Assembly: GCA_963666985.2 (NCBI GenBank)
Contig: CAXXIA010000001.1
Span: 1,152,001 to 1,216,000, forward strand
Source: Spirochaetia bacterium
GTDB lineage: Bacteria; Spirochaetota; Spirochaetia; DSM-2461
Direction of reading: 5' to 3'
Length of the DNA: 64,000 bases
Of this stretch, positions 1-64,000 are shown in pieces; position 1 is the first letter of the stretch; every line of letters begins with the position of its first letter. Position numbers and translations under genes: made by a program. The notes beneath the pieces are model-generated. The model worked only from the letters and a program-made list of their open reading frames with translations. It ran no database searches and was not told the DNA's origin.

Positions 1-227
1 GCGAGTTCCTGCATCCCTTTTTGAGTGAGATACCGTCCCTTTTTTTCTTTGTAGCCCGTGAATCCCTGACCGTCGAGGGCCTGAAGATGGAACCGGACGG
101 TCCTTTCGCTGATATCCATGCCTCGGGAAACCAGCTGTTCCTGAATTTTATGGCTGGAAAGGGGTGATCCAGATTCTCGAAGTATCTTCATCAAGAGGAG
201 CCGCTTACGCTCCACCCGGTCGCTCAT
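1..227 (-). CDS. nrpR: NrpR-family nitrogen regulator, N-terminal winged helix (runs off the window start)
   Basis: Not in the ORF track. Manual translation from ATG at 227: MSDRVERKRLLLMKILRESGSPLSSHKIQEQLVSRGMDISERTVRFHLQALDGQGFTGYKEKKGRYLTQKGMQELA; the ISERTVRxHL...GRxLTxKG pattern is typical of NrpR. Confidence 0.75.
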   Translation of the reverse strand, partial: MSDRVERKRLLLMKILRESGSPLSSHKIQEQLVSRGMDISERTVRFHLQALDGQGFTGYKEKKGRYLTQKGMQEL

Positions 228-267
228 TAAGATAGACTAACCTACCCGGCGAAGATGTGTCAATTTA

Positions 268-285
268 ACGGCATTTCATTGCCGT
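268..285. promoter_or_regulatory. Palindromic operator candidate ACGGCA-N6-TGCCGT
   Basis: Perfect 6-bp arms with a 6-nt spacer, just upstream of the minus-strand TTGACA (258-263) in front of nrpR. Confidence 0.5.
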
Positions 286-307
286 AATCATACTCAAAGT
301 CAAAATA

Positions 308-1090
308 ATGGACGGAAAGGAAAAGCCCCGATATCTTATGAGCATGATCCGCCGCCGAGACCGCCGTGCTACTTCCGTTTTATTTTCAATGCCGCTTGTT
401 CTTTTCGTGTTGATCCTCGGCGGATGCATGGTGAATCAGCATCTTGTACTCAGCGGCGACGGTTCGGGAACCTATAAGGCCGAAGGCGGAACACTGCCCT
501 TCGCCGCTCTCGTCTTCGACGATTTGGCCTTTGCCGGAGGATATGAGAATGCCGACGCTCTCTACCAAACGGCTGTTGCTCAAACGAAAGAAGATCTTTC
601 CCGCCGGTCCGATATTTCCGATTCTCAAGTGGAGATGACTTCTCCTTACGAATGGAAAGCCGTTATCCACTTTAGGGACATCGAATCGCTTCTGGGGGGA
701 TCGGACGGCATTCCCATAGCGGAACTCTCGGAAGGAAACGGAACTTCAACGCTGACCTTGAACTTCGACAGAAAAAGAGCCGCGGTACTGGAGACCTTCA
801 TTCCGCTCCTGGGCGAACCGGCCCTGACGGCATTCAATCCCGCCATGACTCAAGGTTTCGACGAAGAAAGCTACATCGCCGATGTTTTAAGCTTCACTTT
901 CGGAGAAGAGAATATTCCGGCGGTTAAATCCGCGCGGATCGCAATGGACGTTACCGTTCCCGGTCCCATAACGGCGCTTGAAGGCGGAACAAAAATCGAT
1001 AATCACACGGTCCGTTTTGAAACGGCCTTCACACGCCTGATCGTTCCCGAGATTCCCATCCATTGGAGCGTTTCCTGGAAAACTCGGTAA
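308..1090 (+). CDS. Hypothetical lipoprotein
   Basis: Hydrophobic signal followed by lipobox LGGC; the true start may be 338 or 386. Confidence 0.7.
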   Translation: MDGKEKPRYLMSMIRRRDRRATSVLFSMPLVLFVLILGGCMVNQHLVLSGDGSGTYKAEGGTLPFAALVFDDLAFAGGYENADALYQTAVAQTKEDLSRRSDISDSQVEMTSPYEWKAVIHFRDIESLLGGSDGIPIAELSEGNGTSTLTLNFDRKRAAVLETFIPLLGEPALTAFNPAMTQGFDEESYIADVLSFTFGEENIPAVKSARIAMDVTVPGPITALEGGTKIDNHTVRFETAFTRLIVPEIPIHWSVSWKTR

Positions 1091-1227
1091 TGGACCGTAT
1101 ATTTGTATGCCGCAAATAAAACGCATATTTTTCAAAGCGATTTTTCCACATGCCGAATATCGGTCGCATTCCGCCGGCCCGTTTTAAACAACGGCGGCAT
1201 AACCGGATGAAACCCGACTTCCGATAT

Positions 1228-2286
1228 TCATCCGCCGCCGAACGTTAAAATCAGCGGCAGATGATCGCTGCAGCCCTCTTCTTTATCAGTCATCCACCTT
1301 ACGGGCCGCCCGTTATGATCCGCGGCGGCACCGGCCGCGGTCCGGCAGGAAAGAAATCGGGGCCCGGCATCATCCAGCATTCCGGCCGTCAGAAGAGCTC
1401 TGTCGGGTCTTTCCCAGCCGCCGCGAAACCAATACGTCCCCGGAGGTCCCGATGAGGGTTCCGGATCGAAAAGAATCAATTTTCCGCTTCGAAGACCCGC
1501 CTCCGCCGCCGCGGAAGTTCGGTAGAGGACGGCATCCGTACCTTCCGCGTCGGAAAACGACGGCCAGGGGGCCAAAGCCGCGGGGCGGATCTCTCCGTCT
1601 CCGTTCGTATTCAAATCGCCCAAGGCAATCACATCGGCCTGCGGGCGGCCTGAAAGACTCCCTCTGATAAGGGAATCAACCACTGAGGCCTCAATGCGGC
1701 GAGCCTCCTCTGTCTCTTTCTTTCCATCCCATGGCGACTTCCAATGAAGAGCGATAACTTCAACATCCCCCTGCGGAGTCTCGGCGGTAAAAGCCAAAAC
1801 AGTCCTTAAAGGCCTCTCCCGCCACGCGCCGCATTCGGCCGCCTTCGTCTTTAAAATCGGATAACGGCTGAGTACACCGCAGCGAATCGCCCCCTCACCC
1901 GGCGCCGCCAATCTCCATTCGTACCCGGCCCGCCGCAAAGGCCCCTCGGCGAGATCATCCAAGATTCCCTCATGCTCAATCTCTTGAAGAACCAGAAGAT
2001 CCGGCCCGCCGGGAACCGCCTCAAGAACCGCGCGGCCCACCCGTTCCAGTCTGCGGAGGTAAAGCCTTTCGTCCCACGCTCCCCGCAGCGGATCGAATTC
2101 GGGATATTCATTCCCGTCATGGGTGCCGTCGAAAAGGTTTTGGACATTCCAGCTCATCACCGTCCATTCCGTTTTCCGCTCCGGATTGGCGCAGCTTGTA
2201 ATCGGCACGGAGATGAGACATAGAGAAACCGCGAATCCCCCGATACAAAGTCTTTTCTTATGATTCTTCAAAGAACACGTCCTCAT
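1228..2286 (-). CDS. Endonuclease/exonuclease/phosphatase family protein, probable lipoprotein
   Basis: Motifs SWNVQNLFD, LQEIE, LGDLN and C-terminal SDHLP; ITSC lipobox-like segment; start placed at MRTCS. Confidence 0.85.
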   Translation of the reverse strand: MRTCSLKNHKKRLCIGGFAVSLCLISVPITSCANPERKTEWTVMSWNVQNLFDGTHDGNEYPEFDPLRGAWDERLYLRRLERVGRAVLEAVPGGPDLLVLQEIEHEGILDDLAEGPLRRAGYEWRLAAPGEGAIRCGVLSRYPILKTKAAECGAWRERPLRTVLAFTAETPQGDVEVIALHWKSPWDGKKETEEARRIEASVVDSLIRGSLSGRPQADVIALGDLNTNGDGEIRPAALAPWPSFSDAEGTDAVLYRTSAAAEAGLRSGKLILFDPEPSSGPPGTYWFRGGWERPDRALLTAGMLDDAGPRFLSCRTAAGAAADHNGRPVRWMTDKEEGCSDHLPLILTFGGG

Positions 2287-2500
2287 TTCGCCCTCTCTCT
2301 TACCCAAAACGCCCGTATCCCGCCGAGAGCACCCGCCGATAGGGCTTTGCATCCGCCGCTCTTCTCCCGCGGGCCCTGCCCCTGAAAAAAATCGCTCATG
2401 CCGCTTTCCGCAATCTTCCACGGCTTATAACCGCCGATTCCGCCCTCTCTCTTGAGGCGGCCTGCTGACGCAAGTCGCCGATTCGGGATACCTTTGCTCC

Positions 2501-3703
2501 ATGGAAAACCTGTGGCTCATCAAGATCGGTGAAATATCCTTGAAAAAAGGAAACCGCGCGTTCTTCGAGCGCCTTCTCAAACAGAACATCAAAGCGAAAC
2601 TCCGTGAAATCGAATCCGGCGGCACATCCTCCAAAATCAATATTCGTTCCGGCCGCTACTACCTTGAAACCGATACCGAAGACGAAACGATCGAACGAAT
2701 CCTCAAAACCACTCCCGGCATCGTCTCCTTCAGCCGGGCCCAAAGAACCGAAAAAACAATCGAGGCACTCGCGAAGGCTTCAAAAGCTTTTGCCGCCGAT
2801 TGCCTGGCCGAAGGCATCGGAAACCGGTTCAAATTTGAAATAAGACGCACCGATAAAAGCCTTCCCATGGACAGCTACGGCTATGCGCGGGAACTCGGCG
2901 GCATTCTCTTGGACGAGTTTTCCGAACTGACCGTCGACGTTCATACGCCCGATTTCATCATCAAGGTGGAACTTCGGGAATGGGGCTACGTTTACGGACG
3001 GGAACGGCGAGGCCCCGGAGGACTGCCGGTGGGCACTGGCGGCCGCGGGATTCTTCTGCTCTCGGGAGGAATCGACTCACCCGTGGCCGGCTACCTTATG
3101 GCCAAACGGGGCATCAGCCTCACGGCCGTCCATTTCCACACCCCGCCCTTTACCTCTGAGGAATCTCTCGACAAGGTGATGCGCCTCGCCGCCCAAATCG
3201 CGCCCTGGACCGGCGGACTGACCCTGCTCTCGGTTCCCTTCACCGAATGCCAGCTGAAAGTGAATCAAAGCGTCGATCCTTCGGGAACAACCCTGCACTC
3301 GCGCGCCTGCATGATGGGCATCGCCGAGATTCTTGCCTCGAAGTACCGATGCAAGGCGCTGATCACCGGTGAATCGCTGGGGCAGGTCGCCAGTCAAACC
3401 ATGGAGAGTCTGGCCTTTACCGACTCATCCACGGATCTTTCGGTTTTCCGTCCCCTTATCGGCCTGGATAAAGAGGAAATCATCACCCTTGCGAAGAATA
3501 TCGGAACCTTTGAAACCGCCATCGAACCCTTCGACGACTGCTGCTCGCTCTTCAGCCCCGAGAAACCCCTCACCCGGCCGGATCTCCTCGAAGAGCAGGT
3601 CGTACACGAGAGTATCGAAGGTTTGGATGAACTCATGGAAAAAGCGGCGGATGAGGTTCTCGTAACCCGATTCAATTCGCAAGGAAAACAAAAAGCCGAA
3701 TAG
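2501..3703 (+). CDS. thiI: tRNA 4-thiouridine synthase ThiI (short form, no rhodanese domain)
   Basis: GEISLKKGNR, THUMP region, PP-loop SGGIDSPVA, GESLGQVASQT, DDCC. Confidence 0.95.
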   Translation: MENLWLIKIGEISLKKGNRAFFERLLKQNIKAKLREIESGGTSSKINIRSGRYYLETDTEDETIERILKTTPGIVSFSRAQRTEKTIEALAKASKAFAADCLAEGIGNRFKFEIRRTDKSLPMDSYGYARELGGILLDEFSELTVDVHTPDFIIKVELREWGYVYGRERRGPGGLPVGTGGRGILLLSGGIDSPVAGYLMAKRGISLTAVHFHTPPFTSEESLDKVMRLAAQIAPWTGGLTLLSVPFTECQLKVNQSVDPSGTTLHSRACMMGIAEILASKYRCKALITGESLGQVASQTMESLAFTDSSTDLSVFRPLIGLDKEEIITLAKNIGTFETAIEPFDDCCSLFSPEKPLTRPDLLEEQVVHESIEGLDELMEKAADEVLVTRFNSQGKQKAE

Positions 3704-3864
3704 CCGTCCGAATAATTTTCAGCAGGTGATCTCCGCTTCGCGCTTTTCAGAAGCTTCTTATGCATGAATGCTTCATTACCTGACCCCCCGCTTCGCGGAG
3801 TCCAAGCCTCTCAGGTTACCGGCACGAACAGATCCGGCGCTTTGCTTGAAGCCCTTTTCACACG

Positions 3865-3888
3865 AAAAAACCGCCGAAGGAACGGCGG
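3865..3888 (-). terminator. Intrinsic terminator downstream of the FmdB-family gene
   Basis: Stem CCGCCG/CGGCGG with a 6-nt loop, followed by a T6 run on the minus strand. Confidence 0.65.
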
Positions 3889-3950
3889 AAATAGCTAAGA
3901 AAATCTGATTCTTCGGTTATTTCCTCGCCGAAGAACATCATCAGGTCCGG

Positions 3951-4268
3951 CTAAGCGGTCGCCTTACTCTCCGATGCCGCGCTCTTTTTCGGCGACGAAT
4001 CCCCGGCGGACGAACCGGAAGAAGCGGATGAACCGGATGAGGCCGCGGAAGAAGAATTACCGGAAGAGACGGACGAGGAAGAGGATTTTCTTGAATCGTT
4101 CACGTAGAAACCCGATCCCTTGAATATAATCCCGGTTCCCCCGCCGATTAAGCGGCGAAGCTCATTAAGTCCGCAATCGGGACACTTGGTTAAGGGATCA
4201 TCCGACATGCTCTGGAAAGCCTCAAAACGATGCCCGCAGGAACGGCATTCATAATCATAAGTGGGCAT
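3951..4268 (-). CDS. FmdB-family zinc-ribbon protein
   Basis: MPTYDYECRSCGHRFE...CPDCG...IIFKGSGFYVND, with a Ser-rich tail. Confidence 0.9.
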   Translation of the reverse strand: MPTYDYECRSCGHRFEAFQSMSDDPLTKCPDCGLNELRRLIGGGTGIIFKGSGFYVNDSRKSSSSSVSSGNSSSAASSGSSASSGSSAGDSSPKKSAASESKATA

Positions 4269-4445
4269 AAAAATCCTTGCCTCCGCAGATCTCGGCATAA
4301 GCGCGCTTACGCGAAATGCACTTGATGAACACCGGGAATATACTCATTAAACCGCCTCGGGGCAAGCTCCGAAGCGCAATTGTCGAAAATTGACCGCAAA
4401 TCCGCGGGCCGTCCCGCCGGAGAAGACCTTGCGCGAATCCCCGCA

Positions 4446-5213
4446 TTAATCCATGCGGACCGGTATGCCGGAAGAGGTCAATTCCTTCTTGATATCGGCG
4501 ACGGTGAAATCTCCGTAATGCACCATACTGGCAATCAGCGCGGCATCGGCCCGGCCTTCGGTGAGCACCTCGGCAAGATGCCTGGGCAGACCGGCTCCGC
4601 CGGAAGCCACAACGGGAATCCCCACGGCTTCGCTCACCAGCCGCGTCGCCGTAATTTCATAGCCGTCACGGGTACCGTCGGCATCAATGGAATTCAGAAC
4701 AATCTCTCCGGCGCCGCGGGATTCGGCTTCTCTGGCCCATTCGATCATATCCCGTCCGGTTCTAACCCGGCCGCCGTCGATCACCACGCCGTAACCGGAA
4801 GGCATGGACGGATCGGCTTCGGCATCCATCCCCAAAACGATGCACTGAGAACCGTAGCGCTCGGCGCCTCCGGTGATGATGGAAGGATTGCGTACGGCGG
4901 CCGAATTGACGCTCACTTTCTCGGCGCCGGCCATGATCACCGCGTTCATGTCCTCAACCGAACCGATGCCGCCGCCGACGCAGAAAGGAATGAAAATCTT
5001 CTCGGCGACCCGGCGGACCACATCGATCATAATGCCGCGCTTTTCGGCCGAGGCGGTGATGTCGTAAAAAACAAGTTCATCGACACCCTGATTGTAGTAT
5101 TCCTCGGCCATCTGAACAGGGTCGCCGATATCGACATTGCCTTTGAACTTAATGCCTTTCGTTGTTTTTCCGTCGCGAACATCAAGGCAGACGACGATGC
5201 GTTTCTGAAACAT
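4446..5213 (-). CDS. hisF: Imidazole glycerol phosphate synthase cyclase subunit
   Basis: [42 protein letters not shown]. Confidence 0.95.
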
Positions 5214-5214
5214 A

Positions 5215-5835
5215 TCAGCCTATCCTCCGGATGAAGTTCTCCAGAAGCCGCAAACCCTTGGGGCCGCTTTTTTCAGGGTGGAACTGGGTGGCCCAGACAT
5301 TCTCCTTATGAACGGCGGCCGCGAATTCCATTCCGTATTCGGCGCGGCCGCAAACCCAGGGAGAATCGCCGCCGCCGGGCAGCTGCGTCGAAAGATAGTA
5401 GGAATGTACGAAATAAAAAGAGCTCTCCTGGGGAATCCCCTCGAAAAGCCGTGAATGATCATGGATAACGGTATTCCAGCCGATTTGAGGAACTTTCACG
5501 CCCATATCGCCCGGAAAGAGTTTCACTTCGCCCGGAATAATCCCCAAAAGATCCGTATCCCTCTCCTCGGAATGATCCTGAAGAATCTGGCAGCCGAGGC
5601 AGATGCCCAAAAGCGGCTTTCCTGATTTGGCGAACGCGATAAGAGCCTCATCCAAACCGTCACGGGTGAGGATACCCATGGCGTGCTTCGCCTCGCCCAC
5701 GCCCGGAAAGATAACTTGATCCGAAGCGAGAACATCGTCCGGCCGGGAACTGATGCGAAATTCGGCCCCGAGATGCGTAAGAGCGGTTTGAACGCTTCTT
5801 AGGTTCCCCGCTTCATAATCAACGACCGTAATCAT
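5215..5835 (-). CDS. hisH: Imidazole glycerol phosphate synthase glutamine amidotransferase subunit
   Basis: GNLRSV, PGVG, GICLG, FYFVHSY, QFHPEKS. Confidence 0.95.
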
Positions 5836-6959
5836 GTTTCCGCTCCCGGAAGCAAGCCTGATTTTTCAATAAAACCTTTGATAAAACCCAGGGAGAGATC
5901 CGGTATGAACAGCCTCACTTCTCCCCATCCTTCTTCAACATTCATCTTTGAAAACAAATCCTTATCCGCCTGATCGGACGACATGGCGAATCTTGCCGAA
6001 AGTCCCAGCCGAAGAATCAGGGCCAGAGACCGTGAATTTTTTTCTTCGGCGGCACGTATATACATCGCCATATCGTAATTCCCGCTCTCGGTCCGCCGAA
6101 GCGCTAAAGCCGCCGAAGAAATAAGCGGATTTCCATTCCTGTCGGTCAGCGGAAGAGACGGCAGAGCCGTTTTAAATACGCTGGGCTTCAAAATCCAGGC
6201 GGCCAAATCGGCGTCCCGGACTTTCTCGTCCCAAAATTCAACTCCGCTCATCCTCATCCCGGAATCCTTGCGGGAGATCATCGCATCGATGCGTCCGCTG
6301 GAAACGAAAATTTCTTCTCGGGAAACCAGAGCCAGTTCGAGCCCTTCGGGACCTGTCCAGCGATACCGCTCAGTCGCCGATTTCTTCCACTTTTCTCCGA
6401 GGGCCCCGCTCATGACTCCGCGCGGCCAAAGGCCGACGGCCGCCGCATGAACGGCCGAACCTTCCGCTTCAAAGCCGAAAACGGCCAGAGCCGTCCGTTC
6501 CAGAACCTTGTCGGCCGAAGCCTCGCTTAATCCGGCCAAGCTCGTCAGCATCGCCGCAAGCTCTTCATTTCCGGGAACGAGAAGACGGGCCGCGAGGTCA
6601 ACCTCGCCGGGGAGCCAATCGACGATATTCACATCCGGCTGTTCGGGAAGAGTCCGGCAGGATGTAACAAGAGCCAAAACCGTCAGCGTCGCGACGGCGC
6701 CGAAGCTCCGCGGCCTGAAGCGGCATTGCGCCGGATGGTGTCGATGATGGCGACACAGAAGAGGCTGATGATGCGGCAAAATCCTTAAAGCGGATGGTGC
6801 GCCGACATTCCTCCGGCGATCCCGACAAATCGCCGGATTCCCCGATATCGAAGAAAGAGCGGCTTCCCGCCGGCGATCTCTGTGAGTCCCGCGGGACGCC
6901 GGATCTTTGAACAACGCTTGAACGCGGATCGAAAAACGCCCGGCTGCGCGAATATTCAT
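5832..6959 (-). CDS. Hypothetical lipoprotein-like protein
   Basis: ORF coupled to the ileS stop (TGATG) and the hisH start (ATGA); internal lipobox-like LVTSC after a long Arg-rich leader, so the start is uncertain. Confidence 0.6.
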   Translation of the reverse strand: MNIRAAGRFSIRVQALFKDPASRGTHRDRRREAALSSISGNPAICRDRRRNVGAPSALRILPHHQPLLCRHHRHHPAQCRFRPRSFGAVATLTVLALVTSCRTLPEQPDVNIVDWLPGEVDLAARLLVPGNEELAAMLTSLAGLSEASADKVLERTALAVFGFEAEGSAVHAAAVGLWPRGVMSGALGEKWKKSATERYRWTGPEGLELALVSREEIFVSSGRIDAMISRKDSGMRMSGVEFWDEKVRDADLAAWILKPSVFKTALPSLPLTDRNGNPLISSAALALRRTESGNYDMAMYIRAAEEKNSRSLALILRLGLSARFAMSSDQADKDLFSKMNVEEGWGEVRLFIPDLSLGFIKGFIEKSGLLPGAET

Positions 6960-9900
6960 CAGGTTTTCTCTACGGAAATGAGAATCTCGAAATCACCGAC
7001 GGACACCGCTGCGGCCCCATGATGCTTCGAGAGATCCGTCCACTCAACGGAGGTTGCCAAAGTCTCGCCGGAGAAATACTCAAGGTTGTCCGTAACCGCG
7101 AGACGAACCTCTTCGTTCGCGTCCGCTCTGATGAGGATACGGTCGGTTACTTCCAGACCTGTCTCTTTTCTGAGGTTCTGCACTCCTCTGACCAAGTCGC
7201 GGACCAAGCCTTCGGCCAGCAGTTCGGGTGTTACTTCAGGATCCAGAGCCACCGTCAAAGTGCCTTCGTTCAGCACCTTAAGACCGGATTTTTCGCTTCT
7301 TCGGATTTCAACGGAATCGGCGGTGAGTTCCAAAACGGAACTCTCCGTTCCCTCGAATTCCACGGAAAGGACGGCTCCGTCCATCAAACTCCGGATTTCC
7401 CGCGGAGTCAGAGATTCAATTCTGGCGGCCGCCGCCTTCATGTCCTTACCGAGTTTCCTTCCGAGAACCTTGAAATTGGCTTTGGCCGAATATTCCACCA
7501 AATCTTCTTCGTTATCACGAAAAAGAACATCCTTAACGTTCAATTCTTCCGCCAAGAGATCGGCCATTTCAACCAGTACGGCTTTCTCATTCTTATCAAG
7601 GGTAACGATATGGAGACTTTTCAGCGGCTGACGGATTTTCAGTTCATGCGCATTCCTCAGCGCCCTTCCCAAGCTGACGGTTCGCCGAGTCACCTCCATT
7701 TTCCTCTCCAAAGCCTCGTCCCTCGGGAATGCGGAAGCTTGCGGCCAATCGCACAGATGAACCGATTCCGGATCGTTCGGCCCTTTAAGATTTCGATAGA
7801 TTTCCTCGGAAATGAACGGTGTAAACGGCGCCGAAACCATGGCGACGGCCAAAAGGGCCGCCCTCAGCGTTCCATAGGCTTCATCTTTGTCGGTATCAAC
7901 CGAACCGTCCTGACCGCTCTTCCAGAACCGGCGGCGCGACCGGCGGATATACCAATTGTTCAGCGCGTCGATGAACGCAAGAAGCGGTTCGATGGCTTTC
8001 TGAATATCATAATCTTCCAGAAACGACTCCACGGCGGAAACCATCTTTCCCGTTTCGGAAAGAATCCAGCGATCCAGGGGATTGGCCGGATCGGAGGGAA
8101 TGCCCTCCGGCTCGAAGCCGTCGATGTTGGCGTAGGTAACGAAGAAACTGTATGCGTTCCACAAGGGAAGCAGAACGCCTTTGAGAACATCGCGAACACC
8201 CTCGTCCGAATAGCGGAGACTTTCGGCCTTCACCACGGTTGAATTCATCAAAAAAAGCCGCAGCGCGTCGGCGCCGAACTGATTAATCACCTCTTCCGGA
8301 TCGGTGTAGTTCCGAAGGCTCTTGGACATTTTCTTGCCGTCTTCGGCCAGCACCAAACCGTTGGTAATAACATGACGGAACGCGGGCGTACCGAAGAGCG
8401 CCGCGCCGAGGATGGTCAGCGTATAAAACCAGCCGCGCGTCTGATCCAAACCCTCGGCGATGAAATCCGCCGGGAAATGCTCCTCGAACCATTCTTTATT
8501 CTCAAAGGGATAATGAACCTGAGCATAGGGCATGGAGCCGGATTCGAACCAGCAGTCCAGAACTTCCGGGATTTTTTTCATCCTGCCGCCGCAGGAACAG
8601 GCCCAGTCCAAATCATCAATGTGATGCTTGTGCAAATCCCCCCCCGCCTTCTTATGGGCGGCGGCGGCCTCTTCGCCGATCTTGGCATAGAGTTCTTCAC
8701 GGCTTCCCAGGCATTCCCGCTCTTTGCAGGAGTCACACTCCCAAATCGGCAGAGGATTTCCCCAGTAGCGGTTGCGGCTGATGGCCCAGTCGCGGGCGTT
8801 TTCCAGCCATTTTCCAAAGCGTCCGTTCTTGAGATGATCAGGAACCCAATGAACCTGATCGTTGGAGGAGAGCATCACCGCTTTAATCTTTTGAATGTCC
8901 ACGAACCAGGAACCCACCGCTTTGTAAATAAGAGGACTGTCGCACCTCCAGCAGTGGGGATAAGCATGAAGAATCTGATCTCTTTTAACCAGTTTGCCTT
9001 CGTCTTTCAGCCGCTTAATGATGTCCTTGTCGCAATCTTTAACAAAGCGTCCCGCATAGTCGGTCACTTCATGGGTATAAAGACCTTCCTGATCGACCGG
9101 ACAGACCACGGGGACTCCGGAACTCTTCATAACCTCGTAGTCATCCTCACCGAATCCGGGGGCCGTATGGACAATTCCCGTTCCGTCCTCGGTTGAAACA
9201 TGATCCCCGACGAAGGTTCTGAAAGCGCCTTTTTCCGCCAAATCGGCGAAATAGGGAAAAATCGGTTCATAGGAAAGTCCTTCAAGTTCGCTTCCCTTTT
9301 TCTTCCAAACGACCGAATATTCTTCTTCGCTCCTGAAATAGTCTCCCAAACGCGCCTCTGCCAGAATATAGGCCGCACCGTCGGAGGAATCGGCAACCTT
9401 CACGTAATCGATTTCAGATCCCAGAGAGAGGCCGAGGTTGCTCACAAGAGTCCAGGGCGTGGTGGTCCAGGCCAGAAACCAGGTATTCTCCTCGGTCAGG
9501 CTCTTGAACCGAATGGTGATGGCCGGGTCATGGACGTCTTTATAACCGCCGAGGTTCAGCTCATGGTTGGAAATGGGCGTGGAGCACCGGGGGCAGGTGG
9601 GCAGAATGTAATGCCCCTTATAAATCAGTCCCTTGTCCCAGAGAGACTTGAAAACCCACCAAATGGACTCCATGTATTCGCTTTCCATGGTTTTATAGTC
9701 ATGATCGAAATCCACCCAGCGGCCCGAACGGGTCATGATTTTCCGCCACTCGTCCGTATAGCGAAGCACGATGGAACGGCATGCTTCGTTGAAATTCGCC
9801 ACGCCGAATTTTTCAATTTCCGTTTTGCCCGAAATACCGAGTTCTTTCTCCATCTCGTATTCCACGGGAAGTCCGTGACAATCCCAGCCGAATCGGCGTT

Positions 9901-10138
9901 CGACTTTGTTTCCTTTCATCGTGCGGAAGCGCGGAATAATATCTTTTATCGTTCCCGGTACAAAATGACCGAAATGGGGAAGTCCCGTGGCAAACGGAGG
10001 ACCGTCATAGAAGACGAATTCATCCGCGTCGGAGCGGTTTTCAATCGACTTTTCGAATATGCGGTTCTCTTTCCAGAACGCGAGAATGCCTTCTTCCATC
10101 TTGGGGAAATCAACTTTGGGATCTACGGGCTCGTACAC
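6959..10138 (-). CDS. ileS: Isoleucine--tRNA ligase (type 2)
   Basis: DGPPFATGLPHFGH, GWDCHGLP, WTTTPWT, KMSKS, NWYIRRSRRRFW; GTG start at VYEPVDPK. Confidence 0.97.
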   Translation of the reverse strand: MYEPVDPKVDFPKMEEGILAFWKENRIFEKSIENRSDADEFVFYDGPPFATGLPHFGHFVPGTIKDIIPRFRTMKGNKVERRFGWDCHGLPVEYEMEKELGISGKTEIEKFGVANFNEACRSIVLRYTDEWRKIMTRSGRWVDFDHDYKTMESEYMESIWWVFKSLWDKGLIYKGHYILPTCPRCSTPISNHELNLGGYKDVHDPAITIRFKSLTEENTWFLAWTTTPWTLVSNLGLSLGSEIDYVKVADSSDGAAYILAEARLGDYFRSEEEYSVVWKKKGSELEGLSYEPIFPYFADLAEKGAFRTFVGDHVSTEDGTGIVHTAPGFGEDDYEVMKSSGVPVVCPVDQEGLYTHEVTDYAGRFVKDCDKDIIKRLKDEGKLVKRDQILHAYPHCWRCDSPLIYKAVGSWFVDIQKIKAVMLSSNDQVHWVPDHLKNGRFGKWLENARDWAISRNRYWGNPLPIWECDSCKERECLGSREELYAKIGEEAAAAHKKAGGDLHKHHIDDLDWACSCGGRMKKIPEVLDCWFESGSMPYAQVHYPFENKEWFEEHFPADFIAEGLDQTRGWFYTLTILGAALFGTPAFRHVITNGLVLAEDGKKMSKSLRNYTDPEEVINQFGADALRLFLMNSTVVKAESLRYSDEGVRDVLKGVLLPLWNAYSFFVTYANIDGFEPEGIPSDPANPLDRWILSETGKMVSAVESFLEDYDIQKAIEPLLAFIDALNNWYIRRSRRRFWKSGQDGSVDTDKDEAYGTLRAALLAVAMVSAPFTPFISEEIYRNLKGPNDPESVHLCDWPQASAFPRDEALERKMEVTRRTVSLGRALRNAHELKIRQPLKSLHIVTLDKNEKAVLVEMADLLAEELNVKDVLFRDNEEDLVEYSAKANFKVLGRKLGKDMKAAAARIESLTPREIRSLMDGAVLSVEFEGTESSVLELTADSVEIRRSEKSGLKVLNEGTLTVALDPEVTPELLAEGLVRDLVRGVQNLRKETGLEVTDRILIRADANEEVRLAVTDNLEYFSGETLATSVEWTDLSKHHGAAAVSVGDFEILISVEKT

Positions 10139-10296
10139 TTTGAAGTCACTCCAATTATTTTCAAGGAATCCGAAAGGTTCACGATCGGTTCCGTTTCGTG
10201 TGAAAAAAACGAGGATAAGATACCTCGGAGAAGCGGCCCTAAGCAAGGGACGATAACCTCTCGACCCGATATCCGTGATGAGATATCGTTGTCTCC

Positions 10297-11472
10297 ATGA
10301 GCATCTTGATGGTGAAAAAAATCCTTCTTAACGGTTCTCCCTGCGGCAAATGCGTTCAGGCGGAAGAAATTCTCCGGAAACGCGGCTTTTGGGAACGCAT
10401 CGACAGCGTTGTGTACGCCGAGGAAGGGAATCCCGATTCGGACGGAATGAAACTCGCGAAAGAATTCGATATTAAGCTGGCGCCTTTTTTCATCGTCGGC
10501 GATGACGATGAAAAAAACGGCCGCAGAGTTTATACCCGTGTGTTCGAATTCATCAAGAAAGAACTTGAAGGCCGAGAGACCCCTCCTTCCCAGAGCGGCG
10601 GCTCGCCGAACGGCGGTTTTTCGGCGGACGCCGAGAAATCCGCGGCGAAAAATAAAGCCGTTACAGGCCGCCGCGTTTCGATAGACGCCAGCTCTTCACA
10701 AAAAAACGCGGCAGAATCCAAGAGCGGCGCTTCCGTTCCCGCCGAAAAAACCGCGCCCGCTGATTTCGATATAAAAGAGGCGGAGAAACGATACTCAGGT
10801 CTCTCGCCCGCGGCCATTCTCGCCGACGCGCAGAAAGCCTTCGGTGCGGATCTGGTTATCGCGTTCAGCGGAGCCGAGGATGTTGTTCTTATCGACATGG
10901 CCTCAAAAAACGGCCTGCCGTTTTCCGTCTTCTGCCTGGATACCGGCCGTCTGCACGAGGAGACCTACCGATTCATCGATGAAGTCAGAAACCGTTACTC
11001 CATCGATATTGAAATCTTTTTTCCCGATCCGTCTCTGCTCGAACCGTTCGTAACGGAAAAAGGAATGACGAGCTTTTTCGAGGACGGACACGGTGAATGC
11101 TGTTCCATCCGCAAAGTGGAGCCTCTCAAACGCGCCCTTGCCGGCAGAAGGGCCTGGGCGACCGGTCTTCGCCGCGATCAAAGTCCGGCCACGCGCGGCG
11201 ATCTGGTTCATGCCGAATCGGATATGGCCCATCTGAATCCCGAAGACTCTCCGCTTGTCAAAATCAATCCGCTGCTCGACTGGAGTTCCGATAAAGTATG
11301 GGACTACATCAGGGCTTTTGACGTTCCGTACAACCGGCTGCACGATGACGGATACCGTTCCATCGGCTGCGCCCCCTGCACGCGCGCGTCGCGGCCGGGA
11401 GAACATGAACGCATGGCCCGCTGGTGGTGGGAAAATGAAACAAAAAGGGAATGCGGACTTCACGTGAAATAA
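10297..11472 (+). CDS. cysH: APS/PAPS reductase with fused N-terminal CxxC domain
   Basis: AFSGAED, LDTGRLH, CCSIRKVEPL, SIGCAPCT, C-terminal ECGLH; N-terminal ~90 aa contain CGKC. Confidence 0.9.
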   Translation: MSILMVKKILLNGSPCGKCVQAEEILRKRGFWERIDSVVYAEEGNPDSDGMKLAKEFDIKLAPFFIVGDDDEKNGRRVYTRVFEFIKKELEGRETPPSQSGGSPNGGFSADAEKSAAKNKAVTGRRVSIDASSSQKNAAESKSGASVPAEKTAPADFDIKEAEKRYSGLSPAAILADAQKAFGADLVIAFSGAEDVVLIDMASKNGLPFSVFCLDTGRLHEETYRFIDEVRNRYSIDIEIFFPDPSLLEPFVTEKGMTSFFEDGHGECCSIRKVEPLKRALAGRRAWATGLRRDQSPATRGDLVHAESDMAHLNPEDSPLVKINPLLDWSSDKVWDYIRAFDVPYNRLHDDGYRSIGCAPCTRASRPGEHERMARWWWENETKRECGLHVK

Positions 11473-11563
11473 TCGGCGTGCAAGCCGTGATGAGGCTCGG
11501 AAGGCGGTGTTCCTGCGGGAATCCAATTCGCGCAGCCGCCGATTCCGGCCGCCTTCCGATTCT

Positions 11564-13360
11564 CTACACGCTTTCGGTTAAGGGCCGTGTCGCTTCATAC
11601 AGCCATTCGCTCTCGTCCTGATTCAGAAGAAACTTCAAGCGCATATAAACTTCATCATGGTAGGCGTCTATCCAGGAAATCTCATCCTCTTCGAGCATCC
11701 CGATATCGATCAGAGTCCTGTCGTAAGGAGCCAATGTCAGCGTCTTGAAGCCCAGAAAAGTTCCGAATGCCGTTTTTTCCATTTCTCCGCAGAGAACCAG
11801 ATTCTCAATCCGTATGCCGTACTCGCCTTCCCGGTACAATCCGGGCTCGTCGGAGACGATCATGCCGGGTACCAAAGCCACATCAATGGGATGAGGACTC
11901 AGTTTCTGGGGGCCTTCATGAACATTCAGCCGATACCCGATTCCATGCCCTGTTCCATGACCGTAGTCCAGGCCTCTCCGCCAAAGACCGCCGCGCGCCA
12001 GTGCATCGATTTGATACCCTCTGGTTCCTTGAGGAAACCGGGCCGCGGCAACGGTTATATGCGCTTTGAGCACCAGCGTGTAATCCTCTCTCTGCCTCGA
12101 TGAAGGAATCCCCAGAGAGACCGTTCGCGTAATATCCGTCGTCCCGTCGTCCCATTGACCGCCCGAATCGATCAGAAACAAATCCGATCCGGATTTTAAA
12201 ACGAACGCGCCCTCTTCTTTCGCTTCATAATGACAGATGGCCCCGTGTGATTGAAACGCGGGGATGTATGAAAAGCTGTCCCCCAAGTATCCCGGCATTT
12301 CCGCCCTGCACGATCGCAGTAAATCGGCGGCCTCGATTTCCGTAAGGCTCGCTCCATCGGCAATCTTACGCTTCAGCCGGATCAGGAAACGGACCATGGC
12401 CGCTCCGTCCTTCTCCATGGCGCCGGAGATCCGCCGGATTTCCACGGCGTTCTTAACGGCCTTCATGGAAACCACCGGATCCGCCCCCATCCTGAGGACG
12501 GCCCCTTTCGGAAGGGATTTCATGAGGGTTCGGGATAAAGACGCGGTATCGGCAAGAATTCTGAGTTCGGAAGGAATACGGGATAATTCTTCGTAAAAAC
12601 TCTCATACGGCTCAAGGCCGATCCCGTCCTTGAGCAGCGAATCGCGAACTTTATGGGGAATCCGTTCCAAAACGGTAAACCAGGTAAGACGTTCGGGAAG
12701 CAGAAGGAGATAACCGACAACAACCGGATTATAAGGAACATCGGCTCCCCTGACATTCAAAAGCCAGGCCGCCGAGTCCAATCCCGTACCGATCCACACA
12801 TCGGCTCCGGCCGATGTCAGGGCTTTTTTGAGTCTTGAAATCTTCTCTTTTCGGGATTCGCCGCTTATCTCCGCGTCCAACTCGGTAATTTGCGCCTCAG
12901 GCAGGCCGGGCCTGTCGTTCCAGAGACCGTCAATGAGATCGGCATCGTCCTTCAAAGCGATACCCGCCCTCTGAAAAAGAGCTTCCCATTCACAGGCGGT
13001 CTTTTCCGTTATGCTCCTGCCGTCTATCCCGACAACCGACCCCGCGGGTAAATTCGCCGCCAGATACTCCGGCAAAGTTTTCACGCCTTCGGCGCCTTCA
13101 CGAAACAACTCGATTCCGCTTCCGGAGAGTTCGTCCGCCGCCTGAATCCAATATCGAAAATCCGTCCAAAGGCCGGCCCGATCGGAAGTGAGCGCGACAG
13201 TACCGGCACTGCCGGTGAATCCGCTGATCCACCGCCGTGTCCGCCAGGATTCGGGCGGATATTCACTTCCATGAGGGTCCGCACCCGTGATGACGTATGC
13301 GTCGAGGCCGCATTCCTTCATTCGTGTTCTTAATGATTTCAATTTCAAGGTTATTTCCAC
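11564..13360 (-). CDS. Aminopeptidase P (M24B) family
   Basis: DPHGSEY, SGFTGSAG, DSGGQWDDGTTDITRT, HGTGHGIG, VHEGP, EPGLY, GIRIENL; GTG start inferred. Confidence 0.92.
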   Translation of the reverse strand: MEITLKLKSLRTRMKECGLDAYVITGADPHGSEYPPESWRTRRWISGFTGSAGTVALTSDRAGLWTDFRYWIQAADELSGSGIELFREGAEGVKTLPEYLAANLPAGSVVGIDGRSITEKTACEWEALFQRAGIALKDDADLIDGLWNDRPGLPEAQITELDAEISGESRKEKISRLKKALTSAGADVWIGTGLDSAAWLLNVRGADVPYNPVVVGYLLLLPERLTWFTVLERIPHKVRDSLLKDGIGLEPYESFYEELSRIPSELRILADTASLSRTLMKSLPKGAVLRMGADPVVSMKAVKNAVEIRRISGAMEKDGAAMVRFLIRLKRKIADGASLTEIEAADLLRSCRAEMPGYLGDSFSYIPAFQSHGAICHYEAKEEGAFVLKSGSDLFLIDSGGQWDDGTTDITRTVSLGIPSSRQREDYTLVLKAHITVAAARFPQGTRGYQIDALARGGLWRRGLDYGHGTGHGIGYRLNVHEGPQKLSPHPIDVALVPGMIVSDEPGLYREGEYGIRIENLVLCGEMEKTAFGTFLGFKTLTLAPYDRTLIDIGMLEEDEISWIDAYHDEVYMRLKFLLNQDESEWLYEATRPLTESV

Positions 13361-13465
13361 GGGGTTTCCTCCGCGAAATACGTTATCCCCGGTGTTTTTA
13401 TCTTTCAAGACCTTCGCGTTTTCACCTGCTTCGAAAGAAAACGACGACTGATGCATCGAAAAACG

Positions 13466-13492
13466 TCAAGGAAACTTGGAAGTTGCCGAACA
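13466..13492 (+). promoter_or_regulatory. Sigma28 (FliA)-type promoter
   Basis: TCAA (13466-69), 15 nt, GCCGAACA (13485-92), against the consensus TAAA-N15-GCCGATAA. Confidence 0.55.
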
Positions 13493-13497
13493 TAAGT

Positions 13498-13589
13498 GTG
13501 AGAGCTGACGGCGGTTTTTCAACTCACCCCTCCCATGATGACCGTCGGACCCTCGGACGACCGTCCCTCCCCGGACGGTCATTTTTTTT
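13498..13589 (+). ncRNA. Candidate small RNA (~90 nt)
   Basis: Lies between the sigma28-like promoter and an intrinsic terminator in a divergent intergenic region; 5' hairpin and C-rich CCCTCCC motifs. Confidence 0.45.
13559..13589 (+). terminator. Intrinsic terminator
   Basis: GACCGTCC-ctcccc-GGACGGTC followed by A and a T8 run. Confidence 0.75.
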
Positions 13590-13755
13590 CTCCGCCGAGC
13601 GTCCTTTCGGGCAAACCTTCCCCAAAAACCTTCGAACGGGCGAAAACCCGGCGTCTTTCAGGCTTCTTCCTCCCTTAAGGTTCCTCATGGTAAATTATTA
13701 GGCGGCTTTTCGTGTATGATTGCCGACGAAACCGCCACTGCATCTAAGGACGAAT

Positions 13756-15030
13756 ATGAACTGTAAAAAAATCGGTATAGGTGATATCGGCGTCTATGTG
13801 CCCTCCCCGCGCATGGATCTGGACATTTTGATCAATGCCAGAAAAGCCGAAGATGATAAATGGGAACGGATTCTTCAGCGGGCCGTGGAGACAACCGGAC
13901 AATCTTCCTTCCGTTTCCCGGAAATATGGGAAGACACCTGTTCTCTGGCCGCGAATGCCGCCGCATTACCCCTGGACCGATTAGGACCCGACGGCTGTAA
14001 AGATATCAGACTGCTGGCCGTCGGAACGGAAACTTCCGTGGATCATTCCAAACCCGTTGCCTCTTATGTTCAGGGAATGCTTCAAGCTTCCGGATATCCC
14101 CTTCAAACGTCGATGACGACATTTGAAATAAAACACGCCTGCGCCGGAGAAACCGCGGCTCTTCTTTCGGCGGCATCATTGATCGGCTGTTCGGCAAACG
14201 AGAAAGAAAAAGCTCTGGTAATCGGAAGCGACATCGCCCGCTACGATACTCCGAGCACGGCCGAAATCACTCAAGGCGCCGGAGCCGCCGCACTTATCGT
14301 TGAAAAGAATCCGAGACTTCTGGAGATGGATCTGGGGGTTCAGGGCTACTATGCTTCGGATGTCGACGATTTCTTCCGCCCTCTCGGATCGGTTACGGCC
14401 AGAGTCAAAGGGCGGTATTCCATGGAATGCTATCAGGCGGCCATGGGAGCCGCTCTTGACGACTATGCGCGGCGGAAAGGAACCGATGTCACCGGTGTTT
14501 TCACTGAAACCGACTATTTGGCGCTCCATGTGCCCTTCGCCTCGATGCCCGTTACCGCCGTTACCGGATTTCTCACAGATCAATGCGGATGGGAACCGAA
14601 AGCCGTGGACGGCTTTCTGGAAAGAACCGGATTTGTCGATGCCTTGTCGATGAGCCGTACCTTCGGAAATCTTTATACCGGTTCCCTCTATGCTTACATC
14701 GCGTCTCTTCTGAATCAGGAGTTTCGGAAACACGGGGAAAATATCATCGGGAAAAAAATTCTTGTGGCTTCCTACGGTTCGGGAAACACCATGATCGTTT
14801 ACTCATTGACCATTGCTCCCGGAGCCCCCGGTATCGTCGCATCCTGGAATCTGAACAAGCTGATCGGCGATGCCCGGCCCGCGGATTTTTCCGAATACCT
14901 CCGATGGCTCGAACGGCCTTCCGATACCGATGCCTGGAACGCCCTCCTTTCAAAAGGCGCACCGCAAAAAGGACGATTTTATCTGAAAGGATTCGAAGAG
15001 TCGGGCTTAAGAATCTATGATAAGGCCTAA
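13756..15030 (+). CDS. mvaS: Hydroxymethylglutaryl-CoA synthase
   Basis: VGTETSVDHSKP, EIKHACAG, SDIARY, EITQGAGA, HVPF, GNLYTGSL, SYGSG. Confidence 0.93.
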   Translation: MNCKKIGIGDIGVYVPSPRMDLDILINARKAEDDKWERILQRAVETTGQSSFRFPEIWEDTCSLAANAAALPLDRLGPDGCKDIRLLAVGTETSVDHSKPVASYVQGMLQASGYPLQTSMTTFEIKHACAGETAALLSAASLIGCSANEKEKALVIGSDIARYDTPSTAEITQGAGAAALIVEKNPRLLEMDLGVQGYYASDVDDFFRPLGSVTARVKGRYSMECYQAAMGAALDDYARRKGTDVTGVFTETDYLALHVPFASMPVTAVTGFLTDQCGWEPKAVDGFLERTGFVDALSMSRTFGNLYTGSLYAYIASLLNQEFRKHGENIIGKKILVASYGSGNTMIVYSLTIAPGAPGIVASWNLNKLIGDARPADFSEYLRWLERPSDTDAWNALLSKGAPQKGRFYLKGFEESGLRIYDKA

Positions 15031-15061
15031 GGTCCTTTTAGGGCCGCCGCGAGGATAGTCT

Positions 15062-16186
15062 GTGAAAGACGGATTACGCAGCAGAAAGAACGAACATCTC
15101 GATATCTGCCTGAACACATCCCTCGATATAGAAACAGGCGATACGGGACTGAACGCCGTCGGCTTTCACCACCGCTCTCTTCCGGAAACCGAGGCGGGCG
15201 GCATCGATCCGACGACCGAATTCTTAGGGTGCGTTCTTAAGATTCCGATTATGATTTCCTGCATGACCGGAGGTTCCGAAAAAGGCCGGCGCATTAATGA
15301 AATCCTGGCCGCGGCGGCCGGAGAAGAAAAAATCGCCATCGGAACGGGTTCCATCCGGGTGATGATGGAACATCCGGAAACACTTCCCGATTTTCTGCTG
15401 AAGCGTTTGGCTCCCGATTCTCCCGTTCTGGCCAATATCGGCGCGGCCCAGCTTTTGGAGTACGAACCGGAAAAGATCCTGGACGCCGTGGAATCCATCG
15501 CCGCAGACGGTCTTTATGTCCACTTAAATGCGGCCCAGGAATTTTTTCAGGCCGAAGGAGAAAAGACATTCATCGGCTGGAAGAGCGGAATCTTCAAACT
15601 TTTGGACGCGGCCGCCCGTCGAGACATTCCCATCCTCATCAAGGAAACAGGAGCGGGGATTCCGCCCGTCGAAGGACTTCCCCTTCTGAAATCCGGAGCC
15701 GCTTACCTGGACATCGCCGGGACGGGAGGAACGGACTGGATTGCCGTGGAATCCTTCCGCTCGGACGGATGGAGAAAAAAGAGTGCGCAATCCTTTATCG
15801 GATGGGGGTATTCCACCGGGGAACTTCTTTTGGCCTACAGGCAGATTTCCCGCGCGGGAGGAGAATCCGGCCGAACGGTTGCGGACCGAATCATCGCCTC
15901 CGGGGGCCTGAGAACCCCTCGGGATTTTGCCGTTTCGCTTTCATGCGGCGCCTATTTGGCCGCGGCGGCTCTACCGTTTGCCCGAATGGCGGCCTCAGGA
16001 GGTCCGAAGGCCGTAACCGCCTACATCAAATCCATAGCAGAAGGCATCAAAGCTGCCGCGGCGCTGACCGGCGCTTCATCCCTTGATGAATTCCGAAAAT
16101 CCGAACTGAGGATTCCCTCCGACGCCGCCGATCGGGCGGAAAAACTCGCCGAAGAAGCCCTTGCGGCCGAAGAAGGATCGAGATGA
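15062..16186 (+). CDS. fni: Type 2 (FMN-dependent) isopentenyl-diphosphate isomerase
   Basis: RKNEHLDICL, MTGGS, ANIGAAQL, HLNAAQE, KETGAG, GGTDW, IASGGLR. Confidence 0.93.
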   Translation: MKDGLRSRKNEHLDICLNTSLDIETGDTGLNAVGFHHRSLPETEAGGIDPTTEFLGCVLKIPIMISCMTGGSEKGRRINEILAAAAGEEKIAIGTGSIRVMMEHPETLPDFLLKRLAPDSPVLANIGAAQLLEYEPEKILDAVESIAADGLYVHLNAAQEFFQAEGEKTFIGWKSGIFKLLDAAARRDIPILIKETGAGIPPVEGLPLLKSGAAYLDIAGTGGTDWIAVESFRSDGWRKKSAQSFIGWGYSTGELLLAYRQISRAGGESGRTVADRIIASGGLRTPRDFAVSLSCGAYLAAAALPFARMAASGGPKAVTAYIKSIAEGIKAAAALTGASSLDEFRKSELRIPSDAADRAEKLAEEALAAEEGSR

Positions 16187-17466
16187 AACCGGGAAACAAA
16201 AAATTCAGACACAGTTCGATACGCGAACGCCGCCGCTATTTTCGCGAAGCCGCTCTCGATGATATTCAGGCCGAAGACTTTGCGTTCACCGGCGCCGACG
16301 AAGGACTGCTCGATCTCTCCGAAGCCATGGTCGAACAGGCGGTCGGTTATGTCGGCGTTCCCCTCGGCATCGCCGGACCCTTTCTCATCGATAACCGAGA
16401 CGTCCTGATTCCTCTGGCCACAGAGGAGCCGTCCGTGATTGCCGCCGCCTCTTTCGCGGCTTCCATAACCAGAAAGCACGGCGGACTGATGACCAAAGCC
16501 GGCGAGCCTGTTATGACGGCGCAGATTTTTTTGGAAGATACCGGAGAGCGCGGAGCCGACGGCGTTGACGCCGTGCTTTCCTCGCAAGAGAGAATCCGTG
16601 AGCACCTGAAACCCGTCCTTGATTCCATGATGCGCCGCGGAGGCGGCTGGAGGGGGCTGGATGCCCGGTGGATCGCTCCCTCGCAGACGCTCTCGGTGAA
16701 CGTTCGAATCGACGTCAGAGACGCCATGGGCGCCAATCTGCTCAACAGCGCCGCAGAAAAGCTTCGCCCGCTTCTGGAAGAAATCACGGGAGGCCGCGTT
16801 CTCATGGCCATCCTCTCCAACCGTTCCTGGGACCGAACGGCCTCCGCCCGGCTGCAGATTCCCCTTTCGGCTTTGGGCCGTCCCGGCTTCAGCGGAGAAG
16901 AGACCGCCAGACGCATTGTCCGCGCTTCCAGAATCGCCCGGGAAGACCCCGACAGGGCCGTTACCCACAACAAAGGGATTATGAACGGAATCAGCGCTCT
17001 GGCGCTTGCCACGGCCAACGATACCCGGGCCATCGAAGCCGCCGCGCACGCCTACGCGGGACGCTACGGGCCCTACCACGGGCTCACCGAATACTGGATT
17101 GAAGAGGGCACTCTTCACGGCAGTCTTGAAATGCCTCTTCCGTTCGCCGTTACAGGCGGCGCGGTCGGGTTCCATCCCGCTTCCCGGTGGTCCCTGAATC
17201 TTTTGGGGAATCCGGATGCGCCGATGCTCAGCCGCATCGCTGCGGCTCTCGGGCTGGCTCAGAATCTCGCGGCTCTGCGCGCCCTTGTCTGCGAAGGAAT
17301 CCAAACCGGGCACATGGCCCTCCATGCCAGAAGACTTTCTTACGACGCGGGCGCCCGAGGCGATGATCTTTCCGAATTCGCCGATGAAATCCGTTCCCGC
17401 GAAATTCGAAGCCGAGAGGATGCCTTAACGCATTTTGAATCTTGGAAAGCAAAAAAGGACGGATGA
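16183..17466 (+). CDS. mvaA: HMG-CoA reductase, class II
   Basis: PLATEEPSVIAA, DAMGAN, RAVTHNKGIMNG, GLAQNLAALRAL, GHMALH. Confidence 0.95.
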   Translation: MKPGNKKFRHSSIRERRRYFREAALDDIQAEDFAFTGADEGLLDLSEAMVEQAVGYVGVPLGIAGPFLIDNRDVLIPLATEEPSVIAAASFAASITRKHGGLMTKAGEPVMTAQIFLEDTGERGADGVDAVLSSQERIREHLKPVLDSMMRRGGGWRGLDARWIAPSQTLSVNVRIDVRDAMGANLLNSAAEKLRPLLEEITGGRVLMAILSNRSWDRTASARLQIPLSALGRPGFSGEETARRIVRASRIAREDPDRAVTHNKGIMNGISALALATANDTRAIEAAAHAYAGRYGPYHGLTEYWIEEGTLHGSLEMPLPFAVTGGAVGFHPASRWSLNLLGNPDAPMLSRIAAALGLAQNLAALRALVCEGIQTGHMALHARRLSYDAGARGDDLSEFADEIRSREIRSREDALTHFESWKAKKDG

Positions 17467-18485
17467 GAATGTCCGCTGATTCGCCTCTCTCCCAGGGGGA
17501 AGAAATCATCGGGGAAGCCGTTGCCTCGGCGCACCCCAGTTTGGCCCTGATTAAATATTGGGGGAAACAGGACGTTGCGGAAAACATTCCGGCCACGCCT
17601 TCGCTGGCGATCACCCTGGACTCTCTTACCACCGAAACGGCCGTGCTGCTTACATCGACACACGAAGTTCCCGAAGATCGGGTTTTTATCGGCGGGCAGC
17701 TTCAGCCTTCCGACAGATTCGCTCCTTTTTTTTCCGCTTTTCGCCGTTTTTTTCCTAATCATGAAAGCCCGTCCTTTTCGGTTACGGCGCGCAGCATGTC
17801 GAACTATCCCTCCGCCGCGGGGCTGGCGAGTTCCGCCGCCGGTTTCGCCGCGCTCGCCAAAGCCTGTACCGCCGCCGCCGATCTGAAAACCGGCGACGGC
17901 GAGCTGTCGGCCCTCGCCCGTATCGGATCGGCCTCCGCGGCCAGATCCCTCTTCGGCGGTTTCGTCCGGCTTGACGCCGGCGCGAAAAAAGCCGTCCCCG
18001 TTAAAGACGCCGATTGGTGGCCCGGCTTAAGAATTATCGTGGTGGAAGTGGCACAGGTTCCCAAAAGCATCTCCACCAGAGAAGCCATGGAATCGGTTCG
18101 CACCACATCGCCGTTCTACAGCGCCTGGATTGAGGACTCACCGAATCTGATGGACGGCGCCCTTGCGGCCCTGGAAGAAAGAAACCTTGATGAGCTGGGT
18201 CCGCTTATGCGGATGAGCTATCTTCGGATGTTCGGCACGATGTTCTCCGCGAATCCCCCCATTGTCTATTGGAAACCCAACAGTCTCGGCCTTATAGCCG
18301 CCTGTAACGAAATGCGGCGCAAGGGTTTAAGCGTCTGGGAAACCATGGACGCCGGACCTCAGGTAAAAATTCTCTGCAGTGAAGAACATCTTGAGGCCGT
18401 CGAACATTATCTTGCGGATGCGTTTGCCTCTCTTCCCAGACGTGTCTGCCGTATCGGCGAAGGCGCGGCGGTTATAAAAAGATGA
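17463..18485 (+). CDS. mvaD: Diphosphomevalonate decarboxylase
   Basis: ALIKYWGK, PSAAGLASSAAGFAAL, ARIGSASAARS, TMDAGPQVK; ATGA overlap with mvaA. Confidence 0.95.
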   Translation: MRMSADSPLSQGEEIIGEAVASAHPSLALIKYWGKQDVAENIPATPSLAITLDSLTTETAVLLTSTHEVPEDRVFIGGQLQPSDRFAPFFSAFRRFFPNHESPSFSVTARSMSNYPSAAGLASSAAGFAALAKACTAAADLKTGDGELSALARIGSASAARSLFGGFVRLDAGAKKAVPVKDADWWPGLRIIVVEVAQVPKSISTREAMESVRTTSPFYSAWIEDSPNLMDGALAALEERNLDELGPLMRMSYLRMFGTMFSANPPIVYWKPNSLGLIAACNEMRRKGLSVWETMDAGPQVKILCSEEHLEAVEHYLADAFASLPRRVCRIGEGAAVIKR

Positions 18486-19534
18486 CAAACCGCACGATGC
18501 TTTGGACCTGCCCGGGCAGCCTCCTTATCGCCGGGGAATACCGTATAACGGAAGAAGGAGGAAGGGGGCTCGCCGTCGCGGCCGGTCCTGTCGGCAGAGC
18601 CTTCAGGGAACCCTCGGAAGAACCGTCGGTACGCTCGCTCTGGCCCGGCGGCGGATGGGAAGGGCAAATCATCACTCCGGAAATGTTACGGGGCGCCTCC
18701 CTCGCCGCCGCCGCTCTCCGGGAAATGCCGGCGGCCGATTCTTCCGAAATTCGCGCCTCATCCTCACTGAAGGCCCCCGGGCCCGTTTTTACCATTACGG
18801 TCGATACAACCGGCTTTTTTCGCGAAGACGGCTCCAAACTCGGCTACGGTTCCAGTGCGGCCGCCTGCATGCTGCTCTGCCGCTCTTTTGCTCCGACCAT
18901 GGAGACCGAAAAAGCCGCTCACGCGGCAATTCGGGCCCACCGCGCCTGGCAGGGCGGCCGCGGGAGCGGATACGATGTTTTGGCCTCCGCGTTCGGCGGC
19001 GCGGGACTGTTCATCGGCGGCAAAAAACCGATATGGGACCATCTGAGTTGGCCCGGAAACCTGAAAGCCTGGATTATCCATGCACCCGAAGCCGTCCGTA
19101 CTCCCCGTGCCGTTTCCCTTTATAAACAATGGCGGATGGAATGCCCCGACGAATCCGAGAAACTCCTTTCACGCTCCGATGAACTGGTAAACGGTTTAAC
19201 CCGGATTTTCAAAACCGAATCGGAATCCGCGGACACATCGGTTCCGGAGATTCTTCGCGAGCTTTCCGATATAGGCCGCATCCTTGGAGAAAAAATCGGA
19301 GTTCCGGCCGAACCCGTCCTTCCCGAAGGACTCACCGGGATTCTTCAAGATCAAACCCGTAAAAACATCGCCGCCAAATGTCTGGGCGCCGGAAACGAAA
19401 CAGTCCTTCTCGCCGCTTTGCCCGACAGCCTGACAAAAACCGAGCAGGCGGCCCTCGATTCGGCCATTGATGCGGGCACGGCAACTCCTCTTATCCTCAG
19501 AAAGGAAGGAATCCGGAGAGAATCCGGCCTATGA
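18482..19534 (+). CDS. Phosphomevalonate kinase (GHMP family)
   Basis: PGSLLIAGEY, KLGYGSSAA, GSGYDVLAS, KCLGAGNE; position in the operon. Confidence 0.85.
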   Translation: MTNRTMLWTCPGSLLIAGEYRITEEGGRGLAVAAGPVGRAFREPSEEPSVRSLWPGGGWEGQIITPEMLRGASLAAAALREMPAADSSEIRASSSLKAPGPVFTITVDTTGFFREDGSKLGYGSSAAACMLLCRSFAPTMETEKAAHAAIRAHRAWQGGRGSGYDVLASAFGGAGLFIGGKKPIWDHLSWPGNLKAWIIHAPEAVRTPRAVSLYKQWRMECPDESEKLLSRSDELVNGLTRIFKTESESADTSVPEILRELSDIGRILGEKIGVPAEPVLPEGLTGILQDQTRKNIAAKCLGAGNETVLLAALPDSLTKTEQAALDSAIDAGTATPLILRKEGIRRESGL

Positions 19535-20544
19535 CGCTTCACGGTACGGGCAGAGGCAAGCTCATCCTTTTCGGCGAGCATGCGGCTGTTCACGGTCATC
19601 CGGCGGTCGGGATTCCTCTCGAATGCAGCCTCCTCATCACTTGGACCGATGAAATCGAACCATCGGATTTGCCCTTTTTATCCGGCGCGGATCAATCCGC
19701 CGACGGCACTCACGGTAATAATTCGGACGCTTTAACTCTTCAAGAGCTCCTGAAGGATCTGAAAGCCCTGAATCCCCCTTCTCTCCCCTCGGGAGGAACA
19801 TGGAGCGTAAGAGGGAATGTACCGAGAGCAGGCGGTTTCGGATCTTCGGCGGCCCTTTGCGTGGCTCTTGCCCGTATCGCGAGAAGAACACACGGCACCG
19901 GATATGAAAAGGAAGTCCACCGCCTGGCCAATCTCCTCGAACAACGTTTCCATATAACGCCCTCCGGCATCGACACGGGATTGGCATCCTCCGAGAGCCC
20001 CGTAATCTGGAGAAAAATAGAAAACGACGTTCCCGAACGCATTCCCCTTAAGATACCGGAGCTTCATCTTCTCTACGGAGCTCTTCCGCGTTCCGCGTCC
20101 ACGGCGGGAACGGTCGGCGCTTTGTCGGCCAGGGCGAATGCGGGCGACAAGCACGTTATGGACGTTATGGACGGACTCGGACGAATTACGGAAGAGTTCA
20201 TCCTCCTATGCGGTCGGGCCCGAAGAGGACGAAACGACTCCGCCCTCGCCCCGATACCCGGATTCGCTCAAGAAGCCGGGATACTTGCGGATAAAGCCCA
20301 ATCTCTGCTTGCGGAATTGAACCTCTCCACGCCCGCTCTTGATGAAATCCTGCACATATCAAAACATCTTGGCGCCGTCGGAGGGAAACTCAGCGGCGGC
20401 GGCTCGGGGGGAGCCTTTTTTCTTTGCGCTCCGAATATACCGACACGCGACCGCTTAGCCGAAGAATTACCGCCTCTTCTTGAGAAGAAAGGCATCACTC
20501 TGGCGTATCGGCTTACCCCGCTTGACGCCGGAAATGTTCGCTAA
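19531..20544 (+). CDS. mvk: Mevalonate kinase
   Basis: GKLILFGEHAAVHG, GGFGSSAA, PSGIDT, GGKLSGGGSGG. Confidence 0.92.
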   Translation: MTLHGTGRGKLILFGEHAAVHGHPAVGIPLECSLLITWTDEIEPSDLPFLSGADQSADGTHGNNSDALTLQELLKDLKALNPPSLPSGGTWSVRGNVPRAGGFGSSAALCVALARIARRTHGTGYEKEVHRLANLLEQRFHITPSGIDTGLASSESPVIWRKIENDVPERIPLKIPELHLLYGALPRSASTAGTVGALSARANAGDKHVMDVMDGLGRITEEFILLCGRARRGRNDSALAPIPGFAQEAGILADKAQSLLAELNLSTPALDEILHISKHLGAVGGKLSGGGSGGAFFLCAPNIPTRDRLAEELPPLLEKKGITLAYRLTPLDAGNVR

Positions 20545-20624
20545 AAGGCCCCAGGGGCCGACTTCGATGAGTCCGGCCTCCGCAAAAAACTCAAGGTGTG
20601 AATGTCGAATGGCGAATAGATCGA

Positions 20625-21482
20625 TTAAAAACCGCGGGCTTCCCTGATGGTCTCCCAAGCCTTTTGGATTTCCTGAAATTTTTTATTCGCGAAATCGGTA
20701 AATTCCTTGGGAAGTCCCTTTGCCGCGATTTTATCGGGATGATATTCCGACGCCTTTTTTCTATAGGCTTTGCGGATATCCGCTTCATTCGCGTTTTTAT
20801 CAACTCCCAAGGTCTCGTAAGCGGAGGCCAAAGGAGCGGATGTTTGCGATGCCGATCCGGACGAACCGGAACTCCCGCCGCCGGTATAGGCACCGTAGCG
20901 CATCTTAATCGATTCGTATGTGCCTTGAGGAAAGCCGAAAATGGATGCGGCCTCCTTCATCAGACGATCTTCCTCGGGATGAATCGCTCCGTCGGCTCCG
21001 GAAACCCGAACCATGATGATCAGCATCATTTCCAGAAGCTGAGGCCGGCGTGAAAATGCTTGGGCGGCCTTTCTCGCGTAGTCTCCCATAGGCACGCCGC
21101 CTGCGGCGGCCTGACGGAAAATCTTCATAGCCGTGGAAACGCTGGCCGGATCCGTTATGCGCAGTTCTCCGGTTACGACGGAACGGAAGGCGGCTTCTTC
21201 CGCGGCCGAAACCGTTCCATCGGCCGCCGCGAGACGGCCGAGCATGGAAAAGAGGGTTTCCATAAAAACCGGTCCGGCGGACATCCCTTCGGAGCCCCAG
21301 CCTGAAAACCAGCCGGAAGAACTCTCATGACTCCTTGAATCGCGAAAAACCCGAACTCCGATTCCCGAACCGATGGAACTGCCGAGGAGTGCGAAAATCA
21401 TTCCGAGCAGGGGGGAACCGAACAGAAATAAACCGGCAATGAATCCAAGTATGGCGCCGATCAGTGATGCTGGATTGATCAA
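20625..21482 (-). CDS. djlA: DjlA-like co-chaperone (TM, TerB-like and J domains)
   Basis: N-terminal TM segment, LAAADGTVSAAE, ADGAIHPEE, J-domain YHPDK. Confidence 0.85.
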   Translation of the reverse strand: MINPASLIGAILGFIAGLFLFGSPLLGMIFALLGSSIGSGIGVRVFRDSRSHESSSGWFSGWGSEGMSAGPVFMETLFSMLGRLAAADGTVSAAEEAAFRSVVTGELRITDPASVSTAMKIFRQAAAGGVPMGDYARKAAQAFSRRPQLLEMMLIIMVRVSGADGAIHPEEDRLMKEAASIFGFPQGTYESIKMRYGAYTGGGSSGSSGSASQTSAPLASAYETLGVDKNANEADIRKAYRKKASEYHPDKIAAKGLPKEFTDFANKKFQEIQKAWETIREARGF

Positions 21483-21537
21483 TAAAAACTCCTCGAAGCC
21501 GGAATAAACAAAGAAGACCTAAAATCTTCGCATACCT

Positions 21538-21645
21538 GAGGCAATTTCATAATTCATGAAATTGCTTGGAACCGACGGCTGAAGCCCCTTTAGAATCAGT
21601 TATATAAGGCTTTATTTCAAAAATCGCTGATTTTTGAAACCGCCC
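21538..21645 (+). repeat. ~108-bp MITE-like dispersed repeat, copy 1
   Basis: Two terminal palindromes (GCAATTTCAT..ATGAAATTGC and TTTCAAAAATC..GATTTTTGAAA); aligns end to end with the reverse complement of 55501-55607. Confidence 0.75.
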
Positions 21646-21732
21646 CACCTGATGAAAAGTACAGAAATACACCGGCGGGGACAAGTTACAAAAACGAAAC
21701 GGTTCCATCTATAAGAGTCTCGGACTTTTCAT

Positions 21733-22362
21733 TCAGCGCTCCTCGGCCGCGGCCGTCAGTACAATCGACGCTCCGTCGGTCAATATCACCGAATTCTTCT
21801 CATAGGGAATCTCTTCATTGCCTATGAGAAGTGTAAATTCTATATCGAAATTTAAGGCTCCCGGGGTTGTCTCCAGATTGATTTCCGCCGTTTCTCCGTC
21901 CCTGATCGAACGCCCGCCCAGAACATCGGAACCCCACCGCTCGTCGCTCGATGAACTGATTCTTAATGAAATAATCGTGGCGCCCGTTCTGTTGTTCAGT
22001 TTAAATCGTCTCTCGGAGCCCGCGAACTCGGACAAACGCGCCAGATGTTCAGGGCCTACCGTAACCTTCCCCGTCGGCGCCGGAAACACATCGTAAAGGA
22101 TATAAACCTCTCCGCTTGAATCAATCATTCGAAAAGCCCACGGCGAAGGTCCGATTAGATCCAAACGGACGGACTCTCCGTCAAGAACAATCCTCTCGGG
22201 AATAAGATCTTCTCCCCATTGGTCCGTTCCATGAGAAGCCGCTTGAATAATTTCAATGGAACATCCGGTTCGATTAACGATTAGAATCCCTTCCGAAAAT
22301 CCGGCTCCCGCCGCGAGCAAAAGAAATCCCAAAGCAATCGGAAGGCCGTATCGCGATATCAT
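21733..22362 (-). CDS. Secreted hypothetical protein with an internally duplicated domain
   Basis: Signal peptide; two copies of the pattern NRTG..I....S....WG.D......I.DGE. Confidence 0.75.
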   Translation of the reverse strand: MISRYGLPIALGFLLLAAGAGFSEGILIVNRTGCSIEIIQAASHGTDQWGEDLIPERIVLDGESVRLDLIGPSPWAFRMIDSSGEVYILYDVFPAPTGKVTVGPEHLARLSEFAGSERRFKLNNRTGATIISLRISSSSDERWGSDVLGGRSIRDGETAEINLETTPGALNFDIEFTLLIGNEEIPYEKNSVILTDGASIVLTAAAEER

Positions 22363-23801
22363 GCTTCTTCCAATTCCTCGGATTTATCCTGATACTCAAG
22401 AATGGCCGCTTTGATTTCGGAGAAAAACAGCGGGAAAATGACGTTGTGAAAATAATAGGCCTGATGTGTAACGCCTCTGTTCATATTGTAGGATCTGTTG
22501 ATCACGGCCCTTGTTTCGGCCATCCATTTGTCATAGCCGCCGAAATCCGAATCATCTTTTTGGGGGCTTTTTCTTTCCTTAACCGAATCCTGAAGTTTTC
22601 CGAGAAGCTCCAGAAGACTGAAAAGCGTATATCTTTCGTTTAAAGCGGCTCTGATTTTTCCGGAATCTCCCGAATCGCTTAAAATCATTTTCTTGTACTT
22701 ATCAGGAAACATGGTTCTGAACAGCGAATACTTCTTCAGCTCCACACCTTCTTTCCGAAAGAGATCTTCCAATTTATCGATGACAAAATGATTTCCCCGA
22801 TAATACTTGATGAAATTGACGATATCATCGGCTCCGGTTTCTCCGCGCCGCAAAAGCAGTTTCGTCTGATCCCTGATACTCTCGGGAAGCGCCGGATTAA
22901 CTTGAATGCTGTATGTCTCGAATTCCGCGTTCTTTTTATCCTTTAAATTCACGACGGCTTTCTGGAACAGCTCCTCAAACGAGATATCACGGTAAACGCT
23001 CCCCATGGCTTCGGCTTCTCTTTTCAGCCGCTTATGGTATTCGGCGGTGATTCCCGAACCTTCCAGAATATTAAAAAAATCGGAGGTAAGGCGAAGGCCG
23101 CCGATCGGCGCCGAAGATTCCATTCTCTTGGCCTCAATAACGGGCATGCCGATAACGTCCCACTGCTTCGCGCCGTCCGGTCCGAAATTACCGATAAGAA
23201 CCCGCCCCATGGAAGCACCGATACGAATACGGATTTGAAACAAAGCGTTAAACGAAGCCGAAGCATAACCGTTTCGAAGCTGCCCCAGAATCCCGTAGGC
23301 CTCATGTATGGCGTCGATTGTGGGCTCATCCCCGATTTTCCTTAAATAGTTCTCATTGGCCTGATTGAAAAGGCTGCTGATTCTCTGAAGCTCAACGCAT
23401 GTAAAAAAAAGCTCTCGGGCCACTTTCTTCGCGGCTTCATCTTCATCCAAATTTTTTATTTGCGGATCGATCGGACCGCCGTAGTGAAACATCAGGCTGT
23501 CGCCTTCAATCTTGTTCAGATACGCGCCGTGCTTCCTTAAAACCCAGTTGAACGCCGAATACAATCCGTTCAAGACGATTTGATTTTCCGGCGGGCTTAA
23601 AAACTGCGAGAGGAAGGTGTACCGGGCGATATCGAGAAAGGCAATCCCGATAAGCGTTTCATTGGATTTGGAATGAATCCCGCCGGCTTCAACAATGGCT
23701 TCGACAAGCTGTCTGGGTAAATAGAATTCCTCTATCTTCCTACGGAGAGTAAGTTCCTCGCTTAAGGTGCCTTGGCTTTCCGGACCGAGATAAGCATTCA
23801 T
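22359..23801 (-). CDS. Class III adenylate/guanylate cyclase domain protein (soluble)
   Basis: IAFLDIARYT, LNKIEGDSLM, IRIGASMG, GNFG, WDVIGMPVIEAKRMES. Confidence 0.85.
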   Translation of the reverse strand: MNAYLGPESQGTLSEELTLRRKIEEFYLPRQLVEAIVEAGGIHSKSNETLIGIAFLDIARYTFLSQFLSPPENQIVLNGLYSAFNWVLRKHGAYLNKIEGDSLMFHYGGPIDPQIKNLDEDEAAKKVARELFFTCVELQRISSLFNQANENYLRKIGDEPTIDAIHEAYGILGQLRNGYASASFNALFQIRIRIGASMGRVLIGNFGPDGAKQWDVIGMPVIEAKRMESSAPIGGLRLTSDFFNILEGSGITAEYHKRLKREAEAMGSVYRDISFEELFQKAVVNLKDKKNAEFETYSIQVNPALPESIRDQTKLLLRRGETGADDIVNFIKYYRGNHFVIDKLEDLFRKEGVELKKYSLFRTMFPDKYKKMILSDSGDSGKIRAALNERYTLFSLLELLGKLQDSVKERKSPQKDDSDFGGYDKWMAETRAVINRSYNMNRGVTHQAYYFHNVIFPLFFSEIKAAILEYQDKSEELEEA

Positions 23802-23879
23802 TTATTACTTATAATATCGATTGTATTGCTTCTTGTCACATCATTTACATAAAGGTCTTTTAAGAAGGATAATCACAGC

Positions 23880-25013
23880 ATGATTCTGAATGAAAACGTC
23901 GATCGAAAAATCATTCCCATCGCGGGAGGCAAAGGAGGCGTCGGGAAAAGCATTCTGGCGGCGAATATTGCTCTCAGCATGGCGCTCTATGGCAAGAAAA
24001 CCGTTCTTGTCGATCTTGATCTCGGCGGTTCCAACCTTCATACACTGCTCGGAATGAAAAACATTCATCCCGGAGTGGGTAATTTTCTATCGGGGAAAAA
24101 ATGTTCCCTTCAGGATTTGGCGGTTCCCACGGAATGGGAAAACCTCTTCTTCATACCCGGCGATGTTCTGGTCTGCGGAATCGGAGAACTCACCAAATCG
24201 ATAAAAGCTCGTGTGGTGAAGGGACTGCTGGAAATTGACGCCGACTACATTATTATCGACCTCGGCGGCGGGACGAATTTTACGGTTATCGACTTTTTTC
24301 TTATATCGAATTCGGGTTTCATCGTTACCACTCCTCAGAGTACGGCGATTATGAACGCATATTCTTTTTTGAAGAATTATGTTTTTCGTTTTCTTCAGCG
24401 GGCCTTTTTCCAGGATAAAACCATCACGGCCTATCTTAAAAATATCCTGAAGGAACAGCAGCCGGGCGGATCATCCTCCGTTCCAAGCATTATCGGCGGT
24501 ATCTACGAAATAAGCTCGGAAGCGGGAGAAAAAGCCGAGGCTTTTCTTGAGGTTCTGCAGCCCAAACTCATACTGAACAAACTCAATGAAATGGAAGACG
24601 TTCTCATCGCGCAAGGACTGCGCGATCTGTGCGCAAAGAACCTCTCTCTCGATCTCGAGTGTCTCGGGACCATCATGAACGACACGTCCGTCGACGAGTC
24701 CATCGATGTGCAAAGGCCGTTCATTCTCGATCATTCCGAAGAAGTCGTGACTCAGGAGATTCATAGGATTTCCCAGAAAATCATCCAAAGCGGACAATTT
24801 CCCAGGATGCCTCTGGAACTCGATTATTATGCCGACACATTTGAACTGGCTCTGATGGAAACGGAAAACGATATGGCGGCAAACCGTAAAAACACCGAAA
24901 GCGCGGAGAAAGAACGATACGATATCGACAAACTTCTGGAACTGGTCCGTATTCAGCAAAGTAAAATCATGGAACTCCAGAGTACCGTGAAAATACTATC
25001 GATGAATCACTGA
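23880..25013 (+). CDS. MinD/FlhG-like P-loop ATPase
   Basis: GGKGGVGKS, VDLDLGGSNLH, IDLGGGT, VTTP; C-terminal coiled-coil-like tail. Confidence 0.88.
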   Translation: MILNENVDRKIIPIAGGKGGVGKSILAANIALSMALYGKKTVLVDLDLGGSNLHTLLGMKNIHPGVGNFLSGKKCSLQDLAVPTEWENLFFIPGDVLVCGIGELTKSIKARVVKGLLEIDADYIIIDLGGGTNFTVIDFFLISNSGFIVTTPQSTAIMNAYSFLKNYVFRFLQRAFFQDKTITAYLKNILKEQQPGGSSSVPSIIGGIYEISSEAGEKAEAFLEVLQPKLILNKLNEMEDVLIAQGLRDLCAKNLSLDLECLGTIMNDTSVDESIDVQRPFILDHSEEVVTQEIHRISQKIIQSGQFPRMPLELDYYADTFELALMETENDMAANRKNTESAEKERYDIDKLLELVRIQQSKIMELQSTVKILSMNH

Positions 25014-25103
25014 AACCTTTATGAAATACCCGATGCCGCAGGGGCTTATCGAGTCCGTTTCAACAATTCACCGATAAAAGGACGTTCTTTCCGCCCATCG
25101 CCC

Positions 25104-25658
25104 TTAACCCAGGCCGAAAGGAACCATCAGTTTCGCAAGAGGTGCATCAATAACGTCACAGGCTTTCTTGGCATCAGTTCTCGGAACGCTTAAGGTCTTC
25201 CAGAATGACTGTTCAAAAAAGCCGAGAATCGTTCTCTGAGTCGATTCTTCTTTGTAGACGATATAGGAGGTGTTCAGTCCCGTTTCATTGGAGATTGTAA
25301 AGGATGTGTAGGTTTCAACCGGTTCCTTCGCAATCATGATTTTTTCCTGACGCTTCGTCGTATAGATATCCAGCTCTTTGATACGATAGGGAATACGGTG
25401 AGCGTCGTCCCGGTAGGCCGGCTCCACATGCTTCGCGCTGTAATTCAGGGGTTCAAAGAGGACGAAGAGCTTTTTTCCGTCGGCCTGAAACATAATCCCC
25501 TCTTCCATCATGTAGATGTCTTTCACATTTCCGTAAGAAATAACTTCATATCGCGCGTACCTGGAAGAATCATTCAGTAATTCCGTGATAATGAATCCCC
25601 CTTCGCGGGGCAACTCATTACTGCTATAAGCTTCGAAGAGATCCATGATCTTGGCCAT
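25104..25658 (-). CDS. Hypothetical protein
   Basis: 184-aa ORF from MAKIMDL with an AAGGAG ribosome-binding site and its own promoter. Confidence 0.8.
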   Translation of the reverse strand: MAKIMDLFEAYSSNELPREGGFIITELLNDSSRYARYEVISYGNVKDIYMMEEGIMFQADGKKLFVLFEPLNYSAKHVEPAYRDDAHRIPYRIKELDIYTTKRQEKIMIAKEPVETYTSFTISNETGLNTSYIVYKEESTQRTILGFFEQSFWKTLSVPRTDAKKACDVIDAPLAKLMVPFGLG

Positions 25659-25677
25659 ATTCGCTCCTTCTAGCCTG

Positions 25678-25706
25678 AGTATAGAAAGGGTGTATAAGGT
25701 TGTCAA
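25678..25706 (-). promoter_or_regulatory. Sigma70-type promoter TTGACA-N17-TATACT
   Basis: Read directly from the sequence upstream of the 25104-25658 gene. Confidence 0.7.
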
Positions 25707-25735
25707 TTTTCATTTATCGGCCCTAAGATGCAACC

Positions 25736-26572
25736 ATGGAAGTTCGCCGCGCCCTGGCCCTCTTTAAAATAGAGGGCCGTATACCCATTGATGAACTGAA
25801 CGCCGCTTTCAGGTCTCTGGTAAAAAAATATCATCCGGATAAAGTTCGCGACTATCCGGAATGGGCTCATGAACGAATGGCCGAGATAAACGACGCATAT
25901 GAGACTCTGGCCTCATGGATTGCAAAGTCCCGGGAACAAACGCCGGAGCAAAATGACGTTTATAACGAAACCGAGACGGAAGAGCCTGCGGATTTCAAAA
26001 AAAGCGAAGACATTCCGGAAATGGAGGGCCGGCTCGGGAAGGAATTCGAGAACGCCTATGCAATTTTTCTCGACGGTCTCGGACTCTACTACCAGTACGG
26101 CCTTGAAAATCCCTCTTATCGCACCGAAGGGGTTCGACGCTTCCGGTATCGGGAGTCTCTCAGAACCGCGAAAAGGGGACGGGATATACTGGAAGACTGC
26201 GCATCGGAAACCCGCCATCCGGTTATCCGCGCCGTCGCTAGATTTTCCCGCCTTTCGATAGCTGATATGGATCTCGGCTTTCTCGTATTTTCGGAAACGC
26301 AAAAGAGCGCAAAGAAAATGGACGAGCGCTTCAAGGCGGCGAAAAAAATGTTCGACGAAGCCGTAAAGGTCTACCTTTTTCCGGAACTTGTACCGAATCA
26401 CCTCCATGCGAAGGTCCGTGCCGGTTTGTATTCCTGCTACACCGAATTCGTAATCTACCTGACGATGTTCCCGAAAGGAGAACGCCGAAAAGCGGCGATA
26501 CTTGCCGCCGCCCGATATGATGCGTTCATGGATTTGATTGAATTAAGAAATGCCGGCCGGCTGGATTTTTAA
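25736..26572 (+). CDS. J-domain-containing protein
   Basis: N-terminal FRSLVKKYHPDK...MAEINDAYE. Confidence 0.85.
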   Translation: MEVRRALALFKIEGRIPIDELNAAFRSLVKKYHPDKVRDYPEWAHERMAEINDAYETLASWIAKSREQTPEQNDVYNETETEEPADFKKSEDIPEMEGRLGKEFENAYAIFLDGLGLYYQYGLENPSYRTEGVRRFRYRESLRTAKRGRDILEDCASETRHPVIRAVARFSRLSIADMDLGFLVFSETQKSAKKMDERFKAAKKMFDEAVKVYLFPELVPNHLHAKVRAGLYSCYTEFVIYLTMFPKGERRKAAILAAARYDAFMDLIELRNAGRLDF

Positions 26573-26573
26573 G

Positions 26574-28302
26574 AAAGGGGCTGTCTCATAAGAGGCGGCC
26601 CTTTTTCATGTCTGGAAGAATTCCCTTCTGAATTCAAGGGTGGTAGAATTCTTCATGGACACTAAAAAGAAGGCTACATTCAAAGATTACGAAATCAGCC
26701 AACAGATGCTCCTGCCTCCAAGTCTCGATGAACTGCTTCCCGCAAACCATATATCCCGCACAATCAACAACTTCATCGACACGATGGATACCAGTGAGCT
26801 CTTCAACGCCTATCCGGGAGGCGGTGCCAGCAGCTACCACCCGGTGATGATGCTGAAGGTTCTGGTGTTGGCCTACTCGAAACAGCTGTATTCCTGTCGT
26901 CAAATCGCAGACGCTCTTCGTGAGCAGATATGCTTCATGTGGATCAGTGGTAATAACCGTCCTGATTTCCACACGATAAACAGATTTCGTAACGGTCCAT
27001 TGAAGAAGAGCATCGAGAAAATCTTTGCCTCAATGGCCAACAGCCTCATCGAGAGCGGACATGTCCAGATGGAGAACTACTTTCTCGACGGCACAAAAAT
27101 CGAATCAGCAGCTAACAAATACACATGGGTATGGGGCCGGGCGACAGACAAGTTCCAGAAGCGCCTGGCCGGCAATATGGATGAGCTTTTCGAATACATC
27201 GACCGCATCAATGAAGAAGAGGATGAGAAGTACGGCGACCATGACCTTCCCCATGTGGATCCTCAAGGCAGGCCGATGTCGGAGATTCTCGAAGATGCGG
27301 TATCCAAGCTCAATGAAGAGCTGCGCAAGGATCGGGAGGAGCGAGAAAAGAAGGAGATTCAACGGAGATTGAATACCGCTAGCAAGGACTATCTCCCTCG
27401 TGCCAAAAAGTATGAGCAGCAGAAGAGAATCCTCGGCGACCGAAATAGTTACTCGAAAACAGACTATGATGCGACTTTCATGCGGATGAAAGAAGACTAT
27501 ATGAAAAATGGTCAGCTCAAGCCCGGGTACAACATCCAAATGGGTACTGAGAACCAGTTCATCCTCGGATATAGCATCCACCAGAGTCCCGGTGACTCCC
27601 TGACATTGCCGCTACATATGGAGAAACTGAAAAAGAATCTGAAACGCTATCCGAAAAGAATCATTGCTGATTCAGGATATGGTAGTGAAGAGAACTACCA
27701 GTGGTGTGAGGATCATGGTGTCGAGAAGTACATCAAGTTCAGCTACTTCCACAGGGAGCGGAAACGGAAGTTCAAGAAGCAGATTCATATGAAAGAGAAC
27801 TGGGACTATCGTGCCTCTGATGATACATACCGGTGCCCCAAGGGTCGCCGATTCAAACACGAGGAGACCAGAATCTCGAAAACAGGTTCAGGATTTCCGA
27901 CCACTGAAAAAAGGTATACAGGCCCTGGATGCCAAAGGTGTTCTCTCCGAATCCGGTGCTGCAAATACGGAGGCAAAGAGCGCATCCTGACGGTTCGTCC
28001 AAACCTGGAACGGCATAAGTCTGAAGTGCGCAAGTTGCTGACTTCAGAGGAAGGACTGAGAATGCGCTCTCTCAGGCCGATTGAAGTCGAATCTGTATTC
28101 GGAGATATCAAGACGAATATGGGATTTCGGAGATTCCGAACCAGGGGATTGAAGATGGTCAGTACTGAATGGGGACTGTTGAGTATGGCTCATAACATGA
28201 GGAAGCTACAGAAACGATAAGGGGATGGGAGGGAACCTCCCGTCTTCGGAGGTCAACCAAATTTTAAAAGGGGCTGTCTCAAACTAATGAGACAGCCCCT
28301 TT
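26574..28302 (+). mobile_element. IS1182-family insertion sequence with palindromic flanks
   Basis: Transposase bracketed by AAAGGGGCTGTCTCA at both ends, each forming a hairpin with the downstream sequence. Confidence 0.85.
26655..28220 (+). CDS. IS1182-family transposase
   Basis: YHPVMMLKVL, PDFHTINRFR, LDGTKIE, SKTDYDATFMRMKED, LKPGYN, IADSGYGSEENY, VESVFG, HNMRK. Confidence 0.93.
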   Translation: MDTKKKATFKDYEISQQMLLPPSLDELLPANHISRTINNFIDTMDTSELFNAYPGGGASSYHPVMMLKVLVLAYSKQLYSCRQIADALREQICFMWISGNNRPDFHTINRFRNGPLKKSIEKIFASMANSLIESGHVQMENYFLDGTKIESAANKYTWVWGRATDKFQKRLAGNMDELFEYIDRINEEEDEKYGDHDLPHVDPQGRPMSEILEDAVSKLNEELRKDREEREKKEIQRRLNTASKDYLPRAKKYEQQKRILGDRNSYSKTDYDATFMRMKEDYMKNGQLKPGYNIQMGTENQFILGYSIHQSPGDSLTLPLHMEKLKKNLKRYPKRIIADSGYGSEENYQWCEDHGVEKYIKFSYFHRERKRKFKKQIHMKENWDYRASDDTYRCPKGRRFKHEETRISKTGSGFPTTEKRYTGPGCQRCSLRIRCCKYGGKERILTVRPNLERHKSEVRKLLTSEEGLRMRSLRPIEVESVFGDIKTNMGFRRFRTRGLKMVSTEWGLLSMAHNMRKLQKR

Positions 28303-28331
28303 ACGAGTTTCTTCGCAACTGAGATTTACAA

Positions 28332-30953
28332 CTAAGATGCGGCCTCTTTGTTCTTCAGATTAATCTGCGCTATGGTAAGCTTCGCCACGGGGATGCCGTA
28401 GGGAGAACAGCTGACGTAATTTAAACCGGCTTCCATGCAGAAGGCGATATTCTCCGGCTCGGCGCCGTGTTCGCCGCAGAGGCCGCACGTAAGATCCGGT
28501 CTGACGAAGCGTCCTCTTTCCGTGGCCATGCCGACGAGCTCTTTTACCGGCTCCTGAAGATACTGGAACGGATTTTTGTCCAGAAGGTCATACTCGTTGT
28601 AATCGGTGAAGAATGAGTTGAAATCGTCGCGGCTCAGTCCGAGACAAGTCTGAGTCAAATCGTTCGTTCCGAAACTGAAAAAGTCCGCATAGTTGGCGAT
28701 TTTATCCGCAAGGAGGGCCGCCGCCGGCAGCTCGATCATGGTTCCCACGTGATATTCAATCTTTTCCTCGCCGTTCTTTTCGCGGAGTTCTTCTTCTATC
28801 TGCCTGATTCCGACAATTTCAAATCCTTCGATTTTCTTTCCGAAACGAACCGTTTTAACTTCCCTGGGGCTCATGATGATGGGAATCATGATTTCAGGCT
28901 TACAGACGATCCCTTTATCTTTGCGGAGCTTAAAAGCCGCCTCAAAGATGGCTTCAACCTGCATACGATAAATCTCAGGGTATGTGATGGCCACACGAAC
29001 ACCGCGATGACCGAGCATGGGATTCACTTCGCTGGTCATGTCGCAGCGCAGTCTGATTTCGGCTTCGGGTGTTTTCGGATGATCTTTTTTGTAAAACGCG
29101 ATGAAATCATCCATCGTTTCCTTACTGTGCGGAAGGAATTCATGGAGCGGAGCATCAAGCAGACGGATGGTAACGGCTTTATCCTCCATCACCTCGAACA
29201 GTCCGTAGAAATCGCTTGCCTGCATCTTCTTGAGCTTCGTCAGAATCTTTTCGCGCTCATTCCTGTCGGAAGCAATAATGAGAGAACGGAAGGTCTGAAT
29301 ACGCTTTTCGTTGAAGAACATATGCTCGGTTCGGCACAGACCGATTCCGTCGGCAAGAAACTGCTTGGCGAGCTTGGCGTCTTTCGGCTGATCGGCGTTG
29401 GCATGAACATCAAAATCGAAGATCTGATGCTGCACTACTTCCAAGAATTCCAAAAGTCCGCTCTTTTCAATGTCGGGTTCGATCAAATCCAGCTTGCCGA
29501 AATAAATCGTGGGATCTTCATAGGAAGGAACATCCAGGCAGATATAATCACCTTCCGTAATCACCTTGTCACCGATTTTCAAACCTGCCTTGGAGAACAT
29601 GATATTCGGGTTCACCATGGCGACTTTACCCAATGATCGGGCGACAACCGGCGCATGAGAGGCATAACCGCCTTCACGGGTTAAAACGCCTTTGGCAGCC
29701 TCGATGGCCTTCACGTCCTCGGCATACGTTGAGTTCATCGCCAGAATGAAATTCGTCTCCAGTCCTCTTTGACTTGCGATCCGGAACTCCTTCATCAAGC
29801 TTTCGGTATTGAAGAAGACTCGGCCGACGGCGGCGCCCATGGCGCCGGAGATGCCGCCGGTAACGGAAGGAACTTTCGTGGCGGATCGTTTATCGATAAT
29901 GGGATGCAGAATCTCGGAAAGACGTCCGGACTGAACGGTATTGATGACATACGCATCATCAACGACTTTTTTCGAAAGCAAATCCAATAAGGTTCTGATT
30001 TCGGCCTGCGCCGATTTACCGGGAACACTCGATTGATCGATAATCCAGAGCTTTCCGTTCTCGACGTTAAATTTGATATTTCGAATTTCTTTGTAGGATG
30101 TTTCCAGCTGCTTGCCGATTTTCTCCAGTTTTTCCAAATAGGTCTTGCTGATCTTGCGAATCGGCTGCCCCGCGGCTTCCGTGGCATCAAAAGCATTCAG
30201 GAAGAAATCACCCGTTATAACATCTTCACCCGTTATGGAATCGCGCGTGGAATAACTGCCGAAGAAGCAGTCTTTGCCGTAATTCCCGAACGTCATCGCC
30301 TGAACGAGGATGGCCGAATCACTTAAGGTTTCACTGTCGGCAAACAGTTTGCGGAACAGTCCTTTGACGAATTGGAACTGTTCGGTCGCATGAGCAAAAA
30401 TCTCTTCCGGATAGATGGCTTTCACCTTCTCAAGGATTTTCTTGATGGCCGCTGTGGTCTTGGCTTTCTTAATTTCTACAATTGTTTTTTCAAGAAGTCC
30501 CCGCCGCTCTTCGTCGCCGGTCGTTAAGAGCTCCAGTTCCATAATTCGTTGCAGAACTCCGCGATACTCGTGGTAGGCGAAATCCTCGCCGACGAAACCG
30601 GCAAAGCCGTCGATTGTCGTATCGCATAATCCGACATTATGAATGCTGGAGAATGTATGAACCATATTCAGCATGGGACTGACGACCAGCTTAATCAAAA
30701 GCGGATTATCCTTATCCCACATCTTTTCCAGGATTCCGCCCATTTTGTTAAAAGCGTTCTGATAAATTGAATCGTGGGCCTCGGGATCTTCTTCATCCTC
30801 AGCCAGGAATGCTTCGGTTAAAATGAATCCGGGCAGAATGGGGATTCCCAAAGACGCCAGATCCATAAGGTTCCTGCCGCGCATTCCAAAATGCTGGATG
30901 ATATCCTCATCTTTCGTGAATTCGCTGCTGCTAAATGAAAATATTTCTTTCAT
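28332..30953 (-). CDS. PPDK-like PEP-utilising protein with a degenerate ATP-grasp domain
   Basis: PPDK architecture with GGYASHAPVVAR, GIGLCRTEHMFF, NPMLGHRG, TMIE, FSFGTNDLTQ, GLCGEHG; N-terminal catalytic motifs altered. Confidence 0.9.
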   Translation of the reverse strand: MKEIFSFSSSEFTKDEDIIQHFGMRGRNLMDLASLGIPILPGFILTEAFLAEDEEDPEAHDSIYQNAFNKMGGILEKMWDKDNPLLIKLVVSPMLNMVHTFSSIHNVGLCDTTIDGFAGFVGEDFAYHEYRGVLQRIMELELLTTGDEERRGLLEKTIVEIKKAKTTAAIKKILEKVKAIYPEEIFAHATEQFQFVKGLFRKLFADSETLSDSAILVQAMTFGNYGKDCFFGSYSTRDSITGEDVITGDFFLNAFDATEAAGQPIRKISKTYLEKLEKIGKQLETSYKEIRNIKFNVENGKLWIIDQSSVPGKSAQAEIRTLLDLLSKKVVDDAYVINTVQSGRLSEILHPIIDKRSATKVPSVTGGISGAMGAAVGRVFFNTESLMKEFRIASQRGLETNFILAMNSTYAEDVKAIEAAKGVLTREGGYASHAPVVARSLGKVAMVNPNIMFSKAGLKIGDKVITEGDYICLDVPSYEDPTIYFGKLDLIEPDIEKSGLLEFLEVVQHQIFDFDVHANADQPKDAKLAKQFLADGIGLCRTEHMFFNEKRIQTFRSLIIASDRNEREKILTKLKKMQASDFYGLFEVMEDKAVTIRLLDAPLHEFLPHSKETMDDFIAFYKKDHPKTPEAEIRLRCDMTSEVNPMLGHRGVRVAITYPEIYRMQVEAIFEAAFKLRKDKGIVCKPEIMIPIIMSPREVKTVRFGKKIEGFEIVGIRQIEEELREKNGEEKIEYHVGTMIELPAAALLADKIANYADFFSFGTNDLTQTCLGLSRDDFNSFFTDYNEYDLLDKNPFQYLQEPVKELVGMATERGRFVRPDLTCGLCGEHGAEPENIAFCMEAGLNYVSCSPYGIPVAKLTIAQINLKNKEAAS

Positions 30954-31025
30954 GGCTCTCTCCCATGTGGTTACACAGAAAGCGCCCCGACTCAAAGCCG
31001 GGGTTCGGAATAGGCCGCTAGGCCG

Positions 31026-32018
31026 TTAAAAGAGTTGAAGTATCGTACCCGGTGCTCCATGGAGGAACGCCTCAAATCGCTGGCTGGCGCCTTCAAAAAG
31101 ATATTTTCTTAATTTTGAAAGATCCGTTGGGTTATCTCCGGCGACACTGAACATAATCGGGGTACCGTGCTTTACCTTACCCCATTTGAAAAGGGCATTT
31201 ATATCGTTAATCCGTTCACCATCATACCAGATAAGAACATCAAGATGAGGATACTTGAATCGATAGCTTTCAATAATCCTTTTCCAGGCCTCAACATTCC
31301 CGTTATGAAACAATTCGTTCGTAACATTGACGCCGATCTTGGCCGTAAGTTTCTTCGATCCGCCCGTCTGCGGAGGCGGAACGACGCTTTGAGAGGCCGG
31401 AGATTCTTCCGATACGGAAGCACTCTTGACAGGAGGGGCCTGCGGTGCCGGCTTCTCTTCTTCCAAATACCGCTTAAGACGGTCGGATCCCTTGTAGCCG
31501 GCCTTTCCTTTTGTTTTACCGCCGTAGAGCAGCGAAAAAACATCGGCAACGGCGCTTTCCAAAAGATCGGCTTTTACCTCGCCCGGCGATCCGACATAGC
31601 ACACGATGTGCTCATCTTTCGCCAAAGGAAGCGCCGCTTCCCAGGGACCGGGATCTTCCGGATTTAAAAGATGAATTCCGTTATTGGCATCGGTATAAAC
31701 CAATACCACCTGCAGTTTGTTCCAGCCCTCGGCGACCTTGGAGAGTCCGTCCATGGTTTCAACATTCTGTTTCAGATTTTCCGAAGCAAACGCATAGCCG
31801 AATTTTTCGGCCAAGAGAATGTTCACAACCGGACGGATTTGGAATTCCTCAATCTTTTCTTCGTCAAGAGCGGCATTGAGGATGTCGGCCAGATTATATC
31901 CCTCGCCGACATCCCCTGAAAATTCCTGCGCCGTCCGGAAGTGGCGCAAGGCTAAGTTGTATCCGGCCCTGCGGGCCAGTAAATTCAGCTGGTTATTCCG
32001 GATGGACGCAGTCATCAT
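31026..32018 (-). CDS. cfpA-operon protein with a C-terminal HPr-like domain
   Basis: N-terminal domain, Pro/Ser linker, then VNVTNELFHNGN...YDGERIN...KVKHGTPIMFSVAGDN, which resembles HPr. The CDS is secure; the domain call is inferred. Confidence 0.75.
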   Translation of the reverse strand: MMTASIRNNQLNLLARRAGYNLALRHFRTAQEFSGDVGEGYNLADILNAALDEEKIEEFQIRPVVNILLAEKFGYAFASENLKQNVETMDGLSKVAEGWNKLQVVLVYTDANNGIHLLNPEDPGPWEAALPLAKDEHIVCYVGSPGEVKADLLESAVADVFSLLYGGKTKGKAGYKGSDRLKRYLEEEKPAPQAPPVKSASVSEESPASQSVVPPPQTGGSKKLTAKIGVNVTNELFHNGNVEAWKRIIESYRFKYPHLDVLIWYDGERINDINALFKWGKVKHGTPIMFSVAGDNPTDLSKLRKYLFEGASQRFEAFLHGAPGTILQLF

Positions 32019-32024
32019 AAGTCT

Positions 32025-34002
32025 TTACATCTCACTCAATTCATCGAGGTTGACTCTCCGCTTACCGCGGGAGCGAGGAGTTACATCGGCTTTGCCCTTC
32101 GGCTTGGCGGAGTCCGTTTCATTCTTGGACTTGATGGCCTCGGCATACTGATTCTGCACAGGCGCAACGGGCTCTTCGGCCGAGAAGCTCTGATTGATAT
32201 CGCTTCTCACCGTGGAACGGCGGCGCTTGAAGGAGGCGAATGCCGCATCCTGGAATCCCTTGGAAACACCGTTAAGGAACTCATTTAAGACGTTGGCCAT
32301 GGCGTTCAAGACATAGCGCTTGCGCTTAATGCTGGTAATGTCCACGTCCAGAATAAGACCCGGCTGAATATGATAGGGGTTGATGGAGTAATCAAAACTC
32401 TCGAACTGTCTCTCGAGGAAATCGATTCTCTTATCCAATTCAACCCGTATCTTGGGATTCTCATATCCGAAAGTCATGTTGACTTTCTCACGGGCGGCCC
32501 GAATCATCTTCTTCAGCAGATCCTTTTCATAAAGGTAAGTCTGATTCAGCCTCTCGACATCGGTATCGTCGGCTTTGAGTTCAAGAATCTCGTTCCAGAG
32601 TTTCTCCTGCTCTTCATAAATGGGATCGCCGTTCTTCTCCTTCATTTTCTTAACCTTGCCGCTCACTTTGTCGGCCAGGTCGTCGAAATCGTTGACGGCT
32701 CCCCATCCCTTCTTATTGTCCTGATAAACAACCTCGGCGATATCATAGACACGCTGAATTTCCAGAGCGTACTGCTCCATCTGCTTATCGTAGGCCCCGC
32801 GCAAATTCTCAAGCTGACCGTTGTCGTAGAACTTCAGCTTCATCTGATAGCGTTCATCGGGAAGACGTGTCGGATCGACATCCTCGTATTCACGAACAAT
32901 CAGTTCGCGGGCGTTCTTGAGGTTTTCGATGTACTGATAACCCATTTTGGAGGTATCGAGGATGGAGGTAAGATTATTAACCGCCGTATTGAAGCCGCGG
33001 TTCCGGATATTTTCGATGTCGATAATCCTCTTGATATTCTCACGAATATTCTGAGGATCGAATTCCTCCGGATCAATCTCCGCACGCAGACCTTCAATCT
33101 TTTCGACAAGATTCTTGGCCATGAACGTATAGCGCCTGGAATCCTCGTCGTCCTTGTCGTCGTCGGTAAACTCGGGAACCCTCTTGATTCTTTCGAACAT
33201 CAGTTCGGTATCGGACAGTTCCTCTTTGCCCTCATCGACAAGCTGATCCTGATATGCTTCGATTTCACGATCGATCATGTCGGTGATGGTCTTGGAAATC
33301 TGATCCTTGATGATGTTCTCAACGGTGGACTGATACTGAAAAATCGGGCTGATCAGTTCCGAATCGAGGATGTTGATGGACAGCTTCACATCGCTAACCG
33401 TCTTCGGCTTGAACTGATTGTCCTTGAAGGAACACTTAACAACCGAATAAGCGTTCTCTCCGCGGATAAAGGCGCCGACATCGGTTTTCTGCCGAAGCAG
33501 GGAGTTGGTCTCGTTTTCAAGATCGTTCATTCCCCGCTGAACATGTCCCTGAAGGTGGCCGTACATGTTCACGATGGACTTTTCGATTTCACCGGTGTTG
33601 AACTTATCCGCGCCGCCGACCTGATCCAGCAGTTCGGACATTTCCTTGGGTGTGTAGCGGGCAAGGTTCTTCGTCTCTTCCTTGTCGACGAACTGGCGAA
33701 CCTTTTTCACCATTTCGTCTTCAGTCGTGACGATGTACCGGTTGAACATGTTCTGATAGTTCTGGTTGAAGTAGTTGTAAACTTTTTCCTTCAATCCGCC
33801 CATAACTTCGAGTTCACTCAGAACTTCTTGAGGCAGCTTTGTCTGTACTGTGTTTGACGACTTTGTCAGCTTCTTCGTTGATTAGCTGATCGTACTCAGC
33901 TTTTTGATCGCGTCCCTCTTGTGCGAGGGAGTTGCGCGAACCGACGGCCGAAGGTTTCGTCGGGTGAAATACGTTTGGGCTTTTGGGAAGGTCACCAGCC
34001 AT
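32025..34002 (-). CDS. cfpA: Cytoplasmic filament protein CfpA (one frameshift at ~33854)
   Basis: [25 protein letters not shown] and [23 protein letters not shown] match Treponema CfpA as recalled; removing one T at 33853-55 joins the two ORFs into 658 aa. Confidence 0.9.
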
Positions 34003-34068
34003 ATGATTCTCCTTAGATCGATGGTTTGAGCTTCACGGATAACGTAAATCCGCGAGTTGTCTTACGAA

Positions 34069-34096
34069 ATTATATCCCCGCCATACGGTTTGTCAA
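34069..34096 (-). promoter_or_regulatory. Consensus sigma70 promoter for cfpA, TTGACA-N16-TATAAT
   Basis: Perfect hexamers about 65 nt upstream of the cfpA ATG. Confidence 0.8.
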
Positions 34097-34162
34097 AAGA
34101 CAAAGGCTATAAAAAACCGTCCTTTATTCATGAAATGCGGGACATTTAGCATTTTTTTGCCG

Positions 34163-36836
34163 TTACAGCAATTTTTCCGCCGCCATCCTCCTCATTGCTT
34201 GTGCTTTTGATTCCTCCGCAATTTTTTTAAGAACACTGCGAGCTTCACGTTTTTCATCTTCCGTGGAACTCGTATCATCCAATACGGAGAGGGCCTTATC
34301 GAAGGCTCTTTTATCTTCATCAACACCCAGCCGAACCTGCCTTGCCGCCAGGAACCAGATGGTGTCGCCTTTGCGAATCACATAATCTTCACCGCTGGGC
34401 ATTTCCAAATGATTGCCCGGATAAATCCAATCGGGATCGGCGCCGGTGAAGACGCGATAATCAAGATCTTTAAATCCGTTGAGAACGGCTATTTCATTGG
34501 CCGCGAGATGAATGTCGGCCTCCGTGATGCGAACGCCGTCGACCGTCAGATATGTTTCAATTTCCTGAGGAGTTCGAGGGGCTTTGTCGGAATCGACTAT
34601 GGTTGGTTCTTCCGGTTTCGTTATTATCGGTTCATCCTCTTCGTTCCGGTCCTCCCGCCCGGTTGAACTCACCTCTCCTTCCGACCCGCCTTGTTCCGCA
34701 GGTCCGCCTTCTCCGGTCGGATCATCCGGTTTCGTTATTGTCGGGCCATCCTGTTCATCCTGGTCGTCCCGCCCGGCCGAACTTATGTTTCCTTCAGATT
34801 CGCCTTGTTCCGCCGATGGCTGTTCGGCGGCAGATTCATTTTTATTTCCCCGAAGAACGCTTTCCCAAGGAGCGGAACCCGACAAATCCCAAGCGATGAA
34901 TCCGCCGATTAAAAGAAGAAGCAATAAAAGAAGGATCCACAGCCAAGTTCGTTTTTTTTCCGCGCCCGCCGCTCTTTTTTCCGCCTTTTGCGCTTTTTGA
35001 ACCGTGTGCATCCGATGTTGAATCGCGTCCGGAACCTTGCTGATCGGCGGAGGATGAGGAGGAAGAACGACCCGCATGATCGGCCGATGATGAGCCGGAG
35101 GTTTCCGATTCAGCCTCTTTCTTTCGTGTTTTCTCCTCGGCTTTCCGCTCCTCTTCCGGTTTTCTCAGCAAGGCGATCTGCTCTTCGGAGAGCGGTCCTT
35201 CCCCGCCCTCATCAAGACTCCGGATTAAGGCAAGAAGCCGTTCCTCATCCTGTTTCCACGGAGTCTCGTTCAAAGACGCGATTTCATGAATACGATCGTT
35301 GATTTCTTCCGCGGCTTTCACATCCGCCGGAACAAATCCTCTCTTTGCGACTTTCCAGAAGAGACGGGGGCTTGCGCCCAAATACAAATCACCCCAAAGA
35401 GGCAAGACCGGATTCGGACTTCCCATCTTGACCAAAAGCGCGGTGAGAATTTCGCCGATCTGCTGCGCGCATTTCGCCAAAGCATGCCCATCACCGGCTT
35501 TATTCTTCAGAACATCCGCCACGGTTACGGCATTGGCAACGAAGAACCATAAAGGGCTTCCGTTTTTCGGATCGCATCTTTTCGCGGCGTCTTTAACCTG
35601 CTGGACAGTCTGCTTCAGCAGAGGAGCGACCGAGACTTTTTCGGCCGCGATGTCGTCACTCAAGATTTTAAGAACCTTTTCCGTCAGAGTCGCGAGATGA
35701 ACCTCATCCTCTCCGAAATGATTCTTGAGATTCCCGAATATGGAAGAGAGGAATTTCTCAATCAATTGATTCTCGGGGAATTGCCCTCCGATAAAATTGA
35801 TCGGATAACCCCTGGGAGGCGTTACGGAGAAAGAGCCGCTTTCGGAAACAACCGAAAGAGATCCTTCCCGAATACCGACGCTTACACCCTTATCCGTCGG
35901 ACCGCCGAAGGAAATCTCAGGAAGTCCGGCTCTGTGTACCATCCAAACATTCTCTTTACGGCTTATGATGGAATCTCTGAACGTCGCTTTCTTGCGGCCG
36001 GAAACATCCGTTACTTCCAGCGTTGCCGGAACATCGCCCCTTTCGGGAAAAAGCAGACGGAGCTTTCTCAAAAGTTCGGGCTCGGAAGAAAGAACCCGAA
36101 GAGTTTTCTTTCGCTGCCGCATCCGCTTAATAAAACCAATGAACACGGCCGCTTCGTGAGAATCCATGTTCGCACCGGTCAAATCGTAAGCGGAAGATGT
36201 AATGAAGTCGGGATCAACTCCGTCATCCATAAGCTTCGCGACAAATCCGGGGTGCGCGGTGATGGAAAGAAGATCTCCCCCTTCGTACCAAAAACAGTTT
36301 CCATCGGCCAGGACAACTCCCGGTCCGCCGAAGTCCTGCTTGATGTATCGAAGAGGATTCCTTAAAAACTCAGCTTTGGCCTGTTCATAGAGCCGAACGA
36401 AATGGCCGTCGTCCTTTTCCCGTTTATGAAGATCGAAGATAACCTGTTCGTCGTAGCGCAGATGAATATTTCCGCTGGAATAAAACCAGACCATGTGGCG
36501 TTTCTCGCCGTCTTTTACCTTGCGGTAATCGGTCACTTCGTCCGTGGGCAGATCGAAGCTCTTGAAAAAAACGCTTCATGATTCCGACGACTTTCGTATC
36601 GCCGAGATAGAGTCCTTTACATTTGGGAACGTTCAAAATTTCCAGAAGAGGGTTCCCGACATGGTCATCTGTTATAACGGTCGTGGATATGACGTTATGG
36701 ACTTCGTCCGGAATCTCCGCGTATTTCCAATTCGAAGAAAGGGACGAACATCATCTCTTTCCTTACCGAGGTACACGATATAACACTCTCGGCCGATGCG
36801 GAAAATCCGTGATTCGGGAACGATGGGGTCGGACAT
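34163..36836 (-). pseudogene. Membrane protein with C-terminal LysM-like region, split by three apparent frameshifts (~890 aa if repaired)
   Basis: Four overlapping ORF pieces join by single-base fixes at 36717-18 (CC), 36565-71 (A7) and 34952-59 (T8); TM WLWILLLLLLLLIGG; DPDWIYPGN and YVIRKGDTIWFLA motifs. Confidence 0.7.
34601..34828 (-). repeat. Two-copy imperfect tandem repeat, 114-bp period
   Basis: TCCGGTTTCGTTATT at 34611 and 34725; protein EQGESEGNISSAGRDD..ITKPDDPT versus EQGGSEGEVSSTGRED..ITKPEEPT. Confidence 0.85.
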
Positions 36837-36948
36837 GTTCAGTCTTCCTCGTTGTTTGATGGGATACGCGAATACCGTATTATTATAGTCTCGGCCGCCG
36901 AGCACACGCAAGCGCGGCATGATTTCAGCCGATACCGTTCGTCAAAAT

Positions 36949-38438
36949 TCATTTATGCCTCGGTAGTACAAAAGGCTGCAGGGGCCAAAGCGGAGGATCT
37001 CCGATATCGCCCTTGGCATCCCGATCAGCCATCCTGATAAGATAAGCGATAAGATCGCGTATCCATCCGATAAGTCCCAGTGCCTCCGATGTCAGTTTAT
37101 CACTATTAATCATTAATTCTTCCACTTCTTTCGAAGCCAGAGACGTTCCGAATAATTTTATCAGACCGGCTCCTTTCACCAATCCCTCTTCTCCGTCGGC
37201 CAAAGGTCCCAAAAAGCGTGCAGGGCGGGATTTGCCGATCCGGAAAGAGAAGCACCGGGAACCGAAGGTGTGCCGAAGATATGATCCGCCCTCACGGGTC
37301 CTGTAATATCGCGCCCCAAAGACAGGGCGACACAGGCGGCCATCCCCTCCAGCAGCGGACCGCAGCCGGCAAGGGCCGTGACAAAAGCGGCGGTCGCGGG
37401 CGGAACGGGCCGCCATCCCTCGACTTCCGGCGTATGAGGCTGATGATCCGATCCGTCAGGAACGGGCGTTTCGTAATAATGATCGACCAAAGCGGTTCGG
37501 AGGGCCCTGTAGCGCTCGGTCAAACGGCCGATAATCACGGCGGTTCGTCTGTACACATCGGGCTTTTTTCCGCCGACTTTCGCATGCTGCGCTCCCGGAG
37601 CCGCCGCGTCGCCCACCGCCCGGTCACACTTCCTGCAGGAAACGCAGGGTGTAAGATAAAGACGATTTTTCAAAGCGAACATCACCATGGAATGTTCCCG
37701 TTCGCTATCCGTAATCACCGTATTCTTGGGATAATCGATTTCCTCGTTCTCATCGCCGATACGGGATCCGATATTCTTCAGAAGATCCTCGGCCGCCGAA
37801 TCCCGTCCGGGCGCTTCGCTTCGTTCCAGAAGATCATGAAGCGCGGCGCCGGCTTCACGGAGCAAATCCTTTTCCAGGGCGGGAGCCGTTCCGGCCAAGG
37901 CCGCCAGCGTTTCGGCCCGTCCGAAAAGAGCCTCCTCGTCGTCGGGTACCGCATGAGCCGCCTCATGGAACAAACCGAAGGCCTCCCAGTCTCGGCCCAG
38001 TCCGACCAGCAGCCTTCCGTGAGCCGCAAGAATCCGGCACTTCAAGTCTTTATCGTCTCCGCAAGAGGCGGCCGCCTCGGCATAGGCCTTCCGCGCGGGA
38101 GCCGTCTGGCGCCGTTCATACCAGCACCGCGCGCCGCCTTCCGATTCAGAAACGGCCAGGATGTTCGCCCGCAAATTCGCGACGTTGAACCAGTGAAGAG
38201 CCGTGAACGCGGGAACGGCCAAAATATCCCTGGCGTGATGCTCCAAAAGATACAGACCGTATTCGAGAATGGAAGAATCGCGAAGCGCGATTCCGGCATC
38301 GGCCATTAAGGCGATCTTTTCAAAAAGTTCATCCGGACGGCCGACGGGAACATCGACGATCCGAGTAAACGCCTCCCGAAATCCGCCTCGATCCATAACG
38401 GACCTTGCGGATTTGAGAGCTTCGGAGAACACACCCAT
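36949..38438 (-). pseudogene. TPR-like helical protein, one apparent frameshift at ~37200 (~496 aa if repaired)
   Basis: Adding one base at 37200-01 extends ...HAFWDLW into ADGEEGLV...PRHK; TPR-like N-terminal half. Confidence 0.6.
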
Positions 38439-38900
38439 ACAAGCCATTATAGCGCGGACGAAGAAAAATGAGCATTTTGAGAACACGGAAGAAAAAAAAG
38501 ATCGAAATCACTCCAACGGGTTGTTGAACGCTCCCTCTTTCGCGCTGAAAAAAAGCTGTTGGAAAGATTTTCTTCGCAGATAGCAGGCAGGACCCGCATC
38601 TTGCCGGCGCCGGACGGCCAAGGATGGCTCTGTGAAACAGAAACAGTTTGGACATCAGCAGAGCCGATGAGGATGAAGCAAAGCGGGCACAGAAAACTTA
38701 AACCGCAGTTTGGTTCCATGAGCATTTCTCATCCCCGCCTAACGCCGTACACCGGCATTGCCGGGAACTTCACTTCGTCGTCATCCACGGCCGGTGTATG
38801 TTTCTTAATGCGCCGCGACCCTGTTTACGGTCCATAAGCTCAAAATAAAACAACCGGAAGATGATGGTCATCATCGCTTGGGAATCTGTACAATTGCCGC

Positions 38901-39788
38901 GTGAAACACTACGTTCTTTTCCTTATTATTTTTCCGGTGCTTCTTTCAGGCTGCAGGCCATCCCGCATCGATTTCCTTTCCGGCACTCCGGTGAGCGAAT
39001 CGAAGATTCCCGATAAACAGTCCGCCGAACCTTCAAAGATTCATCCCTTCTTTGATTTCACCGACACAGACTTTCCTGCCCGGCTTAACGGATTGCCCTC
39101 CAAAGCCCTTTCGGAACCGCGGCGCTTTTTGGATTTAGTCTCCGGAATGCTCGCAATCCCTGAGGATTATCTTTTGCCCGTCGGTCATAATCTTCCGCTG
39201 GATCCCGAATATGAACCGACCGAACTCATCCGAATCAAATCACTGCCTGATGCGCCTCTTACCAAAGGCAAGCAAAAACTGGCCGCGCCTGTTGCCGAAG
39301 AATTGCTCCGCTTAACCCGGGCCGCATCGGAAGAGGGCATCCGGCTTATGATTCTTTCCGCGTACCGCTCCTGGAGCTATCAGGATACGGTATACAAAAG
39401 ACACATCCGGCTTTATGGAGAACAAGAGGCGAATACGATGTCTCTTCCGGCGGGAACCAGTCAGCATCAACTGGGTACAACCGTGGATTTCGGTTACACC
39501 AAATCTCCGAACGGCGGAGAATGGCGGTTTATCGAAGAGGGACACCCCGCGCAAGTTTGGCTTTCAAAGAACGCAGGGGATTTTGGGTGGAGTCTTTCGT
39601 ACCCGTCTTCGGAAAAAGGAAGCATTATGTATGAGCCCTGGCATTGGCGCTGGATCGGTGTTGAGGCGGTTGAAATGCAGGATGATTTTTTCGGCGGCGA
39701 CCAGGAAGCGCTCCTGGGATTCTGGGCTCAAAACTCCTCGGCTTTTGCCGAGGCTTTCATCGGCGACGCTTTGAGTGGTGCGGATTGA
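38901..39788 (+). CDS. M15B (VanY-like) D,D-carboxypeptidase lipoprotein
   Basis: Lipobox LSGC; SAYRS, PAGTSQHQLG, YEPWHWRW. Confidence 0.9.
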   Translation: MKHYVLFLIIFPVLLSGCRPSRIDFLSGTPVSESKIPDKQSAEPSKIHPFFDFTDTDFPARLNGLPSKALSEPRRFLDLVSGMLAIPEDYLLPVGHNLPLDPEYEPTELIRIKSLPDAPLTKGKQKLAAPVAEELLRLTRAASEEGIRLMILSAYRSWSYQDTVYKRHIRLYGEQEANTMSLPAGTSQHQLGTTVDFGYTKSPNGGEWRFIEEGHPAQVWLSKNAGDFGWSLSYPSSEKGSIMYEPWHWRWIGVEAVEMQDDFFGGDQEALLGFWAQNSSAFAEAFIGDALSGAD

Positions 39789-39995
39789 GCGAAGCCTCGA
39801 GTCTGAAATCTTCGCCGCTTTTCCAACAGCCTTAAATCGGCCGATCTCCCGTATCGACGCGGCGCCGGCGCCGGAGAGCGTGAAGAGCTCATCGCCTTCG
39901 GCGGCGTCCTTCAGGCGGGTTCGGCCATGTTCGATTCTTCGTTCAGGCCCCTCACGCTTATCGGCCGCCGGTTTATTTCGTAACGAATCGGACTT

Positions 39996-41087
39996 TTACT
40001 CAGAGAGAATATCGAGACGATAAGCCTCTTCGCCATTCACTTCCAAAATGATGCCGGTTCCCACAGGAACGACAAAGGGGAAGGTTATGCGCCCGCCCGG
40101 ATGCGGCATGGAAAAAACCCGCGTTCGATCTTTGCCGGGCTCCTTGATGAATGCCTCCAGTAAAACCGGAACGGGATACTCGGGCAGCGTGTAATCAAAA
40201 AGTCCATATCGGGATCCTTCCGCGACATGCTCAGGACGGCTGTAGCGAAGGACGACTCGGGCGTCCGGACCGACTTCGGTTTTCGGTTTGGGAGATTGAG
40301 AAGTTACCCTGGGAACCCACCCGGCAGGCGCCACATTATCCTCAAAGAAAAGGAACGGCAGAGGAATACGAGAAAGCGAATCCATGGTTCCGCCAACATT
40401 CCAATCGGTCCAATCCTGCAGCCGAATCGGCGTATCCATTTTTCCTCTGCTGGCGATGAGTATAAGATCCCGCGGTTCGGAGAGAGGTGTTCCGGAGGGA
40501 GGATATTGGGCCAGAATCGTTCCGGGCTCCGAATCGTCATAAACATAAGAAACAGGCTCCCTGATGATAAGAAGCGGTTCGTGCGTTGAGAAAAGCGAGG
40601 CCAAGCGCCCCTGTACCTCGGTTACGGTTTTCCCCACGAAGTCTTCCACGTTATCCACGATGGCGCCGCGGCTGACGGTAACGATGATGCGCCTTCCGGC
40701 TTTCACGTAGAGACCGGGCCCCGGATCCTGGGAGAGCACCATGCCTTTGTCCGCGGGATTGTTCGTATATTTAATCTGAAGCCGCGGATAGAGCTCCCTT
40801 TCCTGCAGTTTTATCAGCGCTTCGGTGAGTTCCAATCCCCTCACCTCCGGTACGACGGTTTTCTCGGCGCCCCGTACCGACAGGAAAAACACGGCGATGA
40901 AAAAAAACATCATCACCAGGAACGATCCCCCGATAACCAGAAGCGCCTTCTGAAAATACCGGCGCTCGGTCGGATCGTCGGGCTGAACCGACAGGGAATC
41001 GTCCACCGCGGAAGAGGTGTTCGGAATGGGAACTTTGGAATTTTTCTTCTCGGTGCCGGTTTCTTTCTTTTTCTTTGCGGGAATCAT
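39996..41087 (-). CDS. PASTA-domain membrane protein
   Basis: TM helix then VPEVRG...VLSQDPGPG and ILAQYPPSG repeats; follows fmt. Confidence 0.88.
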   Translation of the reverse strand: MIPAKKKKETGTEKKNSKVPIPNTSSAVDDSLSVQPDDPTERRYFQKALLVIGGSFLVMMFFFIAVFFLSVRGAEKTVVPEVRGLELTEALIKLQERELYPRLQIKYTNNPADKGMVLSQDPGPGLYVKAGRRIIVTVSRGAIVDNVEDFVGKTVTEVQGRLASLFSTHEPLLIIREPVSYVYDDSEPGTILAQYPPSGTPLSEPRDLILIASRGKMDTPIRLQDWTDWNVGGTMDSLSRIPLPFLFFEDNVAPAGWVPRVTSQSPKPKTEVGPDARVVLRYSRPEHVAEGSRYGLFDYTLPEYPVPVLLEAFIKEPGKDRTRVFSMPHPGGRITFPFVVPVGTGIILEVNGEEAYRLDILSE

Positions 41088-42136
41088 CGGTACTCTCCCA
41101 GTATGGTGCCGGCATCCAGAGCGATGCCGTTAAGGAAGGATCGGAAATCCAAGGGCTTCCGGCCCGCCGCCTGAAGCCGCGTTACGGCCAGGATGCCTTC
41201 CCCCGTTTGTATCAGGATACCTCTCGATTTGTCCACTCCCAGTACCGTCCCCGGCAATAGTGCGCCCGCGGGAGCTTCCCCGCCGATTGGTTTTCCGGGG
41301 GTTTCGGACCGTGAAGAGTGACCGGCGGCGGCCGGTTCGGACCCGATTTCGGCAATGCCGGAAACCCCGCCCGCCGCGGCATCCGTAAAATCCGCCGGTG
41401 ACGCTTCCAAAAGAGCAAGAGGCGCCCCTTTGTGCGTCGTTACGGCCCGAGGCCAGGGAGTATAGGCCCGAATCATGCGCTCAATCCGAACCGCCGGCAA
41501 TGTCCAGTCGACGATACCGTCTTCTTTCTTTACCAGTCGGCAATAAACGGCGGCCGCATCCTCTTGAGGCACATCGACGGCTTTTCCTTCTTCAATATCC
41601 CTGATTGCGGCCGTAAGTTCACCCGCCGCGGCTTGGGCTACCGCTTCGGTTAAAGAAGCGCTCGTCTCGGTTCCGTTCAAGGGAAAAGGAGTTTGCCTGA
41701 TGATATCTCCCGCATCCATTTCGCGGGAAATCCTCTGAACCGTCAGAGCCGTTTCGGCATCTCCGGCCAAAAGAACCGCCGTAATCGGAGAAGGCCCTCG
41801 GTATTTGGGCAGGGCCGAGGGGTGCATGTTGATCCCGCCAAGCGGAAAGAGCGAAAGATACTTCGGCCCGAAGATGCGTCCGTAGGCGAACACAACCAAA
41901 AGATCGGCGCCCAAATCGGCGGTCAGAGAGCGTGCTTCGGCTCCGAGACGCTCCGGCTGAAGAACGTTCAATCCCAGTTCTTCGGCCGCCGCTTTCACCG
42001 GAGAAGGCGTTAATGATCTGCCCCGTCCGGAGACTTTATCCGGCGCGGTTAAAACCCCGACAACATCGAATTCCTCGGCCGCGGCCTTTAAAGAAGGAAC
42101 GGCGATTTCGGGTGTCCCGGCAAAAAGAATTTTCAT
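41084..42136 (-). CDS. fmt: Methionyl-tRNA formyltransferase
   Basis: MKILFAGTPEIA, INMHPSALPKYRGPSPI, MDAGDI, IRAYTPWP. Confidence 0.96.
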   Translation of the reverse strand: MKILFAGTPEIAVPSLKAAAEEFDVVGVLTAPDKVSGRGRSLTPSPVKAAAEELGLNVLQPERLGAEARSLTADLGADLLVVFAYGRIFGPKYLSLFPLGGINMHPSALPKYRGPSPITAVLLAGDAETALTVQRISREMDAGDIIRQTPFPLNGTETSASLTEAVAQAAAGELTAAIRDIEEGKAVDVPQEDAAAVYCRLVKKEDGIVDWTLPAVRIERMIRAYTPWPRAVTTHKGAPLALLEASPADFTDAAAGGVSGIAEIGSEPAAAGHSSRSETPGKPIGGEAPAGALLPGTVLGVDKSRGILIQTGEGILAVTRLQAAGRKPLDFRSFLNGIALDAGTILGEYR

Positions 42137-42645
42137 CCGGCCTCGGGATACCGTTCAGGTGAAACATCGAATTTGGAAAGAATCTTCTTTCGCTTGCGCT
42201 CCGAAAGATGATCGACAAACAGCACACCGTTCAGATGATCGAGTTCGTGCTGGATAACGGTGGCCCAAATACCCGTTGCTTCCATGGTGAAGGGACGTCC
42301 TTTCAGATTCCAGGCCTGAACCTGAATTTTCGCGGGCCTATCCACATCGGCGTACTGGCCGGGAAGGCTCAGGCATCCTTCCTCATAAGACGAGAGTTCC
42401 GGGCTGGTGGCCGTAATTTCCGGATTGATGAAAACCACAGGATCATCTTCGCCGACTTTCACGGTGAAAATTCGTTCCAAACGGCCCACCTGAGGTCCCG
42501 CCAGTCCGACGCCTTTTCCCAGAATCATTGTCTCTATCATCTCCTCCGCGACCTTCGCAAGCGCCCCGTCGATATTATGAACGGGTTCGGCGATACGCCG
42601 GAGTATTTGAAGCTGCTCTTCAATTCCTACTGTATAGATTTCCAT
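42133..42645 (-). CDS. def: Peptide deformylase
   Basis: GVGLAGPQVG, EEGCLSLP, QHELDHLNG. Confidence 0.97.
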   Translation of the reverse strand: MEIYTVGIEEQLQILRRIAEPVHNIDGALAKVAEEMIETMILGKGVGLAGPQVGRLERIFTVKVGEDDPVVFINPEITATSPELSSYEEGCLSLPGQYADVDRPAKIQVQAWNLKGRPFTMEATGIWATVIQHELDHLNGVLFVDHLSERKRKKILSKFDVSPERYPEAG

Positions 42646-42741
42646 AAAAGGAAATTTATCACATCCGGCAACTCGTAGAAAGTCGGTCCTGATACGGGAT
42701 GATTCTTGGCCTTTCCATCCGCCTATGGTATATCAATTATT

Positions 42742-43926
42742 ATGAGAAACCGCCTTAATGGATACCGAAGCCGCCGAATCCTGATTCCCCTGCTTCTTCT
42801 GACCGCGATGTTTTCTCCGCTGATCGAATCCCTGGAAGCCCGGGAAACTCATGTTGCCGTTCTGGGTTTGGAGAATCTCAACCGCGATCCGCGCTACGAC
42901 TATCTTGAAGGGATGATTCTCGGGGTTCTGATGTACGATTTAACCCGCGTCGACGACATTGTTCTTGTGGAACGCGCCCGTCTGGATCGTATCTTCGAAG
43001 AACAGGAACTCAAGCTTTCAGGGCTCCTTAATAATGTGGATACCGCGAAGCAAGTCGGACAGATGGCGGGCGCCGATGCCCTTATCGAAGGCAGTTATGC
43101 CTTCCTCGGCGGGGATATGATGATTAATCTCAGTCTGATGACGGTTGATGAGGGAAAGACCATCCCGCTGTCGGTCAGAGGCCAAACGGAGAATACCGTT
43201 CACAATCTGGCCGAACAAATCGTCGAGGCTTTGCTGGGACGCTCGGTTATTCTCGCGGGCGAAGAAGGTGAACGATCCCTGCTCTCGCTCAGCGACGAAG
43301 AACCCGGCAGCATCGAGTTCTACTGCAATTTCATCCAAGGTGAAATCTACGTGGACGATGAATTCTACGGATATACGCCGGGCGGAACAACGCCGACGAT
43401 ACTGGAAGATCTCAGCCCCGGCGAACATACCGTTCGTGTGGAAGCGGGAAACGATTTCGGCGTGATCGACTGGCCCGAGGTTGTTTTCCATGACTGGGAA
43501 GAACGCGTTGTGGTTAAAGCGGGACGCAAAAGCATCCTCAGGGCTTCCATTTTTCATTTCAACGATCAGCTTTACAGCGCGAAAAAACTCTACGGCGGCC
43601 GCTGGCGTCTGGAATCCGGCGCCGAGGAAGAAATTTCCGTCGAGGAAGATGCCTCCTACACGGACAGATCCGGCCGGACCGTGCCCGTAACCCTTATGTT
43701 AAACGCCGAACTGAAGGAAAATCGTCCGATTGTGCATCTGGAAGTGACGGCCGGACGAACAAGCCGCTCGTGGGATTTCGATCCGTCCGAGGAAACCATC
43801 GAAATGGAAGAGATGATCGGCCCTGTGGAACTGGATTTCGAACAGCATTGGTATTCGAACCGCTACTGGCAGATCGAAATCCGGCTGGATAGATCGGACA
43901 TCAATCAGGGGATGCACCGGGAATAA
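42742..43926 (+). CDS. Secreted protein with CsgG/FlgO-like N-domain and PEGA-like domain
   Basis: Signal peptide; VAVLGLEN, LVERARLDRIFEEQELKLSGL, GADALIEGS; IYVDDEFYGYTP..L..LSPGEHTV. Confidence 0.75.
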   Translation: MRNRLNGYRSRRILIPLLLLTAMFSPLIESLEARETHVAVLGLENLNRDPRYDYLEGMILGVLMYDLTRVDDIVLVERARLDRIFEEQELKLSGLLNNVDTAKQVGQMAGADALIEGSYAFLGGDMMINLSLMTVDEGKTIPLSVRGQTENTVHNLAEQIVEALLGRSVILAGEEGERSLLSLSDEEPGSIEFYCNFIQGEIYVDDEFYGYTPGGTTPTILEDLSPGEHTVRVEAGNDFGVIDWPEVVFHDWEERVVVKAGRKSILRASIFHFNDQLYSAKKLYGGRWRLESGAEEEISVEEDASYTDRSGRTVPVTLMLNAELKENRPIVHLEVTAGRTSRSWDFDPSEETIEMEEMIGPVELDFEQHWYSNRYWQIEIRLDRSDINQGMHRE

Positions 43927-44054
43927 AGCGCAAATTTTGTCGCCGCTCGGCGACGGAAGCGGCACGGCCCGCCGCCGCGCGTAAAGTCAGATGTTTCCGA
44001 TCCGGATAAGAACGGCGGAAAAAGCGCCGCACCCGGCGGCCCCGCAAAAAAGGG

Positions 44055-46007
44055 CTACAGCATGCTCACCGGATCAACGTCCGCTTCAAGCCGTACTCCG
44101 TTCGGCAACCGCGTTTGCGAAAGCACGGCGGCGATCGCCGCATGAGTCCGGTCGAAGGCCGCCGAGCGTAAAATCACATGACGCCGGTACTGCCCGGAGA
44201 GTTTCCCTATGGGACATTCGGCGGGACCCAGCAGTTCCCAGTCCCTGCCGCCGCCTGAAAGACGCAAAGCCAATTCTTCCGCGACGGATCGGACGCGCTC
44301 TTCCGAGGCTCCCTTCACGACGATGCGGAAAAGACGGCTGAAGGGCGGAAAACCCAAAGCCTTTCTCTCTTCAATCTCGTTTTCGTAAAACTCTGCGATC
44401 CGCCCTTCGGCCGCCAAACGAACGGCGGGAGACTCCGGACGGAACGTCTGAACAAGCACTTCCCCATCGGGAAGAAACCGTCCGGCTCTTCCGGCGACTT
44501 GAATAATCAGCGCGAAGGTTCTTTCGGCGCTTCTGAAATCGGGAAGATTCAACGATGTGTCCGCCGAAAGAACCGCGGCGAGCTTCACTCCCGGAGCGTT
44601 CAATCCCTTGGCCACCATCTGCGTACCGAGAAGAATATCGATGGAACCTTCCCGAAACTCGCGGAGAGCCGTTTCCAATACGCCTTTTTTCCGAACAGAA
44701 TCGGCATCCAGCCGTACGGCTCTTTTTTCCGGAAAAAGGGAGGCGATTTCCTCTTCCACTTTTTCCGTTCCGAATCCGGCCGCCGTCATCTCCACAGATC
44801 CGCACTTCGGACAAACCTCGGGCGGACGGCAGCCGTAGCCGCAGTAATGACAAACCATTTTCCCGGCACCCTTATGATAGGTGAGAGGCACACTGCAATG
44901 CCTGCAGTGTACTTCCTCTCCGCAGCTTCGGCAGCTGTAATGGTAGGAGAACCCTCGGCGGTTGAGAAACAGAAGAACCTGCCGTCCCTCGCCCAAAACA
45001 CGCGTCATGGCCTTCACCAACTCTCGGGAAAACAGACCCTTTTCTTTCGTTAAATCCACGATGGAAACGGACGGCGGAGCCCCGCCGGCGGGCCGTCCTT
45101 GAAGTTCAAGACGCGTCAGGCGTCTTTGGTTCATCAGATTCCAGGCTTCCATCGACGGGGTTGCGCTGCCCATAACAAGCCTGGCGCCTTCATCGCGGCA
45201 CCGTTTCATCGCGACTTGCCTGGCATGATAGCGCGGCGCGGAAGAGGATTTATACGATCCCTCATGCTCCTCGTCGAGAATGATGAGTCCCAAATCCTCT
45301 AAAGGCGCGAATACCGCGCTCCGGGCGCCCAGAACGAATCGGGCTTCTCCCGATCGGATGCGGCGCCATTCGGCCAGCCGGCGCGATGGGGTTAAACCCG
45401 AATGAATCACGGCCAGCATCCCGGGAAAACGCCGCTCAAGAGAATCGACAAGATGATGAGAGAGGGCTATCTCCGGAACCAGATATATAACACCCTTCCC
45501 TTTTGAAAGCACCGATTCGGCGGCCCGTAGAAACACTTCCGTTTTCCCTGATCCGGTAGGCCCGTAGAGGTAAGACCATCCCTTCTCATCGGATTCAAGA
45601 GAATCCAGGGCCGCGCTCTGACTCTCGGTGAGGAATTTTTCGCGGCTTTTTTCCCCGTTCTCATCCTCATCACCGACATCCGGTATCTCGCGCGGTTCCC
45701 GCCGTCCGCCGGGAAGCATCGTCGCAAGGGTTTCGCCCAGAGATGAGAAAGTTAAATCGGCCAGCCACCTGGCCAGCGCAAGAAGGCCCGTATCGAAAAG
45801 AGGCTCTTTATCCACGACTCTTTCGATGGATTTGAGCGAGATTCCTTCGGGAGCATGATCGGGATGGGAAACAACCCAGCCGGTCAATTTACGGCGGCCG
45901 AGAGACGCGACGACGCGGCATCCGACGGGTACCGCTTCTTCCGATTCGTAGGTATAGCCGGTATCGACGGGTATATTAAATACCAGTTCCAACAGCATTC
46001 CAGGCAT
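44055..46007 (-). CDS. priA: Primosomal protein N' helicase
   Basis: GPTGSGKTEV, DEEHEGSYK, four CxxC pairs, GTQMVAKG, QVAGRAGR. Confidence 0.96.
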   Translation of the reverse strand: MPGMLLELVFNIPVDTGYTYESEEAVPVGCRVVASLGRRKLTGWVVSHPDHAPEGISLKSIERVVDKEPLFDTGLLALARWLADLTFSSLGETLATMLPGGRREPREIPDVGDEDENGEKSREKFLTESQSAALDSLESDEKGWSYLYGPTGSGKTEVFLRAAESVLSKGKGVIYLVPEIALSHHLVDSLERRFPGMLAVIHSGLTPSRRLAEWRRIRSGEARFVLGARSAVFAPLEDLGLIILDEEHEGSYKSSSAPRYHARQVAMKRCRDEGARLVMGSATPSMEAWNLMNQRRLTRLELQGRPAGGAPPSVSIVDLTKEKGLFSRELVKAMTRVLGEGRQVLLFLNRRGFSYHYSCRSCGEEVHCRHCSVPLTYHKGAGKMVCHYCGYGCRPPEVCPKCGSVEMTAAGFGTEKVEEEIASLFPEKRAVRLDADSVRKKGVLETALREFREGSIDILLGTQMVAKGLNAPGVKLAAVLSADTSLNLPDFRSAERTFALIIQVAGRAGRFLPDGEVLVQTFRPESPAVRLAAEGRIAEFYENEIEERKALGFPPFSRLFRIVVKGASEERVRSVAEELALRLSGGGRDWELLGPAECPIGKLSGQYRRHVILRSAAFDRTHAAIAAVLSQTRLPNGVRLEADVDPVSML

Positions 46008-46998
46008 CCTTCAGCCGCTTCAAGGCATCCCAGACGGGTCTGCGCAGACGGGAGGGATTTGCCAGGACTTCCGACGGAGTCCAGAGAACAAGCGCCGGAA
46101 CGGCGCCCCATGTCCAGTCTTTCCCCACCAGTTTCGGGAAATCCGCCGAACTTCCGGTGAGGACGCCGCAGGCCGCGTCTCCCAGAGCCAGGACGGCTTT
46201 CGGCCGGATGATTTTATACTGTTCCCGAAGATATCCCGAACACGCGGCCGCCTCTTCGGCGTGGGGCGGCCTTCCGCCGGGTGTGCGGCATTTCACCGCC
46301 GGTGTGATGAATATGTCGGATGAGGGATTCAGCGCCAGAGCGGCCAGCCATTTTTCGAGGTATTCGAACTCATAGGGAGCAAGAGGACCGCCTCCTTCCG
46401 GAGCGCCGTCGACCGGCGGCGGGGTAACGATCATCAAAGTCGCGCCGACCGAACCGACGCCGGGAACGGTATTCTCCCGTGTCAGATGCAGATTGCAGGC
46501 GCGGCATTGCGCGGCTTTTTCGGCAACGGCTTGGAGTTCCGGCGACGAGGGCGCTTGACGGCCGAACGACGGGACTGAGGCCGCCGAGGTGCCCCCGGGG
46601 TGGAGTGCGGCGGGCGAATCGGGAGTTTGGGAGAGGGAAGCGGGGGATGAATCGGTGAGGCCGGGAGAGGGGTTCTGAGAATCGGATCGCAGGCGGATTC
46701 GTGCCGATGCGCCGGCAAAGGATGCCCCGCCTGATTCCGCTGCGTTTCGAGACGAGAAACCGCCTGCGGAAGGAATAACTCCGGACGACGAATTGAGAGC
46801 GGCGGCTCCATTTGCCGTTGACGCATTCTCCGGCGAGGGTGTATCCGAGTGCGATTTGAGTGCCGAATCCGCCCGTATGGTTTCAGGCAATATGATTGTT
46901 TCTTCGTCCCCGGAATCCATTCGGTATCCGAAGGAAATCCAATCCGCCGTATCTTTCAGAATGCGCCCGTACTCAACGAACGCCTGCTCACGATCCAT
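45976..46998 (-). CDS. Uracil-DNA glycosylase family 4-like protein (divergent)
   Basis: CRACNLHLTRENTVPGVG, VKCRTPGGRPP, IRPKAVLALG. Confidence 0.8.
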   Translation of the reverse strand: MDREQAFVEYGRILKDTADWISFGYRMDSGDEETIILPETIRADSALKSHSDTPSPENASTANGAAALNSSSGVIPSAGGFSSRNAAESGGASFAGASARIRLRSDSQNPSPGLTDSSPASLSQTPDSPAALHPGGTSAASVPSFGRQAPSSPELQAVAEKAAQCRACNLHLTRENTVPGVGSVGATLMIVTPPPVDGAPEGGGPLAPYEFEYLEKWLAALALNPSSDIFITPAVKCRTPGGRPPHAEEAAACSGYLREQYKIIRPKAVLALGDAACGVLTGSSADFPKLVGKDWTWGAVPALVLWTPSEVLANPSRLRRPVWDALKRLKDAWNAVGTGI

Positions 46999-47734
46999 AA
47001 TTCACCTTCGTCAGAAACAAACCCCTGGGAGGAGCCGTCGGACCGGCCGCTTCCCGTTTTTCCTCCTGAAGTATGCCCCGCATGGCCTCTTCGCCGCCAC
47101 CCCGAAGGCCCAAGTCGATCAAGGTACCGACGATGGAGCGTACCATGCGCCAAAGAAAGGCGTTGCCGCTGATCCGGTAGATAACAAGAGGTCCTTCGCA
47201 GTGAAAAACCGAATGTTCGATTCTTCTTATCCGTGATTTGCTGGCATCACCGGCCGCGGAAAAGGTTGTAAAATCATGGGTTCCGCAGAGAACGGAGGCC
47301 ATTTCGTTCAGCACGGCTAAGGAGGGGAGCCGCTTCACAAGCCACACATAGCGGCTTAAGTGAGCCGGACCGGACGCACCTTCCATAATTCGGTATTCGT
47401 AACGGCGGTTCACCGCATCCCGGCGGGAATGAAAATCATCGGAAACCTGTTCGCTTCGGAGAATCCGGACATCCCGGGGAAGCCGCGCATTCACCGCGTC
47501 GCGAAACTTCCATTCGGGGATTCCATCCTTATCCGTCCGGAAATTCCCCACCTGCCCTACGGCATGCACGCCTGAATCGGTTCTGCCGGCGCCGATAAGA
47601 GGAACCGAATGCCCGTGGAGATCGCTTAAAGCCTCTTCAAGAACTCCCTGAACGCTTCTTTCTTCGGACTGCACCTGCCATCCGGCGAAGTCGGTCCCGT
47701 CGTAGGAGATAAGAAGCTTGATGTTGCGGATCAC
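46988..47734 (-). CDS. truA: tRNA pseudouridine(38-40) synthase
   Basis: YDGTDFAGWQVQ, GAGRTDSGVHA, GNAFLWRMVR, TAPPRGL. Confidence 0.96.
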   Translation of the reverse strand: MIRNIKLLISYDGTDFAGWQVQSEERSVQGVLEEALSDLHGHSVPLIGAGRTDSGVHAVGQVGNFRTDKDGIPEWKFRDAVNARLPRDVRILRSEQVSDDFHSRRDAVNRRYEYRIMEGASGPAHLSRYVWLVKRLPSLAVLNEMASVLCGTHDFTTFSAAGDASKSRIRRIEHSVFHCEGPLVIYRISGNAFLWRMVRSIVGTLIDLGLRGGGEEAMRGILQEEKREAAGPTAPPRGLFLTKVNYGS

Positions 47735-48579
47735 GGAGTCAGGCTCTCCAGTTCCGCCTTGATGGATTTATGAAGCTCCCTTCCCAAATCCAATAAGACC
47801 GAGGGTTTCGACTTGGAGGATTTTCCCATTCCGACAATGCGGGAAACAGCGGATCGGGCTTCTTTTAAAGCGGAAGCGCGCTTGAGCGCGTCATCGGACT
47901 GACCGTACTTCAGAAGAAGAACGCCGATAAGATAGAGAACACCGTCAAAGCCGTAATTATTGTCCAAATCCGGTCCGTGATGCGGAATATTCTCAATACT
48001 TTCTTTTCCCCGCTGCTCGTTCGGAAGAATTTCACTGTAGAAAAAAGACGCTTTGCGCAAAAAGATTCTCGCCAGATAATCGAAATTTTCCTGCGGTCTG
48101 TGCTCATGAAGATCGTTGGCAAGCCATCCGGCCCTTAAGAAGGACATGGCGCGCATGAATGTCGGAGTATCTTCGGGAGGACGACGCTCATAACACAAAG
48201 ATGCCAGCACATAGGAGGCGATCCCCTCCTGCAAGGTTCTCTCCCGTTCAAAATCCACATCGGGAAGAATATTTTTAAAATAGTGCTTCCGCTTTTCTAT
48301 TTCCTTTTCGAGATTTTCCATAACGTCGATTCCGGGATTCTCGAAATGCCTGGGGTAGGCGGCGTACCAGCAGTGGGGGCAAACCGATACCGGATAGATA
48401 AGCGGATAAATATGTCCGTATTTCTGTGTGGGCAGATAGACTCTGTGCAGCTCGTCGGTCAGTTCTCCCGCATTCATGCGGCCGCCGCCGGTCAGCAGCT
48501 CTTCCCGCCGAAAAGCGCAATTGCAAACCGGACAGACCGTCTCTTTCTTCGCCCTGTAGCTGACCTTTCCTTCCGCCAC
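47731..48579 (-). CDS. DUF2225-like protein
   Basis: N-terminal CPVC and VCPHCWYA zinc pairs plus LRAGWL helical region. Confidence 0.75.
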   Translation of the reverse strand: MAEGKVSYRAKKETVCPVCNCAFRREELLTGGGRMNAGELTDELHRVYLPTQKYGHIYPLIYPVSVCPHCWYAAYPRHFENPGIDVMENLEKEIEKRKHYFKNILPDVDFERERTLQEGIASYVLASLCYERRPPEDTPTFMRAMSFLRAGWLANDLHEHRPQENFDYLARIFLRKASFFYSEILPNEQRGKESIENIPHHGPDLDNNYGFDGVLYLIGVLLLKYGQSDDALKRASALKEARSAVSRIVGMGKSSKSKPSVLLDLGRELHKSIKAELESLTP

Positions 48580-48581
48580 CT

Positions 48582-48953
48582 TTAATCCTCCAGTATCACC
48601 TGAGCCGCCGCCAGATCGCCTTCATGCGTGAGAGAAAGGTGGATCCGAGCGGCGCCGGCCGCTTCCATTGCTTTTCGGGCGCTTCCTTCGACGCGGAGGG
48701 ACGGCTTTCCGGATTTTTCACTGACAACGCAAATCTGTTTGAGCGCCAGACCGGCGAATCCGGTTCCGAGCGCTTTGGCAAACGCTTCCTTGGCCGCGAA
48801 ACGCGCCGCCAGAGAAGAGGGCGCCGCGGCACCGCGGGATTGTACCTCTGCGAGTTCTTCTTCATGAAAAAATCGGCGGCACAGTTTTTCATCCTCCAGC
48901 CACGGCGCAATTCGGGAGATTGTGACGAAATCGATCCCCGTTCCCACAATCAC
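48582..48953 (-). CDS. acpS: Holo-ACP synthase
   Basis: GTGID, LAARFAAKEAFAKALGTG, SGKP, HLSLTHE; GTG start. Confidence 0.95.
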   Translation of the reverse strand: MIVGTGIDFVTISRIAPWLEDEKLCRRFFHEEELAEVQSRGAAAPSSLAARFAAKEAFAKALGTGFAGLALKQICVVSEKSGKPSLRVEGSARKAMEAAGAARIHLSLTHEGDLAAAQVILED

Positions 48954-48954
48954 T

Positions 48955-50118
48955 TTACGATTCTCCCCGCGAAGATGAAGCGCCTGAAAAGCCTCCGGTG
49001 CTCGGAGAGGGAACATAAGAAGGAAGATCTGTTCCGCCGAAAAGCCTGGGCGATTCGGATTCTTCGCTCCCTTCCTTAGCGCTGTTCATGCCGATTGAGC
49101 CGTTTCCCGGAGTCCGGCGCGATGTCTCCGCCGCGCCGGAGGATGCTCCCGACGAAACCGGAGTTTCATCATTCTTTACGGCGCGCAGAACCGTTATCTC
49201 CACTTCTCTGGGAAGCAGCTGAAGCACCGCCAGCCCCGGAGGGATGTCCATCTTCAGCGGGAGAATATAGGTTCCCGGTCTCCGAATCTGTGATCCGTCC
49301 ACATAGAAGGTCATATCCTGCGGACGGACGCTTTCGACGGTCAGCTGACTGCCCTGCACCGTCAGACTGACACGCGGCAGATCTTCGGCGATGTGAAGGT
49401 CCTCGGCAAGATCGAAAACCACAACCTCCCTGTCCGCGATGGTCCGAATCACGACGGACTCGTCGACAATCCCTCTGAACTCCACGACTTCGCCGCCGGG
49501 GATGGTAATCTGAGAAGAAGGCTTGACGATACGCGTGGTAACGGTGAAATCGCCGCGGCGTCCGGAAAGATCGATGATTTCCGTCGTCAATTCATTCAAT
49601 TCGACCATCTGACTTTGCGGACCGATCGCCGTAACCGAGGAAGGGGAAACGAAATACTGAGTCAGTTCGTAGCCGAGGGCCGGGAATCCCGAGATTTCCG
49701 GTTTCACGACAAGACTTCTGACGGTGCGCCGTTCCTGGGAAAGGGTGATTTCCCTCGGCCGGGAACGGATTTCAAGCGCTTCGGGCTGCAGCGCCGTACC
49801 TTTTTTGCGGAATTCTATGGGAACTTGATATTCGCCCTCTTCAGGATACGGGGCCAGGTTCACATAGGCCTCCACGTCTTCGTTCAGAATGCCTCTGATG
49901 TCGTCCTCTTCACCGCGGAGAATGATATTCACATTTCCGGGATGATCCGAACTCACCACAAATCCTTCGGAAGTAACCACTTCCAGAGGGACGGTAATCT
50001 GTTTTTCGGTCAGGGTATTAATGCGAAACAGAATGTAGAGAACGACGGCTAAGGCGATGCAGAGAATTTTCACCGGCCAGCGGTCGAGTACGGATTGAAG
50101 GAATGAAGATGAAATCAT
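48955..50118 (-). CDS. cdaR: CdaR/YbbR-like regulator
   Basis: N-terminal TM (WPVKILCIALAVVLY), repeated beta domains, directly downstream of cdaA. Confidence 0.8.
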   Translation of the reverse strand: MISSSFLQSVLDRWPVKILCIALAVVLYILFRINTLTEKQITVPLEVVTSEGFVVSSDHPGNVNIILRGEEDDIRGILNEDVEAYVNLAPYPEEGEYQVPIEFRKKGTALQPEALEIRSRPREITLSQERRTVRSLVVKPEISGFPALGYELTQYFVSPSSVTAIGPQSQMVELNELTTEIIDLSGRRGDFTVTTRIVKPSSQITIPGGEVVEFRGIVDESVVIRTIADREVVVFDLAEDLHIAEDLPRVSLTVQGSQLTVESVRPQDMTFYVDGSQIRRPGTYILPLKMDIPPGLAVLQLLPREVEITVLRAVKNDETPVSSGASSGAAETSRRTPGNGSIGMNSAKEGSEESESPRLFGGTDLPSYVPSPSTGGFSGASSSRGES

Positions 50119-50909
50119 ACGCCGGCCCTTTGTTCGGGTTCGGAAACGCTGAATCCGAGCAATTCGTGCAGACGGCGCCTCACTTCGTCTTCTTCAAGAT
50201 CGTAAAAAAGATTCCCTTCATAGGCCAGTGAAAGTGCGCCTGTTTCTTCGGAAACGGCCAGAACCACCGCGTCGGTCTCTTCAACCATTCCCAGTGCCGC
50301 CCTGTGGCGGGTTCCGAAACTTCGGTGAATATCCGGCTGATTGGAGAGCGGCAGGAAGCATCCGGCGGCGATGAGCCGGCCGTCTATCACGACGATGGCG
50401 CCGTCGTGCAGAGGACCGTCATGTCCGAAGATGGTAATAACCAAAGCCGATGAAAGATCGGCATCCAGACGTGTTCCCGTATCAATAATATTTTTAAGGC
50501 CCACCTTCCGGCCGAAAACGACCAAGGCTCCGCGCTTCCGTCCGGCCAGAACCTCGGCGGCGTTCAGAACGGTGTCGACTTGGAACGGCTTTTGTCCTTT
50601 TTTTCCTCTGAAGAGCTCCCGCTGTCCGATTCGAGCCACGATGTTGCGCAGTTCAGGCTGAAAAACAATGGCCACGCCGATAAAAAGCCCCGGCGCGATC
50701 ATCTGCAGAATCCAAAGCAGCGTGGATAATTGAAAGAACCAGGCCGTGGCGTAAACCAAGGCCAGAACCAAGGCTCCGCGAAGAAGCTGAATGGCGCGCG
50801 TCTCTTCAAGAATCTCATAAAGCTTAAAGAGAAGGTACGCGAGCAAAGCGATGTCGACGGCGGGAAGAAGAAAATCGCTGATAAAGGGAATATCGCTTAG
50901 GAAGCCCAT
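50115..50909 (-). CDS. cdaA: Diadenylate cyclase CdaA
   Basis: Three TM segments, FQPELR, PLHDGA, GTRHRAALG, VSEETG. Confidence 0.95.
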   Translation of the reverse strand: MGFLSDIPFISDFLLPAVDIALLAYLLFKLYEILEETRAIQLLRGALVLALVYATAWFFQLSTLLWILQMIAPGLFIGVAIVFQPELRNIVARIGQRELFRGKKGQKPFQVDTVLNAAEVLAGRKRGALVVFGRKVGLKNIIDTGTRLDADLSSALVITIFGHDGPLHDGAIVVIDGRLIAAGCFLPLSNQPDIHRSFGTRHRAALGMVEETDAVVLAVSEETGALSLAYEGNLFYDLEEDEVRRRLHELLGFSVSEPEQRAGV

Positions 50910-51772
50910 GAAAGAACCTCCCAAAGCGCGATGAGCTGACGCGTATCACGAACATCATGAACTCTCAAGATGTCCACACCCTGCTCCAGACACCAGGCAT
51001 GTGCGGCAACGGTGAGAATACGGCGGTCTTCGGGAGACGATTTGAGCGGCCCCTCCGAGGGGGATCGGGGTTCGCCGTAAGAGTCGAGGGCTCTGCGGTC
51101 CTCTTCTTCGGCAATCAGACCGAGGAACGTTTTCCGGCTCAATCCCGCAAGAACTTCAAATCCTTCCGCGCGGAGAACCCCAAGGTGTTTGAGAAGGGAG
51201 GCATTATCCTCGGGCCTTTTTCCGAATCCGATACCCGGATCAAGAATAATGTTCTTTTCCGCGATGCCCGCCTTAACGGCCGCATCCGCACGGCGCAGAA
51301 GATAGTCGCGGACTTCCGCAACCACATCTTCATACAAGGGAGAGTTCTGCATCGTCTTCGGCATCCCCTTCATATGCATCAGGACGACCGGAACCTTCCG
51401 CTCCGCGGCCAAAGCGGCCATGGAATCATCGGATGTTAATGCCGAAACGTCGTTGATGATATTCGCTCCGGCGTTCAGCGCGGCCTCGGCGACGGCGGCG
51501 CTCTGCGTATCGATGGAGATGGGAATGCCGGAACGGGAGCGAATTTCCCTGATAACCGGAGCGACGCGGGCAATCTGTTCTTCCGAATCCACCCCGCCCG
51601 ATCCGGGTCTGGTGGATTCTCCGCCGACGTCGATGATATCGGCTCCCTCGCGGATCATCCGCAGCGCCGCGTTCAGGGCCTCACCCGTATCGGGCCGTCG
51701 GCTTCCGGCGAAAAAAGAGTCGGGAGTACAATTGAGGATGCCCATTACCCGGGGCGCTCGGAAGTCGCTCAT
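50897..51772 (-). CDS. folP: Dihydropteroate synthase
   Basis: MGILNCTPDSF, DVGGESTRPG, DPGIGFGK, SRK, RVHDV. Confidence 0.96.
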   Translation of the reverse strand: MSDFRAPRVMGILNCTPDSFFAGSRRPDTGEALNAALRMIREGADIIDVGGESTRPGSGGVDSEEQIARVAPVIREIRSRSGIPISIDTQSAAVAEAALNAGANIINDVSALTSDDSMAALAAERKVPVVLMHMKGMPKTMQNSPLYEDVVAEVRDYLLRRADAAVKAGIAEKNIILDPGIGFGKRPEDNASLLKHLGVLRAEGFEVLAGLSRKTFLGLIAEEEDRRALDSYGEPRSPSEGPLKSSPEDRRILTVAAHAWCLEQGVDILRVHDVRDTRQLIALWEVLSWAS

Positions 51773-52005
51773 ACGGACTATAGTATAGCGGTTCACGGGC
51801 GCCGGGGAACCGCTCTTTTTCATCGGAATCAGAAAAAGCAAAAGCGCCGAAGAGCTTATGGCATCAGTTGTTTTTTCAGGATGGAAACTTTTTTGCCATC
51901 GAGGAACGTATGCTTTCCATTCTTTAATCTTTTTTTACAAAAAATTTCTTTTTGTCCGCATCGGATACCCTTATGATGGAAAGGTCAATCCATAAGGGGG
52001 ATATC

Positions 52006-53898
52006 ATGGAAGCCACCATACCAAAGCTTCTGAGAAAAATCGCCGCCGATCATCCGGCTCTGCCCGCGCAGATGCATAAAGATGAGAAGGGCGTATTTCA
52101 AACAACCACGTTCAGAGAACTCTACGACCAGGTAAGGCAATTCGCCGCCGGTCTGCGCGAATTGGGCGTTCTCCGTGAAGAAAATGTCGGACTCATTTCC
52201 GACAACAGGCAGGAATGGTTCGTTACGGATCTCGCCCTTCTCAGTTTGGGCGCCGCCGATGTTCCGCGGGGCTGCGATTCCAATGCCGAAGAGATCGCCT
52301 ACATCCTCTCCTTTTCCCAGTGCCGTCTTGCGGTTCTGGAAAACGTTCGGCAGTTTGAAAAAGTCATTGCCAAGGAAAAAGAACTTCCCGATCTGAAAAA
52401 AGTCATCATCATCGATTCGAATACCAAAGACGCCGGCGCCCCCTCCGGCCGTTTTGAGATTCACGCCTACAAGGACATTTTGGAGTTGGGGAAAAAGGCC
52501 GATTGGGCATCCGTCGAATCGGAAATCGACCGGGGCGAGGGAGATGATGTGGCAACCCTCATTTACACCTCGGGAACCACGGGCGAGCCGAAAGGCGTTA
52601 TGCTGACCCATACGAATTTTCTGCACCAGGTGAAAGGGGTGCCCTCCCTTCTCGATGTCGGCCCCGGCGACCGCTGGCTCAGCGTTCTGCCTGTTTGGCA
52701 TTCCTTTGAACGAATCATGCAGTACGTCGCTTTGGGCACGGTCAGCGCCCTTTGCTATTCGAAACCCGTCGGGTCCATTCTCCTGGAAGACATGCTGAAA
52801 GTCCGGCCGACATGGATGGCCTCGGTTCCGAGAATCTGGGAATCGGTTCGCGACGGCGTCTATCGAAACGTTAATCAGGCAGGCGGTGTGAAAAAAGCTT
52901 TGTTTCTCTTTTTTGTCGCCGTCGGAAGCGCCTGGAAAACCTGTTCCAACATGGTAAAAGGACTGATGCCCCGCTATCATCGGCGCATCAGAGCCCTGGA
53001 TATTCTTCTGGGGATTCTTCCCTACATTCTTCTCTGGCCCTTAAAGGCCTTGGGTTCCGTCCTGGTCTTTAAAACCATCAAGGCGAAACTCGGCGGAAAA
53101 TTCGTCGCCGGGATTTCCGGAGGAGGCGGACTCCCCGCTCATGTGGATGCCTTTTTCCAGGCCGCGGGCATTCTTCTGCTCGAAGGATACGGCCTGACCG
53201 AAAGCGCGCCCGTTCTCTCCTTAAGACCGCAAAAACATCCTGTTCCCGGAACCATCGGGCCCGCGTTTCCCGGTACGGAATTGAAAATCATCGGTGAGAA
53301 CGGCGAAGAACTCGGACCGAATCAAATAGGCGTTCTGCATGCCAAGGGACCTCAAATCATGAAGGGGTATTACCGGAAGCCCGAACTTACGAAGCAAGTC
53401 ATCGACAAAGACGGCTTCCTTGATACCGGCGATTTATCCATTAAAACGCATGACGGTGAGTACGCCATCGTCGGCCGGGCCAAGGATACCATCGTGCTTT
53501 TGGGGGGTGAAAACGTCGAACCGGCTCCCATCGAGGAAAAGCTCAAACTCTCCCCCTACATCGCTTCCGGCGTGGTTATCGGACAAGATCGGAAATTCCT
53601 CGGCGCCCTGATCCTTGTGGATGAGAGCAATGTGAAGCTCTGGGCGGAGGAGAACAATGTGCCCTATACCGACGATGCCGGTCTTTTTACCGGCCCGGAG
53701 GTTCATGAACTGCTTTCCGAAGAAATCGCAGGAATCATCTCGGCGAAAAACGGGTTCAAGCTTTTTGAGAAAATCGTAAAATTCACGGTTCTTCCGGAAC
53801 AGTTCGAAATCGGCCGCGAACTCTCGGCAAAACAGGAAATTAAGAGGCACGTTATCAATGAAATTTATTCCAAGGAGATAAAAAAAATCTATTCATAA
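52006..53898 (+). CDS. Long-chain fatty acid--CoA ligase
   Basis: IYTSGTTGEPKGVMLTH, EGYGLTE, DTGD, GRAKDTIVLLGGENVEP. Confidence 0.92.
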   Translation: MEATIPKLLRKIAADHPALPAQMHKDEKGVFQTTTFRELYDQVRQFAAGLRELGVLREENVGLISDNRQEWFVTDLALLSLGAADVPRGCDSNAEEIAYILSFSQCRLAVLENVRQFEKVIAKEKELPDLKKVIIIDSNTKDAGAPSGRFEIHAYKDILELGKKADWASVESEIDRGEGDDVATLIYTSGTTGEPKGVMLTHTNFLHQVKGVPSLLDVGPGDRWLSVLPVWHSFERIMQYVALGTVSALCYSKPVGSILLEDMLKVRPTWMASVPRIWESVRDGVYRNVNQAGGVKKALFLFFVAVGSAWKTCSNMVKGLMPRYHRRIRALDILLGILPYILLWPLKALGSVLVFKTIKAKLGGKFVAGISGGGGLPAHVDAFFQAAGILLLEGYGLTESAPVLSLRPQKHPVPGTIGPAFPGTELKIIGENGEELGPNQIGVLHAKGPQIMKGYYRKPELTKQVIDKDGFLDTGDLSIKTHDGEYAIVGRAKDTIVLLGGENVEPAPIEEKLKLSPYIASGVVIGQDRKFLGALILVDESNVKLWAEENNVPYTDDAGLFTGPEVHELLSEEIAGIISAKNGFKLFEKIVKFTVLPEQFEIGRELSAKQEIKRHVINEIYSKEIKKIYS

Positions 53899-53990
53899 AG
53901 TAAAAAACACGTTTGTACGAATTGAAGAGTGCCTCTTCAGCTTTGGATTAAGAAATGAATAGGCTATAATCATTGCCGGGTACTTATCGA

Positions 53991-54341
53991 ATGGACACAC
54001 TCACTTGGGAGAAAATAGGTACTGCCGTGCTGTTTCGATTCCACGGCAGCATCATCTCCGACAACACAGGGAACCTCCGAGGCCGAATCCTGGAAGTTCT
54101 TCGGAACGAAAAGGCCGAAACGGCGATATTTCACCTTGGCGATGCCGATTATATCGACAGTATGGGTATTGGAATGTTTGTCCATTTTCACGTCCAGCAC
54201 CATGAACGTATTCGTTTTCTGCTCTGTGAAATGTCGCCGGGCGTCAAACAGGCGTTCGGATACGTCAAACTTCTCTCTTTCTTCGAAATTCGCGATACGC
54301 TGAACGACGTTTTGGAGGAATTGAATCTTGCTGACCTCTGA
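53991..54341 (+). CDS. STAS-domain anti-sigma factor antagonist
   Basis: 116 aa with YIDSMGIG motif. Confidence 0.85.
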   Translation: MDTLTWEKIGTAVLFRFHGSIISDNTGNLRGRILEVLRNEKAETAIFHLGDADYIDSMGIGMFVHFHVQHHERIRFLLCEMSPGVKQAFGYVKLLSFFEIRDTLNDVLEELNLADL

Positions 54342-55491
54342 AGCCAACATCGAACTTCCCTGTAAAATATTCCTGAGCCCCGAGGGAAACGACTACTGCG
54401 CCCGGCGGGACATTCCGCTTCAAGAATTAATAAATCTGGACGGCATCAAGGGGCTCGGCTTCAACCGGCACAGCGTTGTCGCACCGCTGGTCCAGCAGCT
54501 CACGGCAAACAATCTGATTACGCGAATCGAATCCGAAGACGTGGAGTTTATTTCCAAACGCAAAGCCGTCATCGATACAACGAAACTTATCGTCTACGGC
54601 ATTCTCTATAGGCGTTTTCGTCCCACGCTCAACGCCATTCTTCTGGACTCCGAAGTCGTCCGTTATCTTCGCTCGAAAGGGATGATTCCCCTCGAAGGAA
54701 AAAAACTTAAATTCGATCCGAAAACAGTGGCGAGTTTCGTCGAAGAAAACGGCAAGGCCATACGGTCCATGAAGGCCTCGCTTCTGTTCAATCCCCACAA
54801 GATGATCGACGAGCATCCGAAAATGGATTCCGAACAGAAAGAACGGAAAAAACAAATTACGCGAAAATTCATCGACACTATCGAAGACGATACTTGGTTC
54901 CTGTTCAACTATGTCCGCCGCTCATCGGATAAAGTCGAAATCGTTCAAAGACTGGATAAAACGGTCACATCCTTCATGAATAAAACCAATATCGCGGATG
55001 CCATCGCCTTCATGCTGGTGGAACTGGTTCAAAACGCGGAAACCGAGCATTTCAAATATCTTGCCTCAAAAGACAATCTGGCCCGTGTTAAGGGAGAAGG
55101 CATCTATGAAATGCTCCGCGATGAAACCTTCAGAAAAAAAATGAAGGAACGGGCCAAGGCATCGAACGCCCTTATCCATCTGGTCTTTCATTTCGACAAT
55201 CTCCAGTACACGGACAACTCTAAAAGAACTCGGATTCAGGTCAGCGTTACGAATAAGGGCCGGATGGAAATCTCGGGCCATTCGATGCACGGCGAAGGAA
55301 GGCGTTCTAAAAAAATCTCTCTGGTGGACCACCTTCAAACCGATTTGGAATCGGCGGGGAACCCCATGGGCATGGTGTATTATGAATATCTGGAAGAAGC
55401 CTGCCGCGCGGAGAATGTAACTCTGGAGTCCAGTTTCACCACGGATGAATCCCGCAACGAAACCACCGCGCTGATGACCGTGACGATTTAA
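54328..55491 (+). CDS. Hypothetical protein with C-terminal HATPase/anti-sigma-like traces
   Basis: LVELVQNAE N-box-like motif; overlaps the STAS gene end. Confidence 0.65.
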   Translation: MLTSEANIELPCKIFLSPEGNDYCARRDIPLQELINLDGIKGLGFNRHSVVAPLVQQLTANNLITRIESEDVEFISKRKAVIDTTKLIVYGILYRRFRPTLNAILLDSEVVRYLRSKGMIPLEGKKLKFDPKTVASFVEENGKAIRSMKASLLFNPHKMIDEHPKMDSEQKERKKQITRKFIDTIEDDTWFLFNYVRRSSDKVEIVQRLDKTVTSFMNKTNIADAIAFMLVELVQNAETEHFKYLASKDNLARVKGEGIYEMLRDETFRKKMKERAKASNALIHLVFHFDNLQYTDNSKRTRIQVSVTNKGRMEISGHSMHGEGRRSKKISLVDHLQTDLESAGNPMGMVYYEYLEEACRAENVTLESSFTTDESRNETTALMTVTI

Positions 55492-55500
55492 AAACTTTCA

Positions 55501-55607
55501 AGGTGATTTCAAAAAGCGTTGATTTTTGAAACAAAGCCCTTCTAAAAACAATTCAGAAGAATTTCGGCCATCGAATATAAGCAATTTCGTGAATGATAAA
55601 TTGCCTC
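55501..55607 (-). repeat. ~107-bp MITE-like dispersed repeat, copy 2
   Basis: Reverse complement aligns with 21538-21645, including both palindromes. Confidence 0.75.
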
Positions 55608-55666
55608 TTTCGATTAAAATTTCATTCCATGAGAATCGATTCATCCCACAATCAAACAGTGCCTAA

Positions 55667-56806
55667 TTAAGAATCAGGGAAATACCGTATCATGATTCTG
55701 TAAATATCCGTATTCTCCAGAACCAGCGAGAATGTTTCCGCATCAACGCCCCGCGCATAGAGATTCACATCGCGTGAAGTGTGACCTTTTGTAAACCAGC
55801 CGACAAACGGAATTTCTCCCGAATCACATCCCGTAAGAACGTGAGCTCCTCCGGTTTCATGGTCCGCGGTTACAACGATGAGCGTGTCGGTCTTATCTTC
55901 GGCCCACGCCAGAATCGAGACAACGGCTTTATCCAGCTCCGCGATTTCCTTCACAAGAAGATCTTCGTTGTTGAGATGACTCGCCTCATCGGTAAGTTCA
56001 TTCTCCACCAGAAGGAGAAATCCGTCGGTGTTTTCTTCAAGCCGATCCAGCGCTTTCTCGGCCATTTCCGCCAAAGTCGGCAAATCACCGCGATGTTCGA
56101 TGTAAGGCATCATATCGTTACCGAAACGGCCGTAAACAGGCTCATTCGAGTCGGAAGAAAGGGCGAACATCCCGGCGGCCGTTCCCACCACCGTATATCC
56201 CGAAGCCTCCGCATACGAAATGCCCGGAGCCGCTCCTCCGCCGAAGAGAACTTCCGGCATAAATTCAAGGATCCGGGAGGCGATCACTTCGTATTCGTAT
56301 CGATCATCGTGGTGAGAGACAAACGCCGCCGGTGTCGCGCTGCAGACATTGTCCGTCGTTACCAGTCCGACCGATTTCCCGGCCGTTCTGGCAGCCTCGG
56401 CCAAAGTCTTAAGAGAATCTCCGCTTCCGGGGATTTCCAGGGATAGGATTCTATTGGCCACCTTATGTCCCGTGGCCATAGCCGTGGCGGAAGCGGCCGA
56501 ATCGGTCGTCTTGCCCCAGGCATTCCGGGTTCCCATTTTCGCGAAGACAGGGAAATCGGATGTGTTTTCAAAGGAAAGCGACCCTTCTTTCCCATTCACA
56601 TAATATCCGCCGGCACGGATTTGTTCCGGTCCCATACCGTCGCCGATAACAAGAATGATGTTCTTCGGAGCTTCACCGGTTAAAGCGGGGATGTCATTGA
56701 GCGTGTACCGTTCAAGAACCGAATCGGCATCGCATCCGGCCGTTATGAAAAAAGCCGAAAAAGAAAGAGAAAGAAAAACGGCGTTAAGTCGGCGCCGATT
56801 CGCCAT
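55667..56806 (-). CDS. Alkaline phosphatase (lipoprotein)
   Basis: IGDGMG, TDSAASATAMATG, ATPAAF, VTADHETGG, HTS; lipobox TAGC. Confidence 0.92.
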   Translation of the reverse strand: MANRRRLNAVFLSLSFSAFFITAGCDADSVLERYTLNDIPALTGEAPKNIILVIGDGMGPEQIRAGGYYVNGKEGSLSFENTSDFPVFAKMGTRNAWGKTTDSAASATAMATGHKVANRILSLEIPGSGDSLKTLAEAARTAGKSVGLVTTDNVCSATPAAFVSHHDDRYEYEVIASRILEFMPEVLFGGGAAPGISYAEASGYTVVGTAAGMFALSSDSNEPVYGRFGNDMMPYIEHRGDLPTLAEMAEKALDRLEENTDGFLLLVENELTDEASHLNNEDLLVKEIAELDKAVVSILAWAEDKTDTLIVVTADHETGGAHVLTGCDSGEIPFVGWFTKGHTSRDVNLYARGVDAETFSLVLENTDIYRIMIRYFPDS

Positions 56807-56833
56807 ACTTCCATTGTAATCCCCGAACCCGCT

Positions 56834-57088
56834 TTATTCCCCCTCTCCGTCTCCCTCTTCCTTTGTCCACGAAGGGTTTATCCGGAATATCCATAACGAA
56901 ATACGTTCCGTCTTTCTTGAAGCTGCCGTATTTCATCTTCCATCCGCTGAATGTCGAATTGGGAAATACGTCTGATGGGGATTTTCAGCAGCCGCTCCAC
57001 ATCTTCATCGGTGACATCGCGGGTGATTTCTTCTTTAAAAGGATCGAAGCCTTTATGAACCGCTCTGAAGATGCCTTCGACCGTCTTG
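56834..57088 (-). pseudogene. Decayed duplicate of parC 3' region
   Basis: 56863-56918 matches 60754-60809 (2 mismatches) and 56918-57088 matches 61072-61242 (1 mismatch). Confidence 0.9.
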
Positions 57089-57394
57089 GCTTTTTCCGCC
57101 CGCCTTCCCCTTCCGCGGGGGAGCGCGCTTTACGCTGCAAGTCCTCGTCCGGCATGAATGCCCCGCCTCACGGGCTTAAGTCCCTTCGCCCTTCGCCGGG
57201 GCGCCGTTCAGCGCTCTTTCCGCTCCAATCGCTCTCGCGGAGTACCGTTAAGAAAAAGACAGCCGCCCGAATCGAGCGGCTGTTTCTATTTTCAGAACCT
57301 TAATCCCGTATAAAAAAGCGTTTAATGCGCGTACACATGGCAACATCGTTATCCGAGTCAAAACACAATCCGCATATCCCGTAGGAAGAAGCCG

Positions 57395-57525
57395 ATAGGA
57401 GGTTCCATCCGATGAGAATATCTGAACTTTGTAATGACCGGAATCAAGAACATAGAGAAGGCTTCCATCGGGACTTTCGGTAACATCCAAGAGGCATTAA
57501 ATTGCCCCTCTTCGGAACCGGAAAG
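57395..57525 (-). pseudogene. NHL-repeat gene fragment
   Basis: GSEEGQFNA / DVTESPDGSLLYVLDSGHYKVQIFSSDG across a one-base frameshift. Confidence 0.6.
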
Positions 57526-57656
57526 TGATTTTTCCGATTTTAAGAATTAAGATGCTGCAAAAAAATTAAAATACGAAAAACATGGTTCTCCTGCCTATAA
57601 TTTTTCCCTACAATTCGTTTCCAGACATACAAAAATCAGAAGGTACGAACGAGCAC

Positions 57657-59573
57657 ATGAATACACCCGACATCATTACCGTAAATATACTTTACAGAGA
57701 TTTTCATACCGAAGAAAACTGGACTTTTTTGGAAAACGATCTGAGTCTGATAATAGGTTTCCTATCCCCCGATCTGGATTTCAGAACTCTCTCGCATGAG
57801 CTATCGGAAAGATGCGGAGGCACACCTCTTATCCTCTCATCCACAGCTGGTGAGCTCTGCAACAACTCGTTTGGAAAGAAACTCCCTCTCTATCATTCAT
57901 CACAGGAGAACAGAGGCAATATTGTATTGATGTGCTTCTCCTCATCAGTCATTTCAGAGGTTGATATTCATACAATTGATTTATCAGAACCCGACATGAA
58001 CCCGGCAAAGCGGGTTGAAAAAATTGAAGAAGAACTCGATAACTTTCACCCATCGTTTCCGCTTCGCTCCGAAAACTGTGTTGCCTACACGATTATAGAC
58101 GGCCTTTCACGGGGTGAAAGTTTCTTTATGGAAGCCGCCTACAACTCAGGCAAACTGCCATGTCTGATCATCGGCGGATCTGCGGGAGGAAAGCTCGATT
58201 TCAGGAATACCTGGATATACAACAATCAGGAAACAGTTCAAAACAAAGCTGTAATCACCTTGATTCGCTTGAGAGATGATATCAAGCTGGGAGTTTTTAA
58301 ATCCCAGAATTTCAAAATGACGGATTACTCCATTACTGTAGCTCAAGCCAATCCGGCAATGCGAACAATCAAATCCGTTTTTCTTAACGATACAGGTGAA
58401 ATTTATGATGTCATATCCGAATTGTGCCGCCACTTCCAATGTTCAGAAAAAGATTTGGAGAAAAAACTAACCAATTACAGCTTCGCTCTGACAATAGACA
58501 ACGATATCTACGTCAGATCAATATCAGGAATTGACTACGAATCCCGTGAAATCAGTTTTTACTGTGACCTTGATTTCGGAGATGAGTTATTTATCGTTGA
58601 AAATACTGATTTTATATCATCAGTTGAAAGGGATTATGAACAATTTAAAAATCGGAAAGGCGGGAAACTCCTGGGGGGGTTGTTCAACGACTGCATATTA
58701 AGAAGGCTGTTCAATCAAGACCATCTTGCCGGAGTAAAGTGCTTCAATGATATACCCGTGGCGGGTTTTTCAACTTTTGGTGAATTGCTTGGGGTGAATA
58801 TCAATCAGACACTCACAGCCCTGATGTTTTATCGCGTTACACCGGATACTGAGTTTCACGACGAATACCTGGACAACTACATTCAGAAATACTCCGCTTT
58901 CAAGGAGTTTTTTCTGAAAAGGAAATTGAACCAGATGAATCAAATGATGAAAATGAAAGACCGTGTCTGGAACGGCAGCATGAAAAGCATTGAATTGCTT
59001 TCGGGTGTTATAGAAACTTCATCCCTGAAAGCCGCTGAAAACGAAAAACTTCTATCATCAATCAACAACAACTTCACGGATCTGATTCACAATATTGATG
59101 AATCAGGTCAAAAAGGGCATATGATAGAAGAAGAACTTCTTGAGTTCGGCATCAATACGGAAAGGATTGAAGAGATTCTTCTTGATATTGTTGACATAGC
59201 CGGGCAGATCAACATTCTGGGATTCAATGCTTCCATTGAAGCTGCCCGTGCAGGATTGGCCGGTAAAGGATTTGCGATAATTGCCCGTGAGGTTAAAACA
59301 CTTTCCGATAAAACCGATACCAGTGCAAATGACAGCAAAAATTCTTTAAAAGGTCTTATGGAAAGTCTGGACCTTCTGCGAGGCCGGAGCGATAACATCA
59401 TAAAGTCACAAAACGAAGCAAAAGAACAAAGTCTTTCCCTCAAGGAGGATATTTATCTCCTGGCTGAAAATTCCAGAGCCATTGAAAGAAGTATCTCCGA
59501 CAATGTATCTGAGATTCAGCAGCTTAGGAAAAATCTCAATCAGATGAAAGATGTGATTGAATTGCTGCTGTAG
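57657..59573 (+). CDS. Soluble chemoreceptor: FIST domain plus MCP signalling domain
   Basis: SSTAGEL, IIGGSAGG, NDCILRR, AGFSTFGE (FIST); QINILGFNASIEAARAGLAGKGFAIIAREVK (MCP); no TM segment. Confidence 0.9.
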   Translation: MNTPDIITVNILYRDFHTEENWTFLENDLSLIIGFLSPDLDFRTLSHELSERCGGTPLILSSTAGELCNNSFGKKLPLYHSSQENRGNIVLMCFSSSVISEVDIHTIDLSEPDMNPAKRVEKIEEELDNFHPSFPLRSENCVAYTIIDGLSRGESFFMEAAYNSGKLPCLIIGGSAGGKLDFRNTWIYNNQETVQNKAVITLIRLRDDIKLGVFKSQNFKMTDYSITVAQANPAMRTIKSVFLNDTGEIYDVISELCRHFQCSEKDLEKKLTNYSFALTIDNDIYVRSISGIDYESREISFYCDLDFGDELFIVENTDFISSVERDYEQFKNRKGGKLLGGLFNDCILRRLFNQDHLAGVKCFNDIPVAGFSTFGELLGVNINQTLTALMFYRVTPDTEFHDEYLDNYIQKYSAFKEFFLKRKLNQMNQMMKMKDRVWNGSMKSIELLSGVIETSSLKAAENEKLLSSINNNFTDLIHNIDESGQKGHMIEEELLEFGINTERIEEILLDIVDIAGQINILGFNASIEAARAGLAGKGFAIIAREVKTLSDKTDTSANDSKNSLKGLMESLDLLRGRSDNIIKSQNEAKEQSLSLKEDIYLLAENSRAIERSISDNVSEIQQLRKNLNQMKDVIELLL

Positions 59574-59717
59574 TGAATCCGTTATAGAGATAAACGCCGG
59601 ACAAAAGTTTCTTGAAACGATTTTTTTATTCAGAACTCAAAATTCAATATTTTTTTCTGAAATATATTGATGCGGCCGGAATAGTCAATTCATGATTTCC
59701 GCTTTTAAATGCCTCTA

Positions 59718-59771
59718 TTGACTTAAATAAAGATGTTCGTAAAATAAAAATAAATCATACAATTTTTGTAT
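59718..59771 (+). promoter_or_regulatory. Sigma70-like promoter with downstream palindrome ATACAA-N3-TTGTAT
   Basis: TTGACT-N16-TAAAAT at 59718-59745; palindrome at 59757-59771. Confidence 0.5.
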
Positions 59772-59840
59772 CCGGTAATTTAATACTGAACCTCATTTAT
59801 ACATATCCAGCTATATTAAAATAAATGAACGGAGCACTGA

Positions 59841-60320
59841 GTGAGCAACAAAAACGCAGAAGAAAACACTGTCATAATGGCGCAGGTTATGAATCCGCAA
59901 GACGCCAACCCGGCCGGTAATGTCCATGGAGGCGTGATAATAAAACTGATTGATACCGCGGCCGGAGCTGTGGCAAGACGTCACGCCAGATCCAATGTCG
60001 TTACCGCTTCAATTGATCGACTTGATTTTCATAAGCCCGTATATATCGGAGATATGGTAACGTGCAAGGCGAGCCTTAATTACACCGGCCGCACATCAAT
60101 GGAAATCGGCGTACGGGTAGAAGCGGAAACTTTTAAAACAGGTGAAATCCGGCACGCCGTATCCGCCTATCTGACATTTGTTTCTCTTGATGAGAATGGA
60201 AACCCACAGGAAATCCCTCAGCTTATTGTCAATACGGAACAATTAAAAAGACGTAACAAGGAAGCCATTCTGCGGCGCGAAATGAGAATACAAGAGCGAA
60301 AACGAGAAAGAAACGATTAA
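59841..60320 (+). CDS. Acyl-CoA thioesterase (hotdog fold, YciA-like)
   Basis: DANPAGNVHGG, VVTASID, GRTSMEIGVRVEAE, AYLTFVSLD. Confidence 0.92.
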   Translation: MSNKNAEENTVIMAQVMNPQDANPAGNVHGGVIIKLIDTAAGAVARRHARSNVVTASIDRLDFHKPVYIGDMVTCKASLNYTGRTSMEIGVRVEAETFKTGEIRHAVSAYLTFVSLDENGNPQEIPQLIVNTEQLKRRNKEAILRREMRIQERKRERND

Positions 60321-60386
60321 TTGACAAACTGATCCTACAAAGTATCTTCATTAACCGAATGGGAAGAGAACCTGGATGATGAAAAA

Positions 60387-62321
60387 CTATTCTTCTTCCT
60401 TCTTCTCCAGAGTTTTCAAACTGACGAACCTGGCCGATGTGAATTCCTTGGGCTTCAAACGCACGCCCCTGGCTTTTACTCCCTTGATAAGATAATCGCT
60501 TACCGGAAACTGATCGGTGCCCTTTAGAAGGCTCTTCTGCTTGAAATCCACCACGGCGGACACGTCTTCCTTGGTGGTCAGGCGGATCATCTGCCCCTCT
60601 TCCGGAACCACGGAATAAGAACGGTTCAAAATGTACTGGGTAATCCTGCAGCGTTTGATATAGGGAAATTGATTTTCCGTGTTACGGTACACCAGGGAGA
60701 AAACAACCTCTTCGCAGGTTTCTTTATCCGCCAAACCCGCGTAAAGCATGCCCTTGTCCACGAAGAGTTTATCCGGAATATCCGTAACGAAATACGTTCC
60801 GTCTTTCTTCATACAAAGAACACGATCGTAAACGGACGCGTCGAAGAGCACCCTGCCTCCGGAAACCTCGTAACCGAGATAACCCGTTTCGGGATTGTAC
60901 TTCAGCTTCAGATTCTTCCGGGCCGCGTCCCGAACATCCACTTTGCGCAGAGATACGATTTCGCTCCGGCGGGGATAGATGTCTCTGTGCTTATCCAGAA
61001 CGCCCTTCAAAAAATCAAGGGCGTACTCGGTCAGATGCTTCAGATGATATTCCACCTCGGCCAGCCGGTCCTGAAGCTGCCGTATTTCATCTTCCATCCG
61101 CTGAATGTCGAATTGGGAAATACGTCTGATGGGGATTTTCAGCAGCCGCTCCACATCTTCATCGGTTACATCGCGGGTGATTTCTTCTTTAAAAGGATCG
61201 AAGCCTTTATGAACCGCTCTGAAGATGCCTTCGACCGTCTTGATCGGCTCAATGCGCTTATAGATTTTCTCGACGATGAAAATTTTCTCCAGGGTTCGGG
61301 CATGGATTTTATCCAAAAGCTGTCCTTTTTCGAGAAGGAGTTCCTTTTCCAAAAGAACCACAAGCCGCCGCGCATGGTGTTCGATAACTTCGGGAACCCT
61401 CATCACCACGGGTTTGTCGTCGGTAATCATCAGCATGTTCACCGCGATACTCACCTCGCAGTCGGTGAACGCGTACAGCCCGTCCAAAACGTCCTTTGTA
61501 TGCACGCCTCGGGGAAGAGCGATTTCAATCTCCACCTTTTCGGTGGTGTAGTCGGTGATTCCGCCGATTTTGATTTTATTCGACCGGGCGGCCGCCTCGA
61601 TGGAGGCGATAAGATTTTCCGTAGTCACACCGTAGGGAAGTTCCCGAATAACAATGCGTTTGGGATCGGAAGAATCAAGACGCACCCGGCTGAGAACCTT
61701 TCCGTTACCCTCGTCATAATTGGATACATCGAGGATTCCGCCCGAAGGCATGTCCGGATAAAGTTCGAATTCCTCGCCGCGCAGGCAAGCCTGTTCGGCT
61801 TCCAGAACCTCGACAAAGTTATGCGGAAGCATTTTGGTGGACATTCCCACCGCGATGCCTTCGGCGCCCAAAATCAGAGGCAGGGGGATTTTCGCCGGAA
61901 GCGTAACCGGTTCTTTTCGCCGGCCGTCGTAAGAATCCACGAATTCCGTGATTTCCGGCCCGAAAAGAACCTCTTTGGCCAAGGGCAGAAGACGGCATTC
62001 GATATACCTTGCGGCCGATGCCGGATCGCCTGTCAGCAGGTTGCCGAAGTTTCCCTGTTTATCGATGAACAAATCTTTATTTGCGAGATTTACGAGAGCC
62101 TCATAAATGGAAGCATCGCCATGGGGATGGTACTGCATGGCATGTCCCACGACATTGGCGACTTTATGGAATTTCCCATCATCCACGTCAAACAGGGACT
62201 GCAGAATGCGCCTCTGAACGGGTTTGAGGCCGTCATCCAAATGCGGAATGGCGCGTTCCTTGATAACGTATGAAGCATATTCGAGAAAATTCTCGTTGAA
62301 GAGTTTTGTTACGTAAGCCAT
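60387..62321 (-). CDS. parC: DNA topoisomerase IV subunit A
   Basis: DGLKPVQRRIL, YHPHGDASI, SAARYIE, GIAVGMST; short C-terminus. Confidence 0.9.
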   Translation of the reverse strand: MAYVTKLFNENFLEYASYVIKERAIPHLDDGLKPVQRRILQSLFDVDDGKFHKVANVVGHAMQYHPHGDASIYEALVNLANKDLFIDKQGNFGNLLTGDPASAARYIECRLLPLAKEVLFGPEITEFVDSYDGRRKEPVTLPAKIPLPLILGAEGIAVGMSTKMLPHNFVEVLEAEQACLRGEEFELYPDMPSGGILDVSNYDEGNGKVLSRVRLDSSDPKRIVIRELPYGVTTENLIASIEAAARSNKIKIGGITDYTTEKVEIEIALPRGVHTKDVLDGLYAFTDCEVSIAVNMLMITDDKPVVMRVPEVIEHHARRLVVLLEKELLLEKGQLLDKIHARTLEKIFIVEKIYKRIEPIKTVEGIFRAVHKGFDPFKEEITRDVTDEDVERLLKIPIRRISQFDIQRMEDEIRQLQDRLAEVEYHLKHLTEYALDFLKGVLDKHRDIYPRRSEIVSLRKVDVRDAARKNLKLKYNPETGYLGYEVSGGRVLFDASVYDRVLCMKKDGTYFVTDIPDKLFVDKGMLYAGLADKETCEEVVFSLVYRNTENQFPYIKRCRITQYILNRSYSVVPEEGQMIRLTTKEDVSAVVDFKQKSLLKGTDQFPVSDYLIKGVKARGVRLKPKEFTSARFVSLKTLEKKEEE

Positions 62322-64000
62322 TTAAATCAAGTTCTCCATAATGAATTCACGCCGCTGGGGCGTATTCTTCCCCATGAAAAACGCCAGTGTTTCGGGAACT
62401 TTCTTCATGGAATCGATTCCCACGGGAACCAGACGAATATTTTCGCCGATGAACTGGCCGAACTCATTAGGACTGATTTCCCCCAGTCCCTTAAACCGGG
62501 TTACCTCCGGCCCTCTTATCGACGCCATGGCAGAATCACGTTCCCTCTCGGAATAACAGTAGCGGGTTTCTTTTTTGTTGCGTACGCGGAAAAGAGGAGT
62601 TTCAAGGATATAGATATGACCGCCGACGACCAGTTCTTCAAAGTAATTCAAAAAGAAGGTAAGGATGAGATTCCTGATATGGAATCCGTCTGTATCCGCA
62701 TCGGTTGCGATGACGATGCGTTCGTAGCGCAAATTCTCGATATCGTTTTCAATTCCCAGAGCCATCATCAAATTGAAAAGTTCTTCATTCTTATAGATGG
62801 CGGTTCGTCCCTTGCCGTAGCTGTTCCAGGGTTTGCCCCGTAACGAATAGATCGCTTGGGTATACACGTCGCGGCAGCTCACCATCGAACCGGTGGCCGA
62901 TTGTCCCTCGGTAATGAAAATCGTCGATTCATCCCCCCTTTTATCGCCCCGGTGGAATTTACAGTCCTTGAGTTTGGGAATGTTGAGGGATATTTTCTTC
63001 GCCGCCGCCTTGGCTTCCTTTTTTACCGCGGCCAATTCCTTCCGCAGCTTTTCATTGTTGATTATTTTGTTTTCCAAGTCCTTGGCGGTTTCGGGATTTT
63101 TATGCAGAAAATCGATGACCGCGGCCTTAACCTCGTTGATAATCCAGCTGCGGACTTCGGTGTTACCGAGCTTGTTCTTGGTTTGACTCTCGAACACCGG
63201 ATCTTTCACCTTCACGGCTATGGCTCCGGCAATTCCTTCCCGCACATCGGTACCCGAATAATTTTTCTTTGCAAACTCGTTCACGCCCTTGAGCAGTCCT
63301 TCACGGAAGGCGCTCAGATGCGTTCCTCCGTCGGAGGTGAACTGTCCGTTCACAAAGGAAAAATGAGTCTCGCCGTACGCGCTTGTATGGGTGAACGCAA
63401 TCTCCATTTTATCGGCCGCATGGTAAACGATGGGATAGAGCACTTCATCGCCGACTTCCCGTTCCAGCAGATCATGCAGACCTTTTTTAGACTCGAATTT
63501 CGTACCGTTATAGTAGAGTTTCAAATTCCGATTCAAACAGGCGTAATTCCACATCCGCCGTTCGATGAATTCATCGTCAAAGGCGTAATCCGGAAAGATC
63601 TCCCTATCGGGGGTAAATTCCACGTAAGTTCCGTCCGAATGCCCCTCGCAGCCCCCCTTACGCTCCTTCAGCAGTTTGCCTCGTTCGAAAAAAGCTTCCC
63701 TGTAGCGGCCTTCGCGATAAGAACGGATAAGGAAATGGCTGGAAAGGGCGTTTACGGCCTTGGTACCCACGCCGTTAAGGCCTACCGAAAACTGAAACAC
63801 GTCATCGTTGTATTTCGCGCCCGTGTTGATGACGCTGACGCACTCCACAAGCTTCCCGTGAGGAATCCCACGGCCGAAATCCCGAACCGATACGGTTCCG
63901 TCTTTATGCTTGATTTCTATCTTCTTGCCGAATCCCATGATGAATTCGTCGATGGCATTGTCCACCACTTCCTTCATCAGGATATAAATGCCGTCTTCCG
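62322..64000 (-). CDS. parE: DNA topoisomerase IV subunit B (5' end outside the window)
   Basis: EVVDNAIDE, GLNGVG, FESQTK, ITEGQSA, LRGKP, ATDADTDG, RFKGLGE. Confidence 0.9.
   Translation of the reverse strand, partial: EDGIYILMKEVVDNAIDEFIMGFGKKIEIKHKDGTVSVRDFGRGIPHGKLVECVSVINTGAKYNDDVFQFSVGLNGVGTKAVNALSSHFLIRSYREGRYREAFFERGKLLKERKGGCEGHSDGTYVEFTPDREIFPDYAFDDEFIERRMWNYACLNRNLKLYYNGTKFESKKGLHDLLEREVGDEVLYPIVYHAADKMEIAFTHTSAYGETHFSFVNGQFTSDGGTHLSAFREGLLKGVNEFAKKNYSGTDVREGIAGAIAVKVKDPVFESQTKNKLGNTEVRSWIINEVKAAVIDFLHKNPETAKDLENKIINNEKLRKELAAVKKEAKAAAKKISLNIPKLKDCKFHRGDKRGDESTIFITEGQSATGSMVSCRDVYTQAIYSLRGKPWNSYGKGRTAIYKNEELFNLMMALGIENDIENLRYERIVIATDADTDGFHIRNLILTFFLNYFEELVVGGHIYILETPLFRVRNKKETRYCYSERERDSAMASIRGPEVTRFKGLGEISPNEFGQFIGENIRLVPVGIDSMKKVPETLAFFMGKNTPQRREFIMENLI

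Follow-up and report, generated by a model that had tools for sequence, protein, structure and literature searches.

A PPDK look-alike and an HPr-fold protein encoded with cfpA form a putative PEP-driven His-to-His relay in spirochaetes

Introduction

In the bacterial phosphotransferase system (PTS), phosphate passes from phosphoenolpyruvate (PEP) to a His of Enzyme I and then to His15 of HPr, and EI-Ntr and NPr form regulatory branches without a permease. The three-gene block described here resembles these chains in encoding a protein with a PEP-binding barrel and a swivelling phospho-His domain, together with an HPr-fold partner bearing a His at the start of helix A, and it resembles the EI-Ntr/NPr branches in containing no sugar permease. 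It differs in that an ATP-grasp relic takes the place of the helical HPr-binding domain of Enzyme I, and in that the partner is 330 aa long, contains two HPr folds, shows no H-A-R-P signature, and is linked to a gene of the cytoskeleton. The first protein shares with pyruvate phosphate dikinase (PPDK; EC 2.7.9.1; TIGR01828; C. symbiosum structures 1ggo and 1kbl) the three-domain order, the phospho-His and a complete PEP/pyruvate site, but differs in the loss of most ATP/Pi residues and the regulatory Thr, in its relaxed or deleted ATP-grasp domain, and in occurring beside a canonical PPDK in 56 of the 61 genomes; it is called the look-alike below. Crh and other HPr-fold adaptors have the HPr fold without His15, as do domain 1 of the partner and its stand-alone His-less homologues, whereas domain 2 keeps a His and has, at the position of Ser46 (the HprK site), Asn274 or Ser/Thr/Ala275 depending on the register.

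These three genes recur in unchanged order at the treponemal cfpA locus, where the middle one is of Pfam family TP_0747_N. As given in parts of the published accounts, the T. denticola order is TDE0842 (cfpA), TDE0843 (hypothetical) and TDE0844 (putative PPDK), which are repressed together (PMC3914990, Table 5), and in T. pallidum TP0746 is ppdk and TP0748 is cfpA (PMC10013896, PMC8525777), which backs the order TP0748, TP0747, TP0746 that the original prediction had given. In those parts the middle gene is hypothetical, the third gene is a normal glycolytic PPDK, and no relay is proposed. Loss of cfpA in T. denticola leads to filamentation and chromosome condensation (PMC3398590). A literature search found no description of the relay considered here, though the 1996 account of that locus by You et al. 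may cover the neighbouring genes; the portions of PMC1665464, PMC2405797 and PMC2937029 covered contained nothing on the cfpA/TP0747/PPDK look-alike locus.

Results and discussion

The block lies on the minus strand of the window (the whole 64,000-nucleotide stretch analysed) in the order cfpA (32025..34002), the TP0747-family gene (31026..32018), and the gene for the 873-aa look-alike (28332..30953, ATG at 30953). The consensus promoter predicted ahead of these genes was borne out as a sigma-70-type TTGACA-16-TATAAT sequence at 34069..34096 (minus strand) matching the consensus at 12/12 positions, the only one of the 7 sites within 27000-36000 to do so (chance alone would give 7.5 overall). 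A site scoring at least 10/12 was present in the 160 nt 5′ of cfpA in 49 of the 98 loci of relatives, compared with 6 of 98 shuffled sequences. Judging from the sequence, the three genes are likely on one transcript despite a GC-rich 8-bp hairpin with a weak T tract between the second and third genes (30985..31003, minus strand).

The look-alike has all the PPDK domains in order, matches C. symbiosum PPDK with E 3e-142, and is 34% identical to the canonical PPDK of the same genome. It scored 644 bits against TIGR01828, under the cut-off of 843, which the look-alike missed in 61/61 carriers (look-alikes 490-740 bits, canonical PPDK 1121-1465 bits). The Enzyme I profile TIGR01417 gave 123.5 bits (cut-off 341.7), the N domain aligned to the PPDK ATP-grasp domain, and in the tree look-alikes grouped with PPDK rather than Enzyme I, on a branch apart from canonical PPDK.

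The putative phospho-His that had been placed at codon 29655-57 was identified as His433 in the swivelling His domain (29469..29888, minus strand; PF00391), and the PEP/pyruvate-binding domain (28359..29426, minus strand; PF02896, E 7e-74) is intact (R541, R597, D600, R650, E741, N764, D765, C826). Among look-alike orthologues, the phospho-His (His455 in C. symbiosum) is present in 105/106, the remaining one being unreadable, and the PEP site (C. symbiosum R561, R617, E745, N768, D769, C831) is kept in 106/106. The ATP-grasp domain (30024..30953, minus strand) is degenerate, with K22R, R92V, D321N, E323K and R337S, and Q335 kept; we take K22, R92, D321, E323, Q335 and R337, in C. symbiosum numbering, to be the ATP/Pi residues. 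Arg92, Glu323 and Thr453 are absent from all 106 orthologues, Asp321 and Arg337 each from 105, and the charge of Glu323 is reversed in 105. The regulatory Thr is Ala431 in the window and Thr in 0/106. As a control, 15/15 canonical PPDKs from carrier genomes keep all ATP/Pi-site residues and Thr453. The prediction that the His and PEP site are kept and the ATP/Pi residues lost thus held for most of these residues; total loss did not hold, as Gln335 and an Arg at position 22 are invariant (106/106).

Mean identities in 13 matched genomes (look-alike versus canonical PPDK) were 0.57 versus 0.55 for the His domain, 0.62 versus 0.60 for the PEP domain, and 0.36 versus 0.61 for the ATP-grasp domain. 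About 25 residues of the look-alike N domain are still invariant, including Arg25, Arg291 and Gln307, and basic residues are newly fixed in the former nucleotide site (Arg25, Arg291, Lys/Arg294). As the Lys22-to-Arg replacement and Gln335 are both invariant, the N domain may have kept the ability to bind an anion or a nucleotide. In one complete genome (G295), a 585-aa look-alike has no ATP-grasp domain, keeps the His and PEP site, and is encoded 3 nt from a His-bearing partner gene. In treponemes the gene, though annotated as a glycolytic ppdK, probably encodes no dikinase.

The partner (PF27497, TP_0747_N; 3183 homologues found) was predicted by AF2 (pLDDT 80.6) to consist of a helical N domain, an HPr-fold domain, a Pro/Ala linker, and a second HPr-fold domain. 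The single C-terminal HPr-like domain with a His that had been proposed was therefore upheld at fold level as regards the domain and its His, but not as regards the number, as there are two HPr folds and only the second has a conserved His. The model of domain 1 (residues 75-167; 31518..31796, minus strand) matched E. coli HPr with a VIA Z of 9.3 (rmsd 2.2 Å, 80/85 residues aligned); its mean identity is 0.33 (39 sequences), with no His column before helix A. Domain 2 (residues 225-314; 31077..31346, minus strand; AF2 pLDDT 92.5) is better conserved (0.66). In a structure search with this predicted domain, the best 4 of 48,161 chains were HPr at Z 6.7-7.1; the HPr matches reached middling Z scores of 7.1-7.5 (rmsd 2.4-2.6, 81 aligned), the top 27 rows were HPr/Crh, and the top 10 Foldseek matches were all HPr/Crh (E 0.008-0.02). 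Three long matches found in searching with domain 2 were false positives caused by Ig repeats. At the sequence level, the middle protein did not match PF00381 (Pfam search, E ≤ 1), neither NCBIfam profiles nor a search of PDB sequences with the family profile detected HPr homology, hhalign gave a probability of 0.6% against 31 spirochaete HPr, and hhalign did not align domains 1 and 2.

The His predicted at codon 31305-07 (minus strand) was identified as His238, directly before helix A (DSSP helix from the next residue), and is the probable equivalent of HPr His15. Alignment ranges, not a residue-by-residue match, set model residue 6 against HPr residue 1 and place His238 at HPr 14-15; strictly the range mapping gives position 14, so the equivalence requires a one-residue gap. 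His238 is present in 97/97 A5 sequences and 84/96 diverse homologues; part of its conservation in the best 80 loci stems from the search itself, one pattern of which held the His, and the 40 diverse loci found by HMM, all of which have it, are the fair test. Nine of the 12 homologues without the His are stand-alone proteins of ~120 aa, and accession numbers suggest that one of these is not adjacent to cfpA; the HPr fold can thus persist without the His. Invariant residues of domain 2 concentrate in helices A and B, the face that in HPr contacts Enzyme I, and the surfaces NELFHNGNVE and LFKWGKVK are wholly invariant. Domain 2 reads L-F-H-N-G-N where true HPr reads G-x-H-x-R-P (31/31), and has no Arg17 equivalent. 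Its helix B N-cap is Asn274, and position 275 is Ser/Thr in 63/96 and Ala in the window.

Co-occurrence of the genes across spirochaetes was confirmed: 128 of 401 sampled genomes of the phylum have all three and 267 have none. The partner is found in 131; all of these except G295 also have the look-alike N domain (130), which none of the other sampled genomes has. Partner and look-alike are adjacent in 80/80 best loci and 37/40 diverse loci; cfpA is non-adjacent in 6 of the 40, and in one family (f48) all three genes are apart. No match to the middle gene was found in plasmids. As most of the 61 carriers also hold canonical PPDK (56), Enzyme I (60) and pyruvate kinase (57), the look-alike is an extra copy, though it is the sole PPDK-family gene found in 4. 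Loci of Ca. Lambdaproteobacteria type (L166-L168) have the order cfpA-partner-look-alike and keep both His and the PEP site at 25% identity; these copies sit on a long branch, and a single look-alike clade was not rejected (p-AU 0.325).

From the residue patterns, folds and co-inheritance, we consider it somewhat more probable than otherwise (roughly 0.55) that the look-alike and the TP0747-family protein form a dedicated relay, PEP to His433 to His238, with a donor built from a PPDK duplicate. PEP at the C-terminal domain would yield phospho-His433 and pyruvate, as suggested by the half-reaction known from PPDK and Enzyme I and by the residues being intact. The swivelling His domain, having no ATP site to serve, would then hand the phosphate to His238 of domain 2, where Arg25, Arg291 and Lys/Arg294 of the look-alike might, speculatively, replace the missing Arg17. 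Complex prediction of the full look-alike with domain 2 scored 0.28 and 0.21 against a mark of 0.32, run without folded controls, and weighs neither for nor against the relay. The proposed repurposing of PPDK as an Enzyme I analogue with an HPr-like acceptor is favoured by the residue patterns, fold searches, co-occurrence, the G295 deletion and the divergent copies with both His, with the transfer step itself inferred.

The coupling to the CfpA filament that was also predicted is the weakest step, drawn only from synteny and co-inheritance; cfpA is unlinked in some lineages. The His-less HPr domain and the helical N domain might tether the partner to CfpA filaments, in which case the PEP:pyruvate ratio would set the phosphorylation state of a filament-bound adaptor. 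In a T. pallidum two-hybrid table, TP0747 has five low-score partners, CfpA not among them, and TP0746 is not in the table. We put forward only tentatively, as the less probable outcome, that in spirochaetes and SAR324/Lambdaproteobacteria-type bacteria a PEP:protein phosphotransferase chain has evolved independently for a third time, with a PPDK-derived donor, a tandem-HPr carrier and a cytoskeletal filament as its end point. Phosphate from His238 would in that case pass on to CfpA (candidate His83/His87) or switch a filament-bound adaptor, and the PEP:pyruvate ratio would be coupled to filament assembly, chromosome segregation or division.

A rather unlikely alternative is a PEP/pyruvate sensor and scaffold without onward transfer, in which the look-alike phosphorylates itself at His433 and changes shape, and either it or CfpA provides a docking site for the HPr-fold protein, which would act in the manner of Crh with His238 as an interface residue. 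Such docking would fit domain 1 and the 12/96 homologues without the His, the missing Arg17 equivalent, and the invariance of the whole NELFHNGNVE and LFKWGKVK surfaces, in which His238 is not singled out; it fits less well with the location of His238 at the HPr phospho-site and with the Lambdaproteobacteria-type copies, which at 25% identity retain this His alongside His433 and the PEP site.

It is improbable that the look-alike is a metabolic phosphotransferase whose remodelled N domain accepts another small molecule (a nucleotide, a sugar or some further metabolite), its co-expression with cfpA reflecting the abundance of both products. The ~25 invariant N-domain residues would suit such an enzyme, as would G088, which has neither pyruvate kinase nor canonical PPDK, but no part of the look-alike is less conserved than this domain, which G295 lacks altogether, GTP-PEPCK and oxaloacetate decarboxylase provide a bypass in G088, and it would be left unexplained why the look-alike is so strictly paired with an HPr-fold protein bearing a His. 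More improbable again is that the partner forms an offshoot of the ordinary PTS and receives its phosphate from canonical Enzyme I, with the look-alike a mere neighbour or a reverse drain (P-His238 to His433 to pyruvate). Enzyme I is nearly universal among carriers, 4 genes for it and 2 for HPr are present in the window's genome, and phosphotransfer steps are reversible (PMC8100219); against this, the partner tracks the look-alike and CfpA rather than Enzyme I, genomes without the block still have HPr (e.g. G029), and no Enzyme I was found in G370 (97% complete), which has all three genes. That the look-alike is an ordinary divergent PPDK, as annotated and as assumed for TP0746 in parts of PMC10013896 and PMC8525777, is very improbable despite its full domain order, its similarity to C. 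symbiosum PPDK and the 4 carriers with no other PPDK-family gene found, given the TIGR01828 scores, the lost Arg92, Asp321, Glu323 (charge-reversed) and Arg337, and the separate branch.

If the proposed relay is real, a PTS-like signalling chain was reinvented from PPDK and would give a bacterial intermediate-filament-like cytoskeleton a direct metabolic input; the look-alike and the TP0747-family protein would be two candidate filament partners. Even without transfer, metabolic models would change if treponemal 'ppdK' is, as is probable, no dikinase, and a reduced genome such as G088, with no pyruvate kinase and no working PPDK, would depend on PEPCK and oxaloacetate decarboxylase.

The candidate acceptor in CfpA, His83-x-Gln-x-His87 (33543..33557, minus strand; numbering from Met 33803), is a lead only. 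Both His are kept in 97/97 spirochaete CfpA, and among 120 distant CfpA His87 is kept in 116 and His83 in 94. The motif presumably resembles that of the EIIA-Lac/Chb site; such a site was unsupported (hhalign 0.35%, E 0.17 against one IIA sequence), the PF02255 profile did not match four CfpA segments, and an ESM Atlas search with the CfpA N part gave no usable match.

In this assembly the cfpA frame is broken near 33855 into a 63-codon first piece and a 592-aa ORF from Met 33803, the latter scoring 948 bits against NF040882 (cut-off 500). Both parts are in a single frame in 101/101 related loci, and contigs of a related strain have one base fewer at 33855/33856; a contig identical to the window stops at 33854, short of the break. 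The frameshift is probably an assembly error. At the other end of the block, a perfect 15-bp hairpin 3′ of the look-alike stop (28267..28302, minus strand) is the likely terminator. This hairpin adjoins an IS1182-type element.

Organization of the cfpA locus

The three genes lie on the minus strand of the window, where cfpA (ATG at 34002; NF040882, 948 bits) is followed after 6 nt by the middle gene (31026-32018, 330 aa) and, 72 nt past the latter, by the PPDK-like gene (28332-30953, 873 aa), which has a 15-bp hairpin at its end. A perfect TTGACA-16-TATAAT site, in agreement with the consensus promoter of the original prediction, is located at 34096..34069 (minus strand), 66 nt ahead of the cfpA ATG. 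Such a match alone is no proof of a promoter; scores among relatives back the candidate, as the region before cfpA reached at least 10/12 in 49 of 98 loci, compared with 6 of 98 shuffles. Median gaps among relatives were 4 nt between cfpA and the middle gene (111 loci) and 39 nt between the middle gene and the PPDK look-alike (117 loci), and the T. denticola counterparts TDE0842-44 were jointly repressed in co-culture according to PMC3914990 (Table 5). A single transcript over the three genes is likely.

The cfpA frame is broken in the window assembly, with a stop 63 codons from 34002 and the remainder forming a 592-aa ORF from Met 33803. The two parts are in one frame in 101/101 related loci, one base is absent at 33855/33856 in two related-strain contigs from one sample (X3 and X4), and a contig identical to the window stops at 33854, short of the frameshift site; 3 of 13 gene places tested were split. 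The break more likely stems from the assembly than from a real mutation, and the relay argument is based on the gene family, not on this copy. The gene preceding cfpA (34163-36536 and upstream, minus strand), encoding a C-terminal membrane helix and a LysM-like part, is also split in the window and forms a whole 876-933-aa ORF in the four relatives examined (L002, L004, L005 and L006). In most of the 80 best loci its C part precedes cfpA, and its product is a candidate membrane anchor.

An IS1182-type transposase gene (DUF772 and DDE_Tnp_1_6, 526 aa; 26574-28302, plus strand) abuts the likely terminator hairpin of the look-alike gene. The element, with 14 near-identical copies in the genome, comes with a 15-nt direct repeat (26574-88 and 28267-81), and beyond it (23880-26572) are genes for a MinD/ParA-like ATPase, a 200-aa unknown protein and a DnaJ-domain protein.

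Residue conservation in the PPDK look-alike

The look-alike aligned over its whole length with PPDK of C. symbiosum (E 3e-142) and scored 644 bits on TIGR01828, under the cut-off of 843; the genome also encodes a second, canonical PPDK. In a PEP-domain tree of 53 rows, the look-alikes clustered with PPDK, not with Enzyme I, and separately from the canonical clade. The window protein was aligned with 105 orthologues (n = 106) out of 120 loci, excluding nine loci truncated at contig ends, two internally broken, one naturally short and three without an adjacent copy. By the C. symbiosum numbering and residue roles, the candidate phospho-His, His455 (His433 in the window), was kept in 105/106 and unreadable in the remaining one, and the PEP-site residues Arg561, Arg617, Asp620, Arg665, Glu745, Gly766-Asp769 and Cys831 were kept in 106/106, as the original prediction held. 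Its claim that the ATP/Pi residues are lost was borne out for Arg92 (0/106), Asp321 (1/106), Glu323 (0/106; Arg or Lys in 105) and Arg337 (1/106), but not for Gln335, retained in all 106. The regulatory Thr453 was found in none of the 106 (Ala in 74, Ser in 31). Because Lys22 is invariably Arg and Gln335 is invariably kept, the N-domain site is remodelled, and anion binding may persist there. As a control, the canonical PPDKs of carrier genomes were intact at all 17 positions (15/15).

Mean pairwise identities in the 13 genomes holding both copies were 0.57 for look-alikes versus 0.55 for canonical copies in the His domain and 0.62 versus 0.60 in the PEP domain; for the ATP-grasp domain they were 0.36 versus 0.61. 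Therefore, selection on the PEP half-reaction is undiminished, and relaxation is confined to the nucleotide half. In G295, a complete genome, the look-alike is 585 aa long (L156:7597-9351), lacks the ATP-grasp domain with the His and PEP site intact, and begins 3 nt past a His-bearing partner gene. This is a single genome, which is nested among ordinary look-alikes in the tree and has cfpA about 160 kb away; its short form is a ready-made minimal construct for phosphotransfer work. Look-alikes of about 965-970 aa, with an insertion of about 100 aa within the degenerate N domain, occur at L099, L112, L113 and L158.

Co-inheritance of the three genes

Among 401 genomes of the phylum at least 90% complete, in which related genomes are not independent, the middle gene was found in 131, cfpA in 132 and the look-alike N domain, at a threshold not passed by canonical PPDK, in 130. 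The co-occurrence check of the original prediction thus came out positive: all three genes were present in 128 genomes and none in 267, the six discordant genomes being five drafts in 80-290 contigs and G295, whose look-alike is the short form. Within family f2 (13-14/55 positive), the three genes are missing together, and family f48 has all three, separated. The partner and look-alike genes were adjacent in 80/80 best loci, 78 of which had cfpA in front (two cut by contig ends), and in 37 of 40 hand-picked diverse loci, some picked as exceptions, with cfpA in front in 34. One genome (G005) carries three cfpA copies (contigs C97, C69 and C102), one inside the three-gene block.

HPr-like folds of the middle protein and a putative phosphorelay

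The middle protein has 3183 homologues and belongs to Pfam PF27497, named TP_0747_N; profile searches, including Pfam/NCBIfam, PDB sequences and spirochaete HPr, gave no sequence-level match to HPr. Its AF2 model starts with a helical N domain and contains two further domains, at 75-167 (domain 1) and 225-314 (domain 2), separated by a disordered linker. The predicted domain 1 superposes on HPr (Z 9.3, rmsd 2.2 Å, 80/85 residues) and has no conserved His. Domain 2, modelled alone with pLDDT 92.5, retrieved HPr as the top four of 48,161 chains at middling Z (6.7-7.1; next fold 6.0), as the top 10 rows in Foldseek (E 0.008-0.02, none <0.001) and as the top 27 rows in a second structure comparison. 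HPr carries His15 immediately ahead of helix A, and His238 lies right before helix A of domain 2 in the predicted model; we infer that the two correspond, with a one-residue gap, as the aligned ranges put His238 at 14. Mean identity is 0.66 in domain 2, twofold that of domain 1 (0.33), with the invariant runs NELFHNGNVE and LFKWGKVK lying along helices A and B. The predicted C-terminal HPr-like domain with a His therefore stands as to fold and His position, but not as to a PF00381 match or the H-A-R-P signature, which is absent (31/31 true HPr show G-x-H-x-R-P); judged from the models, domain 2 is HPr-like by shape, outside PF00381 membership.

His238 was present in 120/120 loci, a count partly built in for the 80 pattern-found loci, the other 40 being the fair test. 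One counted locus (L092, in the one-contig genome G280) has its middle gene split across two frames, with the break between the HPr folds. Among diverse homologues, 84/96 had the His, and those without it were three full-length proteins and nine stand-alone versions of HPr-fold domain 2 of about 120 aa (115-147 aa; P0226, P0228, P0229, P0231, P0232, P0236, P0237, P0240 and P0242), two of the latter carrying the names Deltaproteobacteria or SAR324.

In the most likely reading, to which we give a probability of roughly 0.55, PEP would phosphorylate His433, the phosphate would be handed to His238, and the phosphorylation state would inform an adaptor associated with CfpA of the PEP:pyruvate ratio. 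Such a relay would be PTS-like but assembled from different parts. A sensor and scaffold with no onward transfer to the partner is possible, though we regard it as rather doubtful.

Filament link and metabolic context

Gene order and co-inheritance are what connect the putative relay with the filament. Across 97 CfpA sequences, 127 residues are near-invariant and include three invariant His, which singles out no acceptor; His83-x-Gln-x-His87 resembles an IIA-Lac/Chb motif, and the profile match was not significant. In the rows of the T. pallidum two-hybrid supplement (PMC2386257), TP0747 has five low-score partners, CfpA not among them, and TP0746 has no row. T. denticola cfpA mutants show filamentation and chromosome condensation (PMC3398590), and a title cited in that paper speaks of unidentified bridging and anchoring components. 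If control of the cytoskeleton is true, the system would be categorically new. A full-text search, mostly of open papers, found no description of such a relay, in line with the original prediction, whose author knew of none, and no main-text match for 'TP0747'; the kinship of EI and PPDK is already known (PMC8100219).

Among 61 carriers, canonical PPDK was above the cut-off in 56 (one further copy being split across contigs), Enzyme I was present in 60 and pyruvate kinase in 57. In the complete 1.14-Mb genome G088, neither pyruvate kinase nor canonical PPDK was found, which favours a metabolic role of the look-alike with an altered small-molecule acceptor; however, G088 encodes GTP-PEPCK and oxaloacetate decarboxylase, a known bypass, and we consider this role improbable. 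A side branch of the ordinary PTS, to which the Enzyme I of nearly all carriers might contribute, is more improbable still. A normal PPDK, in line with the treatment of TP0746 as a glycolytic enzyme of this kind in PMC10013896 and PMC8525777, is the least credible reading.

Copies outside the spirochaetes

The order cfpA-partner-look-alike also occurs in 3/3 metagenome loci with a divergent partner (L166-L168), the L166/L167 partner having the same sequence as a protein that bears the name Ca. Lambdaproteobacteria. Their look-alikes, with 25% identity to that of the window, keep the His, Arg561, Arg617, Glu745, Asn768, Asp769 and Cys831, have Arg in the Arg92 column and lack Lys22, Asp321, Glu323 and Gln335. 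One more pair has consecutive accessions. Relatives of CfpA are frequent in proteins bearing the names SAR324 or Deltaproteobacteria, and several non-spirochaete CfpA (among proteins P0256-P0375) carry the wrong name 'cytochrome c oxidase subunit II'.
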